A DNA stretch of 64,000 nucleotides from Akkermansiaceae bacterium (GCA_029253285.1 JAQWZU010000056.1:12425-76424), one strand, 5' to 3'; counted from the first letter of the stretch, positions 1-64,000 are shown. The notes: a model not told the origin generated them from the letters alone. Program-made: numbers and translations.

Positions 1-3000
1 CGGCGGGAGGAGTATTAGCAACTTCCGACGGAGGAGTAATCTCTTCACCTTCGGGTGTTTCAGGCTCTTCTTTCACAGGCTCGGGCTCTTCCACGGTCAT
101 TTCGAAGTCTGAGCTCTTGTGAACGGGGAATCCCGTTCCAGCTGGGATGAGGTGTCCAAGAATGACGTTCTCCTTGAATCCGCGGAGAGTATCAATCTTA
201 CCGAGAGTCGCGGCATCAGTCAGGACACGGGTGGTGTCCTGGAAAGACGCAGCCGAGATGAAGGATTCCGTCTCGATCGAGGCCTTGGTGATTCCGAGGA
301 GAACGGGCTCAGCTTCGGCAGGCTTACCACCTTCTGAAGTGACACGCTTGTTTTCGGCATTGAAGGTCGTCTTCTCAATCTGGTCACCCCAAAGGAATTC
401 GGTATCGCCCGGCTCGGTGATCTTCACCTTGCGAAGCATTTGACGGATAATGATCTCAATGTGCTTATCATTAATCTCCACACCCTGCGAACGGTAAACA
501 GTCTGAACCTCGTTATTGAGGTGCTCCTGCAGTGCCTGCGGTCCGCATGCCTCGAGAAGGTCTTCCGGAGCAACAGGTCCCTCGGTAATCTGATCACCAC
601 GCAACACAGTATCTCCTTCACCAACAATCATGTGCTTGCCCATTGGAACAAGATGATCAGCAGTTTCGCCGGATTCGAGGTGAGTCACGATGACCTTGCG
701 CTTACCGCGGACAGTGCCTCCAAAGGAGATTTCACCGTCGAGCTTGGCAATGACACAGGCGTCTTTCGGACGACGAGCCTCGAAGAGTTCGGCAACCCGT
801 GGAAGACCACCGGTAATGTCACCGGTCTTGGCAACTTTACGTGGAGTTCGCGCAAGCTGCGTTCCGCCAGCGATCTTCTGCTTATCCTTCACCGCGAGGC
901 GGGCACCCACTGGAATCGAGTAGCTGTGAAGCACATCACCGGACTTGGCATCAACGATCACAACCTGGGGATGCAGATCCTCTTTGTGTTCGGTAACGGT
1001 CATGCCCTTCTTACCGGTCTGCTTGTCTGTTTCAGACTGCACGGTAATTCCAGAAATCATGTCGCGGAACTCCACCTTACCACCGCTTTCAGCGATGATG
1101 GGGACAGAGTGCGGATCCCAAGTCAGGATCTTCTGCCCTTTCTTCACGTTGCCGCCGTCTCCGACGGTAATGAAGGAACCAATCACGACATTGTAGGATT
1201 CAAGCTCAAGGCCTTTGGCGTCGCGAACGAGAATCGAACCACCTTTGTTCAGAACAACATGGTTTCCATCAACATCCTCAACAGTGCGTAGTTCTTTGAA
1301 ATACATCACACCCTTGCTCTTAGACTTCACCTCGGGCTGCTTGCTGGCACCAATGGCCACACCACCGGAGTGGAATGTCCGCATGGTCAGCTGCGTTCCG
1401 GGCTCACCAATCGACTGGGCAGCGATGATCCCGACGGCCTCACCAATCTTACCGAGATTTCCGGTCGCCAGGTTGAGGCCATAACAAGTCTGGCAACATC
1501 CACGCTCGGATTCACAAGTAAGCGGAGAGCGAATCTTGAGACGCTCGTGACCAACGTTCTCGACGGCTTTGGAAATGTCTTCATCCATCAACTGACCAAT
1601 CTTAACGATGGTTTTTCCAGTGACAGGATCGACGATCTTCTCGCAGGAAGAACGACCAAAGATACGGGACTGCAGTGAAGCTGCTTCCTCGTCACCCGAG
1701 TAAATCGCGTGAACAGTGATTCCTTTTACGGTGCCGCAATCCGGCTCGGTGATGATCACGTCCTGGGAAACATCAACCAACTTACGGGTCATGTATCCTG
1801 AGTCCGCAGTCTTAAGAGCGGTATCGGCGAGACCTTTACGCGCTCCGTGAGTGGAGATGAAGTATTCCAACACCGAGAGGCCTTCACGGAAGTTCGAAGT
1901 AATGGGACGTTCGATAATCTCACCCGACGGCTTGGCCATCAAACCACGCATTCCGGAGAGCTGCTTAATCTGGTTCTTGTTACCACGAGCACCGGAGTCT
2001 ACCATCATGAAGAGCGGGTTAGCTTTCTCGGAACCTTCGTTGTATTCGAGTTTGCGATAAAGAGCATTCGCAATGTTGTCGGAAGCACGAGTCCAAACGT
2101 CGACCACCTTCTGGTAACGCTCACCGTCGGTGATGACACCATTGCGGTAATGCTTGGAAACAGTCTCAATCTCAGCGTAAGCCTTCTTGAGTTCCTCGGG
2201 TTTCTCCTCGGGAATCACCATGTCGACGATACCAATGGAACAACCGGAACGGGTCGCTTCAGCAAAGCCAAGTGACTTCAAGCGGTCCATGGTTTTTACG
2301 GTCTCGGGACCACCGGCACACTGATAGCAGCGCCAAATGATGTCTCCGATTTGTCCTTTGCCAACGTTGTTGTTGATGAAGCCAACTCCTTCAGGCCAGA
2401 TCTCGTTGAAGCGAACACGACCAGGAGTGGTTTCGAGAATCTTGGATTCCTTGTCACCAAAGACAGTATCCTTACCGTAGTCCGGGTTACGCACGCGGAT
2501 ATACTGGTGGTAGTCGACCTTGCGGTTAGCGATCGCGAACTCCACTTCAGTGGTGTTTTCGAAGAGGCTCAAGTGACCTTGCTTTTCGATCTCCTTGGGA
2601 GTGCGAACTCGGGCCCAGGTGAGGTAGTAGGTTCCAAGAATAATATCCTGCGAGGGAGTAATCACGGGACGTCCTGATGCCGGCGAGAAGATGTTATTAG
2701 TCGCAAGCATAAGCTGGCGACACTCCATCTGGGCTTCAACCGAGAGTGGCACGTGCACCGCCATCTGGTCACCATCGAAATCAGCATTGTATGCTCCGCA
2801 AGTCAGCGGGTGCAAACGAATAGCAGATCCCTCAATAAGGACGGGCTCGAAAGCCTGGATGGACAAACGGTGAAGAGTCGGCGCGCGGTTCAGCATCACC
2901 GGATGACCTTTGGTCACTTCAGCAAGGATGTCCCAGACTTCGGTAGTCTTGCGGTCGATCATCTTCTTGGCTGAACGAACAGTATGGCAGTAGCCCAGTT

Positions 3001-4171
3001 CCTTCAGACGACGGATGATGAATGGCTCGAAGAGTGTTAGAGCCATCTTCTTGGGAAGTCCGCACTGGCTGAGCTTGAGCTCAGGACCAATCACGATCAC
3101 GGAACGACCGGAGTAGTCCACGCGCTTACCAAGGAGGTTCTGACGAAAACGTCCGCCCTTACCCTTGAGCATGTCGGAAAGCGACTTGAGAGCACGGTTG
3201 CCGGCTCCGGTCACGGCCCGTCCATGACGTCCGTTATCGAAGAGGGCGTCAACCGCTTCCTGCAGCATGCGCTTCTCGTTTCGGATAATGACCTCAGGAG
3301 TTTTCAACTGCATCAAGTTACGGAGACGATTGTTCCGGTTAATGACACGGCGATAGAGATCGTTCAGGTCGGAAGTCGCGAAGCGGCCACCTTCCAAAGG
3401 CACCAGAGGACGAAGGTCGGGAGGAATGACAGGAAGAACCGTCATGATCATCCACTCGGGACGCGTGTTCGAGTAGAGAAATCCGCGGGCGAGCTTGAGG
3501 CGCTTGGCCAGCTTCTTGCGGTTCTGCTTCGAACGAGTCGCTTCCATGGCTTCTTCAAGCTCAACGATAAGCTTTTCAAGGTCGGTCTGGCTCAGGAGAT
3601 CACGAATCGCCTCGGCACCCATTCCGGCGCGGAAGGCTTCATCACCGTAGTCTTCCTCGGCGTCACGGAGTTCATTCTCGGTGAGGAGCTGGCCAGCCTC
3701 AAGAGGAGTCTTACCAGGCTCGGTCACGAGGTAGTCTTCGTAGTAAATCACACGCTCAAGCTCACGCGCGGTCATGTCGAGGACAAGACCAATACGGGAA
3801 GGCATACACTTGTAGAACCAAATGTGGGAGACCGGAACAGCAAGGTCGATGTGGCCCATGCGCTCACGACGAACGCGAGAGAGGGTCACCTCAACACCAC
3901 AACGGTCACAGACGGTCCCCTTGTGTTTGATGCGCTTGTATTTTCCGCAAGCACATTCCCAGTCGCGGGTCGGTCCGAAGATCCGCTCGCAGAAGAGTCC
4001 GCCTTTTTCCGGCTTGAATGTCCGGTAGTTGATGGTTTCAGGATTAAGAACCTCGCCATTGGACCAAGACCGGATGGTCTCGGGATTGGCAACGGTAATA
4101 GAAACCTGGTCGAAGGGATCCGGCTTGGTATCCACTCCGTAAAGTTCGCGAAGATTAGTTTCAACACTCAT
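1..4171 (-). CDS. rpoC: DNA-directed RNA polymerase subunit beta-prime (C-terminus runs off the window start)
   Basis: Reverse-strand translation from the ATG at 4171..4169 gives [95 protein letters not shown]..., a canonical beta-prime N-terminus with its Zn finger. The frame stays open to position 2 (last residues read ...EVANTPPA). It lies 45 nt downstream of rpoB. It is absent from the ORF track only because it is open at the edge. Confidence 0.95.
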
Positions 4172-4216
4172 GAGATCAGTTTAAGTAGTTTGGATTTTAT
4201 GTTCTCTGGGTTGGAT

Positions 4217-8086
<3,870 letters not shown>

Positions 8087-8280
8087 AGTGTAATCCGGAT
8101 GGAATTTACACCGGACCCACAGGGGCCGGTGTTAGAGTTTTTGGTTTGGAATTGCAATTCCGTTTGTGTGCGGTGAGCGGGCACGAACGGAGAACAGCTG
8201 ATTTCAAGTGGTGAAACGGGCTGATCTCCGGCCGGGCCCAATCCCGGTCGAAACCGGGACTGGGGTAAAATCCGGAGGGT

Positions 8281-8658
8281 CTACTTGAGCTCGACTTTGG
8301 CGCCGGCCTCTTCGAGAGCTTTTTTGGCTTCCTCAGCAGCATCCTTGGCAAGGCCTTCGGCCACAGCAACGGGAGCTGATTCAACAAGCTTCTTGGCTTC
8401 GGCAAGACCGAGACCGGAAGCAACTCCGCGAACAGCCTTAATAACAGCAATCTTGTTGCCACCGGCTTCTGCGAGAACCACGTCGAATTCAGTCTTCTCT
8501 TCAGCTGGAGCTGCGTCAGCGGCTGGGCCGGCTGCGACTGCTGCAACTGGAGCAGCGGCGGAAACGCCCCACTCTTCTTCAAGGTTCTTAACCAATTCGG
8601 CTGCTTCCAAAACGGAAAGCTTACCGAGCTCTTCTGCTAATTTTGTAATGTCTGACAT
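8281..8658 (-). CDS. rplL: 50S ribosomal protein L7/L12
   Basis: 125 aa with an Ala-rich hinge and the C-terminal block [25 protein letters not shown]. Position is downstream of rplJ. Confidence 0.97.
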
Positions 8659-8809
8659 TGTATTGTTTTGTCGGTATCGTCGCGTTCAAGGCTTTTAAAC
8701 ATTTCAATCTCACTGCCGTAAGATCGACGAGGAACCAGTTTTGTTGTCCAGGAATTCCGCTCTTCGATAAATCGCCGATCGGAAAACCATCCGTTCAAAT
8801 TTGTTGGGT

Positions 8810-9322
8810 TTAGCTTTCGTCCGGGAACTTGGCTTTAATGACACGAGCCAGCGATCCGGCGGGCTCGTTGATGGTGCGAAGCAACTTGGTTGCCGGCGCG
8901 TTGATGGTCGAAAGAAGCATTCCAAGCATAACTTCCCGTGAAGGAAGACTCGCAAGTGCGGTCACTTGGGCGGCATCAAGAACCGATCCGTCGAGGATTC
9001 CGGCTTTGATTTCGGGCTTATTGAACTCCTTGGCGAAGTTGGCAACAGCTTTGGCCACGCCACATACATCGGAATCCCCAGTGATGAAGGCGGTCTGGCC
9101 TACAAGGCTTTCGCTGAGGTCAGGAAGTCCGGCGTCGGCGAGAACACGCTTCATGAAGGTATTCTTAGCAACGTGACACTCGGCTCCGGCTTCGGAAAGG
9201 CGGCCGCGGAGTTCGTCAAACTCAGGAACAGTCACTCCGGTGTAGTCCACTACCAAGACGAAGGGAGACACGTCCACGCGCTCCTTGATTTCATCGAGAA
9301 TGTATTTTTTATCTGGGTTCAT
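8810..9322 (-). CDS. rplJ: 50S ribosomal protein L10
   Basis: 170 aa. It sits between rplA and rplL, and length and composition are L10-like. Confidence 0.9.
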   Translation of the reverse strand: MNPDKKYILDEIKERVDVSPFVLVVDYTGVTVPEFDELRGRLSEAGAECHVAKNTFMKRVLADAGLPDLSESLVGQTAFITGDSDVCGVAKAVANFAKEFNKPEIKAGILDGSVLDAAQVTALASLPSREVMLGMLLSTINAPATKLLRTINEPAGSLARVIKAKFPDES

Positions 9323-9331
9323 GGTAGTAGA

Positions 9332-10033
9332 TTAAGACGTAGTGTAAATGGATGGATCGAGGCTCAATCCAGGGAGCATCGATGAAGAAATGGTGATATT
9401 CTCGATGTAGTTGCCCTTCGCGGAAGCGGGTTTGGCTTTCACGAGACTCTCGATTAAAGCACCGGCATTTTCCGCAATCTGCTCTTCGGAGAAGGAAGCC
9501 TTTCCAACGGCAGCAGCGATGTTGGCGTTTTTGTCGATCTTATAATCGATACGACCGGCCTTAACAGCATTGACCGCCTTGGCGGTATCGTCGGTCACAG
9601 TGCCGGTCTTTGGGTTGGGCATGAGGCCGCGGGGTCCGAGAACCCGGGCAACCTTACGCACCTCCGTCATGGCGTCAGGAGTAGCGATGGCCGCGTCGAA
9701 ATCAACGTAGCCGCCTTGCACCTTCTTGATGAGATCTTCGAATCCCACTTCGTCAGCACCTGCTTCTTCGGCAGCCTTGGCCGCATCGCCCTGGGCGAAT
9801 ACGATCACGCGGACAGTCTTACCGGTTCCGTGGGGCAGGGCCACACTTCCGCGGACCATCTGGTCGCTTTTACGAGGATCGACACCCATGTTCGCTGAAA
9901 TGGTGACTGTTCCGTCGAACTTGGGCGCGGGGAACTTCTTAAGAAGAGCGGCAGCGTCTGCGAGGGAGTATTTCGCTCCTTCTTCGACGAGGGCTGCGGC
10001 CTTCGCGTAACGTTTACTTCTTTTATTACTCAT
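9332..10033 (-). CDS. rplA: 50S ribosomal protein L1
   Basis: 233 aa with L1 motifs ([37 protein letters not shown]). Confidence 0.96.
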
Positions 10034-10124
10034 TGTCTTTTTGGCAGTGCGATCGGATGGCCTATTAAACCACCCTCCTGCTATTTGATTGCCCTCCTCT
10101 CTTCAGAGTCCGGCGAGATTGAAT

Positions 10125-10550
10125 TTAGGCTTCGATTTCGAGGCCCATCTGGCGGGCGGTTCCAGCCAGAATTTTGGCGGCCTGCTCGGGGTCGTTCGTG
10201 TTGAGATCAACGATCTTGCGGTCGACGACCTCCATTAGCTTGGCGCGCGATAGCGTACCAACCTTCACTTTGTTGGGTTCACCGGAACCGGAAGCAAGTC
10301 CGGCAGCCTTCTTGAGAAGGACCGCTGCGGGCGGCTGCTTGGTAACGAAAGTGAAGCTGCTGTCTTTATAGACCGTGATGATCGTCGGGAGGAGGTCTCC
10401 GGCAGACGCCTGGGTCGCCGCGTTGAATTCCTTACAGAAACCCATGATATTAACTCCGGCCTGACCAAGTGCAGGACCGACGGGAGGTGATGGATTTGCT
10501 TGTCCTGCCTGGATTTGCAGTTTGAGAACGGATTTTACTTCCTTAGCCAT
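10125..10550 (-). CDS. rplK: 50S ribosomal protein L11
   Basis: 141 aa with L11 motifs ([34 protein letters not shown]). Confidence 0.97.
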
Positions 10551-10634
10551 GATATTAGGTGAGTGATAAAGTTTTGCCCTACGGGCGGAGAGGTGTGGTG
10601 GGTTTTATTGAGATAAAGTCAAGAAAGAAACAAC

Positions 10635-11204
10635 TTAGGCCTTCTCAACCTGCCAGTATTCGAGCTCCACCGGGGTGGAACGACCAAAAATGGTAACCGC
10701 AACGCGGAGCTTGCCCTTTTCAGGGTCAATTTCCTCCACAATGCCGTTTTGACTTTCAAAGGGACCGTCGGAGACCTTTACGGTATCGCCAACTTCGAAT
10801 TCGATGGACGGACGGACACTGCCTTCACGCTCCTCGATCTGACTGAGCATGCTGGCCACTTCCTTGGCACGCATCGGGATCGGCTGGCTCTTGGCCCCGG
10901 CAAATCCGATGGCTCCATCGAGTTCCTGCATGAAATACCAGGTATCCTCGACAACCTCATTGTTGGGCTGCAGAAGGTGCATGTTGATGATGACGTATCC
11001 CGGGAAGAATTTCTTCTTACTCTCGGTTTTCTTACCGGCACGGACTTCGGAGACCAATTCGGTAGGAACAAGAACGTTGAAGATCTTGTCGCCAAGCTCT
11101 TCCGATTCCACGAGACGCTCGATGCGGCTTTTCACCTTCTGCTCCTGACCGGAGAGAACGTGAACCACATACCATTGGTCTTTCGGTGCGGGAATGGTGG
11201 GCAT
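10635..11204 (-). CDS. nusG: transcription termination/antitermination factor NusG
   Basis: 189 aa with the N-terminal WYVVHVLSGQEQKV (NGN domain) and a C-terminal KOW-like GDTVKVSDGPFESQNGIVEEI. It lies between secE and rplK. Confidence 0.95.
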   Translation of the reverse strand: MPTIPAPKDQWYVVHVLSGQEQKVKSRIERLVESEELGDKIFNVLVPTELVSEVRAGKKTESKKKFFPGYVIINMHLLQPNNEVVEDTWYFMQELDGAIGFAGAKSQPIPMRAKEVASMLSQIEEREGSVRPSIEFEVGDTVKVSDGPFESQNGIVEEIDPEKGKLRVAVTIFGRSTPVELEYWQVEKA

Positions 11205-11249
11205 GAGAGTAGTAAAAAGTGATGGGTAAATAAAATGGGACGAAGGCGC

Positions 11250-11477
11250 CTATTGGGCGAGACCTCCGATGAATGTTACGGCCTGGGTATGAATGAGGTC
11301 CCAGAGGCTGACGTAAGCGGCGAGCAGGATGATGGCAACCAGCACGACCAAAGTTGAATCAATCAATTCCTTGAATTTCTTGAATCCACGAACTTTGGGA
11401 TCGGGATCCCAGGGCCAAGATGCTTTGCGGAGCTCGGTTTTGACCTCACCGATGAATTTGAAGGTTTTTTGGAACAT
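11250..11477 (-). CDS. secE: preprotein translocase subunit SecE
   Basis: 75 aa with GEVKTELRKASWP followed by a single TM helix. It occupies the canonical slot upstream of nusG. Confidence 0.85.
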   Translation of the reverse strand: MFQKTFKFIGEVKTELRKASWPWDPDPKVRGFKKFKELIDSTLVVLVAIILLAAYVSLWDLIHTQAVTFIGGLAQ

Positions 11478-11502
11478 GAAATTGAATGATTGCTGACTGA
11501 AG

Positions 11503-11578
11503 TGGCAGGACAGGCGAGACTCGAACTCGCAACACCTGGTTTTGGAAACCAGTACTCTACCAATTGAGCTACTGTCCT
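11503..11578 (-). tRNA. trnW: tRNA-Trp (anticodon CCA)
   Basis: The reverse complement reads AGGACAGTAGCTCAATTGGTAGAGTACTGGTTTCCAAAACCAGGTGTTGCGAGTTCGAGTCTCGCCTGTCCTGCCA. A cloverleaf can be drawn, the anticodon loop is TTCCAAA, the T-loop is GTTCGAGTC, and the 3' CCA is encoded. Confidence 0.92.
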
Positions 11579-11699
11579 TTTACTTTTAAAGATTTGTTTT
11601 TTGAGGCGACTGAGGGGGCACCCCTTACAGAGTGCCCCCATTAAAACCAGCCTGACAGACTGTCACCCGAGCGGGAAAACAATCTGTCGATTTTAGTGA

Positions 11700-12884
11700 T
11701 TATTCGAGAATGTCGCCAACACGTCCGGCACCAACGGTGCGGCCGCCTTCACGAATCGCGAATCGCATGGACTTCTCCATAGCAACAGGAGTGATTAGTT
11801 CAATTGTGAGGCTGACGTTATCACCAGGCATCACCATTTCAACTCCATCAGGAAGAGAAATAGAACCAGTCACGTCCGTTGTGCGGAAGTAGAACTGCGG
11901 ACGGTAGTTGCTGAAGAATGGAGTGTGACGTCCACCTTCGTCCTTCGAGAGAACGTAAACTTCAGCAGTAAACTTGGTGTGAGGAGTCACAGAACCAGGC
12001 TTCACGATACACTGACCACGCTCGAGGTCGTCCTTCTTAAGTCCGCGGACAAGAAGACCGACGTTGTCCCCTGCACGACCTTCGTCGAGCAACTTACGGA
12101 ACATTTCGATGTCAGTAATGGTGGTTTTCTGAGTGTCGCGGATACCCACGATCTCAACTTCACCCATCTTCTCGATGATACCACGCTCGATACGTCCGGT
12201 AGCAACGGTTCCACGTCCTTCAATCGAGAACACGTCCTCAATAGGCATGAGGAAGTCCTGATCAACCGGGCGCTCAGGCTCAGGAATGTAGCTGTCAACA
12301 GCGTCCATGAGCTTAATAATGTTCTCCTTCTGGGCGGCGTCGCCTTCAAGAGCACCAAGGGCGGAACCCTTGACAATGGGGATGTCGTCCCCGGGAAATT
12401 CATACATGCTGAGCAACTCGCGCACTTCCATCTCGACGAGCTCAAGGAGCTCATCGTCGTCGACCTGATCGGTCTTGTTGAGGAAGACCACAAGAGCAGG
12501 CACTCCAACCTGACGAGCAAGCAGGATGTGCTCACGAGTCTGGGGCATTGGGCCATCCGCGGCGGAAACCACGAGAATACCACCGTCCATCTGGGCGGCT
12601 CCGGTAATCATGTTCTTCACGTAGTCAGCGTGACCTGGGCAGTCAACGTGAGCATAGTGACGCCCTTCGGTTTCATATTCAACGTGTGCGGTGGAAATAG
12701 TAATTCCACGCGCCTTCTCCTCTGGAGCGGCGTCGATTTCGTCATAAGCCTTGGCTTCTCCACCCATCTTCTCAGCGAGGACGGTGGTGATAGCGGCGGT
12801 GAGGGTGGTTTTACCGTGGTCAACGTGGCCGATGGTGCCGACATTGACGTGAGGCTTATTCCTTTCGAACTGTTCTTTAGCCAT
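11700..12884 (-). CDS. tuf: elongation factor Tu
   Basis: The start is set at the ATG at 12884, giving [33 protein letters not shown].... The 51 extra N-terminal codons in the ORF track run through the upstream tRNA-Thr and are rejected. Confidence 0.98.
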
Positions 12885-12934
12885 TGTTCTGGTTGGTTTT
12901 AATTTAGCTGTTTTTGTCGTTTGGAGATTTCTGC

Positions 12935-13009
<75 letters not shown>

Positions 13010-13246
13010 AATTCCTACAAAATTCTATCAGTCGCAATTAGCATTGGGACAAGCGCACACAAGACCATTTCTAGGTTTTATCTGCCACTCCCCGCTGCTC
13101 AAAGCGAGCGGGAAGCTATCAAAGTCGGTCACTCTGTCAAAAGTATTTTCAAAAGAATGTCTCTTTCGCTGGAAACCCCGTAAAATGAAGGTTTCCGAGA
13201 GATTCCTCAAGCCAAAAAGTGGCGTTTGAAACCCCTTTTTACCGAA

Positions 13247-14041
13247 TTATTCTTCAATTAAACGATTAAACCTCTCGATTCGCTCCGTATTGCCGGATTC
13301 TTCGTCGATATCGACAATCACGCCACAGAGCCTTACCGGACCCTTGGCCACTGGAAAACGCGTCGGTAATCCTGTCCGAAACCGCCAAACCACCGAATCT
13401 ACCTCTCTCCCAAGGACGGACACATCCGGCCCGCACATCCCGGCATCGGTCAAATAGGCCGTTCCACCGGGAAAAATCGTCTCATCCGCCGTCTGAACGT
13501 GGGTGTGTGTGCCCACCACCAGGGAAGCCAGCCCATCCAAAGCCCGTCCCATCGCGATTTTTTCGCTTGTGGCCTCGGCATGGAAATCCACCACGATCAT
13601 TTTCACCCCTTCCTCCTCCCGAAGACGTTTAATCTCGCCCTCCAGCATTGTTAAGGGGTTTTCCAGCGGCGGATTCATAAAGGTCCGCCCCATCGCATTT
13701 AATACCGCCACTTTCCCCTTCGCCGTATCCAGCACCACTGATCCTTTCCCTGGCGCCTCCGCCGGAAAGTTGATCGGCCTCAATAGCCTTGGCTCCGTCG
13801 GGAAATAATCCAAAATGTCGCGTTGGTCCCAAACATGATCCCCCGTCGTAACCACCGCCGCCCCTGCCCGAAGCAGATCAATGCTGATTTTGGGGGTAAT
13901 CCCCCGCCCTCCGGCGGCATTTTCACCATTGATAATGATGAAATCCACTTCCTCCGATTTCTTGATCTCCGCCAACTGGACAATCACCGCGGCACGGCCG
14001 GGCGAACCAACCACATCTCCCAAAAATAAAACTCTCATCAT
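13247..14041 (-). CDS. YmdB-like metallophosphoesterase (2',3'-cyclic-nucleotide phosphodiesterase family)
   Basis: 264 aa with the hallmark blocks VLFLGDVVGSPGR, IINGENAAGGRGIT, TTGDHVWD and VGTHTHVQTADE. Confidence 0.85.
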   Translation of the reverse strand: MMRVLFLGDVVGSPGRAAVIVQLAEIKKSEEVDFIIINGENAAGGRGITPKISIDLLRAGAAVVTTGDHVWDQRDILDYFPTEPRLLRPINFPAEAPGKGSVVLDTAKGKVAVLNAMGRTFMNPPLENPLTMLEGEIKRLREEEGVKMIVVDFHAEATSEKIAMGRALDGLASLVVGTHTHVQTADETIFPGGTAYLTDAGMCGPDVSVLGREVDSVVWRFRTGLPTRFPVAKGPVRLCGVIVDIDEESGNTERIERFNRLIEE

Positions 14042-14096
14042 GGCACTACTTTTTTTTGAAGTTGCGAGCCCTTCGGCAACGCTCCATCAGTGAAGC

Positions 14097-15308
14097 ATGA
14101 CAAAAGGGGGCCGGACAACGTCAATCCACTGGATCGTGATCGCCCTCGTTGTTTTAGTCGCAGGATATCTCCTCACGCGCAAAGGCGAAGAGGCCCTGCC
14201 GCCTCCACCTCAAACCAGCCTCCGGACCGAGCTTGTCCTGGCCCAACTCGGTATCCCGCCGGACTGGTCGCAACTCAACCGCTTCCAGGATACCATTTCG
14301 CGCGGCACCTTCCTCGAGCGCCTCGAAACGGTCTATACCCGGAACGACAGCTGGAAAAAATGGATCGAGGTCTCTGACACCGAGGCCACCTTTGTCACCA
14401 CGGGTGATCCTTTCATCCTCCGCTTTGCCAAATCCGACAAGAACTCTCCTGGCTCAATCTGGAATTGGAAAAAACGATCCGAACTCCTCCCTTCAAGAAA
14501 TCTTCCCCTCGAAGGCCTCATCATCGCGATAGACCCCGGGCACATCGGTGGAGAATTTGCAAAAATCGAAAAGCGCAAACTCAACTACCCCAACACGCCG
14601 GTCATCGAGGAAGGCACCATGACTCTTCGCACCGCAAAGTATCTTCAACCACTTCTCGAAAATCTTGGCGCGAGCGTCTCTCTCACCCGAACCAAAACCG
14701 AACCCGTCACCCCGCTCCGCGCCAAAAACTTCCCCGACCCCCAGCTCTTCTATCGCACCGCCGAAATCCGAGCCCGCGCCGACCTCATCAACAAACAAAT
14801 CAAACCCGACCTCGTCATCTGCCTCCACTTCAATGGCTCGGGCTCTCCGGCACTCTCCTCCGGACAACACTTCCATGTCATTCTCCCCGGAGCCTTTCAC
14901 GAATCCGAAATCGCGCACGACGACGAACGCTTCGAAATGCTCCAACGCCTCCTCTCCGGCACCATCGATGAAGAACTCCCACTCGCCGCCAGCATCGCCG
15001 CCTCCTTCGAGGAAGAAACCGATCTGCCAGCCTACACCTATCGGGCCAATCACCAATTTTCGACCAATCTCGACAACAATCCTTTCCTCTGGGCCCGCAA
15101 TCTTCTCGCCACCCGCCTCTACCAGTGCCCCGTCATTTTTCTGGAACCCTATGTCATGAACAGCACCAACTTTGTCGAACGCATCAAGGCCGGGGACTAC
15201 GAAGGATCCAAGTTCGTCGATGGCAAATTCCGCCGCTCGGTTTACCGCGAATATGCCCACACCGTTGCAGAGGGGCTCGCGAGACACTACTCTTCGATCC
15301 ATGACTAA
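14097..15308 (+). CDS. N-acetylmuramoyl-L-alanine amidase family protein (Amidase_3-like) with an N-terminal TM anchor
   Basis: 403 aa with the TM helix WIVIALVVLVAGYLL and Amidase_3-like blocks IAIDPGHIGGE ... LTR ... ADLVICLHFNGSG. Confidence 0.6.
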   Translation: MTKGGRTTSIHWIVIALVVLVAGYLLTRKGEEALPPPPQTSLRTELVLAQLGIPPDWSQLNRFQDTISRGTFLERLETVYTRNDSWKKWIEVSDTEATFVTTGDPFILRFAKSDKNSPGSIWNWKKRSELLPSRNLPLEGLIIAIDPGHIGGEFAKIEKRKLNYPNTPVIEEGTMTLRTAKYLQPLLENLGASVSLTRTKTEPVTPLRAKNFPDPQLFYRTAEIRARADLINKQIKPDLVICLHFNGSGSPALSSGQHFHVILPGAFHESEIAHDDERFEMLQRLLSGTIDEELPLAASIAASFEEETDLPAYTYRANHQFSTNLDNNPFLWARNLLATRLYQCPVIFLEPYVMNSTNFVERIKAGDYEGSKFVDGKFRRSVYREYAHTVAEGLARHYSSIHD

Positions 15309-16089
15309 CCTCCTCATCGCAGGCGCCGGATTTCTCGGCTCGGAAATCGCCCAACAAGCGGGCCCGGACTTCAACGTCACCACGCTTACCAAATCCGGCG
15401 GCGATGGCTCGCTCGCCTGCGATCTCTCCTCGGAGTCCGAGATCAAAAAGCTCCGCGAAAAAATCCCCTTACCCGATCTCATCATCCACTGCGCCAGCTC
15501 CGGCCGCGGCGGACCCGACGCCTACCGAAGCATCTTTGTCAATGGCACCCGCGTCCTAAAAGAAACCTTCCCCGAAGCCCATCTCCTCTTCACCTCGAGC
15601 ACTTCGGTGTATCATCAAACCGAAGGAGAAATCGTCGATGAAACCAGCCCCACTTCTCCCGAACGCGAAACAAGCCGCCTTCTCTTAGAAGCCGAAAAAC
15701 AAGTCGATACCGCCGCCCGCCTTGCCGGGCTTTACGGCCCCAACCGCAGCGTTGTTCTTCGCAAATTCCTCGCCGACGAAGCCGTCATCGAAGAAGACGG
15801 CCGCCGCACCTTAAATCAAATCCACGTCCGAGATGCGGCCCGCGCCTGCCTCTTTCTCGCCAAGGGAAAACACTTCGGGATCTACAACGTCACCGACGAC
15901 GAACCGATGAGCCAACTCGGATGCTACCAAGGCCTCGCAGAGCACTTCAACAAACCCCTCCCTCCCACTGGCGAACGCATGCTCTCCCGCAAACGCGCCT
16001 GGACCCACAAGTCCGTCCAAAACACGAAGCTCCGCGACCTCGGCTGGACACCCAAATACCCAAGCTTCTTCGATTTCCTCAAGGACTAA
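15301..16089 (+). CDS. NAD-dependent epimerase/dehydratase (extended SDR) family protein
   Basis: The start is set at the ATG at 15301, giving MTNLLIAGAGFLGSEIAQ (Rossmann GxGxxG). This start overlaps the amidase stop by 8 nt. The ORF-track start at 15172 lies inside the upstream gene. Confidence 0.7.
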   Translation: MTNLLIAGAGFLGSEIAQQAGPDFNVTTLTKSGGDGSLACDLSSESEIKKLREKIPLPDLIIHCASSGRGGPDAYRSIFVNGTRVLKETFPEAHLLFTSSTSVYHQTEGEIVDETSPTSPERETSRLLLEAEKQVDTAARLAGLYGPNRSVVLRKFLADEAVIEEDGRRTLNQIHVRDAARACLFLAKGKHFGIYNVTDDEPMSQLGCYQGLAEHFNKPLPPTGERMLSRKRAWTHKSVQNTKLRDLGWTPKYPSFFDFLKD

Positions 16090-16255
16090 GCGCGGAATCG
16101 AAAGAATTCCGAATGAGAATATCACTTTCCTTCCAACGAGGAAAGGGACCCTTCGGCATACCCACAGACTCGTTAATTTGATACCGCACAACCGACTCCG
16201 GTGCCGCCCACAGTGGAGGTGACGCGAGGAAAATAGAGAGTAGCAATCGCATCAT
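16079..16255 (-). CDS. hypothetical small secreted protein (58 aa), weak call
   Basis: Starting from the ATG pair gives MMRLLLSIFLASPPLWAAPESVV..., which looks like a signal peptide. I recognise no domain. It overlaps the 3' end of the SDR gene by 11 nt. Confidence 0.25.
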   Translation of the reverse strand: MMRLLLSIFLASPPLWAAPESVVRYQINESVGMPKGPFPRWKESDILIRNSFDSALSP

Positions 16256-16332
16256 GAATAAGATCTGAGATATGCGGAGGTCGACCGGAGAATTTTCCAA
16301 GCAAAAGATTGGCCCTGAACGAAGACAGACCT

Positions 16333-18078
16333 ATGTTTTCCTTTATGAGATCGGTGGCCCTGTTCCTCGCCGTCGCGGCCGGATACATCCTGCTGCAAGG
16401 ATCTCCCGTCTCATGGCATCCCATTCTTCGAGTTTGTCTTGCCGTCACCGCCCTCGTCATCGGCATCATTATTTGGGGGAAACGAGACAAACCCACCAGC
16501 ACCGTGGCCCAACCAGCCCGTCCTCCCAGGCGGCTCGACTATCTCACTGTCGGGATTGCTCTCCTCGTCGTGGAGTGCTTTTTCCTCTTCGTCCTCGCCA
16601 CTGTTCCTGACAAGGTGGAACTACTCGCTCTCGATCTCGATTCCCATCTCCACCCGGAGGGGTATGAAACCGAAGAAGAGTCCGGCCCCGGTGAAGGTGC
16701 GGGGAAAAGCTCCAGAGATCAACTCAGCTCAGGCAACTGGCTCTGGCGCGGAAAAGGCGAAATCCATCTCCAAAGCAAAGGCCGCGTTCGTCCGTCCAAC
16801 CGCCCGGAAGTCTACCTCTGGCCCAAGAGCGACGAAGACTACAAGCTTCTCAACAACAGCCAGCGCTTCCTGAGAATCTTCACTCTGGCCACTTATAAGA
16901 ACGCCGTTTGGTCACCTCTCGTCACGGTCCCCCGCACTCTCACCTCCGAAGATGGCCGGATCGCTCTCAAGCCAAAATCCGGAAGAACCGTCGAATACGA
17001 AATCTCACATCAAGAAAATGCCAAGGGCCGTAGCCTTGCCGTCACCATTCCAACGCTCAACTCAATCGAAATCCCCTTCCTCCGCGAAACCGCCGCGGAC
17101 ACCTTCCGCCTCCCCCCAATCGCCGCAGACAAGACCATTCATCGCTATGCGGCCACTTCCAATTTAGATACCTTCGACACCATCCCGAAATCGGCCTCCT
17201 TTGAACCCGCCATCGACCCAAGAGGCGAGTATCTCCAACTTCCCAAAGACGATCTTCTCCGCGAGCGCCTCCACACTCTCGCTGCAACCTTCACCGGGTC
17301 ACCCCGGGAATCACTAAGACAACTCCGCGCCCATCTCGTGCAAAATTGCACCTACTCGCTCGAAGTCGAAATTCCTGATGGGAGCGATCCACTCGAAGAC
17401 TTTCTCTTCGAATCCCGCAAAGGCTACTGCGCTCATTTCTCCAGCGCCGGAGCCCTACTCGCCCGCGCTATGGGCTTCCCCTCCCGCGTCGCCTTTGGAT
17501 GGTCCGGAGGTCGCTACTACGAGGGACAAAACTTCTACGTCTTCCGCGGTCGCGAAGCCCACGCCTGGACCGAGATTCATCTCAAAGATCACGGCTGGGT
17601 CATCTTCGATACCACTCCGGTTTCACGGGGGGAAGGATCGCCCAGTGTCGCCAACCTAAATGAAAAATCGCCCACCGATTTTAACGAAATGACGGACGAA
17701 GGCGTTACCGTCAGCTCGCTCGCTCCACTTAAAAACGCCGCCCTTAGCGTTGGCTCCCTTGCCCTCGTTGCCTTTATCATTGCGGTCATTGCCCGGCGCC
17801 CCAAAGAAAAGGATGCGGCCACCCGCTCCGCCGCCAACTACCTCCCACCCAACCCGAACTACCTCACCCTTTTCAAACGGGCCTGCTCCGCCCACGGATA
17901 CCCCATGCCCGCCGGCCGCACCCTCCGCACGCACCTCGATCTCATCGCGGCCCCTGCCTTCGCCGCTGACCTCCTGGACTACCACTACGCCGTGCAATAC
18001 GCCGACGCCCCAAGAGACAAGAAAAAGGAAAAATCCCTATCTCAACAACTCCGCCGCTGGGAGCAAGAGAGGCCTTAG
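16333..18078 (+). CDS. transglutaminase-like domain membrane protein (TgpA-like)
   Basis: Several TM helices are present, plus a transglutaminase core (GYCAHFSSAGALLARAMGFPSRVAFGW ... EAHAWTEIHLKDHGWVIFDTTP). The ORF-track start at 16309 is TTG; the first in-frame ATG is at 16333. Confidence 0.7.
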   Translation: MFSFMRSVALFLAVAAGYILLQGSPVSWHPILRVCLAVTALVIGIIIWGKRDKPTSTVAQPARPPRRLDYLTVGIALLVVECFFLFVLATVPDKVELLALDLDSHLHPEGYETEEESGPGEGAGKSSRDQLSSGNWLWRGKGEIHLQSKGRVRPSNRPEVYLWPKSDEDYKLLNNSQRFLRIFTLATYKNAVWSPLVTVPRTLTSEDGRIALKPKSGRTVEYEISHQENAKGRSLAVTIPTLNSIEIPFLRETAADTFRLPPIAADKTIHRYAATSNLDTFDTIPKSASFEPAIDPRGEYLQLPKDDLLRERLHTLAATFTGSPRESLRQLRAHLVQNCTYSLEVEIPDGSDPLEDFLFESRKGYCAHFSSAGALLARAMGFPSRVAFGWSGGRYYEGQNFYVFRGREAHAWTEIHLKDHGWVIFDTTPVSRGEGSPSVANLNEKSPTDFNEMTDEGVTVSSLAPLKNAALSVGSLALVAFIIAVIARRPKEKDAATRSAANYLPPNPNYLTLFKRACSAHGYPMPAGRTLRTHLDLIAAPAFAADLLDYHYAVQYADAPRDKKKEKSLSQQLRRWEQERP

Positions 18079-18357
18079 TTTCCTCGAGAGACACCCAATG
18101 AAAGGAATCGGAATCATTGGAGGAATTCTGCTCGGCCTGATGTCGAGCTCCGTTCTGCTCCCCTTCTGTCTTCTATTTGGTCACGCCTCTTCTTTCTTTC
18201 GATAACTACTCTCTCTCCTGCTCATCAGCCTCCCCCCAGGAAGAAGGCCTTATACTCGAAAGCTCCGGCGACCGCGTCCTACTTCTCCAACCCTAGCCGC
18301 TTTGCCTTCGAAAAAGTCTGGGTCTACCGGGGCATGTAGCACCTACACTGCGCATGA

Positions 18358-20469
18358 CTAATCCACCTCCCGGATCACTTTCAAAAACGGTTCGAGATAT
18401 TTAGTCGCCTTCGCTTCCCCGATCCCCTTCACCAGTAAACCTGCTTCCATCGTCGACGGCCTCAACCTCGCCAAATGCTCCAACGTTTGATTTGAAAAGA
18501 TGACATAGGCCGGCACGCGTTCGGCTTTTGCCATGCGATTCCGGACATCCTTCAATCGCTCATAAAGCTTCGCATCGAATCCCAGATCCTCCAAAACCAC
18601 GCCATCATCCGACACCTTGGACCCCCCGCCCTGAACCGGCCACTCGAGAGCGTAGCTGGTCTTTCCTAACATCACTTGCTCGCCACGTTGAGTGAGAGTC
18701 ACGAGAGGGTACTCGCCCATCTTGGTCACCAGCAGCCCACCTTCATGCAAACTCCGCGCCAAGGCGTTGAGATAAGCGGTGCCTTGCTCCTTGAGCATTC
18801 CGTAGGTTTTCAGCTCATGCAATCGCACGCGCAGCACTTCCTGCGACTTGCTCCCCACCAACATTTGCACAATTCGCCCTCGCCCAAAGATGCCTTCCCA
18901 ACCCATCGCGGTCCGGCGTGACATCCGTGCCACACCACTGAGAAATTTGCGCGCAATCAAATCCTCATCGTCGGTCGGCGCCCTTCGTTCACTGCTCTCC
19001 TCTCCCCGGCAGACATCGCAACTCCCGCACAGCGGCGCATTAATCTCCCCAAAGTATTCCAGGACCCACTGCTGACGGCAGGTATTGCCATAGCAAAACT
19101 GGACCATCTTCTCCAGCTTCTCGCGATCCCGTCGTTCCTTCTCCTCCAACGCCGCTTCATCGAGCACCAAATCCCGAGCCAGCACTTCCGGCTTCAGCAG
19201 CCTCGTCCCCTTCGCCCGCGATCCCGGCACATCGAAGCGCTCGATCCATCGACCTCTCAGCAATGATCCCAGCGCCGCCCCAATCGCCATACCATTCTTA
19301 GCCCCGATCGCCTCCTTGATCTGATCCAAGGTTTCATGCGTCTCAAAATTCTCGTCCGCGTGATTGAGAAAGTATTGATAAACATCACGAATCATCCCCG
19401 CGCCGGGATTCACGCCATCGATAAAAAACTCCTGCGTCCGCGTGTCAGCGTAATTGAAGAGCAACTCACAAAAAGCCGCCTCCCCGTCACGTCCTGCACG
19501 ACCCGCTTCCTGATAGTAAGCCTCCACCGATCCCGGGATTTCAAAGTGCACTACGAAGCGCACATCCGAGCGATCGATTCCCATGCCGAAAGCATTCGTC
19601 GCCACTGCGATGTCCGCCTTTTTGGAAATAAAAGTATTTTGGGTATCTTCCCGCTCCTGGTCACTCATCCCACCATGATAGGCGACACACTTCAGCCCCC
19701 AGGAATGAATCGTCTCGGCCACTTCATCAACTTTCTTTCGCGTGGCACAATAAACGATCCCTGTCTTGTGCGCCTTCAGCACCTTTTGCAGTCGTGCGTA
19801 TTTCTGCGCCACCTTCTCCACCGCCGTCACAGTGAAACTAAGATTTGGACGCTCAAAGCCGCTGATATTTTCGAAAGGCTCACGAAGTTGCAGCACCTTC
19901 CGAATATCCTCCCGCACAATTGGCGTGGCCGTCGCGGTGAGAGCCACACATTGGGGACGACCGAGCGCCTCCAGCGCTTTCCCCAGCCTCATGTAATCCG
20001 GCCGAAAATCGTGCCCCCATTGGCTCAAGCAGTGCGCCTCATCGATCGCCACCATCTCGATGGAAACATCCTTTAAGGCGTCCATAAACGAAGAGGCCTT
20101 AAATCGCTCCGGCGCAATGTATACCAGTCGATAATCCCCCCGCCGCATTCCATCCAGTCGTTCCTTCTGCTCCGGCCAACTTAAGGTCGAGTTGATCAAG
20201 GTCACGGCAACGTCCCGCTCTACCAGCGCATCGACCTGATCTTTCATCAGCGCGATCAGCGGGCTCACCACCAAGGTCACCCCTTCCCGACAAAGCGCCG
20301 GCAGTTGGTAGCAGAGTGACTTACCGCCCCCCGTCGGCATGACCACCGAACCGTCCTGTCCCGAGAGAATATCCCCGATCACCACTTCCTGCCCGTCGAG
20401 GAAGTCTTCGAATCCAAAGACTTCCTTTAAAACTTCCCGCGCGCGATCAAGAGATGACATCACAGCCAT
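18358..20469 (-). CDS. recQ: ATP-dependent DNA helicase RecQ
   Basis: 703 aa with RecQ helicase motifs (VVMPTGGGKSLCYQLPAL, DEAHCLSQWGHDFRPDY, ATNAFGMGIDRSDVRFVVH, QEAGRAGRDG), a Zn cluster (CRQQ...CGSCDVC) and a C-terminal HRDC-like region. Confidence 0.95.
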   Translation of the reverse strand: MAVMSSLDRAREVLKEVFGFEDFLDGQEVVIGDILSGQDGSVVMPTGGGKSLCYQLPALCREGVTLVVSPLIALMKDQVDALVERDVAVTLINSTLSWPEQKERLDGMRRGDYRLVYIAPERFKASSFMDALKDVSIEMVAIDEAHCLSQWGHDFRPDYMRLGKALEALGRPQCVALTATATPIVREDIRKVLQLREPFENISGFERPNLSFTVTAVEKVAQKYARLQKVLKAHKTGIVYCATRKKVDEVAETIHSWGLKCVAYHGGMSDQEREDTQNTFISKKADIAVATNAFGMGIDRSDVRFVVHFEIPGSVEAYYQEAGRAGRDGEAAFCELLFNYADTRTQEFFIDGVNPGAGMIRDVYQYFLNHADENFETHETLDQIKEAIGAKNGMAIGAALGSLLRGRWIERFDVPGSRAKGTRLLKPEVLARDLVLDEAALEEKERRDREKLEKMVQFCYGNTCRQQWVLEYFGEINAPLCGSCDVCRGEESSERRAPTDDEDLIARKFLSGVARMSRRTAMGWEGIFGRGRIVQMLVGSKSQEVLRVRLHELKTYGMLKEQGTAYLNALARSLHEGGLLVTKMGEYPLVTLTQRGEQVMLGKTSYALEWPVQGGGSKVSDDGVVLEDLGFDAKLYERLKDVRNRMAKAERVPAYVIFSNQTLEHLARLRPSTMEAGLLVKGIGEAKATKYLEPFLKVIREVD

Positions 20470-20528
20470 TCAAATGAACACCTATCAAAAGTGCAAGAAA
20501 ATCAATTCAGTTGCATGGTTTTGGAGAA

Positions 20529-21521
20529 ATGGCACGTTCACGTTCGTCAAAAAAGATGAAAACAATATCACTCATTACAGCCGTCTCGCTTCTTGCCTCA
20601 TCCTTCAGCTTTGCCGGCGGAGAAGGCTGGACCAGCGACTTCGCAGCAGCCAAGGCCCAAGCCGCCAAAGAGGGCAAAGACCTCCTCATCGACTTCACCG
20701 GCTCCGACTGGTGCGGCTGGTGCATCAAACTCAACGAGGAAGTCTTCCAACACGATCCCTTCAAGAAAGGCGTCGCTGATAAATTCGTCCTCGTGGAACT
20801 CGATTACCCACGGGACAAATCGAAGTTAGACGAAAAGACGATTAAGCAAAATGATGAGCTTAAGAGCACTTACGAACCACGAGGATTTCCGACCATCCTC
20901 CTCACCGACGCCAGCGGAAAACCATATGCTCAAACCGGGTATCAAAAAGGAGGTCCCGAGGCCTACGTGAAGCACCTCGACGAGCTTCGTGCTAAAAAAA
21001 CAGACCTAAAGAAAAGCTTCGAAGCCGCCGACAAGCTAGAAGGCGTCGCCAAAGCCAAGGCTCTTGTCGAGGCTCTCGGTACACTCCAACCCCAGCATCA
21101 CAAACATTACTCGGATACAATTGAAGCGATCGAAAAGGCCGATCCAAAAGACGAGTCAGGTTTTGTTAAGGAGCAAAAATTTCGTGCTGCAAAATCAGAT
21201 CTCGAAAAGCAGCTGAGCACCGCCATGCGGGCCCAAAAACTTGACGATGCGATAAAAGCTGTCGATAGCTTCATCGCCAAGCACAATCCCGAAGGCGCCG
21301 AGAAGCAGGAAATCCTCGCGAACAAAGTCAACATTTACATGTCCCAGCAGAAATTGGACGAAGCCGAAAAAGCCCTCGACGAGATCATCGCAGTCGATGC
21401 GAAATCCCAGATGGGAACTTCCGCAGCTGGCTTTAAACCCAGGTTAGCAGAAATGAAAAAGAAGGCCGCGGCAAAGAATACCGAAGAAGCTGCTGACAAG
21501 CCTGCGGAGAAATCCGAATAG
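20529..21521 (+). CDS. secreted thioredoxin-fold protein (CGWC motif) with a helical C-terminal region
   Basis: It has a signal peptide (MARSRSSKKMKTISLITAVSLLASSFSFA) and the block DFTGSDWCGWCIKLNEEVF. The start is ambiguous (ATG at 20529 or 20556); the ORF-track start at 20511 is TTG. Confidence 0.6.
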   Translation: MARSRSSKKMKTISLITAVSLLASSFSFAGGEGWTSDFAAAKAQAAKEGKDLLIDFTGSDWCGWCIKLNEEVFQHDPFKKGVADKFVLVELDYPRDKSKLDEKTIKQNDELKSTYEPRGFPTILLTDASGKPYAQTGYQKGGPEAYVKHLDELRAKKTDLKKSFEAADKLEGVAKAKALVEALGTLQPQHHKHYSDTIEAIEKADPKDESGFVKEQKFRAAKSDLEKQLSTAMRAQKLDDAIKAVDSFIAKHNPEGAEKQEILANKVNIYMSQQKLDEAEKALDEIIAVDAKSQMGTSAAGFKPRLAEMKKKAAAKNTEEAADKPAEKSE

Positions 21522-21545
21522 CTTTAATAATTACAACTCCACTAG

Positions 21546-21585
21546 AAAGCGCGCAGGGACAAACAAGCCCTGCGCGCTTTTTTTA
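21546..21585. terminator. bidirectional rho-independent terminator between convergent genes
   Basis: The sequence is AAAGCGCGCAGGG-acaaacaag-CCCTGCGCGCTTTTTTTA. It forms a perfect GC-rich 10-11 bp stem flanked by an A-run and a T-run. Confidence 0.85.
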
Positions 21586-21592
21586 TTCCGTC

Positions 21593-22993
21593 TTACTCGG
21601 TTTCAACTTCATAGACAAAGCGGAAATAACGCGCCCCTTGTGTCGCAGGCATTGATCTCGTTACCATCCCGGCGTTATTCGCCGTCACCGGAGTTCCCTC
21701 GCTCCAATTCACTAAATCTTCCGAAATTTTCAGAAGATACCTCGTCCGGGGCACTCCCGGTGTGCTCACCGTCACCCTGGGACTTCCATTCACCATCTGC
21801 ACTCCCACTTCGGTTTCATCGGCAGTCAAAAGAATCACCGACAATCCACCTTCTTCCCCGAAGGGCGACGACCACTTTTCGTCGGTATACACCGAAATCC
21901 CAGTCAAGGTTCCCAAAAACGTCACCAAGGCCTCTTTCTGAGCCTGATTCAGATTCAAACGCTGGCCTCCCATAGGCTGGGTCACACCCGGACGGGGCGG
22001 CGGGCCTGCCAAACGACGATCCAATCCCGTGGTCACCGCGGGAACAGCGTTGTAGTGATTCACGACATCCAACAATGAGCTCAGCGAAGCATTGTGCATG
22101 AATCCCCCATGCGGAGTGCCGTCGGCCGACACCACATCGCGTAAACTCGGAGACCGGGTGACCGTGAAGTCCAGCCCTCCTGCCAAAGTCCCCGTCACTC
22201 CGTTATGTCCGCTATTCGGATCGATATCGAATTCCGGCGCTTGGTGACAGGCATTGCACCCCGCCCCGCCACCCGGAGCATTCGGTGGACTCATGAAAAT
22301 GCGCTTCCCGTCGTTTTCTTCAGCCGTGAAATTTTGAAAAGGAGCGTTGGGATTATTCACTTGGGTAAGCCCTTCGTCGTACTTGCTGTCGAATGATTGA
22401 ATGCTACGCACGAATTGCGCCAAGGCTCCCTGGACCCGCGCCTCGGTGATCTCGCCATCTCCATAGAGTCCGGTGAAGAGCACCCGATATAGCTCGATGG
22501 CCTCCAGCCGATCCACCAAATATGAAAAATCCGGATCCCCTTCCGTTCCACTGAATCCCATCTCAACATGATCCTGAATCGGCATCGTCACCTGGTCTTC
22601 CAGTGTCTCCACTCTCTCATCCCAGAAGAAATTACGCTCACGTCCGAAGCGCGCATTGATCAAACGCATCGAATGCCGTCCCGTGGCCCCGGCCACTCCC
22701 TGACTTGCGATATCAGGATCACCAAAGCCGTGCTCCTGCTGATGACATGACGAGCAAGATACCGTTCCATCCACCGAAAGTCTCGGGTCATAAAAAAGCA
22801 CTCTTCCCAGAGTCGCACCAATATTTGAAATGCGATTATTTCCCGGCGTATTGTCCTTTTGAATATAGGCCGGCCGATCCTGGTTGGCATATTCATGAAG
22901 TGAAGTCAGATCGAGAACCCCGTTCTGGGCCATCGCTGAACTGATCATTGTGCAGAAGATTGTTTGAGCCTTCATGCGGAACATCATCCACAT
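21593..22993 (-). CDS. di-haem cytochrome c peroxidase family protein with an extra C-terminal domain
   Basis: Two CxxCH haem motifs are present (CSSCH, CNACH) in CCP/MauG-like context (RLSVDGTVSCSSCHQQEHGF). A roughly 95-aa C-terminal tail carries ISEDLVNWSE ... YFRF. Confidence 0.75.
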   Translation of the reverse strand: MWMMFRMKAQTIFCTMISSAMAQNGVLDLTSLHEYANQDRPAYIQKDNTPGNNRISNIGATLGRVLFYDPRLSVDGTVSCSSCHQQEHGFGDPDIASQGVAGATGRHSMRLINARFGRERNFFWDERVETLEDQVTMPIQDHVEMGFSGTEGDPDFSYLVDRLEAIELYRVLFTGLYGDGEITEARVQGALAQFVRSIQSFDSKYDEGLTQVNNPNAPFQNFTAEENDGKRIFMSPPNAPGGGAGCNACHQAPEFDIDPNSGHNGVTGTLAGGLDFTVTRSPSLRDVVSADGTPHGGFMHNASLSSLLDVVNHYNAVPAVTTGLDRRLAGPPPRPGVTQPMGGQRLNLNQAQKEALVTFLGTLTGISVYTDEKWSSPFGEEGGLSVILLTADETEVGVQMVNGSPRVTVSTPGVPRTRYLLKISEDLVNWSEGTPVTANNAGMVTRSMPATQGARYFRFVYEVETE

Positions 22994-23049
22994 GAAAGAT
23001 TAAGGGATGATGACGCAAGGCCACCAAAAATGTTAAGAGTTGGTAAACT

Positions 23050-25350
23050 CTAGAAAATAAAGTCGTCTTCTCCGAGAATCTGCACCTCGGTCTCCAACTC
23101 TACGCCGCGCTCCGCTCTCGCGGTCGCTTTAATCTGATCGATCAGGGCCAGAACGTCCGCAGCCTTGGCCTGTCCCCGGTTCACAATGAAGTTGCCGTGC
23201 TCGGGCGACACTTCGGCTTTTCCGACTCCCGATTCCTTGAGGCCCAACTCATCAATGAGCTGCCCTGCACCCATGATTTCGGGATTTTTAAAGGTGCATC
23301 CCGCACTCGCTGCTTTTGGCTGCGTGGCATTGCGATGATGACGCGATTCCTCGAGTAATTCCTGAATTCGTTCTCCGTTTGATTCCTCACCCTGGAAGGT
23401 TGCCGAGAGTGCGTAGTTCCGGCGAAACTCGGGCACGCTGCGATATCTCGCATCGATTTCCTCCCGGCTTCGCGTTCTCACTTCGCCGTCTTCGTCGAAA
23501 AAGGTCGCGTCGATCACCTGATCAAAAGTCTCAATTCCCATCGCTCCCGCATTCATCCGAAGACCTCCGCCAACGTTTCCGGGAATTCCTTCCATCCACT
23601 CGAATCCCCCAATGCCATTTTCACGGGCCACGCTGGCGACTTTCTTAAATCGCGCTCCCGCTCCAGCCCGAATGACATTTCCTGCCGCCACCACTTCGCC
23701 AAAGGAACCTCCTTTGGGATGAATCACCGCGCCACGAATCCCTCCATCACGAACCAAGAGATTGGATCCCCGCCCTACCACGCGGACCGGAATCCCCCGG
23801 GCCCGACAAAAGTTCACCGCATTGGCAAAGCTCTCGAAGTCACTCGGCTCAATCCAAAACTGAGCCGGACCCCCTACGCGAATCGTGGTGTGCTTCGACA
23901 TCGGCTCATAGAGCTTCACATTCTCCACCCCGGCCTCTCCTTTGATCTCCTCAATCACCTTGAGATCTTTCACCAGCTTGTTCCCCGCCTCGTGGACATT
24001 CCCAGCCCCCAGAGTGAGAAATAGATCATCCTCTGCCAAAAGATTCCCGATGTGATGGTGCGCCGTTTCGAGGTCTGGTAGATAAACCGCTTTCGTATCC
24101 CCATGAGCATGCACCGCATCCACAATGGTCTGCCCGCTCACACCCTCAATAGGATCTTCACTCGCCGCATAAACCCGCGTCACAAAAACCAAATCCGCAG
24201 CTTGCAGAGCTTTTCCAAATTCATCGGCCAGCTTCTGCGTCCGGCTATATCGATGCGGTTGAAAAAGAACCACCACACGCCCCCGGTCAAAAGTCCGCGC
24301 CGTCTGCAGTGTCGCCGCGACTTCCGTCGGATGATGCCCATAGTCATCCACCACCCGAAATCGTTTCGAAAGATACTTCGTTTCGAAGCGCCTCTTCGCG
24401 CCCGCAAAGGAACTCAGCGCCCGCGCCGCTTTTTGAAAGTCGACTCCGCACAATTGCCCGATCACCAGCGCGCCCAAAGCGTTCAAAACATTATGCAATC
24501 CGGGAATCCCCAACTGCACGCGCCCATATTCTTCCCCCCGGAAACTCACGGTGAAACTCACCGTTCCGATCTGCTCCAAAATATCCGTGGCGGTCCAATC
24601 GGCGTCTTTCCAGCCGTATGAAATTGAGCCCGCTCGCGATCTGCACAAACTCGTCGCCTCCTCGCACTCCGCACAATAAACCGACGCTCCGCTTGTCTGA
24701 TCCAGAAGCGTATTGAAGACCTCCCGAATCTGCTCAATCCCACGCGTGTAAAAATCCAGATGCTCTTCCTCCATATTGAGCACGATGACGTGCTTCGGCT
24801 TGTAGAGCGCCAGCGTTCCGTCCGACTCATCACCTTCTGCAACCAAAAACTCCCCTTCCTCGTTCCACTCGGCATTCGACCCCAACACCGGAATCTCCGC
24901 ACCCACATAATGACACGGCGCGAGTTCACCCTTCCGTAAAATATGCGCAATCATCGACGAGGTCGTTGTCTTGCCATGCGTCCCGGAAACAATCACGCCC
25001 GACTTGGTATGCAAAATCGCCGCGAGGCATTCCGCCCGTCGAAAAGTCGAAGTTCCGGCCTCCGTCGCCGCGGCCAAAGCCGGATTCTCTGGACGAATCG
25101 CAGACGAATAGATCACCGCGTCCACGTCCTTCACCGCTTCCGCAGAATGCGGAGTCGAAAACTCCAATCCGCTACTCCGCAAACGCTCGGTCTCGCCCGA
25201 AGTCACCCGGTCAGATCCGCTCACCCGATGCCCCATCTCCAACAAAAGACGGGCCAGGCCGCTCATCCCGGATCCGGCCACTCCAATCAAATGCACCCGC
25301 AAAGGTTCATCCCGATTGAGAAGCTTTTCGCTGAATTCCTCGATGGTCAT
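23050..25350 (-). CDS. murC/murB: bifunctional UDP-N-acetylmuramate--L-alanine ligase / UDP-N-acetylenolpyruvoylglucosamine reductase (MurC-MurB fusion)
   Basis: 766 aa. The N-terminal ~460 aa are MurC-like (HLIGVAGSGMSGLARLL, VSGTHGKTTTSSM, DDYGHHPTE). The C-terminal ~300 aa are MurB-like (MSKHTTIRVGGPAQFW, VVGRGSNLLVRDGG, AGCTFKNP). No stop or frameshift separates the two halves. Confidence 0.9.
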   Translation of the reverse strand: MTIEEFSEKLLNRDEPLRVHLIGVAGSGMSGLARLLLEMGHRVSGSDRVTSGETERLRSSGLEFSTPHSAEAVKDVDAVIYSSAIRPENPALAAATEAGTSTFRRAECLAAILHTKSGVIVSGTHGKTTTSSMIAHILRKGELAPCHYVGAEIPVLGSNAEWNEEGEFLVAEGDESDGTLALYKPKHVIVLNMEEEHLDFYTRGIEQIREVFNTLLDQTSGASVYCAECEEATSLCRSRAGSISYGWKDADWTATDILEQIGTVSFTVSFRGEEYGRVQLGIPGLHNVLNALGALVIGQLCGVDFQKAARALSSFAGAKRRFETKYLSKRFRVVDDYGHHPTEVAATLQTARTFDRGRVVVLFQPHRYSRTQKLADEFGKALQAADLVFVTRVYAASEDPIEGVSGQTIVDAVHAHGDTKAVYLPDLETAHHHIGNLLAEDDLFLTLGAGNVHEAGNKLVKDLKVIEEIKGEAGVENVKLYEPMSKHTTIRVGGPAQFWIEPSDFESFANAVNFCRARGIPVRVVGRGSNLLVRDGGIRGAVIHPKGGSFGEVVAAGNVIRAGAGARFKKVASVARENGIGGFEWMEGIPGNVGGGLRMNAGAMGIETFDQVIDATFFDEDGEVRTRSREEIDARYRSVPEFRRNYALSATFQGEESNGERIQELLEESRHHRNATQPKAASAGCTFKNPEIMGAGQLIDELGLKESGVGKAEVSPEHGNFIVNRGQAKAADVLALIDQIKATARAERGVELETEVQILGEDDFIF

Positions 25351-26498
25351 CCTTCTATCACAGTGGCGATTTTCTCCGCGGCATCAGGCACCGCGAGCGA
25401 TTTCATAGCAGCCGACATCGTCTCGATGATCTCCCCATTGAGACTGGTCAGCATATCCCGAATGCCTTCTTCGTTTAATTCATCCTGCTGCTTGAGAACC
25501 GCAGCATTCGCTTCTTCATAGACTTTGGCATTCGCGGTCTGATGATCATCGGCGGCAAAAGGATAAGGCACTAACAAGGCAGGTAAGCCCACCCGACTCA
25601 ACTCGGTCAAGGAAGATGCTCCCGAGCGGGCCACACAGAAATCCGCCGCCGCATAGGCCGACGGCATTTGGTCACAAAATGCCAAAACCCTGTATCCTTC
25701 CCGATCTCCCACCTGCGCCTTCACTCGGTCAAAATCCGCCTGCCCTGCTAAATGCAGCACCTGCCAATCAGTCCCCTTGCTTCCCGTCGCCACCAGCTCG
25801 TTGAGATTCTGCGCTCCCTGACTTCCACCCATCACGAGCAAAGTCTTTTTCTTGGGATTGAGATCAAAAACATGACAAGCCGCATGCCGACTCGGCAAAG
25901 TTTCCAGTTCATCGCGCACTGGCGTCCCGGTAATTCTCGTTTCGACTTTCGGGAAATGCTCCGCCGCGACTTCCAGCCCCAGCAACACCTCGGTGCAGCA
26001 CTCGGCTGTCATTAAATTAGAACGACCCGGCACCGCATTGGAATCGTGCACATAAGTTCGCACGCCCAATTTCGACCCCGCATACACCGGCGGAAAAGAA
26101 GTAAAGCCGCCCATTCCCAAAACAACATCAGCATTCTCCCGCTGAATAATGGCCCGACATTGCTTGATCGTCTTCCGCAGCCCGAAGAGGAAGGGAATCA
26201 TTCTCAGCGAAAAAGTCGGTGGTTTGGCAATCGCTTTCACCGTCTCGAAGTTCAGGTTGGAATATTTCTCGGAAGCCTGGGCATCGACCTTCTTTTCTGA
26301 AATCAACAGGAGGACCTCGTGCCCCCTCGATTTCAGCTCCTGTGCGACTGCGATTCCGGGAAAGAGATGCCCTCCAGTTCCTCCGCAGGCGATAATGATG
26401 TTTAAAGGATTAGACACGTTGGAAAACTTGAGAATGAAAGGTTGGTGCAGATGTTCAACCGCGAAATATAAGAAAGCTTCGCTTCCAGGGATTGACAC
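25347..26498 (-). CDS. murG: UDP-N-acetylglucosamine--LPS/lipid I N-acetylglucosamine transferase MurG
   Basis: It carries IIACGGTGGHLFPGIAVAQEL and MGGSQGAQ motifs, and its stop overlaps the murC/B ATG by 4 nt. The true start is uncertain: the ATG at 26498 adds about 27 unusual residues, and a GTG at 26417 would give (M)SNPLNIIIACGG. Confidence 0.9.
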   Translation of the reverse strand: MSIPGSEAFLYFAVEHLHQPFILKFSNVSNPLNIIIACGGTGGHLFPGIAVAQELKSRGHEVLLLISEKKVDAQASEKYSNLNFETVKAIAKPPTFSLRMIPFLFGLRKTIKQCRAIIQRENADVVLGMGGFTSFPPVYAGSKLGVRTYVHDSNAVPGRSNLMTAECCTEVLLGLEVAAEHFPKVETRITGTPVRDELETLPSRHAACHVFDLNPKKKTLLVMGGSQGAQNLNELVATGSKGTDWQVLHLAGQADFDRVKAQVGDREGYRVLAFCDQMPSAYAAADFCVARSGASSLTELSRVGLPALLVPYPFAADDHQTANAKVYEEANAAVLKQQDELNEEGIRDMLTSLNGEIIETMSAAMKSLAVPDAAEKIATVIEG

Positions 26499-26707
26499 AG
26501 CGTCTTTGCTCAGGCATCACGCGCCCCGTGAGCAAAAAGATCCAAATTGTTGTCATTCGACGAGCCGCCCTGTGGCTGGCCTCGGCGCGTGTGCAGTGAT
26601 TGATTGTTGATCGTTGAACTCGGAGGCGCTCGGCAAGTGACGCTTCCTTGAGCAAATTCTCACCCATCGGAACGTCGCGACCTGGTCCTCTTTTTCCCAG
26701 GCCATTC

Positions 26708-27055
26708 ATGAAATCGACTACCCAAACATCCGAAGTAAGAGGCAACGCCCTCATGCTGAACTCCATTGTGTTCTTCGCCTCGAACATCTTTGTAGTCCGC
26801 ACACTCGCGCCCGCATATCCAGGCTGCACCGGATGGCAGGCCCCGCTCTTTCGGGGTTTGGCAGGAATCATCTTCGTCGCTTTTTCCTGCGAATTCGGGC
26901 AGGGCGTGCAATGGAAGCCCCTCTTCAAAAGCCCGCTCATGGTCTTGCGGGGGATCCTCGGAGACAGCCTCAATCTCGGCGCAACCTACATGGTCAATCG
27001 TCAGACTTCCAAAATCAGCCCACCCATGGCATCACCTCATCCAACAAACTCATGA
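26708..27055 (+). pseudogene. truncated EamA/DMT-family transporter remnant (N-terminal ~3 TM segments only)
   Basis: MKSTTQTSEVRGNALMLNSIVFFASNIFVVRTL ... PLFRGLAGIIFVAFS ... MVLRGILGDSL resembles the first EamA repeat. The frame ends after about 115 aa, inside the argD start, whereas a complete family member is usually close to 300 aa. Confidence 0.35.
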
Positions 27056-28266
27056 CAACGTCAGAAAAAACCGAGCAGTACCTTCTTCAAACATATGGAC
27101 GGTTTCCCCTCACCATCGTGCGGGGCAGCGGAACCAAGGTGTGGGACGACCGCGGACGTGAGTATCTCGACTTCTGTGCCGGCATCGCCACCTGCTCGAT
27201 CGGCCACTGCCATCCGGCTCTTTCAAAAGCGATCGCCGACCAAGCGCAGACGCTCATGCACTGCTCGAATCTCTATGCCGGAGACAATCAAGCCGACCTC
27301 GCCGAGCTTCTTGTCGAAGGCATTATCGGCGAGCCCGGAAAGGTCTTCTTTTCCAACTCCGGCGCGGAAGCCAACGACGGCCTGATCAAACTCGCACGGA
27401 GATTTGGAGCCGAAAGCGACCGACACGAAATCATCACCTTCAGCAAAGGTTTCCACGGTCGAACCATCGGAGCAATGTCTGCCACTGCACAGGGAAAAAT
27501 CCACGGCGGCTTCGGACCACTTTTCCCTGGCTTCGTTTATTCCGATTTTAATGACCTCGCGGCCGCCAAAGCCGCCATCACCGACAAAACGGCAGCCTTC
27601 CTTGTCGAACCCATCCAGGGCGAAGGCGGAGTGAATGTCGCCACCAAGGAATTTCTCGAAGGTCTCGCCGCCCTGGCTAAAGAGCACAACCTTCTCCTTC
27701 TCTTGGATGAAGTCCAAACCGGCTTCGGGCGGACCGGCGAAATCAACGGCTGGGAACCCATCGCTCCCGACATCCAACCCGACGCCGTCTCCTGGGCCAA
27801 AGGAATGGGCGGCGGGTTCCCCATTGGAGGCTTTTGGGTTTCGGATAAGCACGCCCCCCTCCTCGGCCCCGGCAGTCACGGCTCTACCTACGGCGGCAAC
27901 GCCCTCGCCTGCGCCGCCTCCCTCGCAGTCGTGCAAACGATCATCTCGGAAAACCTCATCGAGAACGTCAAAAAAAGAGAAACCCAAATCCGTGAAACCA
28001 TCGCGGCCTGGAATCATCCCGCCATCACTGGCGTCAAAGGCCACGGTCTCCTCCTCGGAGCCAAACTCGACGAGAGCAAGCTTAGGATCCCGGAAGGAAA
28101 GGTGCCCTCGATCTACCTCACCAGCGCCCTCATCGAAGCAGGGTCCCTCCACGCCCCCGCCGGCCCCGACGTCGTCCGCCTCATCCCACCGCTTAACGTC
28201 ACCGCGGAGGAAGTCGATCAGATGCTCGAGATCTTCAAGTCAGTCTTGGACAACCATCTAAAGTAG
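27052..28266 (+). CDS. argD: acetylornithine/class-III PLP aminotransferase
   Basis: The start is set at the ATG at 27052 (MTTSEKTEQYLLQTYGRFPLTIVRGSGTKVWDDRGREYLDF). Further blocks are FSNSGAEANDGLIKLAR and LLLDEVQTGFGRTGE. The ORF-track extension upstream is rejected. Confidence 0.85.
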   Translation: MTTSEKTEQYLLQTYGRFPLTIVRGSGTKVWDDRGREYLDFCAGIATCSIGHCHPALSKAIADQAQTLMHCSNLYAGDNQADLAELLVEGIIGEPGKVFFSNSGAEANDGLIKLARRFGAESDRHEIITFSKGFHGRTIGAMSATAQGKIHGGFGPLFPGFVYSDFNDLAAAKAAITDKTAAFLVEPIQGEGGVNVATKEFLEGLAALAKEHNLLLLLDEVQTGFGRTGEINGWEPIAPDIQPDAVSWAKGMGGGFPIGGFWVSDKHAPLLGPGSHGSTYGGNALACAASLAVVQTIISENLIENVKKRETQIRETIAAWNHPAITGVKGHGLLLGAKLDESKLRIPEGKVPSIYLTSALIEAGSLHAPAGPDVVRLIPPLNVTAEEVDQMLEIFKSVLDNHLK

Positions 28267-28286
28267 CGGAAAGCTCCAACTTTTAA

Positions 28287-28880
28287 CTACTTTGCTCCAC
28301 CGTTGTAGATCGCCCCGCCAGCCCGCAGGTAATTCTGCAGCGGCTTGATCGCCGCTTCGCGTTCGATGTCCCGGAAAACCGTGATCCCGCGCTTTTCCAA
28401 CTCCTCCGGCCAGGTATCTAGCTTCGGACCTTCGTCAAATCCGACCTTTTCGGCATCTGAAGTCCGGGCCCCGCACACCACGCTTTTCACCCCGGACCAG
28501 GGAATCGCTCCCAGACACATCGAACAGGGCTCGACACTGGTCACAAGTTGCAAATTAGATCTCACCGATTTACTCAGGTCATGGGTTTTCAAGATGTTCT
28601 GCGCAAAAGACAACGCGAGAATCTCGGCATGAGAAATAGAGTATCCTGATTCCACCACCCGATTCACTCCGAGAGAAACCAGCTCACCTGTATCAGAATC
28701 AAACACCGCCGCACCGAACGGGCCGCCGGATTTCCGGGAAACATTCTCGTCCGCCAACTTAATCGCCAAAGCCATACGGGATTCGATGGTCGGAAATATT
28801 TCGCTCAGCGAGCTTTCAAAATCACCGATCCAATTCGGAAGGTTTACCCGAACACTGAGAGTATGAGAAAGAGGGTTCAT
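28287..28880 (-). CDS. CMP/dCMP-type zinc deaminase (nucleoside/guanine deaminase-like)
   Basis: It has the HAE ... PCxxC signature (SHAEILALS, VEPCSMCLGAI). Confidence 0.75.
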   Translation of the reverse strand: MNPLSHTLSVRVNLPNWIGDFESSLSEIFPTIESRMALAIKLADENVSRKSGGPFGAAVFDSDTGELVSLGVNRVVESGYSISHAEILALSFAQNILKTHDLSKSVRSNLQLVTSVEPCSMCLGAIPWSGVKSVVCGARTSDAEKVGFDEGPKLDTWPEELEKRGITVFRDIEREAAIKPLQNYLRAGGAIYNGGAK

Positions 28881-28999
28881 TCAATAAAGAGACTTGGCTT
28901 CCCTGAAACCTAACCTACTCGGCTCCCCAAAGACACCTTTACTCCCGAATTTTCCATCATTGATTCCCCGGGGATGAATTTGCAGACTCCTCCGCTTTC

Positions 29000-31606
29000 A
29001 TGAAAAAATCTTGCCTCCTGACCCTCGTCACGGTCATCGCCATTCCCGCTCTGGGACAACTCTCAAAGGACGGCTCCCAACGAAAAGCTCCACCCAAGGG
29101 CTGGACCAAGTTCGAATGGACTCAAAAGAAAGATATCCTCCTTAAACATTTCGCTCCGACCACCGAAGAGCTCGCCGCCATCGAAAAGGCCCTCCCCACC
29201 AGACCCTCGGTCGAACCGAAAAACCCCCGCCGCATTCTCCTCTTCTACAAATGCGACTACCCGCGCAGCTCGATCGCCACCGGTATCACGGCTTTTGAAA
29301 AAATGGGCCAGGCCACCAAAGCCTTCACAGTCGACAGCACCGACGACCCCGAAAAGTTCTCCGCGCAAAACCTCGCCCAATACGACGCCATCCTTCTCAA
29401 TAACTCCGCTGGCTACGAAACCTTCCTCAACAAGACCCAACGTCAGTCTCTTCTCGATTTCGTTAAATCCGGCAAAGGTCTTATCGGTATCCACGCAGCT
29501 GCCGATGCCTGCAAGGAGTGGAAACCCGGGGCCGATCTCATGGGCGGCGTCTTCGAATGCCACCCTTGGACCTCCAAAGGAACTTGGGCTCTCAAAGTAG
29601 AATCTCCTCTTCATCCGCTCAACACGGCCTTCGACGAAACGGGCGACTTCATCAACGACGAGATTTATCACTACCGCGACGATTCTTTTTCCACCGACAG
29701 ATCCCGCGTCCTCCTCAGTCTCGACATGGAACAGCCACGCAATTTTTCAGGCAACGGACTCCAACAAAAAAATGCCGGGGTCATTGCAAAAGAAAACGAC
29801 TATCCCGTCGCCTGGCTCCACCAACATGGCAAAGGCCGCGTCTTCTATTCCAATCTCGGCCACAACCATTCGACCTACTGGAATCCCAAAGTCCTGCAAC
29901 ACTTTCTCGACGGTATCCAATACGCCCTCGGCGATCTCGAAGCCGACGCCACGCCTTCCGGGAAACTTTCCCTCACCACCATCGCCCCCGCTCCGGCCAA
30001 GCGCATCGTCTTCCTCGCCGGCCGACCATCCCATAAATCTGGCCATCACGAATTCCGCGCCGGCTGCCTCCTTCTCGCCAAAGCACTCAACACCCAGAGC
30101 GACCTTCCTGTGAAGGCCGAGGTTATTTCCGGCTGGCCTAAAGACGACACGGTGCTCGATGATGCCGCCGCCCTTGTCATCTACTGCGATTCCGACTCCA
30201 TCCACCGCGAGCAATACAAACGCCTCATGGAACTCCACGAAGAAGGATCCGGCATCTTCTTTATGCACTACGGCGTGCATCCCAAGAAACCTGAAGACGG
30301 CAAAAATTATTACCTCCCCACCGTCGGTGGCTTCATGGAATCCGGCTTCTCGGTAAATCCAAAATGGGCTGCTGATCTCAACGTAACCTCCGATCATCCT
30401 GTCCAACGCGGTTGCGAAGAACCCGTTCCCGTCTACGACGAATGGTATTACTCCCTTCGCTTCGCAAAAAACGCGATCCCTCTCGTCACCGCCATCCCCA
30501 CCAAAGACAACATGGTTGCGGGATCCAATCTCTGGAACGAGAATGCTACCAAGAACTATGGCAAACCTCAAAACCTCGTCTGGGGATTTGAGAACTTCGA
30601 CGGCACCCGCGGCGGCGGCTTCACCGGCGGGCACTACCACCGCAACTGGACTATCGACGGCTACCGAAAGATGATCCTCAACACCATCGCTTGGATTGCC
30701 GGCATGGATGTTCCTGAAGGCGGCGTAAAGTCCGAAAAAATCACCGAGGAACAAATCAACGCCAATCTCGATCAAAAGAAAAACATGACGCACATCAAGC
30801 TCCCCTTGAAAACCGCCATGGACTACCGCCTCGCCGAACTCCGCTCCCGCGCCGAGAGAGAGAAAGCCGCCAAAGACAAAAAATCACCACCAAAAGAAAA
30901 GCCCGCATCCATTGACGAACCACTCTCCATCACTCCTTGGCGTCTGCTTTTAGACAAAGACCTCGTCCAGTGGGAAAAGTGGCTCGGTGTTCCCGGTGAA
31001 AACAAAGCTCCACTCGGCCTCAACAATGATCCGCTCAAGGTCTTCTCAGTCATCGAAGAAAACGGCAAACCAATCCTCAAGATTTCTGGTCAGATCGATG
31101 GCGCTCTCACCACAAAAAAAGAATTCGAGAACTACCACCTCTCACTCCAGTTCAAATGGGGCGAAAAGAAATGGGAACCCCGCCTCAAATCAAAGCGCAA
31201 CTCCGGCCTCCTTCTGCACAGTGTCGGCAACCACGGAACGATCCTATCCGCCTGGAAAAAATCTCTTGAATATCAAATCCAGGAAGGTTCGGCAGGCAGA
31301 TTTAATTCGACCGTCGGGACAACGACCGGCTCCAACACCACAAAGCACGAACTCCACGAAAAGCCCCACGGCGAATGGAATACTATCGACGTCTACACCA
31401 TCGCCAACCAGATGATTTTCCTCATCAATGGTAAGATTAGCCATATTCTTCAAAAAACTCGCGAGGTGACACAGCACGGGCTCACTCCCCTCAACAGGGG
31501 CCAGATCCAACTCCAATCCGAAGGTTCCGAGATCTTCTTCCGCGACATCAAGATCCGCAACCTCCCCGAATTCCCTCCGGCGATCAAAGCAGTCATCACA
31601 AAGTGA
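29000..31606 (+). CDS. secreted multidomain protein: ThuA-like domain, second ThuA/GATase1-like domain, and C-terminal DUF1080 (3-keto-disaccharide hydrolase-like) domain
   Basis: 868 aa with a signal peptide. ThuA blocks are RILLFYK ... YDAILLNN ... GKGLIGIHAA ... GKGRVFYSNLGH. The second domain reads RIVFLAGRPSHKSGHHEF ... ALVIYCDSD. The DUF1080-like tail reads LVQWEKW ... NSGLLLHS ... GQIQLQSEGSEIFFRDIKIRNL. Confidence 0.7.
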   Translation: MKKSCLLTLVTVIAIPALGQLSKDGSQRKAPPKGWTKFEWTQKKDILLKHFAPTTEELAAIEKALPTRPSVEPKNPRRILLFYKCDYPRSSIATGITAFEKMGQATKAFTVDSTDDPEKFSAQNLAQYDAILLNNSAGYETFLNKTQRQSLLDFVKSGKGLIGIHAAADACKEWKPGADLMGGVFECHPWTSKGTWALKVESPLHPLNTAFDETGDFINDEIYHYRDDSFSTDRSRVLLSLDMEQPRNFSGNGLQQKNAGVIAKENDYPVAWLHQHGKGRVFYSNLGHNHSTYWNPKVLQHFLDGIQYALGDLEADATPSGKLSLTTIAPAPAKRIVFLAGRPSHKSGHHEFRAGCLLLAKALNTQSDLPVKAEVISGWPKDDTVLDDAAALVIYCDSDSIHREQYKRLMELHEEGSGIFFMHYGVHPKKPEDGKNYYLPTVGGFMESGFSVNPKWAADLNVTSDHPVQRGCEEPVPVYDEWYYSLRFAKNAIPLVTAIPTKDNMVAGSNLWNENATKNYGKPQNLVWGFENFDGTRGGGFTGGHYHRNWTIDGYRKMILNTIAWIAGMDVPEGGVKSEKITEEQINANLDQKKNMTHIKLPLKTAMDYRLAELRSRAEREKAAKDKKSPPKEKPASIDEPLSITPWRLLLDKDLVQWEKWLGVPGENKAPLGLNNDPLKVFSVIEENGKPILKISGQIDGALTTKKEFENYHLSLQFKWGEKKWEPRLKSKRNSGLLLHSVGNHGTILSAWKKSLEYQIQEGSAGRFNSTVGTTTGSNTTKHELHEKPHGEWNTIDVYTIANQMIFLINGKISHILQKTREVTQHGLTPLNRGQIQLQSEGSEIFFRDIKIRNLPEFPPAIKAVITK

Positions 31607-31681
31607 CCGAAAGTTTTACTTTAGGGACCCGCAAGCAGGCCGCAGGGAACCTTGGCTCCGCACCAAAATTGAAGATTTCAG

Positions 31682-34150
31682 CTACTTTTTCTTCGGCGGC
31701 ATGAAGCTCCCCGCTCCGGGCGTAAAGTCCCACGGATCGGTCTTCTCTCCGAATTTCTCTAGGAACGCACCCGAAGAAAACGCGAGGAAGAAATTCTCAT
31801 CGCCCTTCGCATGCCGCGTCCGCGCATACAACGCCTTCATCTCCGGCAACACCGACTTTGCGGATTCCCCCATCAACTCAATCGCCCGACACGCCCGCAG
31901 AGCGACCGCCCAAGTCGAATTGTCCAACTCGTCCACCAGAACCTTGAGGGCGTTGGGACGAGAGGCTTTTCTCTGAGCCAATAAGGCCGCCGCCTCGATT
32001 CGAACATCAGCAGTAGAATCATTGCGCAATTCTCTCATCAACTTCTTCACTGGCTCACCTATTTCCCGATCACGTAAAGCAATCACACCCCAAAACCTTT
32101 TTGCCGGATCATCTGACGTCAAAGCCTTCACGCCAACCTCGACTCCTCCTCCAACCGAGTCAGCCACTTTCCAAATTCCAGCCAGATCTGGGCGATTTTT
32201 TGACTTCCCTGCCACAATATCTCCAATTGGCATTCCCTCGCGCTTCACCCAATCGGCCATCACCCCTTCGGGTAAACATCCAACATCTCCAGTTTCCCCG
32301 CGGAGACGTCGCAAGGCCCTCCGAGCATCACCCAAAGCCTTGCCTTCTTTTGAAGTCATTTTCTGATCTAGAATATTCCGGATATTCTCCGGATCAGCCT
32401 CACAGTCATAAAACTCTTCAGCCTTCCTCGACGACAGCAAATAATGCGCCTGTCCCGCGGACAATTTCATCCCTCTTTCTTGATACCGATACATCTCCTG
32501 CCGAATCTCGCCCAAATCCGAAAACACCGACCGCTGATTCCACGAATAGTGCGGATGGTAATTCCGAATATACAACCACCGGCCATTTCTGACCGACCGC
32601 GAACAATCGAACACTTCATCAACCCGGTCCCGCGCGCCATAAACCCATTCCCTTTCTTTCCCTTTACCAATCACGCGACTCTTCGACATCACCTTGGGCA
32701 CCTCCAAACCCGCCAAACTCAACACCGTCGGCGCAAAGTCCACAAAGCTCACCAGACAATCCGTCTTCTCTCCTACCTTCGGCGCACCAGCCACCAAATG
32801 CCGCCACTTCTTTGGTATCCGAATCATCAGTGGCACCCGCATTCCCGAGTCAGTCAGTAACCTCTTATGCCGAGGCATCCCCGAACCATGGTCGGAATAA
32901 AAAAAGACAATCGTATCCTCCGCCAAACCATCTTCCTTCAACTCTCCGAGAATACGCCCCACGTTCTTATCCATCACGGTGACGCAATCATGATACCGCG
33001 CCAGCCCTTTCCGCACGACCGGAGTATCGGGATAGTACAACGGAACCCTGACTTCCTTCGGGTCATGAATCTCACCCGGCGAAAGCTTCGACTGCACTTC
33101 TCTCTGAAACACCTCATGCGGCCAAACCATCGTGCGTGATTGGTGCGAGGTCATGTCGTTAAAAATTGCAAAAAACGGCTGCCCGTCCTTCTTCCCCCGC
33201 CAATGCGCTTTGGCGCTGGAATCATCCCAACACGCCTCGATCAAACGCCCCGCATCCGCCGAGTTGTAATCGGTCTTCACATTGTTCGTGGTGTAATATC
33301 CCGCCTCCCGCAAATACTCCGGAAAGCCCCGCGTTCCCTTCGGCAGCGGAAAGGCCGAACGCATCTGCCCCGTCCCCGTCGTGGTTGGATACATCCCCGT
33401 GATCAAACACGAGCGCGACGGTGAACACACCGGATAGGCCGCGAAGACATGGGTGTATAAAATACTCTCCTTTGCAAAAGCATCGAGGTTCGGCGTGATG
33501 GCATCCTTATCACCATAACAACCCAGCGTCGGACTCATATCCTCGGCCACGATCCACAAAATATTCGGCCGTTCCACTTTCGTCGTCTTCGCCGCGATCT
33601 CCCGTGCCCGGATTTTGCGAAACTTCACCACGCCGCCTTTGCCATGATGCTGAATGCAAAAATAGCCCTTCAACTGCTTCCCATCCTTCAGATCCGAAAC
33701 CAACTCCCCATTCACCCAAGTCCGAATCCGCTCCCCTTCGGCCATCACGCGGAAGTGATTCCACTCGCCCTCTTTCAGCACTCCCTTCTCCTTGCTCAGC
33801 CAACCACCCAGTCCAATACCATAAACTCCTCCGGGAACCTTCCGGTCGATCTCGATCTGATACCCCTTCGGTTTCCCTTTCTCCCCCTGACACCGAAAGG
33901 CCAGGCCCGAATTAAACCCCTCATATTCCGGCAGCTTCACCTCCAGTTCCGCCTCGAAATCCCCCAACTTCAATTCAGTGCTCACCCAGACATTCACCTT
34001 CGACAACAAATGCAACTCGCCATTCTTCGCCTCGAACTGCTCCACCTTCGCCCGCGGGGTCCAGCCTTTCGTCGATTTCCCATCGAATAACTCCACCCAC
34101 TCGCCCTGCACCAAACCCATTCCCATCAACAAGATCGCCAAGAATTTCAT
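31682..34150 (-). CDS. secreted DUF1080 - sulfatase - HEAT-repeat fusion protein
   Basis: The start is set at the ATG at 34150 (MKFLAILLMGMGLVQG, a signal peptide). The DUF1080-like N-domain reads WVELFDGKSTKGW ... GYFCIQHHGKGGVVKFRKIRARE. The sulfatase core reads PNILWIVAEDMS ... CSPSRSCLITGMYP (the formylglycine C-x-P-x-R motif). The C-terminus has HEAT-like repeats. Confidence 0.8.
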   Translation of the reverse strand: MKFLAILLMGMGLVQGEWVELFDGKSTKGWTPRAKVEQFEAKNGELHLLSKVNVWVSTELKLGDFEAELEVKLPEYEGFNSGLAFRCQGEKGKPKGYQIEIDRKVPGGVYGIGLGGWLSKEKGVLKEGEWNHFRVMAEGERIRTWVNGELVSDLKDGKQLKGYFCIQHHGKGGVVKFRKIRAREIAAKTTKVERPNILWIVAEDMSPTLGCYGDKDAITPNLDAFAKESILYTHVFAAYPVCSPSRSCLITGMYPTTTGTGQMRSAFPLPKGTRGFPEYLREAGYYTTNNVKTDYNSADAGRLIEACWDDSSAKAHWRGKKDGQPFFAIFNDMTSHQSRTMVWPHEVFQREVQSKLSPGEIHDPKEVRVPLYYPDTPVVRKGLARYHDCVTVMDKNVGRILGELKEDGLAEDTIVFFYSDHGSGMPRHKRLLTDSGMRVPLMIRIPKKWRHLVAGAPKVGEKTDCLVSFVDFAPTVLSLAGLEVPKVMSKSRVIGKGKEREWVYGARDRVDEVFDCSRSVRNGRWLYIRNYHPHYSWNQRSVFSDLGEIRQEMYRYQERGMKLSAGQAHYLLSSRKAEEFYDCEADPENIRNILDQKMTSKEGKALGDARRALRRLRGETGDVGCLPEGVMADWVKREGMPIGDIVAGKSKNRPDLAGIWKVADSVGGGVEVGVKALTSDDPAKRFWGVIALRDREIGEPVKKLMRELRNDSTADVRIEAAALLAQRKASRPNALKVLVDELDNSTWAVALRACRAIELMGESAKSVLPEMKALYARTRHAKGDENFFLAFSSGAFLEKFGEKTDPWDFTPGAGSFMPPKKK

Positions 34151-34304
34151 GCCCCATCCCACACCATTCCGACCCACACCTCCAAGCTATAAATCAACCT
34201 CAATCTCCCCTACCTGAAAAGCCGCCAATAATCCTTGGCAAGGCAGACTCCCTGCATAGTCTCCGGAATCCACGCGGGGAATCTCACCTCCCCGCTTCCA
34301 CCTG

Positions 34305-36107
34305 ATGATGCTTTTTCGAACGATCAACCTCGTAACCTGCCTTGCCTCAGTCCTCTTGCTGACGACCTGCAAGCGACCCTTCAGCGACCGGGCTCAGGAC
34401 TTATCCGTCTTCCGCTTTTCCGAAAATGGAGCCCCGGTCACCATGGATCCCGTCCAGTCGGCGACGCAATACGCCAATCTGATGACCACGAGCATCTATG
34501 ACCAACTCTACGAATACAAATATCTTGCCCGCCCTTACGAGCTGAAGCCACGGCTCGCGGAAGCAATGCCGGAGGTCAGCGAGGACGGTCTGACCTACAC
34601 CTACCGAATCAAAAAAGGCATCCTCTATGCCGACAACGAGTGTTTCCCCGCGGGGAAAGGGCGCGAAGTCACCGCGAACGACTTCATCTACTCCATGCGA
34701 CGCCTCTTCGACCCCAAGGCGAGATCCCAAGGCGCCTGGCTCTGGCAGGGGAAAATCAAAGGTCTCGACGAATGGAAGGAAGAAGGCGCCGACTACTCGA
34801 AGCCGATCGAAGGGCTGAGAGCCCTCGATGACTACACCATTCAAATCATCCTGAACAAACCTTTCCCCCAACTCACTTACACCTTCGCAATGGGCTTTTC
34901 TTCGGTAACTCCAAGAGAGGCCGTCGAACATTACGGCAAAGAGTTTGGCCTCAACCCGGTTGGCAGCGGCCCTTACAAGCTCAAATCCTTCAGCACCAAA
35001 AAAGCGATCCTGGTGCGAAACGAAAACTACCGTGAGGAGATCTTCAGCCTCGAAGAAGAAGGATACGACCCGAAAACCCAGAGCGGGTTCGGTCTGGAAA
35101 GATTGGAGGGCAAGAAGCTCCCGATCATGGACACAACTGAGGTTTATTTCATGGAGGAATCGATGACACGTTGGAATTCCCTTAATAAAGGAACGGAGAT
35201 CCACTTCGGCGGCATTCCTACCGAGCTCACCCACATGGTTGCGGAAGAACTCAACCCTCTCGTTCTAAAGGCTAAATATGCCGAAAAATTCACGGCGATG
35301 AACCTTCCCGACCTTGGAACGGTCTACCTCTACTTGAATATGTCGGACCCAAAAATTGGCCACCACTCCGATCCCGAACAAAACCGCCGCAACCTCCTTT
35401 TAAGAAAGGCCATCAGCGCCGCCTACGATTGGCCACAACGAAGTCGTCGATTCTACAACGGCACGGCCGCACTCTTTCCTGGCACGATCCCTCCGGGCCT
35501 GGACGGCTACGACGAGGCCTTTACCCCGGAAATGACCGAGCCCGATTACGAAAAAGCCAAAGCCTACCTCAAGGAAGGGGGGTGGAACGCCGACAACCTT
35601 CCCGTGCTCGACTATAATGGCACCGCCAGTGTGCAAAACAAACAAATGTACGAACAGTTTCGTGGATGGATGGAGAAGATCGGCTATCCACGCAAGAAGA
35701 TTCCCTACGTTCCTTTCGCCACTTTCGGTGACTTCAATAAAGCGGTCAAACAACGCAACTGCACTTTGATCGGAATGGCCTGGGGGTTGGACTATCCCGA
35801 CGCCGAGAACGTCCTCCAGCTTTTCTATGGACCGAATGGCAGCCCGGGATCAAATTCCTCCAACTTCAATGATCCGACGTATAACGAGATGTTTGAGAAA
35901 TCCGTCGTCATGCAACCCGGCCCGGAACGAACCGAAATCTACAAGAAACTCAATCAAATCATCATCGACGATGTCCCCGCGGTATGCGGAATCTCAAGAA
36001 ACACCCCATTCATCTGGCACAAGAACGTGGTCTTCTTACCCTCTCGCAATCCTCACGGAAGCCTCTTTAAATACGCTCTCGTCTTTGACGAATCGGACGA
36101 CCAGTAG
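34305..36107 (+). CDS. ABC transporter substrate-binding lipoprotein, family 5 (Opp/Dpp-type)
   Basis: 600 aa with a lipobox-like N-terminus (VLLLTTC). It shows family-5 SBP character and is the first gene of a five-gene ABC operon. Confidence 0.8.
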   Translation: MMLFRTINLVTCLASVLLLTTCKRPFSDRAQDLSVFRFSENGAPVTMDPVQSATQYANLMTTSIYDQLYEYKYLARPYELKPRLAEAMPEVSEDGLTYTYRIKKGILYADNECFPAGKGREVTANDFIYSMRRLFDPKARSQGAWLWQGKIKGLDEWKEEGADYSKPIEGLRALDDYTIQIILNKPFPQLTYTFAMGFSSVTPREAVEHYGKEFGLNPVGSGPYKLKSFSTKKAILVRNENYREEIFSLEEEGYDPKTQSGFGLERLEGKKLPIMDTTEVYFMEESMTRWNSLNKGTEIHFGGIPTELTHMVAEELNPLVLKAKYAEKFTAMNLPDLGTVYLYLNMSDPKIGHHSDPEQNRRNLLLRKAISAAYDWPQRSRRFYNGTAALFPGTIPPGLDGYDEAFTPEMTEPDYEKAKAYLKEGGWNADNLPVLDYNGTASVQNKQMYEQFRGWMEKIGYPRKKIPYVPFATFGDFNKAVKQRNCTLIGMAWGLDYPDAENVLQLFYGPNGSPGSNSSNFNDPTYNEMFEKSVVMQPGPERTEIYKKLNQIIIDDVPAVCGISRNTPFIWHKNVVFLPSRNPHGSLFKYALVFDESDDQ

Positions 36108-36113
36108 ACAAGT

Positions 36114-37118
36114 ATGGAAACGCTACAATTTGCTCTCAGAAAACTGCTCTACTCAATCCCGCTGCTGTTTGGGGTGACCTTCATCAGCTTCTTCCTAATG
36201 GTCTACCACGGACCGGATCTGACTTATACCATCCTCGGAAAAAACCCAACGCCGGAACAAATCGCCGAAGTCCATCGCGACCTTGGGTATGACCAACCCT
36301 TTCTCAAGCGTTACTTTCTCTTCCTCAAGGAAATCATCACCTTCGATTTCGGCTCTTCCATTTCCTCTGGAGAAAAAGTCTCCTCCATCCTAAAGAAAAG
36401 CGTCCCGGTCTCCTTCATGGTTGCCCTGCCGGCATTCATCCTTTCCAACGCCCTCGGCATCATTCTCGCCCTTTATGCCGCCAATCATCGGGGAAAGAAA
36501 AACGACAAAATCATCATGGTCATGGCAGCCGGAGGAATGAGCGTCAGCTTTCTCATGGTTGTCATCGCCTTCCAAATCATGTTCTGTACGAGCTATGGTC
36601 TGGTGGACTGGTTCCCCGTCCAGGGATGGATCTCGCCTCCGCCGAATTACCCCGACGCCACCACAGGTGAAATCCTTTACTACTATTGGTATTACTACTG
36701 GTCTCATGTCACGGTCCCCACCCTTGCGAGCGTATTTGTCGCCCTGGGATACAACACCCGTTTCTTCCGCGCCGTCATTGTGGAGGAACTCAACAAAGAC
36801 TACGTCCGGACCGCCCGGGCATACGGAGTGAGCAATCGCAAGATCATGATCAAGCATGTCCTCAAAAATGCCATGATCCCGATCTCAACGCGCATCATCA
36901 TCACCATTCCTTTCGTGATCATTGCCGGTAACCTCGTCGTGGAAAAGTTCTTCGGTATTCCCGGAGTTGGCCTCGTCACTTACGACGCAATCACTAATGG
37001 CGATCTTCCTATTGTGAAAGCGGTCGTCACCTCCACCGCTGTGCTCTATGTCATTGCACTCATCCTAACGGATATCGTCTACAAGATGATTGATCCACGA
37101 ACCTCATACAACCAATAA
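36114..37118 (+). CDS. ABC transporter permease (OppB/DppB-like)
   Basis: 334 aa, polytopic, with an EAA-like loop (VRTARAYGVSNRKIMIKHVLKNA). Confidence 0.85.
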   Translation: METLQFALRKLLYSIPLLFGVTFISFFLMVYHGPDLTYTILGKNPTPEQIAEVHRDLGYDQPFLKRYFLFLKEIITFDFGSSISSGEKVSSILKKSVPVSFMVALPAFILSNALGIILALYAANHRGKKNDKIIMVMAAGGMSVSFLMVVIAFQIMFCTSYGLVDWFPVQGWISPPPNYPDATTGEILYYYWYYYWSHVTVPTLASVFVALGYNTRFFRAVIVEELNKDYVRTARAYGVSNRKIMIKHVLKNAMIPISTRIIITIPFVIIAGNLVVEKFFGIPGVGLVTYDAITNGDLPIVKAVVTSTAVLYVIALILTDIVYKMIDPRTSYNQ

Positions 37119-37127
37119 CCCGGAATC

Positions 37128-38012
37128 ATGAGTGAAGAAAACATCAGCACCGGCCGGGATTCTCTCTGGAGCAAGAGTCGACGCAAGTTGATGCGCGACC
37201 GCGCCGGGGTTGCCGCCATGATCGTCGTGGGAGCTTACGGGCTCATCGCAATTCTGGTCTACCTTGGACTCATTGGCGAAAACTGGAGCACCCTGGGCGA
37301 GGAAGGATTTGGAGGGATGAGTTCAGAACATTGGTTCGGCACCAACATCAATGGACAAGACATTTTCTCACGCGCCATTCAGGGTATCAAGACCGCCTTC
37401 GAAGTCGGCCTGGTTGTCGCCGTCACCGCGACCGCTATCGGAGGGATCCTTGGCGCGATCGCCGGTTACTTTCATCGAACCATCGTGGATGAAGTCATCA
37501 TGTGGCTCTATGGCTGTATCGATGCCATCCCCTTCTACCTTTTCGTGGCCGCCGTCGCCTTTTCACTCAAGGGGACCGACCTCCAACCCTGGGGAATGCA
37601 TATCGCCATGATCGCCACCTTCTGGTCAAGCACCTGCCGGATTGTGCGAGGCGAAGTCATTAAAATTCGCGGGCTCGAATACATTCAGGCCGCCAAAGCC
37701 GTCGGAGTAGGACCACTCACCATCGTCCGCCGCCACGTCATGCCCAACACCACGCACATCCTGCTGGTGCAATCGACGATCGCCTTCGTTGGCGCCATCA
37801 AGAGCGAGGTCATCCTCACCTTCCTGGGACTGGGCGTCGTCGATGGCGTTAGTTGGGGCACGATGCTCTCCGAGTCCACCAGTGACGTCCTTCGCGGGCA
37901 CTTCGGCAACTTCCTCGGAGCCTCCGGATTCCTCTTTGTCCTCGTAATCTCATTCAACATGTTCGCCGATGCCCTGCAAGACGCGCTCGACCCCAAGAAA
38001 GTTAGCTCCTGA
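37128..38012 (+). CDS. ABC transporter permease (OppC/DppC-like)
   Basis: 294 aa, polytopic, with the block YIQAAKAVGVGPLTIVRRHVMPN. Confidence 0.85.
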   Translation: MSEENISTGRDSLWSKSRRKLMRDRAGVAAMIVVGAYGLIAILVYLGLIGENWSTLGEEGFGGMSSEHWFGTNINGQDIFSRAIQGIKTAFEVGLVVAVTATAIGGILGAIAGYFHRTIVDEVIMWLYGCIDAIPFYLFVAAVAFSLKGTDLQPWGMHIAMIATFWSSTCRIVRGEVIKIRGLEYIQAAKAVGVGPLTIVRRHVMPNTTHILLVQSTIAFVGAIKSEVILTFLGLGVVDGVSWGTMLSESTSDVLRGHFGNFLGASGFLFVLVISFNMFADALQDALDPKKVSS

Positions 38013-38019
38013 ATCGATC

Positions 38020-39003
38020 ATGTCTGAATCTACATCCAAACCCGTTCTCAGCATTCAGGATCTCGTCGTCGAGTTCAAGACCGAGGCCGGCCTCATCCGG
38101 GCACTTGACGGCGTCAGCTTCGAGGTCCAGGAAGGTGAAGCACTCGGCATCGTCGGTGAATCCGGCTGTGGGAAATCCGTCACTGCCCTCTCCATCCTGA
38201 AACTCATCCCCTCCCCTCCGGGGCGTATTGCCGGAGGAAGCATCGAGCTCGACGGCGTCGATGTCGTCGCGCAACCGGACGACGAAATGCGCAAGGTCCG
38301 CGGCCAACTTGCCTCCATGATTTTCCAGGAGCCCATGACCGCTCTCAACCCGGTCTTCACCATCGGTAACCAGATGGTCGAAATCATCCGCGTGCACCAA
38401 AAGGTATCCAAGGCCGTAGCCAAGAAGCAGGCCATCGAAATGCTTCGCACCGTGAACATCGAGTCACCCGAGCAACGCATCGACCAATACCCTCACGAAC
38501 TCTCCGGCGGAATGCGACAGCGCGTCATGATTGCCATGGCGCTCTCTTGCAGCCCCAAGCTCCTCATCGCTGACGAACCCACCACCGCACTCGACGTTAC
38601 GGTGCAAGCCCAAGTCATGGAGGAGATCAGTCGCCTCCAACGCGAAATGAATATGGGGCTCATCCTCATCACTCACGACCTCGGCGTGATCGCAGAAAGC
38701 TGCACCCGCGTCGTCGTGATGTACTGCGGCAAGATCATCGAAATGGCGGAAACCGAGGAACTCTTCAGAAACCCGCGCCACCCCTACACCCGCGGTCTAC
38801 TCGATTCCATCCCGCGCATCCGCGAGAAGAAACTTGAGACCCTACCCATCATTGAAGGGATGGTCCCCGACCTCGCCAATCTTCCCAAGGGATGCCGTTT
38901 TGCAGATCGTTGCCCCAAAGCCGAAGATCATTGCCGGGAAAACGAACCCCCTCTGGAAGACACCGAAAGCGGTGGAAAAGTCGCCTGTTTCATCCCCAAC
39001 TAA
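38020..39003 (+). CDS. ABC transporter ATP-binding protein (OppD/DppD-like)
   Basis: The start is set at the ATG at 38020 (MSESTSKPVLSIQDL). Motifs present are Walker A (GESGCGKS), the signature (LSGGMRQR), Walker B (LLIADEPTTALD) and an Opp-type C-terminal CxF..RC motif. Confidence 0.9.
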   Translation: MSESTSKPVLSIQDLVVEFKTEAGLIRALDGVSFEVQEGEALGIVGESGCGKSVTALSILKLIPSPPGRIAGGSIELDGVDVVAQPDDEMRKVRGQLASMIFQEPMTALNPVFTIGNQMVEIIRVHQKVSKAVAKKQAIEMLRTVNIESPEQRIDQYPHELSGGMRQRVMIAMALSCSPKLLIADEPTTALDVTVQAQVMEEISRLQREMNMGLILITHDLGVIAESCTRVVVMYCGKIIEMAETEELFRNPRHPYTRGLLDSIPRIREKKLETLPIIEGMVPDLANLPKGCRFADRCPKAEDHCRENEPPLEDTESGGKVACFIPN

Positions 39004-39011
39004 GCAAACTC

Positions 39012-39992
39012 ATGGAAGAGCCACTCGTACAGGTAAAAAACCTCAAAACACACTACCCGATCAAAGGTGGACTGCTGAACCGCCCCATCGGTGCGGTCAA
39101 AGCTGTGAACGGAGTCAGCCTCGATATTCAGGCGGGCCAGACTTTCGGACTCGTGGGTGAATCAGGTTGTGGAAAATCAACCTTCGGCCGTTCCATCTTA
39201 CGCCTTCAGCATGTCACCTCCGGCGAAGTGCAAATCAACGGAAAGGACATTCTCTCTCTCGATCGTCAGGAGTTGGTCAAAGCACGGGCGGACATGCAGA
39301 TCATCTTCCAGGATCCCTACGGTTCCCTGAACCCGCGCATGACCATTCGCCAAATCGTACGAGAACCGCTCGACACCCACAAGATCGGCGAGAGGGCCGA
39401 CCGCGACGCTGAAGTCATGCGTCTCCTCGAAATCTGCGGACTACGTCGATCCGTCGCCGACCGTTACCCTCACGAATTCTCCGGCGGACAACGCCAGCGC
39501 ATCGGCATCGCGCGCGCCCTCGCCCTTAAACCAAAATTCATCGTCGCCGACGAACCCGTCTCCGCCCTCGACGTCTCGGTGCAAAGCCAGGTGCTCAATC
39601 TCATCAGCAACCTGCAAAAAGAATTTGGAATCTCCTTCCTTTTTATCTCGCACGATCTTGCTGTCGTCCAACATATCAGCCACGAAGTCGGCGTGATGTA
39701 TTTTGGCGAACTTGTCGAGCGGGCCCCTGCCGAAGAACTCTACGCCGCGCCCAAGCATCCGTACACCCAGGCCCTGCTTAAAGCCATTCCCCAACCCGAT
39801 CCCGAACGCGAAAAGGAACACGTCTCGCTCACCGGCGACATCCCCTCGCACAATGATCCACCTAAAGGCTGCCCCTTCCAACCCCGCTGCCCCGTCGCCA
39901 AACCCGAGTGCGCCGAAAGCAAACCTCCCCTCAAACTAATCGACGCCGAGGACGCCTCGTCCAAGCACCAGGTTGCCTGCTGGCTCTACTAA
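39012..39992 (+). CDS. ABC transporter ATP-binding protein (OppF/DppF-like)
   Basis: The start is set at the ATG at 39012 (MEEPLVQVKNLKTHY). Motifs present are GESGCGKST, FSGGQRQR and FIVADEPVSALD. Confidence 0.9.
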   Translation: MEEPLVQVKNLKTHYPIKGGLLNRPIGAVKAVNGVSLDIQAGQTFGLVGESGCGKSTFGRSILRLQHVTSGEVQINGKDILSLDRQELVKARADMQIIFQDPYGSLNPRMTIRQIVREPLDTHKIGERADRDAEVMRLLEICGLRRSVADRYPHEFSGGQRQRIGIARALALKPKFIVADEPVSALDVSVQSQVLNLISNLQKEFGISFLFISHDLAVVQHISHEVGVMYFGELVERAPAEELYAAPKHPYTQALLKAIPQPDPEREKEHVSLTGDIPSHNDPPKGCPFQPRCPVAKPECAESKPPLKLIDAEDASSKHQVACWLY

Positions 39993-40074
39993 GCCCTAGG
40001 AACGCCCAATGCGAAGCCACTCAACAACAAATAATCTCGCTGGCCAATTCCGGAATCCCATCCAAAATATCCCC

Positions 40075-40287
40075 ATGCAACTCGAGATCGAATACTGCGC
40101 CCAGTGAAATTACCTTCCCGAAGCTGACCGTGTGTCGGCTGAAATCGAACAAGCCACCGGCAAGCAAGCCAAGCTCGTCGCCGGAGCCGGCGGCATCTTC
40201 GAAATCCGCAAAGACGGCGAAGTTATCTGGAAAAAACAACACAGCGGCCACTTCCCCAAAACCGGCGAAGCCGCGGCTCTTTTCTAG
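40075..40287 (+). CDS. SelW-like (Rdx family) small redox protein with an in-frame TGA at 40105..40107; candidate selenoprotein (CxxU)
   Basis: Reading through the TGA gives MQLEIEYCAQ-U-NYLPEADRVSAEIEQATGKQAKLVAGAGGIFEIRKDGEVIWKKQHSGHFPKTGEAAALF, ending at the TAG at 40285. The IEYCxxU N-terminus and the GGxFEI..DGExIW.K...G.FP core match the Rdx/SelW pattern. The ORF track splits the gene at the TGA. Confidence 0.7.
40122..40140 (+). other. candidate bacterial SECIS stem-loop downstream of the in-frame UGA
   Basis: AGCUGAC-CGUGU-GUCGGCU forms a 7-bp stem (one G-U pair) with a G/U-containing apical loop. The stem begins 14 nt after the UGA. A possible lower stem pairs CGA with UCG. Confidence 0.45.
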
Positions 40288-40446
40288 GAGAAAGTTGTTC
40301 CTTTCTACGGAGCTTTGACCTCAATCCCAGAGCCCTCCATTCTCACTCTTCTTTGCCTTACCGGACTCGCGTTCATTCGCCGGCGGCGCCAGAAGCACTT
40401 CAAATTTAAATCTAAGCCCGCGGTGCCTTTTGCGCCCCAGGCCCTT

Positions 40447-41097
40447 TTATTGAGCCAAGGCCTTCTTCACCGTTTCCCCGACCCGCTTCCCCTGTAAATC
40501 AATCGCTACCGGTTTGAAATGATAAGGATCTTTGTAATGCTCCGGGTGGCCTTTTGAAATACCGTGCAGGTCATTGATCGTCGCTCCATATTTTTGAGCC
40601 AGCTCCCGCACAATACGATTCCGTTCATCAACCCTCGGATTCAGCTTGTTCACATTACTAGTCGATTGAAGCGGTGTCGAGAGAGCTAGAATGAGCTTCG
40701 CTTTCGGCGCCTTCTTTCGAGTCAGCTGCAAGGCCTTTTCATAACCTTCCCGATATTCATCTTCGGAGTATCCCATACCATGGAGGCCATTGTTAAAGTG
40801 AATCACGGCATACTGGTAGTGACTGAACATCGCATCCAGCTGGGCAAAAAAGGCCGGGTCGGACACACAGGCCGAAGTCGCAAAGCGCGCGCAGCTCGCC
40901 TTTCCCTGCAATTGCTTCTCAGCCACCTTGAAATACCCCTTGGTAATCGAATCTCCCACCAACATCACCCGAGGGAGTTTCTTATCCGTGGCTTTGGCGA
41001 TCCAAATATCGCACCACTCGGTTCCTTCTCGATGAATCGTTGTTTCCGCCAAAATTGGCAGCACCATCACAACGAATAAGATCAGCGTTTTTATCAT
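40447..41097 (-). CDS. SGNH/GDSL-family hydrolase, secreted
   Basis: 216 aa with a signal-like N-terminus, block I (VMLVGDSITKGY), HFNNGLHG, and a C-terminal DPYHF block. Confidence 0.75.
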   Translation of the reverse strand: MIKTLILFVVMVLPILAETTIHREGTEWCDIWIAKATDKKLPRVMLVGDSITKGYFKVAEKQLQGKASCARFATSACVSDPAFFAQLDAMFSHYQYAVIHFNNGLHGMGYSEDEYREGYEKALQLTRKKAPKAKLILALSTPLQSTSNVNKLNPRVDERNRIVRELAQKYGATINDLHGISKGHPEHYKDPYHFKPVAIDLQGKRVGETVKKALAQ

Positions 41098-42204
41098 CTA
41101 TAATTCTCCACGTTCTTCTTTGTCGAGCTCGATACGGTCTTCGCGGTTCCGGGCTTTCACCCGTACGTTGCGCTTCCCCCAACGCTCGACAATCATCTGC
41201 CGTTTCTTGCGGCGGAAATTCAACTCCTCCACTTCTTCATCAAGCTGGAGGAAGCCCTCGTAGCGACGAATATTCAACTCCCCCGATTTCACCGCCGCTT
41301 CAATGGCGCAGCCTTTGTCGCCCTGATGTTTACAATCGCGAAACTTGCATTGAAGAGTCAGCTCTTCGACGTCGGCAAAACTCTCGCGGAGCGTCTTTTC
41401 ATCGGTCCACATCTGGACTTCACGAATCCCGGGATTATCGACCAACATTCCACCGTCCGGCAAAACCACCAATTCTCGAGCCACCGTGGTGTGACGACCT
41501 TTTCCGGTCACCTCATTCACCTCGCCAGTCCACAACCATTCTTCCCCGAGAAGCTGGTTCACCAAAGTCGATTTGCCCACGCCACTCGAACCGACCATCG
41601 TCAATGTGATTCCCGGTTTCAAATAACCACGCAAGACATCCAAGCCTTCCTTCCGGGTCGCACTCGTCACATAAACTTTCGCTTCAGGCATCAGCTCCTG
41701 AATCTCCTCCCGAGCTTTCTCGTTCACCTCTTCCTCAAGAAGATCCGACTTATTAACCAGCACCACACAATCCGCCCCACTGCGCGACACGATGGTGTAA
41801 TATCTCTCCATCCGGCGCAGGTTGAAATCCGATCCCGCATCCGTCACGACAACCACAATATCGACATTGGCTGCCATGACTTGTTCCTGACTACTTTTCC
41901 CTGGAGCCTTCCGTGAAAAACAGGTCCGACGTGGAAGTCTTGCCCGGATGATGTGTTCGTCTTCATCCCCGGCTCCCAACTCAATCGCGACCCAATCGCC
42001 CACCGCCGGCAGGTCTGCATCACAGGTCGCCTCATGCCACACTTTACCACCGACCACACAGTCCACTTCCTCCCCTTCATCGAGCAAAGCCGAGAAGTTG
42101 ATCTTAGTCTCACGAATCAACCGCCCCAAAACCCACTTCTCATCCGCAATCTCTCTATAAGAATTCGCAAAGAAGTCAGTCCATCCCAGTTCAGCGAGAG
42201 TCAT
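41098..42204 (-). CDS. rsgA: ribosome small-subunit-dependent GTPase A
   Basis: The start is set at the ATG at 42204 (MTLAELGWTDFF). It has the circularly permuted GTPase order (LVNKSDL ... VGSSGVGKSTLVNQL ... DNPGIRE) and a Zn-finger (CKFRDCKHQGDKGC). The 40-codon R/G-rich ORF-track extension is rejected. Confidence 0.9.
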   Translation of the reverse strand: MTLAELGWTDFFANSYREIADEKWVLGRLIRETKINFSALLDEGEEVDCVVGGKVWHEATCDADLPAVGDWVAIELGAGDEDEHIIRARLPRRTCFSRKAPGKSSQEQVMAANVDIVVVVTDAGSDFNLRRMERYYTIVSRSGADCVVLVNKSDLLEEEVNEKAREEIQELMPEAKVYVTSATRKEGLDVLRGYLKPGITLTMVGSSGVGKSTLVNQLLGEEWLWTGEVNEVTGKGRHTTVARELVVLPDGGMLVDNPGIREVQMWTDEKTLRESFADVEELTLQCKFRDCKHQGDKGCAIEAAVKSGELNIRRYEGFLQLDEEVEELNFRRKKRQMIVERWGKRNVRVKARNREDRIELDKEERGEL

Positions 42205-42369
42205 CTGCTCAGAGTTCAAACCGGATCGGCCCGAAGCGAAAGAGCCAAATCCTGCTTTATAACCACTCCGGGGATGCCCGGCACGTCCCCTGAAAAATAC
42301 ACGCGTGCAGGAATTTCTCGACAAAATGGGTCGCTGCCCAGTAGTCTACTCCACCTGCCCCCCCCAAGG

Positions 42370-42408
42370 AGCCGGAGGCCTGTCAAAAGGGCTCCGGCTT
42401 TTTCTTTT
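42370..42408 (+). terminator. orphan rho-independent terminator in the rsgA/rhomboid divergent intergenic region
   Basis: AGCCGGAG-gcctgtcaaaaggg-CTCCGGCT is followed by TTTTCTTTT. No plus-strand gene ends upstream of it. It lies 72 nt before the rhomboid ATG. Confidence 0.6.
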
Positions 42409-42479
42409 CCGCAATCAGACTTTCGCCCTGCACAAAAGCCTGTAGATTCTCCAGCGTGGGACACGCAGATCGAGACTAC

Positions 42480-43367
42480 ATGAAACCCGGCTATGAGCCC
42501 CCCCGTCCACCACAGGGGCCTGGTTATGGCAGACCTCCGGGAGCCTTCGACGGAGCCCCGGTGACCAGATGGCTCTTCGTTTCCAATATCGCCGTCTTTT
42601 TCCTCAATATCCTTCTCACCTCCGAGGGACAAATCCCACCACTAACTTTATGGGGATATTTCAGTGTCGACCAAGGATTTTACCACCTTCAAATCTGGCG
42701 CGTCCTCACCTTCCAATTCCTCCACGCTGACATTGGTCATCTTCTGTCGAACATGATCGGCATTTATTTCTTCGCACCCCACTTGGAGCGATGGATGAGT
42801 AGCCGGATCTTCACCTTTTACTATCTTCTTTGCGGGATCGCAGGGGTTCTTTTCTACACCTTCCTCGCCCTCTTCACCAATCTCTTTGGCGAATACGGAA
42901 CCATGAACCCAATGGTTGGTGCCTCGGCTGGGATCTTCGGAATTCTGGCCGCTTTCTACTTCATCGCCCCAAATGCCCGGGTCCTCCTTTTCTTTGTCAT
43001 CCCTATGAAGATGCGGACTCTGGGAATTATTTTCTTCGCCTACGAAGTCTTCAACATTCTCAGTCAGGGCTGGAACTACGGCGGATCAGTGGGCCACCTC
43101 GGCGGCGCCCTGCTTGGAATCCTCATCATGAAAAATTCCACCGCCAAAAAATTGCTCACCTCCCTGGCCGCCATCGGCACCGGCACCCGCACGAAGAGCC
43201 ACTCAAAAGGGAAATTTAAGGACGCCCAGATTGTGCGCGAGAGCAATCGCTCACCCATTGAGATCACCGAAGAAGTGAACCGCATCCTCGATAAAATTTC
43301 CGAGGAGGGCATCCAGTCCCTCACTCCCAAAGAACGTGAAACCCTCGACCGCTCCCGCAAAAATTAA
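42480..43367 (+). CDS. rhomboid-family intramembrane serine protease
   Basis: The start is set at the ATG at 42480 (the ORF-track start at 42456 is GTG). It carries WRVLTFQFLHADIGHLLSNM, the catalytic GASAGIFG, and GHLGGALLG. A soluble C-terminal tail reads EEVNRILDKISEEGIQSLTPKERETL. Confidence 0.85.
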   Translation: MKPGYEPPRPPQGPGYGRPPGAFDGAPVTRWLFVSNIAVFFLNILLTSEGQIPPLTLWGYFSVDQGFYHLQIWRVLTFQFLHADIGHLLSNMIGIYFFAPHLERWMSSRIFTFYYLLCGIAGVLFYTFLALFTNLFGEYGTMNPMVGASAGIFGILAAFYFIAPNARVLLFFVIPMKMRTLGIIFFAYEVFNILSQGWNYGGSVGHLGGALLGILIMKNSTAKKLLTSLAAIGTGTRTKSHSKGKFKDAQIVRESNRSPIEITEEVNRILDKISEEGIQSLTPKERETLDRSRKN

Positions 43368-44179
43368 TGACCGATGAAGAAATGATCTCCTGCCCGGAGC
43401 CCGACCGCCAAATCGACCGGCTCCGCGCTATCATGCATCGTCTTCGTGCCCCCGGCGGTTGTCCATGGGACGCCGAGCAAACTCATGATTCCCTCGTCTC
43501 CAATCTTATCGAGGAAACTTACGAAACCGTTGCCGCCATCAAGGCTAACGACGACGAAAATCTTCAAGAGGAACTCGGCGACCTTCTCTTGCAGGTTGTC
43601 TTCCACGCCGAGCTCGCCGAAGAAGACAAACGCTTCGATCTCAACGACATCGCCCGCGGCATCAGCGACAAACTCGTCCGCCGTCATCCCCACGTCTATG
43701 GCAACTCTGCCGTCGGCACCACCGATGGTGTCCTCGCCCAGTGGGAAGACATCAAGCGCGCCGAAAAAGGCGACGAAGAAAAACCCTTCCTCCACGGGGT
43801 TGGCAAAGGCCTCCCCGCCCTCCTTCGCTCCGCCAAGCTCCAAAAGAAAGCCAGCAAGGTCGGCTTCGACTGGCCCTGCACCGTGGGTATTGTCGAAAAG
43901 ATCGACGAGGAACTCGCCGAGGTCCGCGAGGAACTCGCTAAACACACCGAGGGAGAAAAAGCTTCTTCCGAACTTCAGGCCGAGATCGGCGACCTCCTCT
44001 TCATTGTCACCAATCTCGCCCGCAAACTCGGCGTCGACCCCGAAGCCGCTCTCGAAGGCACCAACGAAAAATTCCTCCACCGCTTCGCCCAAATCGAAAA
44101 GGGGCTCAAGGAACAAGGCTCCTCACTCGAAAAAGCGAGCCTTGAAGAAATGAATGAGATCTGGAACGCCGCGAAGTAG
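43367..44179 (+). CDS. mazG: nucleoside triphosphate pyrophosphohydrolase MazG
   Basis: 270 aa with GGCPWDAEQTHDSLVSNLIEETYE and a duplicated EExxE/D MazG core. The ATG overlaps the rhomboid TAA (TAATG). Confidence 0.9.
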   Translation: MTDEEMISCPEPDRQIDRLRAIMHRLRAPGGCPWDAEQTHDSLVSNLIEETYETVAAIKANDDENLQEELGDLLLQVVFHAELAEEDKRFDLNDIARGISDKLVRRHPHVYGNSAVGTTDGVLAQWEDIKRAEKGDEEKPFLHGVGKGLPALLRSAKLQKKASKVGFDWPCTVGIVEKIDEELAEVREELAKHTEGEKASSELQAEIGDLLFIVTNLARKLGVDPEAALEGTNEKFLHRFAQIEKGLKEQGSSLEKASLEEMNEIWNAAK

Positions 44180-44423
44180 GGCTCATGACAAACGGTCCAT
44201 TCAGTTACAATGGCTGAAAGTCGAATTCACGCAGGACCTGCGAGCCGATGATGTCGTCGTCAATTTACAGTTTTCTTCCGACCTCATCAACTGGTCCGAA
44301 GTCTCCCGGAAAATGAATTCCACCTACCTCGGCAATCACGGCATGCAAATCATGCTGGAAGCCCCGCTCTCCGAGCTTCCTGATAGCAATACCTTCTTCC
44401 GGGTTCACTTACTACTCCGTTAG
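44154..44423 (+). CDS. hypothetical 89-aa ORF; orphan copy of a C-terminal domain motif (SSDLINWSE ... FFRV)
   Basis: It shares LxxSxDLxNWSE and an (F/Y)FR(V/F) tail with the C-terminus of the peroxidase at 21593..22993. It overlaps the mazG 3' end by 26 nt, and coding status is uncertain. Confidence 0.3.
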   Translation: MRSGTPRSRAHDKRSIQLQWLKVEFTQDLRADDVVVNLQFSSDLINWSEVSRKMNSTYLGNHGMQIMLEAPLSELPDSNTFFRVHLLLR

Positions 44424-44484
44424 CCGTTCAATCCCCGTGATAAAGTATTTGCCCTTTCGGTCGCCCTCCCCTATTGCCCTCCCC

Positions 44485-44574
44485 GTCAGGAGTCACGGAG
44501 TGTGGGCTTGTGGACCCGGTCAGGACGGAAACGTAGCAGCCGCAGCTTGTCCTACATTGCCGTGGCTTTCTGGC
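44485..44574 (+). ncRNA. ffs: signal recognition particle RNA (small bacterial 4.5S type)
   Basis: CCCGGUCAGGACGGAAACGUAGCAGCCGCAGC matches the conserved domain IV of 4.5S RNA (compare E. coli CCAGGUCAGGUCCGGAAGGAAGCAGCCAAGGCAG) and includes a GGAA tetraloop at 44527..44530. The flanking arms pair (CAGGA-GUCACGG with CCGUGGC-u-UUCUG), giving a hairpin of about 90 nt. The ends are approximate. Confidence 0.8.
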
Positions 44575-44602
44575 ACTTATTTTCATTTCCAATCCACAAA
44601 GA

Positions 44603-44632
44603 GCCGCCGGTCCCCAAGCCGGTGGCTTTTTT
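44603..44632 (+). terminator. rho-independent terminator downstream of the SRP RNA
   Basis: GCCGCCGG-tccccaag-CCGGTGGC is followed by TTTTTT. Confidence 0.8.
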
Positions 44633-44670
44633 GTGGTCATCTTGATCCGCCTCGGTAGCCTCGCACCGTC

Positions 44671-45636
44671 ATGTCAGCGCACCTCTTCCCCGACGGATCA
44701 TCCTTTCCCTCTCCCGGTCTCGGCACCTGGAAAATCCCCGAAGACCTCACCCCCCAAATCGTCCACGAAGCGATCGAGATCGGATACCGTCATCTCGACT
44801 GTGCTTGCGACTACGGCAACGAATCCTTCGTCGGCCAAGGCATCAAATCCGCCCTCGACGCCGGGCTCTGCTCCCGCGATGACCTCTGGGTCACGAGCAA
44901 ACTCTGGAACACATACCACGAGCCTCAACACGTCCGCGCCGCCTGCGAAAAGTCACTCGCCGATCTCGGGCTCGACTACCTCGATCTCTACCTCGTCCAC
45001 TTTCCCATCGCCCTCGAGTTTGTTCCCTTCGACGAAATGTATCCGCCGGGTTGGACCGCAGGAAAAGACGCGATGTCTCCGATCAAAGTCCCCTACTCCG
45101 ACACCTGGAAAGCAATGGAGGAACTCGTCGACGCCGGACTCGTCAAGAGAATCGGCGTTTGCAATCTCACCACCAGCTCGCTGCGCGACGTTCTCTCTTA
45201 CGCCCGCATCAAGCCCGCGGTGCACCAGATCGAGCTTCATCCCTACCTCACCCAAAACGCCATGGTGCGCTATTGCCAGGAAGAAGACATCGCCATCACG
45301 GCCTTCTCGCCTTTCGGGGCCGATTCCTATCTCCCGCTCGATATGGCCGGGGAAAATGAACGCGTCCTGACTAATCCTGTCCTTCTCAAAATCGCGGAAG
45401 CCCATGAGCGCACCCCCGCGCAGGTCGTCCTTCGCTGGGCGATGCAACGCGGCACCATTCCCATCCCAAAGACCCAATCTTCCCAACATCTCCGCGAAAA
45501 TCTCGATCTCTTCGAATTCACCTTGAGCGAAGAAGAACTCGCTGCCATCACCGCTCTGGACCAACATCGCCGCTTCAACGACCCGGCCGTCTTTGGCGAA
45601 AACGCCTTCAATACTTTCTACCCCATCTTTGATTAA
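44671..45636 (+). CDS. aldo/keto reductase (aldose/xylose-reductase-like)
   Basis: 321 aa with AKR blocks GYRHLDCACDYGNE, LWVTSKLWNT, LDYLDLYLVHFP and IPKTQSSQHLRENL. Confidence 0.85.
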   Translation: MSAHLFPDGSSFPSPGLGTWKIPEDLTPQIVHEAIEIGYRHLDCACDYGNESFVGQGIKSALDAGLCSRDDLWVTSKLWNTYHEPQHVRAACEKSLADLGLDYLDLYLVHFPIALEFVPFDEMYPPGWTAGKDAMSPIKVPYSDTWKAMEELVDAGLVKRIGVCNLTTSSLRDVLSYARIKPAVHQIELHPYLTQNAMVRYCQEEDIAITAFSPFGADSYLPLDMAGENERVLTNPVLLKIAEAHERTPAQVVLRWAMQRGTIPIPKTQSSQHLRENLDLFEFTLSEEELAAITALDQHRRFNDPAVFGENAFNTFYPIFD

Positions 45637-46344
45637 ATGAAACCTCTCTCAGGAAAAACAGCCATCGTCACCGGCGGTGGAAGCGGCATCGGGCTCGGCA
45701 CCGCGCAAGCCCTCGCCGAAGCCGGATGCTCCGTCACCATCTGCGGACGCAACGAAGACAAACTCAGGGCCGTCGCCGGAGAAAACCTCAAGATCAAAGC
45801 CTGCGACATCTCCGACCGGGAGCAAGTCATCACGACCTTCCAGGAACTCGGCGTGCCCGACATCATCGTCAATGCCGCCGGGGTCAATATCGCGAAGCGT
45901 TCGGTCAAAGAGCTCGCGCCCGAAGACTTCGACAAGCTCGTCGCGATTAATTGCACCGGTTTCTACAACATCGTCCACGCCGCCCTTCCCGAAATGCGTG
46001 AGCGCGGCGACGGGCTTGTCTTTAGCATCTCCTCCATCGCAGGCAAACGCGCCTATCCGCTCGCGGGCATGGCTTACGCTGCCTCAAAATTCGGCGTCAG
46101 CGGGATCGCCTCTGCCATCAACGCCGAAGAAGCCGACAGCGGCGTGCGCATCACCAGCATTTATCCCGGAGAGGTCAACACCCCCATCCTCGACGAACGA
46201 CCCGTCCCCGTCCCCGATGAGAAGAAAGCCCGCATGGTCCACCCTGAGGACATCGCCTCCCTCATTGTCGCCATCGCGCAACTCCCCAAGCACGTCGTCG
46301 TGCCAGAGTTAGTGATCAAGCCGACTTATCAGGAGTTCATTTAG
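45637..46344 (+). CDS. short-chain dehydrogenase/reductase (classical SDR)
   Basis: 235 aa with TGGGSGIG, NAAG and the YAASK catalytic motif. Its start is adjacent to the AKR stop. Confidence 0.85.
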   Translation: MKPLSGKTAIVTGGGSGIGLGTAQALAEAGCSVTICGRNEDKLRAVAGENLKIKACDISDREQVITTFQELGVPDIIVNAAGVNIAKRSVKELAPEDFDKLVAINCTGFYNIVHAALPEMRERGDGLVFSISSIAGKRAYPLAGMAYAASKFGVSGIASAINAEEADSGVRITSIYPGEVNTPILDERPVPVPDEKKARMVHPEDIASLIVAIAQLPKHVVVPELVIKPTYQEFI

Positions 46345-46390
46345 GGCCTCAATGCTTGCGGGATTCCTCCTCAATCTCTAGACCTTTCCC

Positions 46391-47455
46391 ATGTCAGTTT
46401 ATGTTGTCACCGGATCAGACGAAGGACGCGTCGCGGAAGAAGCGGCCGCTCTTTTCGAGAAACTGAAGCCACCCGGCAGCGACGAATTTGCCAACGAAAT
46501 CATCGAAGGCGTGGCAGACAATGCTGAAAACGCATTCCAAAAAGCCGCCTCGGCCAACGAAGCGCTCCAAACCATCGGCTTCTTCGGCGGCGACAAGGTC
46601 GTTTGGCTCAAGGGGGCCAACTTCCTCGGCAACGACCGCTCCAGCGAAGCCGAACGTGCGGTCTCGGGCGTGGAAAATCTCCTCGAAACCCTCCAGGCTG
46701 GACTTCCACCGGGCGTCATTTTTCTCGTCAGCTCAAATGCCATCAACGGCGTACGCCGCTTTGGGAAGTGGCTCAAAAAAAACGCGGACTATCGTTCTTA
46801 CGACAAGATCGACATCTCCAAGGAGGGCTGGGAGGAACAAGTCGCCATCAAAGCCGGTCGCCTCGCCCGCGAATCCGGTATGACTTTGCAAGACGAGGCC
46901 CTCGCTCTCTTCGTGCAACGCGCTGGTGCCGAGACCCGACAAATCAACAACGAGATCAACAAGCTCGATCTCTATCTCGGCAAGGAGCGACGCGATGTCA
47001 CCGTCGAAGACGTTGAACTCATCGTCCCAGTCAGTCACAAAGGTGTTATTTGGGAAATCTCCCGAGCTATCGAAAAACGCGATGCCAAACGTGCGATCCA
47101 CCTCATCGATTCCCTTCTCACTAAAAACGAAAATGCGGTGGGCTTGATCAAAGCCTCCATCATCCCGACGGTGCGAAATCTCTTCTTTGCCAAGCTCGCC
47201 GAACCCTACGGCTCGGTGAACAGCGCACCCGAAGCAGTCAAGGCGGTTCTCCCCAAAAAGAAAGACGGCACCATCAACACCTGGGGGCTTAAGATGGCCG
47301 CACAAGCAGCCCGCCGCTTCACCCTGCCCCAACTTCAAAAGGGCATGGAGCATTGCCTCGCCGGGGACAAAGCCCTCGTCACCTCCTCCCAGGATCCCCG
47401 GATGGTTCTTCATCGTCTCGTGATTCAACTCTGCGATATATCACGCGCCGCGTAG
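46391..47455 (+). CDS. holA: DNA polymerase III subunit delta
   Basis: 354 aa with HolA-like organisation (N-terminal VYVVTGSDE, central LQDEALALFVQRAGAETRQINNEINKLDLY). This is a family-level call made from pattern only. Confidence 0.6.
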   Translation: MSVYVVTGSDEGRVAEEAAALFEKLKPPGSDEFANEIIEGVADNAENAFQKAASANEALQTIGFFGGDKVVWLKGANFLGNDRSSEAERAVSGVENLLETLQAGLPPGVIFLVSSNAINGVRRFGKWLKKNADYRSYDKIDISKEGWEEQVAIKAGRLARESGMTLQDEALALFVQRAGAETRQINNEINKLDLYLGKERRDVTVEDVELIVPVSHKGVIWEISRAIEKRDAKRAIHLIDSLLTKNENAVGLIKASIIPTVRNLFFAKLAEPYGSVNSAPEAVKAVLPKKKDGTINTWGLKMAAQAARRFTLPQLQKGMEHCLAGDKALVTSSQDPRMVLHRLVIQLCDISRAA

Positions 47456-47476
47456 CCCGCCTCTCAGAAAGCACTC

Positions 47477-47489
47477 CTGCCTTGGCGGA
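47477..47489 (+). repeat. 13-mer CTGCCTTGGCGGA, copy 1 of a near-identical pair
   Basis: It matches 47659..47671 at 12 of 13 positions. Both copies lie in the holA-PQQ intergenic region. Confidence 0.25.
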
Positions 47490-47658
47490 AAGCCAGTTGA
47501 ACTGGAGCCCCGGACCATTTTGGACGCTCTGAGGAAAACCACCGCTAACTTTAAACTCAAAAACGAGATCATCTGGCAGAATCGAAAAGGTCATCGGTGG
47601 ATGGCAGAGGGCATCTTCGCGAGAGTTGTAGGCAGCTAGCATGATCCCGCCCCATCCG

Positions 47659-47671
47659 CTGCCTTGACGGA
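47659..47671 (+). repeat. 13-mer CTGCCTTGACGGA, copy 2
   Basis: See copy 1. In both copies the match continues loosely to ..AGCC. Confidence 0.25.
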
Positions 47672-47710
47672 TGAGCCTGAAAAGTTGAGAGTTTCGCCCC
47701 TGATCGTCGT

Positions 47711-50002
47711 ATGAAACACCTCATGAACCTCCGTTCCATGCTCTTCGGAGCCCTTCTTATCTCTGGCACCGCCTTTGCCGAGCCCGCCGAGGGCTGGCTG
47801 AGCTGGCGTGGCCCCAATCAAAATGGCACCTCCAATGAAACTGGCCTTCCCGACAAGTGGGAACCCGGCGCAGAGAACCAGCTTTGGAAATATGGCCTCA
47901 ACGGCGCAGGCGCACCCGTCATTGCCAATGGCAAACTCTACGCCTTTGGATACGGACAGGAAGGCGACGACACGGCTGAGGGCGTGCAAGAAATTCTCCT
48001 CTGCCTCGATGCCAAGACCGGCGAGAAGCTTTGGGAAAAACGCTACAGCGATTACATCTCCGACGTTGTCTACAACCGCTACGGAATTGGGTCACCCATC
48101 GTTGATGCCGAAACCGGTAACATTTACCTTCAGATGTCCAACGGTCGCTGTGTCGCCGTCACACCCGAGGGCAAGGACATTTGGGAAATTTCCCTGATGG
48201 AAGAACTCGCCCGCCTTACCTTCCCGAACGGCCGCACCGGCTCCGCCGCCATCGACGGTCCTCTCGTTATCTTCCACTGCGTCACCGCCAACTGGGGCAC
48301 CACCGGGCCGGCTCGCGACCGTTTCTACGCTTTCGACAAACTCACCGGCGAGCTCGTCTGGTATTCCACTCCCGGCGTTCGCCCGGTGGATAGCTCCTTC
48401 TGCATGCCCGTCTTCGGACAACTCGGCGACCAGCGCGTCTTCTACGCCGGCACCGGTTGCGGCAACATCGTTTGTGTCAATGCCCGCACCGGCAAGCCCG
48501 TCTGGCGCTTCCAACTCTCGCAAGGTGGCGTCAACTCACAGGTCGTTCTTTATCAAGACAAGCTCATCGCCCTCCACGGCAAGGAAAACATCGACGCCAC
48601 CTCCAAAGGTCGCCTCGTTTGCATCAACATCCCCCAGGAATACCCTGCCGAGCAACTCGTCCTCGATAAGAGCGTGGAAGTGTGGCGCAACGACGACCAC
48701 ATCGGATTCACCAGCTCGCCTACCCTTGTTGAAGATCGCGTTTACACCACCAACTTCACCGGCGAACTCATCTGCGTCGATGCCGACTCCGGTAAGACCC
48801 TCTGGCAGGAAAAACTCGCTCCGGACCAAATCCACGCCTCGCCAGCCTACGGTGACGGCAAAATCTATGCTCCGTGGTTCGAGGGCTCACTCGCCATCGT
48901 CAAGCCCACGGACGCGAAAGCCGAGGTTCTTTCCAATGCTGAAATCAAAGCCACCGATGGCAGTGGCGTAAAAGCACTCGCCGCGCCCACTATCTGGGCC
49001 GGCAAGATTTACCTCTCCACCCGCGACGGCCTCTACTGCTTCGGCAACAAAGAGGGCAAGTATGTTGGAAAAAAAGACGACAACAAGGAAGCCGCTCTCG
49101 GCCCCGTCGCCCAACTTCAGATTGTTCCCGCGGAGTTCGCGATTGCCCCCGGCCAAAAGCAGGAATTCAAAGTTTACGGCCTCGATAAGAGCGGTCGCCG
49201 TGTCGAGATCATCACCGAAGACCTAAGCTGGGAAAAATTTATCCCGCCCACCGCCAAAGTGAAAGCCAAGGTCGATGCGACCCTTGATGCCAGGACCGGC
49301 ACCATCACCGCAGGCAAGGACGCGGCACTTTCCGCCGGAGCTTTGAAAGTCACTCACAAGGGCATGTCCGCCACAACCCGCGGACGCGTTGAAGCGACCA
49401 TCGGTTATACCGCCGACTTCGAAGACGTGGAACTTAAAATGGAATCTCCAGACGGCGTGAAAGTGAACTTCCCACCCCTCGCCTGGCTCGGTGCGCGCAT
49501 CAAATGGTATGTCCTTGAAAAGGACGGCTCCAAGGTCATCGCCAACCGCCTCGATAATGTTCTCTTCCAGCGGACGATGAATTTCTTCGGCGGCGAGGAC
49601 ATGACCAACTACGTCATTGAAGCCAACGTCATGACCGACGGAAACCGACGCATTAAGTCGGAGGTCGGCCTCATCAATCAACGGTACAAGATCAGCCTCG
49701 TCGGAAACAAAAACGTCCTCGAAGTTTCCAGCAACTACGAACGCGTCCAACAAGCGGTCAAATTTCCGGTTAAAGCCAACCAATGGTATCACCTCAAGAC
49801 CCACGTTAAAAACAATGGTGACGGCACTGGTGAAGTCCGCGCCAAGGCCTGGACCAAAGGCGAAGACGAACCCGCCGAATGGACCATCAAGGTTCCCGTC
49901 AAAAAACTCCACCCGCACGGTGCTCCCGGAATCTACGCCTTCTCTCCACAGGCTCAAAAGCGAGTCTACATCGACAACATCAAAATTTCCGCTGGCGAAT
50001 AA
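47711..50002 (+). CDS. secreted PQQ-like beta-propeller repeat protein with a C-terminal LamG/DUF1080-like jelly-roll domain
   Basis: 763 aa with a signal peptide (MKHLMNLRSMLFGALLISGTAFA). Propeller-type repeats recur (PVIANGKLYAFG, DAKTGEKLWE, NARTGKPVWRF, DADSGKTLWQ). The tail reads WYHLKTHV ... VYIDNIKIS. Confidence 0.75.
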   Translation: MKHLMNLRSMLFGALLISGTAFAEPAEGWLSWRGPNQNGTSNETGLPDKWEPGAENQLWKYGLNGAGAPVIANGKLYAFGYGQEGDDTAEGVQEILLCLDAKTGEKLWEKRYSDYISDVVYNRYGIGSPIVDAETGNIYLQMSNGRCVAVTPEGKDIWEISLMEELARLTFPNGRTGSAAIDGPLVIFHCVTANWGTTGPARDRFYAFDKLTGELVWYSTPGVRPVDSSFCMPVFGQLGDQRVFYAGTGCGNIVCVNARTGKPVWRFQLSQGGVNSQVVLYQDKLIALHGKENIDATSKGRLVCINIPQEYPAEQLVLDKSVEVWRNDDHIGFTSSPTLVEDRVYTTNFTGELICVDADSGKTLWQEKLAPDQIHASPAYGDGKIYAPWFEGSLAIVKPTDAKAEVLSNAEIKATDGSGVKALAAPTIWAGKIYLSTRDGLYCFGNKEGKYVGKKDDNKEAALGPVAQLQIVPAEFAIAPGQKQEFKVYGLDKSGRRVEIITEDLSWEKFIPPTAKVKAKVDATLDARTGTITAGKDAALSAGALKVTHKGMSATTRGRVEATIGYTADFEDVELKMESPDGVKVNFPPLAWLGARIKWYVLEKDGSKVIANRLDNVLFQRTMNFFGGEDMTNYVIEANVMTDGNRRIKSEVGLINQRYKISLVGNKNVLEVSSNYERVQQAVKFPVKANQWYHLKTHVKNNGDGTGEVRAKAWTKGEDEPAEWTIKVPVKKLHPHGAPGIYAFSPQAQKRVYIDNIKISAGE

Positions 50003-50035
50003 GCCCAGCCACTCAACCTTAGCAAAAGACACATC

Positions 50036-51553
50036 ATGAAAACCACCACCGGACTCCTCCTAACAGGGCTCGCCCTCTCAACCGCCGCCGCCGAAGACTG
50101 GCCCATGTGGGGCAAGGACGCATCCCGCAATATGGTCGGGAACGCCAAGAACCTCCCCGTCGACATCCATCCCGGAGAACTCGATGACGACACCGAAGCC
50201 GCCATCCTCAAAGACGCCAAGAACATCAAGTGGGCCGCCAAGCTTGGCTCCCAAGCCTACGGCAATGCCGTCATAGCCGGAGGTAAGGTCTTCGTCGGCA
50301 CCAACAACGAATCACCCCGCGACCCCGCGCAAAAAGGCGACCGCGGAGTGCTCATGGCCTTCGACGAAAAGACCGGCAGCTTCCTCTGGCAGCTCGTCAT
50401 TCCCAAGCTCGGCGCCGGCAAGGTAAGCGACTGGGAATACGTCGGACTTTGCTCCTCTCCTGCTATCGACGGTGATCGCATGTATCTCGTCACCAACCGC
50501 GGCGAAGTGATCTGTCTCGACGTGAACGGTATGGCCAACGGAAACGACGGCCCGTTTAAAGACGAAGCCAAATATTCTTCCGCGGCCAAAGACGGCACGC
50601 CTGTTAAAATTGGCACCCAATCTGCCGATATTATTTGGAAATACGACATGCGCGACGGAGACAACATTGGAACCTTTCCGCACAACGTCTCAAGTTGCTC
50701 ACCCGTCGTCGTCGGCGACATGCTCATCACCGCGACGTCCAACGGAGTCGATTGGTCCCACACTAACATCCCCGCGCCCAACGCCCCGTCTTTGATCGCT
50801 CTCAACAAAAAGACCGGGGAACTCATTGGCGAAGAAGTCTCCGAGGTCTCCACCCGCGTGCTCCACGCCAGTTGGTCCTCTCCCGCTCACGGAAAGATCG
50901 GCGATAAGAACGCAATCGTCTGGGGTGGCGGCGACGGATTCACCTACGCCTTCGACCCAAAAACGATCAAAGACGACGAAGGATTCGACATCTTCAAAGA
51001 ACTCTGGCGCATCGATTGTAATCCTCCCGAGTATCGGATGAAGGACGGCAAACCTATCAAATACGCCACCTACTCCGGCCCCAGTGAAATCATCGGCACC
51101 ACCATTATTGCCGATGGACTGATCTACGCTATCATCGGTCAGGACCCCGAGCACGGCGACGGCGTGGGCAATATTCTCTGCATCGGCCCCGACGGAAAGA
51201 CCGTTTGGAATTCCAAAGAGGTCGGACGTTCCATCTCCACACTCAGCGTGGCCGACGGACTCCTTTACGCAGCCGAATACGATGGTGACGTTCATTGCTA
51301 CGACGCCAAAACCGGCAAGCAACACTGGAAGCACGAAACCCAATCCCGTATCTGGGGATCTACCCTCGTTGCCGACGGCAAGGTCTGGATGGGAACCGAG
51401 GACGGCGAACTTCATATCCTGAAGGCCGGCAAGGAATACAAGTCCCTGGCCACTATCGAATTCCCCGCTCCAATTTACTCCAGCGCCGTGGCTGCCAACG
51501 ACGTCCTCTACATCGCCACCCAGACCCACCTCTACGCGATCGAAAAGAAGTAA
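50036..51553 (+). CDS. secreted PQQ-like beta-propeller repeat protein
   Basis: 505 aa with a signal peptide and repeats AGGKVFVGTNN, DEKTGSFLWQ, DGDRMYLVTN, NKKTGELIGE, DAKTGKQHWKH and VLYIATQTHLYAI. Confidence 0.75.
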   Translation: MKTTTGLLLTGLALSTAAAEDWPMWGKDASRNMVGNAKNLPVDIHPGELDDDTEAAILKDAKNIKWAAKLGSQAYGNAVIAGGKVFVGTNNESPRDPAQKGDRGVLMAFDEKTGSFLWQLVIPKLGAGKVSDWEYVGLCSSPAIDGDRMYLVTNRGEVICLDVNGMANGNDGPFKDEAKYSSAAKDGTPVKIGTQSADIIWKYDMRDGDNIGTFPHNVSSCSPVVVGDMLITATSNGVDWSHTNIPAPNAPSLIALNKKTGELIGEEVSEVSTRVLHASWSSPAHGKIGDKNAIVWGGGDGFTYAFDPKTIKDDEGFDIFKELWRIDCNPPEYRMKDGKPIKYATYSGPSEIIGTTIIADGLIYAIIGQDPEHGDGVGNILCIGPDGKTVWNSKEVGRSISTLSVADGLLYAAEYDGDVHCYDAKTGKQHWKHETQSRIWGSTLVADGKVWMGTEDGELHILKAGKEYKSLATIEFPAPIYSSAVAANDVLYIATQTHLYAIEKK

Positions 51554-51571
51554 GAACCAACTCTTTCCTCA

Positions 51572-51610
51572 AAATGGCGTCACGGCATTGCCGAGGCGCC
51601 ATTTATTGTT
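51572..51610 (+). terminator. rho-independent terminator after the second propeller gene
   Basis: AAATGGCG-tca-CGGCATTGCCG-agg-CGCCATTT is followed by ATTGTT. The outer stem is 8 bp, with an inner stem inside it. Confidence 0.55.
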
Positions 51611-51721
51611 GCTCGGTTTGACTAAGATCTTTATCATCAGCATCTAAAAATCACCTTTCTTATATTTTCACTTAAGAAATTTGATGCAGCTGCATTTTCA
51701 CGAACTTTCCTCTTAGTATCA

Positions 51722-51734
51722 CCCCAAGAAATTG
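51722..51734 (+). repeat. direct repeat CCCCAAGAAATTG, left copy flanking the lipoprotein gene
   Basis: It matches CCCCAAGATAATTG at 52461..52474 with one inserted T. Confidence 0.3.
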
Positions 51735-51782
51735 CTGTTCCTCTCCTTGGATCCTCCTTAAAAATCGTTATAAAGAAAGACG

Positions 51783-52295
51783 ATGATACGAGTTCTTAAA
51801 ATGAAACGACTTTCACTAATCACAAACCTCGCCATCGCTCTCTTTCTCTCCGCTTGTGACAAGAACGACACCGCTGATAGCGATGGAAATTCATCGGGAT
51901 CATCCCAAACCGACGGAGCCAGGCAGAAAGAGATCGCGAATAAAATTATGGATTCCATGGGGGAATTCGAAAAAGCAATCTCCGCAGTCTCCGACACAAA
52001 AACGGCCAGGTCTACCGCCACCAAGATCAATGGAATTGGCGCCCAGTTTTCAAGCATGGCCAAGGAGCTTGAAACTCTCGAGGTCGCGACCCAGGAAATA
52101 AGAGAACCCATTCATCAAAAAATGGCTGCCCGGGAAGCTGAGATGAAAGAAGTGATGAACGAGAAGTTCATGAAATCCGTTCAATCCTTGAATCCGGAGG
52201 CTCAGAAAATTATGGAAAAAGCGTTTCAGGATTTCTTCGAAGTAAGGAAGCAGACGAGAAAGGAATTTGACCGACATTTTAAAGTCGGAAACTAA
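51783..52295 (+). CDS. hypothetical lipoprotein in an AT-richer segment
   Basis: 170 aa with a lipobox (ALFLSAC) after a signal peptide. The mature part is helical and K/E-rich. I recognise no domain. An alternative ATG is at 51801. Confidence 0.55.
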   Translation: MIRVLKMKRLSLITNLAIALFLSACDKNDTADSDGNSSGSSQTDGARQKEIANKIMDSMGEFEKAISAVSDTKTARSTATKINGIGAQFSSMAKELETLEVATQEIREPIHQKMAAREAEMKEVMNEKFMKSVQSLNPEAQKIMEKAFQDFFEVRKQTRKEFDRHFKVGN

Positions 52296-52460
52296 TGCTA
52301 TCCCGGAGTAAATCTTGAGAACCTGTAACTCACTAACCACCCAGGAATCAATTCGCTCTTTAAGTCGGGGTTCGAAGATAAATTTCTCGGTGAATTTATG
52401 ATGTCCGGAGCGATAAGTCTGAGAGGAATGACGCTCGAGTAGGATGGGCTCCAAGGTAAT

Positions 52461-52474
52461 CCCCAAGATAATTG
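52461..52474 (+). repeat. direct repeat CCCCAAGATAATTG, right copy
   Basis: See the left copy at 51722..51734. Confidence 0.3.
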
Positions 52475-52621
52475 TGACATCTCACTTGTGCAGAGGCGCA
52501 GTTTTCCCCGCCGTCGGCCTCGTAAGGGCGGGTAACCAAACTAAATTGACCTTTAGCGTTAGGGCTTCGGTCACCGAATTTGCCCCCACATTTGCTAGCG
52601 CCACAAGCTGTAGTTCTTCAT

Positions 52622-53764
52622 CTACAGCTTCACTTCGAAAATCTTCTCTTTGATCTTAGGAATTTCCGTCGGATCAACTGCGGTGGTCTGACGCAGAATG
52701 CTGAAAAGCACTCCCACCATAACCAGAGTGAACACAAGGCTTGATCCACCGTAACTGACAAAGGGCAGAGGCAAACCGGTATTAGGAAGCGAGGCCGTGG
52801 TCACGCCGATATTCATCATGGCCGGGATCACGATACTACAGGTGATCCCGATCCCGAGAGTTCTTCCAAAAAGATCCGAGGTCGTCAGGGAAATCCCCAT
52901 TCCAACCAGCATAATGACCACAAAGCAAAGAATCATCGCCATCGCCACCCACACTCCAAGTTCCTCCCCCACGATGGGAAAAATAAAATCCGTGTGGTGT
53001 TCGGGGAAATTCATCTGCTTCACCACCCCATTGCCTAATCCCACTCCGGTCGGGCCACCATTGCCAAAAGCTTCGATTGCGAGAGCCTGCTGACGCCCCG
53101 CACCCTCCATATGTGCGAAGGGATCCTGGAAGACCTTGAGACGATTCATCCGGTTTGGACTTTGGGAGACCATGAATGCAAACAAGGCCGCGCCGATCGC
53201 CACCGTCGGCAAGAGATAAAACCAACGCGTGCCGGTAACAAACAGCACAATAAGACCAGCCGCCCCCAAACCAGCAGCGGTTCCCATGTCCCATTCGAAA
53301 AGGATTAACATCAAAGGCACTCCGAGCAGTAAACTTGGAATGACAAATCCTCTCCACAAACTTCCGATCTCCGCCTGATACCTCGCAAACCAAGCCGCCA
53401 GTGACACCATGATCACCAGCTTGGCGGGCTCGGAAGGCTGGAATCGGCCAATCACCGGGAGATTGATCCAGCGGCTTTCCCCGTGGGACGCTGCTCCAAT
53501 TCCCGGCACGTAGCAAAGAATGAGAGCCACAAAGGTGACCGCAAACATCCAGGGCGCAAAGCGCTTCAAGAGACGGTAATCCGTCATCGACATGGCAAAC
53601 ATCCCCACAAGCCCGGCCCCCAACCAAGTGAGCTGCTTCCAGAGGTACGAATATTGCTCGTCGGAGGAGTCCCACTTCGCACTCGCACTCGCCAACATCA
53701 CCACACCAACCGTGACGAGAGCAGCAACTGCGAGAAAAAGTAAAATGGAAGCTCCTTTGCCCAT
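52622..53764 (-). CDS. ftsW: SEDS-family peptidoglycan glycosyltransferase FtsW
   Basis: 380 aa, polytopic, with SEDS blocks (GESRWINL, QPSEPAKL, HTDFIFPIVGEELG, LPNTGLPLPFVSYGGSS). Called FtsW from its dcw-cluster context. Confidence 0.9.
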   Translation of the reverse strand: MGKGASILLFLAVAALVTVGVVMLASASAKWDSSDEQYSYLWKQLTWLGAGLVGMFAMSMTDYRLLKRFAPWMFAVTFVALILCYVPGIGAASHGESRWINLPVIGRFQPSEPAKLVIMVSLAAWFARYQAEIGSLWRGFVIPSLLLGVPLMLILFEWDMGTAAGLGAAGLIVLFVTGTRWFYLLPTVAIGAALFAFMVSQSPNRMNRLKVFQDPFAHMEGAGRQQALAIEAFGNGGPTGVGLGNGVVKQMNFPEHHTDFIFPIVGEELGVWVAMAMILCFVVIMLVGMGISLTTSDLFGRTLGIGITCSIVIPAMMNIGVTTASLPNTGLPLPFVSYGGSSLVFTLVMVGVLFSILRQTTAVDPTEIPKIKEKIFEVKL

Positions 53765-53773
53765 AAATGGATC

Positions 53774-54622
53774 TTAGCGTGCGGGAATCTTCAAAACCTT
53801 ACCGATTTTGAGGACAGAGTTTTCTTTCATACCGTTGATAGTAAGTAAATCTTTAACACTGACCTTGTTTTTTTGAGAAATGCCCCAGAGCGTATCTCCA
53901 CTCACTACGGTATAGCTTCCGCTTGAGCCTAAAGATCTCGTCGCGGTTGCAGGTTCCTCACGTCGGGTGCGAGGAGAAATTAAGACCGGATCATTAGTAC
54001 GGGAGCTTACTGCAGGCTCAATCTCCAGCAGCTCACCTGGAACGCTGTTCGGAAGAGTGCCAGTATTATCAAGCTGAATCAATGGGAGTTCATTATGAGG
54101 AATCGGATCAATTTCAGGTCTTTCGTTCTCTCCAATCATCCCGATGACAGCCTCGGAAGGTGTCGTTGACTCGATACGACGGCCGGGAATATTGATCCTC
54201 ATTCCAGCTCTGGGAAGAGCCTCATTATTCGCCCGGCGAAGGGATTCTTCACTCACCCCATGCTTCCGCGCCATCGTAGCATAGTTATCACCCTTGTTAA
54301 GCAGGTCAGTCTTTCCGCCGGGGACGATGATTGGCTTTTTCTCCTTACTATCGTTATCAGCAACTGCAGCTTTCAAATCGGAGGAACTATTCCATTTGTT
54401 GTGAAGGTAAATTCCAGCAATCGCAGCCACATGGAGAAGAAGGATCACCACGAGCGCTCGCGCCACTCCTACTCCTGGAACTTCACCCAGTTCCTCGGGC
54501 GCCGCGGTGGTGGCGGCGCGTTGTTTACGGCGCGAGTTGCGGCGGGTGGCGGCGCGGAGGATTCGAGAGCCCGACTTGGACGGGGCCTTCCTTTTCGTTT
54601 GCAGGGTTGGTCTGGTATTCAT
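53774..54622 (-). CDS. bitopic membrane protein with two periplasmic LysM domains, embedded in the dcw operon
   Basis: The start is set at the ATG at 54622 (MNTRPTLQTKRK...); the ORF-track extension overlaps murD. The protein has a basic cytoplasmic N-terminus, a TM helix (ARALVVILLLHVAAIAGIYL), LysM 1 (GDNYATMARKHGVSEESLRRANN...INIP) and LysM 2 (YTVVSGDTLWGISQKNKVSVKDLLTINGM...LKIP). Confidence 0.8.
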   Translation of the reverse strand: MNTRPTLQTKRKAPSKSGSRILRAATRRNSRRKQRAATTAAPEELGEVPGVGVARALVVILLLHVAAIAGIYLHNKWNSSSDLKAAVADNDSKEKKPIIVPGGKTDLLNKGDNYATMARKHGVSEESLRRANNEALPRAGMRINIPGRRIESTTPSEAVIGMIGENERPEIDPIPHNELPLIQLDNTGTLPNSVPGELLEIEPAVSSRTNDPVLISPRTRREEPATATRSLGSSGSYTVVSGDTLWGISQKNKVSVKDLLTINGMKENSVLKIGKVLKIPAR

Positions 54623-54647
54623 TTTTTTCTTGGGTTTGGTTGGTTGA

Positions 54648-55940
54648 TTAATTGAGAGCGAGAACGAGGGAGCGGAACGCTTCACCCCGTTCTTCATAAC
54701 CCCGAAATTGATCGAAGGACGATGTTCCGGGCGAAAGGAGAATGGTGCTGCCCCGGGGAGCCGTTTTCTGGGCCGCCGCGACTGCTTCGCGAAGGGTTGA
54801 GACAGATTGGCAGGGCAGAAGTTCGGAAAACGCTTGCGAGAGAGCCGGTCCAATTTCCCCAAAGGAAACGAGTTGAATCACCTTCTCGGAGAGCAGCGCT
54901 GCGAGTGGTTGGTAATCGAGACCCTTTTCTTTTCCTCCCACCAAAAGAACGGTAGGGCGAACTTGGGATTTCAAAGCCGACTCAAGTGCGTGAAGGTTGG
55001 TTGCTTTGGAATCGTTGAGGTATTCCACTCCATCAAGAATACCCACTAACTCACAACGATGCGCGGGAGGCCGGTAGTCCTTCAAGGAGGAAACCGCAAG
55101 CTCTGGAGTCAGTCCATCAACGACCGCACACGCGGCCATGAGATCTTCGGCATTATGGGATCCGCGTAAACGCGTATCCGAGAGAGCGACAAAAGGGCTC
55201 TTCCCTTTGTATATCAAGTCCCCTTGCAAAGACCAATCAGCTTCAACTTCGGATGAGAAAGTCACCTGCAGGCCCTTGAGCTCCCCGAGATTTTCTCCCG
55301 CGCGAATCACCAAAGGCGTCGTCTCGTCGCAATTCCGGAAGATCCGCAGCTTGGCCGCGCGATACTCTTCCAGTGTGGTATAGCGATCCATGTGATCAGC
55401 AGAGAAGTTGAGCCAGATCACGGCATCAGGCTTGAATGCGTCGATGGTCTCCAATTGAAACGAACTCAATTCGAGTGCGATCACATCAGGGAACTCACCG
55501 GACAAAACCACTTCGGCAAGCGGGACTCCGTAGTTCCCGCAAGCGACACAACTTCGGTCGGTCGCCTTGACCAATTCACGAACCAACTCGGTGGTCGTCG
55601 TTTTGCCATTGGTCCCAGTGATCGCGATGGTTCGGCCGGGATAGCATCTCCAGGCCAATTCAATCTCCCCCCAAAGCGCTCCGCTTCCTTCAGCGAAGGC
55701 TTGCACAAATCCACCGCCGGTTTCAATCCCCGGGCTGGTCACGACAATATCGACGATAACCGACTGACCCACTTCGGCTGTGGCATTGGAAACCCAATCA
55801 CACCCCGCAGGTACACTGGAAGCCTCACCCGCATCATAAACCGTCACCGAAGCACCGCAATGAAGCGCAAGAGCGGCAGCGGCCTGGCCACTGCGTCCCG
55901 CGCCCAAAATGGCGACTGTTTTTCCGGTGAGATTAAGCAT
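54648..55940 (-). CDS. murD: UDP-N-acetylmuramoylalanine--D-glutamate ligase
   Basis: 430 aa with KTVAILGAGRSGQAAA, ITGTNGKTTTTEL and Mur-ligase C-terminal blocks. Called from dcw context. Confidence 0.93.
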   Translation of the reverse strand: MLNLTGKTVAILGAGRSGQAAAALALHCGASVTVYDAGEASSVPAGCDWVSNATAEVGQSVIVDIVVTSPGIETGGGFVQAFAEGSGALWGEIELAWRCYPGRTIAITGTNGKTTTTELVRELVKATDRSCVACGNYGVPLAEVVLSGEFPDVIALELSSFQLETIDAFKPDAVIWLNFSADHMDRYTTLEEYRAAKLRIFRNCDETTPLVIRAGENLGELKGLQVTFSSEVEADWSLQGDLIYKGKSPFVALSDTRLRGSHNAEDLMAACAVVDGLTPELAVSSLKDYRPPAHRCELVGILDGVEYLNDSKATNLHALESALKSQVRPTVLLVGGKEKGLDYQPLAALLSEKVIQLVSFGEIGPALSQAFSELLPCQSVSTLREAVAAAQKTAPRGSTILLSPGTSSFDQFRGYEERGEAFRSLVLALN

Positions 55941-55944
55941 GGAT

Positions 55945-57111
55945 TTAGATCACTTTGAGCAGGGCAATGCCCCCGAGGCTGAAAAGAATTGAGAGAATCC
56001 AAAAACGAATGATCACTTGGTTTTCATTCCACCCCTTCAATTCGAAGTGGTGATGAATCGGTGCCATTTTAAAAATACGTTTCCCGCGTAACTTAAAGCT
56101 ACCGACCTGTAAGATCACAGAGAGCGCCTCCATCACGAAGACCGCACCGATAATGACCAGAAGAAATTCCTGCTTTGCACAGATCGCAGTCATTCCGAGA
56201 GCTCCACCAATCGCAAGTGAGCCGGTGTCTCCCATAAAGACTTTCGCGGGATGGCAGTTGAACCACAGAAACCCCATACCCGCCCCCACCAAGGCCAACA
56301 TCAGAACCGAAAGCTCGGCAAGGGAACGATGATGATAAATGTGAAGATACTCGGCCGCGGGAGAAGTTCCGGCAAGATAGGTAATCAAAGCATAAGCCAT
56401 CGCCACGGTAATGGTCACTCCGATCGCCAGGCCGTCCAGTCCATCAGTGAGATTCACGGCATTGGACGTTCCCATCAAGATCGCCATGAACAAGGGAATG
56501 GCGAGAATCCCAATAGGAATGACAAAGCTTAAAAGGGGGAAACTGAAGGAAGCAATCGAAGCGGTTTGCTCTCCACTCTTTGCTGAGAAGAAGATGTAAC
56601 TTGAAGTCTCTTGATTGGTATAAAGGAAGATTCCCGCCGCCAACCCAACGGTCGCCTGCCAAACTAATTTCACCCGACCGCTGACACCATCGGAATTCTT
56701 TTTAGCCACTTTGTGATAGTCATCGAGAAAACCCAGCACTCCCAGAGCGAGGGTCACCAATGAGGTCACGAGAACGAACGGATTCAACGGGTTACCACAA
56801 ATGAGCACCGCGGCCATGACCGCTCCGAGAATCAAGATCCCACCCATCGTCGGAGTTCCGGCTTTTCCACCGTGCAGCTCGGCAAGCTTGTGAACTTCGT
56901 CCGCAGTGCGAATCGGCTGTCCGACCTTCAGCGAAATCAACTTACGAATCACCCGGGGACCAAAGGCCAGAGTCAGACCAAAGGAGATCACCGCCGCCAT
57001 TCCGGCTCGTACCGTAATGTATCCCAGAAGTCGCAGGACCGAAAATGTCTCGGCCCAGCCTTCGCCAGCCAAATGGGCCTCGCTCCATATTTTAAAGATC
57101 CAGTATAGCAT
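55945..57111 (-). CDS. mraY: phospho-N-acetylmuramoyl-pentapeptide transferase
   Basis: 388 aa with MraY blocks (KAGTPTMGGILIL, NAVNLTDGLDGLA, FMGDTGSLAIGGALG, APIHHHFELKGW). Confidence 0.96.
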   Translation of the reverse strand: MLYWIFKIWSEAHLAGEGWAETFSVLRLLGYITVRAGMAAVISFGLTLAFGPRVIRKLISLKVGQPIRTADEVHKLAELHGGKAGTPTMGGILILGAVMAAVLICGNPLNPFVLVTSLVTLALGVLGFLDDYHKVAKKNSDGVSGRVKLVWQATVGLAAGIFLYTNQETSSYIFFSAKSGEQTASIASFSFPLLSFVIPIGILAIPLFMAILMGTSNAVNLTDGLDGLAIGVTITVAMAYALITYLAGTSPAAEYLHIYHHRSLAELSVLMLALVGAGMGFLWFNCHPAKVFMGDTGSLAIGGALGMTAICAKQEFLLVIIGAVFVMEALSVILQVGSFKLRGKRIFKMAPIHHHFELKGWNENQVIIRFWILSILFSLGGIALLKVI

Positions 57112-57114
57112 TTC

Positions 57115-58479
57115 TTAAGAGGGGAAAGATTGGTTCATCACTCGTTCCATGGCGGCCATGCGACTCCCTTTGAAGAGAACAAGATCACCTGAGTAGGTGT
57201 TTGCCGAAAGCCACTCCGATGCGCTCTCGGGTTTTGAAAATTGATGCGCCTCACCACCGGCTTCACGAGCGCCATCGCTCATTCCAACCGCGTCATCACC
57301 AACTGCCACAAGGCACAAGTCTCGCTCTGCGGCGAGACGACCAACACGTTGGTAGGCTGCCTTGGCATGACTTCCGAGTTCCGCCATGATCCCCAAGGCG
57401 GCAATGCGGCGCCCGCTCCCGGGCAGGGAAGCCAAAGTTTCCAAAGCCGCAATCACCGACTCGGGATTGGCATTGTAAGTATCATCGATCACAGAAATAC
57501 CGCGACAATCAAATTGGCGTAGACGACCACTGGTCAATTCAGCTTCCGAGAGACCAGCCGAGATTTCTTCCAAAGACAACCCCAGAAGCCATCCCGCTCC
57601 GGCAGCCAACAAAGCATTGCTCACCATGTGCCGACCCGGCACGGAAATCGACGTCGCGACGCGACCAACTCCTTCGATGATCAATTCAAATTGAGAACCA
57701 CTGGCACCCGGAACAACATTCTCGGCACGAACGGGTGAATCATCACCACCGACCACGATGACCTTTCCTTCGGTCTCTTCGCGGTATTGTTCGACAAAAT
57801 CACAGTCAGCAGGAACCAGTAAAACCCCTTCCGAATTCAATGCGCGGGCAAGTGTTCCCTTTTCAATCGCAATTGCTTCGCGACTTCCGAGATTCTCAAT
57901 GTGAGCCGTGCCCACATTCGTGATGATACTGATATCAGGATGCCCAATTTTACAAAGCGGCTCAAGCTCCCCGGAATGATTCATCCCCATTTCGAAGATT
58001 CCTGCCTCATCGTCTTCTTCCGTGGTAAGAATAGTGAGAGGCAATCCGATGTGGTTGTTCAAATTCCCTTGGGTGGCATTCACCTTCAACTTCTGACTCA
58101 ATACCGAACGAGTGAAGTCCTTGGTCGACGTCTTGCCATTGGAACCAGAAATCGCGACCACTGGAAGAGACAGCCCACCGCGATACCACTCCGCCAGACG
58201 CTGTAGTCCGGCTAAGGTGTCATCGACGAGAATTACAGGCACTCCCTCGGGAAGATTGTCTACATTTTGCACCAAAAGCGCACCCGCTCCCCCTTCAACC
58301 GCTTGCTGTAAAAAATTGTGAGCATCGAAGTTTTCACCCTTTAATGCAACGAAGAGCGAGCCCTTCTGAATGGATCGGGTATCCGTCGAGACTCCGCTTG
58401 TGACGATGAAGTCCCCTCTCCCTTGCTGAAGGAAGCCATTCATCGCGGATGCGAGTTGCTGGACGGAGTATTCGTTCAT
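57115..58479 (-). CDS. murF: UDP-N-acetylmuramoyl-tripeptide--D-alanyl-D-alanine ligase
   Basis: 454 aa with DTRSIQKGSLFVALKGENFDAH and ISGSNGKTSTKD. Called from dcw context. Confidence 0.93.
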   Translation of the reverse strand: MNEYSVQQLASAMNGFLQQGRGDFIVTSGVSTDTRSIQKGSLFVALKGENFDAHNFLQQAVEGGAGALLVQNVDNLPEGVPVILVDDTLAGLQRLAEWYRGGLSLPVVAISGSNGKTSTKDFTRSVLSQKLKVNATQGNLNNHIGLPLTILTTEEDDEAGIFEMGMNHSGELEPLCKIGHPDISIITNVGTAHIENLGSREAIAIEKGTLARALNSEGVLLVPADCDFVEQYREETEGKVIVVGGDDSPVRAENVVPGASGSQFELIIEGVGRVATSISVPGRHMVSNALLAAGAGWLLGLSLEEISAGLSEAELTSGRLRQFDCRGISVIDDTYNANPESVIAALETLASLPGSGRRIAALGIMAELGSHAKAAYQRVGRLAAERDLCLVAVGDDAVGMSDGAREAGGEAHQFSKPESASEWLSANTYSGDLVLFKGSRMAAMERVMNQSFPS

Positions 58480-60041
58480 TCTCTCGAAAACTCTCCTTCC
58501 TCTTCATCGGGTGGACGATTGCGGGCTTTGCGCTCCCGCTCCTCTTCACGGAGAAGAAACTCAGCTTCCATTTTCTTACGCTTTACCTCAAGCGCCTCAC
58601 GAGCTTCATCGCGATCATCAAACTTTTGGCGATAGCCGTGAATCTCCTGATAGGTTTCGTGCCCCTTTCCTGCAATCAAGATGATGTCCTGCGGGAGGGA
58701 AATTTCGATCGCGAGCTGAATCGCTTCGCGCCGGTTCTTCACCGTTTCGAATCTCACTCCCTGCATTCCCGCTTTGATCTCATCCATGATGGCATCCGGA
58801 TCTTCGCTGCGAGGATTGTCTGAGGTCACAATGCAAATATCGCTCCCCTTGGCTGCCGCCGCCCCCATGATGGGACGTTTGGTTCTGTCGCGGTCACCGC
58901 CGCAACCAAAGACCGTAATCAAGCGGCTTGGATTAAGTTCACGCAAGGTGGCACAGGCCTTCTCCAAAGCATCCGGAGTGTGAGCGTAATCGACATAGAC
59001 CGATACCCGGTCGCCACCGACAAACTCCATGCGCCCGGGTGTTTGAGCCACTTCAGCGAGCAACTTGATACCATCACGCAGATGAATTCCAACCGCCGAA
59101 ACAGCGGCCAGAGCCGCGAGGCCATTCATGATATTGAAACGTCCCACGACGGGAATACGAACAAGGTAGCTTTTTCCCTTTGCTGCGAGAGCGAATTGTT
59201 GACCACGGGTATTGAGAATCACTTCGCTGGCCCGGAAATCGGCATTCGCTCCAAAACCAAAGGTGATTACCTTCAAGCGCCCTTTAAATTCCGCCGCAAG
59301 CTTTTCACCTACCGGATCATCAACATTGATCACCGCAACTCCGTCGCCCCCATCAGCGACCATCCCTTCGAAGAGAATCTTCTTGGCATCGTAATAAGAC
59401 GCCATCGTCCCATGGTAATCCAGATGGTCCTGGGTTAAATTCATAAAGACCCCAACACCGAAAGGAATTCCCTCGCAACGCCCCTGCTCCAGTCCATGCG
59501 ACGAGGTTTCCATCACCACGGCGCGACACTTGTTTGTCTTCATTAGACCTAAAGTCTCCTGGAGCTCAATGGCGCCTGGAGTGGTGTGAGTCGCGTCGCG
59601 AAAACCGCTGCCGTCCTGAATTTTCACCGTGCTCAACATGCCGGTCTTCACCATGGCTCTCTCAAGCAAGGAGTGAATGAAGTAGGTCACGGTTGTTTTC
59701 CCGTTCGTTCCGGTCACTCCAATCATCGCCATCGACACCCCAGGATCACCGGCATGGCGGGCCGCAAGGCGTCCGAGAACCTTACGGGTATCAGGAACCT
59801 GAATCCAAAGACCCTGATAGTCAGCCGGTCCTTTTCGCTGGGCAATAATCGCCGCAGGCTTGGCTTTGATCACTTCATCGAGATAATCATGACCGTCGAC
59901 CGTGGTGCCCCGGACCGCAACAAATACCGAGCCCTCATCCACCCTGCCGCTATGGTTCGTGATGCTCTCAACAGGAACATCCTCAATGCGCAAGCCCTTG
60001 GCCTCCGGAAGAATTTCGAGAAGTGACGAAAGTGAAATCAT
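58476..60041 (-). CDS. murE: UDP-N-acetylmuramoyl-L-alanyl-D-glutamate--2,6-diaminopimelate ligase, with a charged C-terminal tail
   Basis: 521 aa with VTGTNGKTTVTY, the DAP-type DNPR motif (VTSDNPRSEDP) and GKGHE. It has a roughly 37-aa K/R/E-rich C-terminal extension. Its stop overlaps the murF start by 4 nt. Confidence 0.93.
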   Translation of the reverse strand: MISLSSLLEILPEAKGLRIEDVPVESITNHSGRVDEGSVFVAVRGTTVDGHDYLDEVIKAKPAAIIAQRKGPADYQGLWIQVPDTRKVLGRLAARHAGDPGVSMAMIGVTGTNGKTTVTYFIHSLLERAMVKTGMLSTVKIQDGSGFRDATHTTPGAIELQETLGLMKTNKCRAVVMETSSHGLEQGRCEGIPFGVGVFMNLTQDHLDYHGTMASYYDAKKILFEGMVADGGDGVAVINVDDPVGEKLAAEFKGRLKVITFGFGANADFRASEVILNTRGQQFALAAKGKSYLVRIPVVGRFNIMNGLAALAAVSAVGIHLRDGIKLLAEVAQTPGRMEFVGGDRVSVYVDYAHTPDALEKACATLRELNPSRLITVFGCGGDRDRTKRPIMGAAAAKGSDICIVTSDNPRSEDPDAIMDEIKAGMQGVRFETVKNRREAIQLAIEISLPQDIILIAGKGHETYQEIHGYRQKFDDRDEAREALEVKRKKMEAEFLLREEERERKARNRPPDEEEGEFSRE

Positions 60042-60044
60042 TAA

Positions 60045-61955
60045 CTATTTGGTGAGATCGGCAAGTTCTTCATCGATCGGCTCGGTCGGAGCGATATTCA
60101 TTTGTTCAATGACGCGTTTTGCGACCTTGGAAAAAACAGGCGCCGCAACCGTGCCGCCGCCAATTCGAAAATCTTCCTCCACATCCATCGGCGCTTTCGG
60201 CTCATCGATGGTCACAATGCAGACGAACTTCGGATCTTGAACAGGAGCAATACCCGCGAAGGTCAGGAACTTTTTATCCCTGTCGTAAAATTTATTCACG
60301 TTATCCCACTTCCAGGCCGTTCCGGTTTTTCCCCCGACCCGATGCCCGGGAACTGCGGCATTCTTTCCGGTTCCATCAAGAACAACCCGCTCCAGGGAAA
60401 GGCACATCCCCTTCGATGTTCGCTCCTTCATTACCCGACGAATTTTAGTCACCGGAGTTTGCTCCACCACGATTCCGTTGTTCGCGATCACCGAGTCCAC
60501 CAAACGTGGCTTCATGAGGTATCCTCCGTTTGCAACCGCCGAATATGCCATCGCCAACTGAATCGGGGAAACACTCACGCCATATCCAAAGGTCGCTTGT
60601 GCGAAATTCTGCATATTCGACGAATCGGTATGACTTCCCCGGGCCTCCCAGCCCACCGGGATTCCCGTGCGCTGACAGAACCCATAATTTTTCAAGTAGT
60701 CATAAAAAACATCGCGCCCGGCAATTTCTGCAAAGCAAAATACCCCGGGGTTACTCGACTTCATCATGACCTTGTCAAATGAAAGATCTCCATAGGCATG
60801 ATGATCGTTGATTTTCACCCTCCCCCGGGTGATGTGCCCCCAACCACAATAAACTTCGGTGTTTCGATTCACGAGGCCCGAGTCCAAAGCTGCCGTCATC
60901 GCAACGAGCTTCATTACCGAACCGGCTTCATAGCTGCCTTCAACGGGAAAATTCATACTCGCACCGTTCTTGGAAAAGTTTCTACGATCGTTCAGGTCGT
61001 AGTAAGGACGACTTGCCATCGCTAGAATATCTCCCGTACGAGGGTCGGTAACAATGATCGAACCACGGTCCGAATTGTATTTCTTTAAGGCCTCTTCCAG
61101 CTCAACCTCAACGATGGCTTGAAGCCCCATATCGAGGGTGAGACGTATGTGTTTTCCCAGCTTCGGTGGGCGCACTGCCGATGACTCAGTCAGCATCACG
61201 AGTCCATTTGCATCTCGTTTGAGTTGGCGCTCGCCATCTCGACCAGAAAGAAGTTCGTTGTGAGACTTTTCGATACCGGCCCTGCCAATGCCTTCGTAAT
61301 CCACAAAGCCTACAAGGTGCGGCGCCAAGGTAGACATGGTATAGTGGCGCTTCTGTGACCGCTCGAATGAAAACCCCTGAATGCTACGAAGCTGCAGTTC
61401 GTCCTCGAGCTCGCGAACCAAATCCTCGGGAATATCTTTCTTCACAGCGAACCAATCTTTATTCGCATTATGAACCAGGACATTATTCCGAAGCTTGGCT
61501 GAAGAAATTCGTAATTCCCGCCCGATCACTTCGGAGGCATACTCGAGGTGTTCCGCGATCACCTCTTCACGGCTCATTTTTGATACTCTCTCCTGCTTGA
61601 TCTTCCGGAGCAATTTGCCGCGCTCTTCATCAGTCAGCTTTTTCCACCCCAAGGTCTGACTGGCAAAACGATGCGTCACCGCCTTGGTCAAGTTGTCGCT
61701 GTGGTTTAGATGATTACGATCTACAACGAGAGCAGCGACGGGGAAATTTTGAGCCAGGACATGATCATGACGATCCACGATCCGTCCGCGACTAGCTGGA
61801 ATCACCTTCCAATCTTCAAAACGGGAAACCTGCGCTTTGTCTGACATTCTCCGATCCCAAACCTGAAGCGTAATCAGCCTGACCGAGAGCGCACTGAGCC
61901 CGGTCACCAGGACCAGGCACACAATAAACGCTCTGATTTTTACGGCGATATCCAT
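60045..61955 (-). CDS. ftsI: penicillin-binding protein 3-type transpeptidase (FtsI)
   Basis: 636 aa with an N-terminal TM anchor and the transpeptidase motifs SVMK (SxxK), SSN (SxN) and KTGT (KTG). Confidence 0.92.
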   Translation of the reverse strand: MDIAVKIRAFIVCLVLVTGLSALSVRLITLQVWDRRMSDKAQVSRFEDWKVIPASRGRIVDRHDHVLAQNFPVAALVVDRNHLNHSDNLTKAVTHRFASQTLGWKKLTDEERGKLLRKIKQERVSKMSREEVIAEHLEYASEVIGRELRISSAKLRNNVLVHNANKDWFAVKKDIPEDLVRELEDELQLRSIQGFSFERSQKRHYTMSTLAPHLVGFVDYEGIGRAGIEKSHNELLSGRDGERQLKRDANGLVMLTESSAVRPPKLGKHIRLTLDMGLQAIVEVELEEALKKYNSDRGSIIVTDPRTGDILAMASRPYYDLNDRRNFSKNGASMNFPVEGSYEAGSVMKLVAMTAALDSGLVNRNTEVYCGWGHITRGRVKINDHHAYGDLSFDKVMMKSSNPGVFCFAEIAGRDVFYDYLKNYGFCQRTGIPVGWEARGSHTDSSNMQNFAQATFGYGVSVSPIQLAMAYSAVANGGYLMKPRLVDSVIANNGIVVEQTPVTKIRRVMKERTSKGMCLSLERVVLDGTGKNAAVPGHRVGGKTGTAWKWDNVNKFYDRDKKFLTFAGIAPVQDPKFVCIVTIDEPKAPMDVEEDFRIGGGTVAAPVFSKVAKRVIEQMNIAPTEPIDEELADLTK

Positions 61956-61960
61956 AGTTG

Positions 61961-62305
61961 CTAACGACTCACTACCGCGTCGCCAGGTGGGGTTTCTTGA
62001 TCATGCGGATTGATGAATTCAACAACGCCGGTTCCTATTGGAACCAGATCGGATTGCCGGTCAGTCAATTCAGCCCGAAGATTATACACTCCGAGGATGC
62101 GGCTGATGTCTGACTGATAAAAGGTGATCGCCACACGATGCTCTTCCATGCGCTGCTGAACCTTAGTGATATTGCGCCGGGCTGTGACTTGCTTGTTCTT
62201 CAACACAACATAGCCAATTCCTCCAGTCGCCACAATGGCTCCCGCAACAAACAAAAGGATCAACATTGGGAGTCCGATATTAGAGGCCTTCTTTTTCCGG
62301 TTCAT
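61961..62305 (-). CDS. ftsL: cell division protein FtsL-like (bitopic)
   Basis: 114 aa with a short basic N-terminus, one TM helix and a coiled-coil-like segment. It occupies the canonical slot between rsmH and ftsI. Confidence 0.7.
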   Translation of the reverse strand: MNRKKKASNIGLPMLILLFVAGAIVATGGIGYVVLKNKQVTARRNITKVQQRMEEHRVAITFYQSDISRILGVYNLRAELTDRQSDLVPIGTGVVEFINPHDQETPPGDAVVSR

Positions 62306-63375
62306 GACAATGTGGTGGGTAAGATTTTTTCAACAACCCGCAAACGTGAGCTGCGGGAGCGTGGGTTACGTTTAATTTCGGCTCCGTCGGGAGCCACTCC
62401 CTTGCGGGTGATCAGGCGATAACGAAGATCGGGATTGGGACGAGCAGCCGGCCACTCGGGCCGGTCGATCTCTTCCCTGGAAGCATGACGGAAGGTCTGC
62501 TTCACGATACGATCTTCAAGGCTGTGGAAAGTGATGATGGCCAAACGTCCGCCCGGCTTGAGCAGATCGGCAGCGGAATCAAGGAAGCGACGAAGCTCCC
62601 CGAGTTCGTCATTCACCGTCATGCGCAGGGCCTGAAAGACCTTGGTAGCAGGATGAGTGCGGCCGCGACGACCGAGAAGCTTTTCAATACCATCCGCCAA
62701 TTGCAGAGTCGTTTCAAAAGGAGTTTTGCTGCGTTCCTGAATGATCCAAGCTGCGATCTTGCGCGATGCCTTCTCCTCCCCGAGCTCGAAGAAGATTTTC
62801 ACCAGGTCAGGCTCGCTCCATTCGTTCACCAAATCAGCGGCAGTCACCTCACTCTCTCCCATCCTCATGTCCAGCGGGCCATCGAAGCGAAAAGAAAAGC
62901 CACGCTGCGCTTCGTCCAACTGAAACGACGAGACCCCGAGATCGAGAAGAATGCCATCGAGCTGCCCCCACTTCCCGTCTTCGGAAAGACGCGACATTTC
63001 GCTGAAACGTCCTGCCACCGCCTCGAAACGATCACCAAAGCGAGAAAGGCGTTCGGAGGCATATTTGCGGGCGTCGGCATCACGGTCGACACCTTTGACG
63101 CAGCTGCCCTTTTCAAGAAGAGCCTCGGTATGCCCTCCCCCTCCAAGTGTTCCGTCGGCAAAAAGCTTCCCTTCGGCGGGAGCGAGATACTCCACGACCT
63201 TATTGAGCAAAATAGATTCATGATAGAAGGGCATCCCGCCCTCCAGCGGGATGCCCTCCATCAAGAGAGTTGAATGCCCCACTTCCGGCTCCCCCAAGGT
63301 AGGCAGGGGCCAAGTGTTGAAGCTGCGAGGCCACCAAAAGTCAGGAAGCGCCGGAACATGCAGGGTATTCAACAT
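62302..63375 (-). CDS. rsmH: 16S rRNA (cytosine1402-N4)-methyltransferase
   Basis: It carries HESILLNKVVEYL, DGTLGGGGHTEALL, GILLDLGVSSFQLD and ITFHSLEDRIVK. The start is uncertain: the ATG at 63375 adds about 47 atypical residues, while the ATG at 63234 (MPFYHESI) gives a canonical N-terminus. Its stop overlaps the ftsL ATG. Confidence 0.92.
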   Translation of the reverse strand: MLNTLHVPALPDFWWPRSFNTWPLPTLGEPEVGHSTLLMEGIPLEGGMPFYHESILLNKVVEYLAPAEGKLFADGTLGGGGHTEALLEKGSCVKGVDRDADARKYASERLSRFGDRFEAVAGRFSEMSRLSEDGKWGQLDGILLDLGVSSFQLDEAQRGFSFRFDGPLDMRMGESEVTAADLVNEWSEPDLVKIFFELGEEKASRKIAAWIIQERSKTPFETTLQLADGIEKLLGRRGRTHPATKVFQALRMTVNDELGELRRFLDSAADLLKPGGRLAIITFHSLEDRIVKQTFRHASREEIDRPEWPAARPNPDLRYRLITRKGVAPDGAEIKRNPRSRSSRLRVVEKILPTTLS

Positions 63376-63385
63376 CAAATTCAGG

Positions 63386-63856
63386 TTAGGAAAGGTTCAG
63401 GACGTCGTTGATCATGGAGTTCTCCTCCCGCTCTTTGGCTTCTGCAGTCTCAAGTGTCGTGGCGTTCTCAGGAGTAAAGATTTCAAACGAGTCGCCACGC
63501 CCAATCAGGGTAACAGTGCCGGGCAAAGTCATGCCATGGGCCTCCGCAAGGGCTTTGGGGATGGTCAATTTGCCCTGGGCGCTGACATTTCCCTCAACCG
63601 TGGCTCCAAAAAGCATGTTTTTCGCCTGATCCCTCAAGCGAGGTGTCGAATCAGGCAATCCCTCGATATCTTCCAGCTTTTTCGCGAAGGCTCCCTGAGT
63701 CAGAGCTCGCAGCCCCGGAACCCCAAACACCTTAACCTTAACGAGGTAGAAGCTTTCCTGAGCAGGTGGACGCCAGTCTACCGGAAGGGAAATCCTACCC
63801 TTGGTATCCAGTTGCCGATCCAAGGGACCGAAGCGAAAATGGCGGAAAATTGACAT
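63386..63856 (-). CDS. mraZ: division/cell wall cluster transcriptional regulator MraZ
   Basis: 156 aa with two SpoVT/AbrB-like halves (LDTKGRISLPVDWR and SAQGKLTIPKALAE). It is the first gene of the dcw cluster. Confidence 0.9.
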   Translation of the reverse strand: MSIFRHFRFGPLDRQLDTKGRISLPVDWRPPAQESFYLVKVKVFGVPGLRALTQGAFAKKLEDIEGLPDSTPRLRDQAKNMLFGATVEGNVSAQGKLTIPKALAEAHGMTLPGTVTLIGRGDSFEIFTPENATTLETAEAKEREENSMINDVLNLS

Positions 63857-63877
63857 AAAGCGAACTCAGCAGTGCTG

Positions 63878-63907
63878 AAAACGCCACGAAAGTGCACAGA
63901 ACGCCAC
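63878..63907 (-). promoter_or_regulatory. three 10-bp-phased direct repeats (GTGGCGTTCT GTGCACTTTC GTGGCGTTTT); candidate MraZ operator
   Basis: Read on the mraZ sense strand, the repeats end 21 nt upstream of the mraZ ATG. Their GTGG-type cores and 10-bp period resemble described MraZ boxes. Confidence 0.4.
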
Positions 63908-64000
63908 CAGAAAGCAACTCGAAAAGGCAAAATATACAGATCCCCAAACTGCCTCTCTCTGATTGGATTACCTCGGGAGACAGTTACTCTGGATTACTTT

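Follow-up and report, generated by a model that had tools for sequence, protein, structure and literature searches.

The window analysed here is a stretch of 64,000 nucleotides of DNA from an Akkermansiaceae bacterium. In it, a gap of 454 nt separates the second ATPase gene of an Opp/Dpp-type ABC transporter operon from a convergent gene for a GDSL/SGNH hydrolase, and this gap is host to a SelW-like gene whose frame continues through an in-frame TGA. The initial annotation of the window had placed the gene in a gap of about 450 nt between these same neighbours, and both its coordinates and its read-through translation were reproduced identically on recomputation. The features of the locus are the following.

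34305-39992: Opp/Dpp-type ABC transporter operon, upstream of the SelW-like gene, with the end of its second ATPase gene at 39992
40075..40287, + strand: predicted SelW-like (Rdx family) selenoprotein coding sequence, 70 residues, MQLEIEYCAQ-U-NYLPEADRVSAEIEQATGKQAKLVAGAGGIFEIRKDGEVIWKKQHSGHFPKTGEAAALF (translation, HMMs, dN/dS)
40096..40107, + strand: redox motif codons TGC-GCC-CAG-TGA, C8-A-Q-U11 (CxxU) (alignment with Cys-form homologues)
40105..40107, + strand: in-frame UGA, putative selenocysteine codon (73 homologous loci share the TGA with the window, another 38, more distant, have a Cys codon)
40122..40140, + strand: SECIS-type hairpin inside the coding sequence, stem 40123-40128 (GCUGAC) with 40134-40139 (GUCGGC) (comparative evidence)
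40119..40147, + strand: possible 3-bp lower helix, 40119-40121 with 40145-40147, weakly supported (MFE fold)
40132..40287, + strand: 51-codon ORF of gene callers with its GTG start in the SECIS loop, an annotation artefact and not a separate gene
40447-41097, - strand: GDSL/SGNH hydrolase, convergent, downstream of the SelW-like gene

The SelW-like gene and its in-frame TGA

The frame starts at the ATG at 40075, passes the TGA at codon 11 (40105-40107) and ends with the TAG at 40285-40287. Another in-frame ATG is present upstream at 40009, with no stop between it and 40075. In some homologues of the gene a stop lies right before the conserved Met, which supports 40075 as the start. The standard ORF list contains only two entries at this locus, one of 32 codons that stops at the TGA and one of 51 codons that begins with GTG 40132. 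A read-through ORF scan found no second credible selenoprotein gene in the window, and a promoter and terminator scan near the SelW-like gene yielded nothing useful. The synteny of the gene is kept only in relatives that are 94-96% identical (L001-L003), with other contexts elsewhere, and the neighbours of the gene therefore give no clue to its function.

The 70-residue product, scored with C in place of U, reaches 59.8 bits (E = 3e-16) against the Pfam Rdx family (PF10262, cutoff 22.6), and 49.6 bits against the NCBIfam model TIGR02174 (CXXU_selWTH, cutoff 34.2). An HMM comparison of the read-through product with the Rdx family had been recommended in the initial annotation, which assigned the gene to the SelW/SelT/SelH group; in that comparison, the 59 amino acids after the TGA score above the Pfam cutoff by themselves (35.8 bits, E = 9e-9). 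Judged by these profiles, the assignment holds, and the window protein is a clear member of the Rdx/SelT-SelW-SelH family. The best-scoring NCBIfam model is NF041051 (SelTWH_Campy), describing a Campylobacter-type SelT/SelW/SelH (seleno)protein of 70 residues, whose profile of ~70 residues is matched by the window protein almost end to end. The score of 74.3 bits does not reach the equivalog cutoff of 88 bits; by this measure the window protein is related to the NF041051 proteins but stands outside their orthologous group.

The closest sequences in the PDB are Cys-form bacterial SelW-related proteins, headed by 2fa8 (E = 5e-10) and followed by 3dex, 2ojl, 2p0g, 2oka and 2obk. The CAQ-U of the window protein aligns with the CTQC of Atu0228 (2fa8) and SAV_2001 (3dex). 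The TGA thus falls on the second Cys of CxxC, in keeping with the earlier statement that position 4 of the redox motif is Cys or Sec in this family. The fold was assessed with an AlphaFold2 model of P0006, a full-length homologue (67% identical) that carries W at the U position. The predicted fold is thioredoxin-like (pLDDT 88.7), with the order b1-a1-b2-b3-b4-a2 (E-H-E-E-E-H) and with CxxU (residues 8-11) placed where strand 1 (3-8) passes into helix 1 (14-28). In the PDB, each of the 22 best structural matches to the model is a SelW-related protein. For instance, the Cys-form Rdx structures of Atu0228 (2fa8), BPP (2ojl), SAV_2001 (3dex), PA (2oka) and V. cholerae (2p0g) have the same fold, with TM scores of 0.81-0.84 (0.84 for 2fa8 and 2ojl) and an rmsd of ~2.2 A to the model, and have in common with the window protein the position of the CxxC/U motif as well as the GG-x-F-E-[IV] and FP motifs. 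In the case of mouse SelW (2npb), which belongs to the same superfamily and also has CxxU, the TM score is 0.65 and the identity 19%.

The TGA is conserved well beyond the closest relatives. A scan of one genome per species gave 33 related loci. In 26 of them the frame is intact and the TGA is found at the same codon, five have Cys, and the other two (L032 and L033) are partial matches that do not cover the motif. The 26 TGA loci comprise 24 from Verrucomicrobiales/Akkermansiaceae, among them Oceaniferula spumae NT6N (a complete genome) and Roseibacillus persicicus KCTC 12988, and two from gammaproteobacterial metagenome-assembled genomes (MAGs). Carriers of this TGA gene that are in culture are O. 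spumae NT6N (NZ_AP026866.1, with the gene near 211.5 kb), R. persicicus KCTC 12988 and strain N1E253 (GCA_013391475.1). A further 80 loci came from a metagenome scan, and of these 47 have TGA and 33 have Cys. Besides the window, 73 loci therefore carry TGA and 38 carry Cys at the same codon or alignment column. No frameshift or extra stop was found in the 72 TGA forms that are complete. The TGA forms are 36-100% identical to the window protein, whereas no Cys form exceeds 46% identity among the 112 loci sampled.

The sequence on both sides of the TGA is under purifying selection. Downstream of the hairpin, dN/dS is 0.16 in 22 non-redundant Verrucomicrobial sequences; over the seven codons upstream of the TGA it is 0.15. 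It follows that both sides are translated in one frame. The residues I-E-Y-C upstream of the TGA are invariant while their codons vary synonymously (ATC/ATT/ATA, TAC/TAT, TGC/TGT). The initial annotation had argued from the family-like frame beyond the TGA that it is not a true stop, and the argument is strengthened by this selection and by the 59 residues that follow; it had also named a decaying pseudogene as an outcome that would speak against the gene, and not one of the 73 other TGA loci is decayed. TGA is also the stop of six of the 43 other large ORFs in the window, and UGA is thus not reassigned in this organism, making the recoding site-specific.

The TGA forms and the Cys forms differ in more than the redox residue. 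Directly after it, the TGA forms read U-N-Y-x-P (U-N-Y-L-P-E-A-D-R-V in the window protein) and the Cys forms C-R-W-L-L, as in the C-T-Q-C-R-W-L-L-R-A-A-W of the Cys-form structures. The N-Y-x-P is conserved at the protein level only in the TGA forms. The third codon positions of N-Y-L-P-E vary freely, indicating that this stretch is conserved as protein and not as RNA. The Cys forms are also longer, extending a median of 78 residues beyond the redox residue as compared to 61 in the TGA forms, due to a C-terminal KELKQxVRDRIAP segment that the TGA forms do not have. Across L001-L117, the split in build between short TGA forms without this segment and long Cys forms is clean. The two gammaproteobacterial TGA forms (L026 1139-1378 and L027 2989-3228) are 44-46% identical to the window protein, and their stretch after the UGA (NYLPEADRV) and their hairpin are nearly as in Verrucomicrobia. 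This likeness is suggestive of transfer of gene and SECIS across phyla, or of mis-binning.

The hairpin downstream of the UGA

The mRNA downstream of the UGA can form a hairpin that starts 14 nt after it, with an apical loop of 5 nt (CGUGU, 40129-40133) that starts 21 nt after it. Taken on its own, this structure is unremarkable. The fold energy of about -10 kcal/mol for 6-7 bp corresponds to z-scores of -0.89 on 61 nt and -2.0 on 46 nt, which is not significantly above the stability of shuffled sequences. Moreover, a search for TGA followed by 19-25 nt, a stem of at least 5 bp and a CGUG loop gave one match in the window, as compared to ~1 per 64 kb expected by chance, meaning that the TGA-plus-hairpin pattern alone has no discriminating power. 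The significance of the hairpin thus comes from its conservation and covariation.

These were measured on an alignment of 74 TGA-form sequences, the window included, with 500 column shuffles and slid registers as controls. The hairpin occupies the same columns in all 74 sequences, although the stem sequences of distant TGA forms diverge strongly (GCCGCC/GGCGGC, GCCGAG/CUCGGC and GCUUCC/GGAGGC, for example). Paired cells amount to 92% as compared to 75% in the shuffles, cells changed in a compensatory manner on both sides number 82 versus 26 +/- 6, and the covariation score is 0.453 versus 0.134; for each of these three measures, none of the 500 shuffles reached the observed value. In the slid registers only 12-48% of cells are paired. 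For instance, the pair of alignment columns 30-42 occurs as all six standard pair types (CG 38, UA 10, UG 10, GC 8, GU 2, AU 1), the pair 32-40 as four types (AU 36, CG 25, UG 5, GU 3), and the pair 33-39 as CG 65, GC 3, UA 2 and AU 1. The loop follows the consensus N-G-K-N-U: all 74 sequences have the G at loop position 2 (40130, G35), and at least 90% have the last U.

The outer pair A40122-U40140 is unpaired in 18 of 71 distinct sequences, and the conserved core of the stem is therefore 6 bp. The initial annotation had described a 7-bp stem-loop at 40122-40140, 14 nt after the UGA; position and spacing are borne out, while only six of the seven pairs are conserved. Its reading of the stem-loop as a SECIS gains from the fixed position, the compensatory substitutions and the invariant loop G of the 74 TGA forms. 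In the case of the possible lower helix, 79% of cells are paired, and C40119-G40147 is unpaired in 15 of 27 sequences. The hairpin also leaves a trace in codon usage. Synonymous variation in the Verrucomicrobial sequences is suppressed only at codons +7 to +10 (GAC in 21 of 22, CGU or CGG only, GUG in 21 of 22, UCN only), whereas at invariant Gly, Pro and Phe codons elsewhere it is close to saturation.

The SECIS of E. coli fdhF is an in-frame hairpin that directly follows the UGA and carries G-U in its small apical loop, ~20 nt from the UGA. The window hairpin likewise lies in frame directly 3' of the UGA, with a G-U loop and similar spacing, but its stem is shorter (6-7 bp), it shows no evident bulged U, and its loop is an N-G-K-N-U pentaloop; by analogy with fdhF, it may be bound by SelB. 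Bacterial SECIS elements have been described as stem-loops right after the UGA whose small apical loop includes a G (PMC1088965), and the hairpin at 40122-40140 has such a loop, G included, just 3' of the UGA. In its sequence features it is thus as expected of a bacterial SECIS, and presumably a site of SelB binding. No match to any Rfam SECIS family was obtained, either at the gathering threshold over the whole window or at E <= 10 on positions 39990-40450, a null that is uninformative because bacterial SECIS elements are short and gene-specific.

Probable decoding of the UGA

The segment 40075-40287 is very probably a functional gene for a small thioredoxin-fold Rdx protein with a Cys8-x-x-Sec11 active site, in which the UGA is decoded as Sec by the standard bacterial mechanism. 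Following that mechanism, the UGA at 40105 would be read as selenocysteine and not as a stop. The mRNA just 3' of it would fold into the hairpin 40122-40140, with its 5-nt loop and the G-U in it, and SelB, a specialised elongation factor, would bind to this hairpin together with GTP and Sec-tRNA(Sec). Anchored at this site when the ribosome arrives at UGA-11, SelB would deliver the Sec-tRNA(Sec), and translation would go on for 59 more codons to give the 70-residue protein. By family resemblance, the product is probably a thiol/selenol oxidoreductase that cycles via a Cys8-Sec11 selenenylsulfide, formed by the two residues where helix 1 begins. Bacterial SelW-like proteins have no known substrate (PMC1088965).

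Three other readings of the locus can be weighed against Sec insertion. It is very unlikely that the UGA is read through with a residue other than Sec, whereby Trp or Cys would be inserted by a near-cognate tRNA, or by a local or lineage-wide reassignment of UGA, and the hairpin would merely slow termination. The inserted residue is not identifiable from sequence alone, several metagenome gene callers using code 4 gave W at this codon, and the Sec machinery was not found in the window or in the other DNA examined. However, TGA acts as a normal stop for window ORFs (six of 43), and the codon in question occupies the place of a redox Cys in the CxxC of the Cys forms, a motif that would be lost with Trp. 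A Cys at this place could be had directly by a one-base change to TGC or TGT, yet this change has been made by none of the 74 TGA forms over a range of 36-100% identity. In addition, the invariant loop G and the fixed spacing fit the pattern of a SelB-dependent SECIS.

Termination at the TGA, with the 51-codon ORF from GTG 40132 as the real gene, is what the output of most gene callers amounts to, and JGI even names such products 'predicted Rdx family selenoprotein'. The result would be a truncated Rdx-like peptide without the redox motif that, going by the structural model, would be left without strand 1 and one half of helix 1. This is highly improbable in view of the ten codons upstream of the TGA, which are conserved in the same frame (dN/dS 0.15), and of the GTG itself, which lies in the hairpin loop, is replaced by GTA in L013 with the downstream frame still kept, and has no start codon as its counterpart in distant TGA forms (AGT/GGT-CTG or -TTG). 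The third reading, a pseudogene that arose from a Cys-form Rdx gene by a nonsense mutation of TGC/TGT to TGA, would require just one base change in a Cys codon, and would suit a gene that is unannotated or truncated in databases. But the TGA is common to 73 other loci from Verrucomicrobia, Gammaproteobacteria and diverse metagenomes, with open frames down to 36% identity; dN/dS is ~0.16 downstream of it; no Cys form is closer than 46% identity; and a dedicated, conserved RNA structure follows it. On these comparative data the pseudogene can be regarded as already effectively refuted.

Decoding of the UGA as Sec would depend on the genes selA, selB, selC and selD, which are not expected to be linked to a SelW-like gene. 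NCBIfam and Pfam scans found no selA, selB or selD among the ~40 large ORFs of the window, whose content apart from the SelW-like gene includes an rpoB/ribosomal cluster, a dcw/mur cell-wall cluster, the ABC operon, RsgA, MazG and assorted enzymes. A tRNA scan of the 64-kb window found no tRNA-Sec, its two tRNAs being Trp and Thr. Likewise, no sel genes or tRNA-Sec were found by tRNA scans and motif regexes in the 121 loci, in 533 kb of retrieved DNA, or in the +/-10 kb contexts of two orthologues, and the selenoproteome literature that was searched contains no statement on Sec decoding in Verrucomicrobia.

A second kind of TGA-containing redox gene is present in two related Roseibacillus-type Verrucomicrobia genomes, ~2.6 kb from the SelW-like gene. 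It is a candidate selenoprotein gene, an ORF of the thioredoxin family (PF00085, 56-59 bits; L015 5798-6172 and L019 5702-6190, both on the - strand) where the TGA takes the place of the first Cys of CxxC (motifs W-U-G-E-C and T-U-P-P-C); a partial copy lies at the edge of L018. Its hairpin, CCUC-CGUGYU-GGGG, has a loop that starts 23 nt after the UGA and is of the CGUG type, as in the SelW-like gene. The window contains no homologue of this UxxC gene. The occurrence of TGA at a catalytic Cys, together with similar hairpins, in two unrelated redox genes is hard to explain unless the clade decodes Sec.

A more speculative reading, which we regard as possible though doubtful, is that the short (~70-residue) TGA forms represent an obligately selenocysteine-dependent lineage of the Rdx family. 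It would account for the lack of any Cys form above 46% identity, for a SECIS position and loop G that are locked across phyla, and for an N-Y-x-P that is specific to the TGA forms. If true, the CGUG- SECIS loop common to the SelW-like gene and the neighbouring Trx-like UxxC gene in Verrucomicrobia would imply a clade-specific SelB recognition code, and the near-identical SECIS in two gammaproteobacterial MAGs would imply that gene and SECIS were transferred together across phyla.

Relatives, annotation and neighbouring sequences

Bacterial SelW-like CxxU selenoproteins have been known since 2004-2005. Identical sequence recurs on many ENA marine scaffolds, for example CAST23-2_SAMN12109739_METAG-scaffold_38, the closest species representatives being 94-96% identical, and the source population of the window is a common marine Akkermansiaceae-like Verrucomicrobium. 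Its nearest representatives in GTDB are JAKMEV01 (MOX_bin55), NHEN01 (TMED86) and JAAEZT01. In the Sargasso Sea and GOS surveys, SelW-like proteins came out as the most abundant prokaryotic selenoprotein family, with 48 genes and with 427 genes in 40 samples, respectively, and they are especially common in marine samples (PMC1088965, PMC2398784). The family is also one with few Cys homologues in Sec-using organisms (Zhang et al. 2006; PMC1794560). The window gene shares with the Sargasso and GOS proteins the family, the CxxU, the SECIS just 3' of the UGA with its loop G, and the marine habitat; there is no difference of kind, the window copy belonging to a marine Akkermansiaceae/Verrucomicrobiales population. 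It is an ordinary member of a known family and leaves the knowledge of selenoproteins unchanged, while adding marine Akkermansiaceae/Verrucomicrobiales to the carriers of SelW-like proteins. The SECIS of eukaryotes is built differently and lies in the 3' UTR (PMC1088965), and mammalian selenoprotein W differs accordingly from the window gene, where the SECIS-type hairpin lies inside the coding sequence.

The practical value of the locus is in annotation, because public records hold a fragment, a W product or an opposite-strand ORF in place of the gene. Of 35 database homologues, 30 are only 51-60 aa long and start at M/V-SAEI, and the few full-length database entries show W in place of Sec, a consequence of gene calling with code 4. 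A third type of miscall is a spurious 73-aa ORF on the opposite strand. One copy in this set of miscalls (P0001-P0035, L118-L121) bears the NCBI name 'hypothetical protein HW115_01500'. The initial annotation had predicted that gene callers would miss the gene or truncate it to 10 codons; the gene is indeed missed, but in place of a 10-codon product the callers give the 51-aa ORF, the W product or the opposite-strand 73-aa ORF. An abundant marine selenoprotein is thus systematically mis-annotated, as a 51-residue fragment, as a W product or by being missing altogether. The covariation-tested SECIS consensus for the subfamily (UGA, 15 nt, 6-bp stem, N-G-K-N-U loop) is well supported and could be used to fix these annotations.

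The spacer downstream of the SelW-like gene (40288-40446) contains an orphan PEP-CTERM sorting-domain sequence, TSIPEPSILTLLCLTGLAFIRRRRQ, at 40324-40386, in frame after the TAG of the gene. It scores 23-26 bits against TIGR02595 (cutoff 16) and is the only such motif in the window. The sequence lies inside an insertion of ~85 nt that is absent from L001-L003 (94-96% identical); in L038 it is present but out of frame. Read-through of the TAG into this sequence was considered and rejected on these grounds, and the sequence is probably a relic of the 3' end of a PEP-CTERM gene. Upstream of the SelW-like gene, four Oceaniferula-type genomes have a tRNA-Pro (UGG) at a distance of ~100-400 nt, on either strand, that is not in the window.

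L009 2603-2679: tRNA-Pro (UGG)
L020 2841-2917: tRNA-Pro (UGG)
L024 2763-2839, - strand: tRNA-Pro (UGG)
L034 9672-9748, - strand: tRNA-Pro (UGG)

At the start of the window, the ORFs 440-1291 (+) and 3224-4309 (+) gave no family hits. The 1289-aa ORF at 4217-8086 (-) is taken as rpoB, with a putative rpoC downstream of it, and the two ORFs are probably antisense to this rpoC gene (window 1-4200, -), which runs off the window start. The 1.9-kb 'gap' at 1292-3223 is therefore probably not empty.
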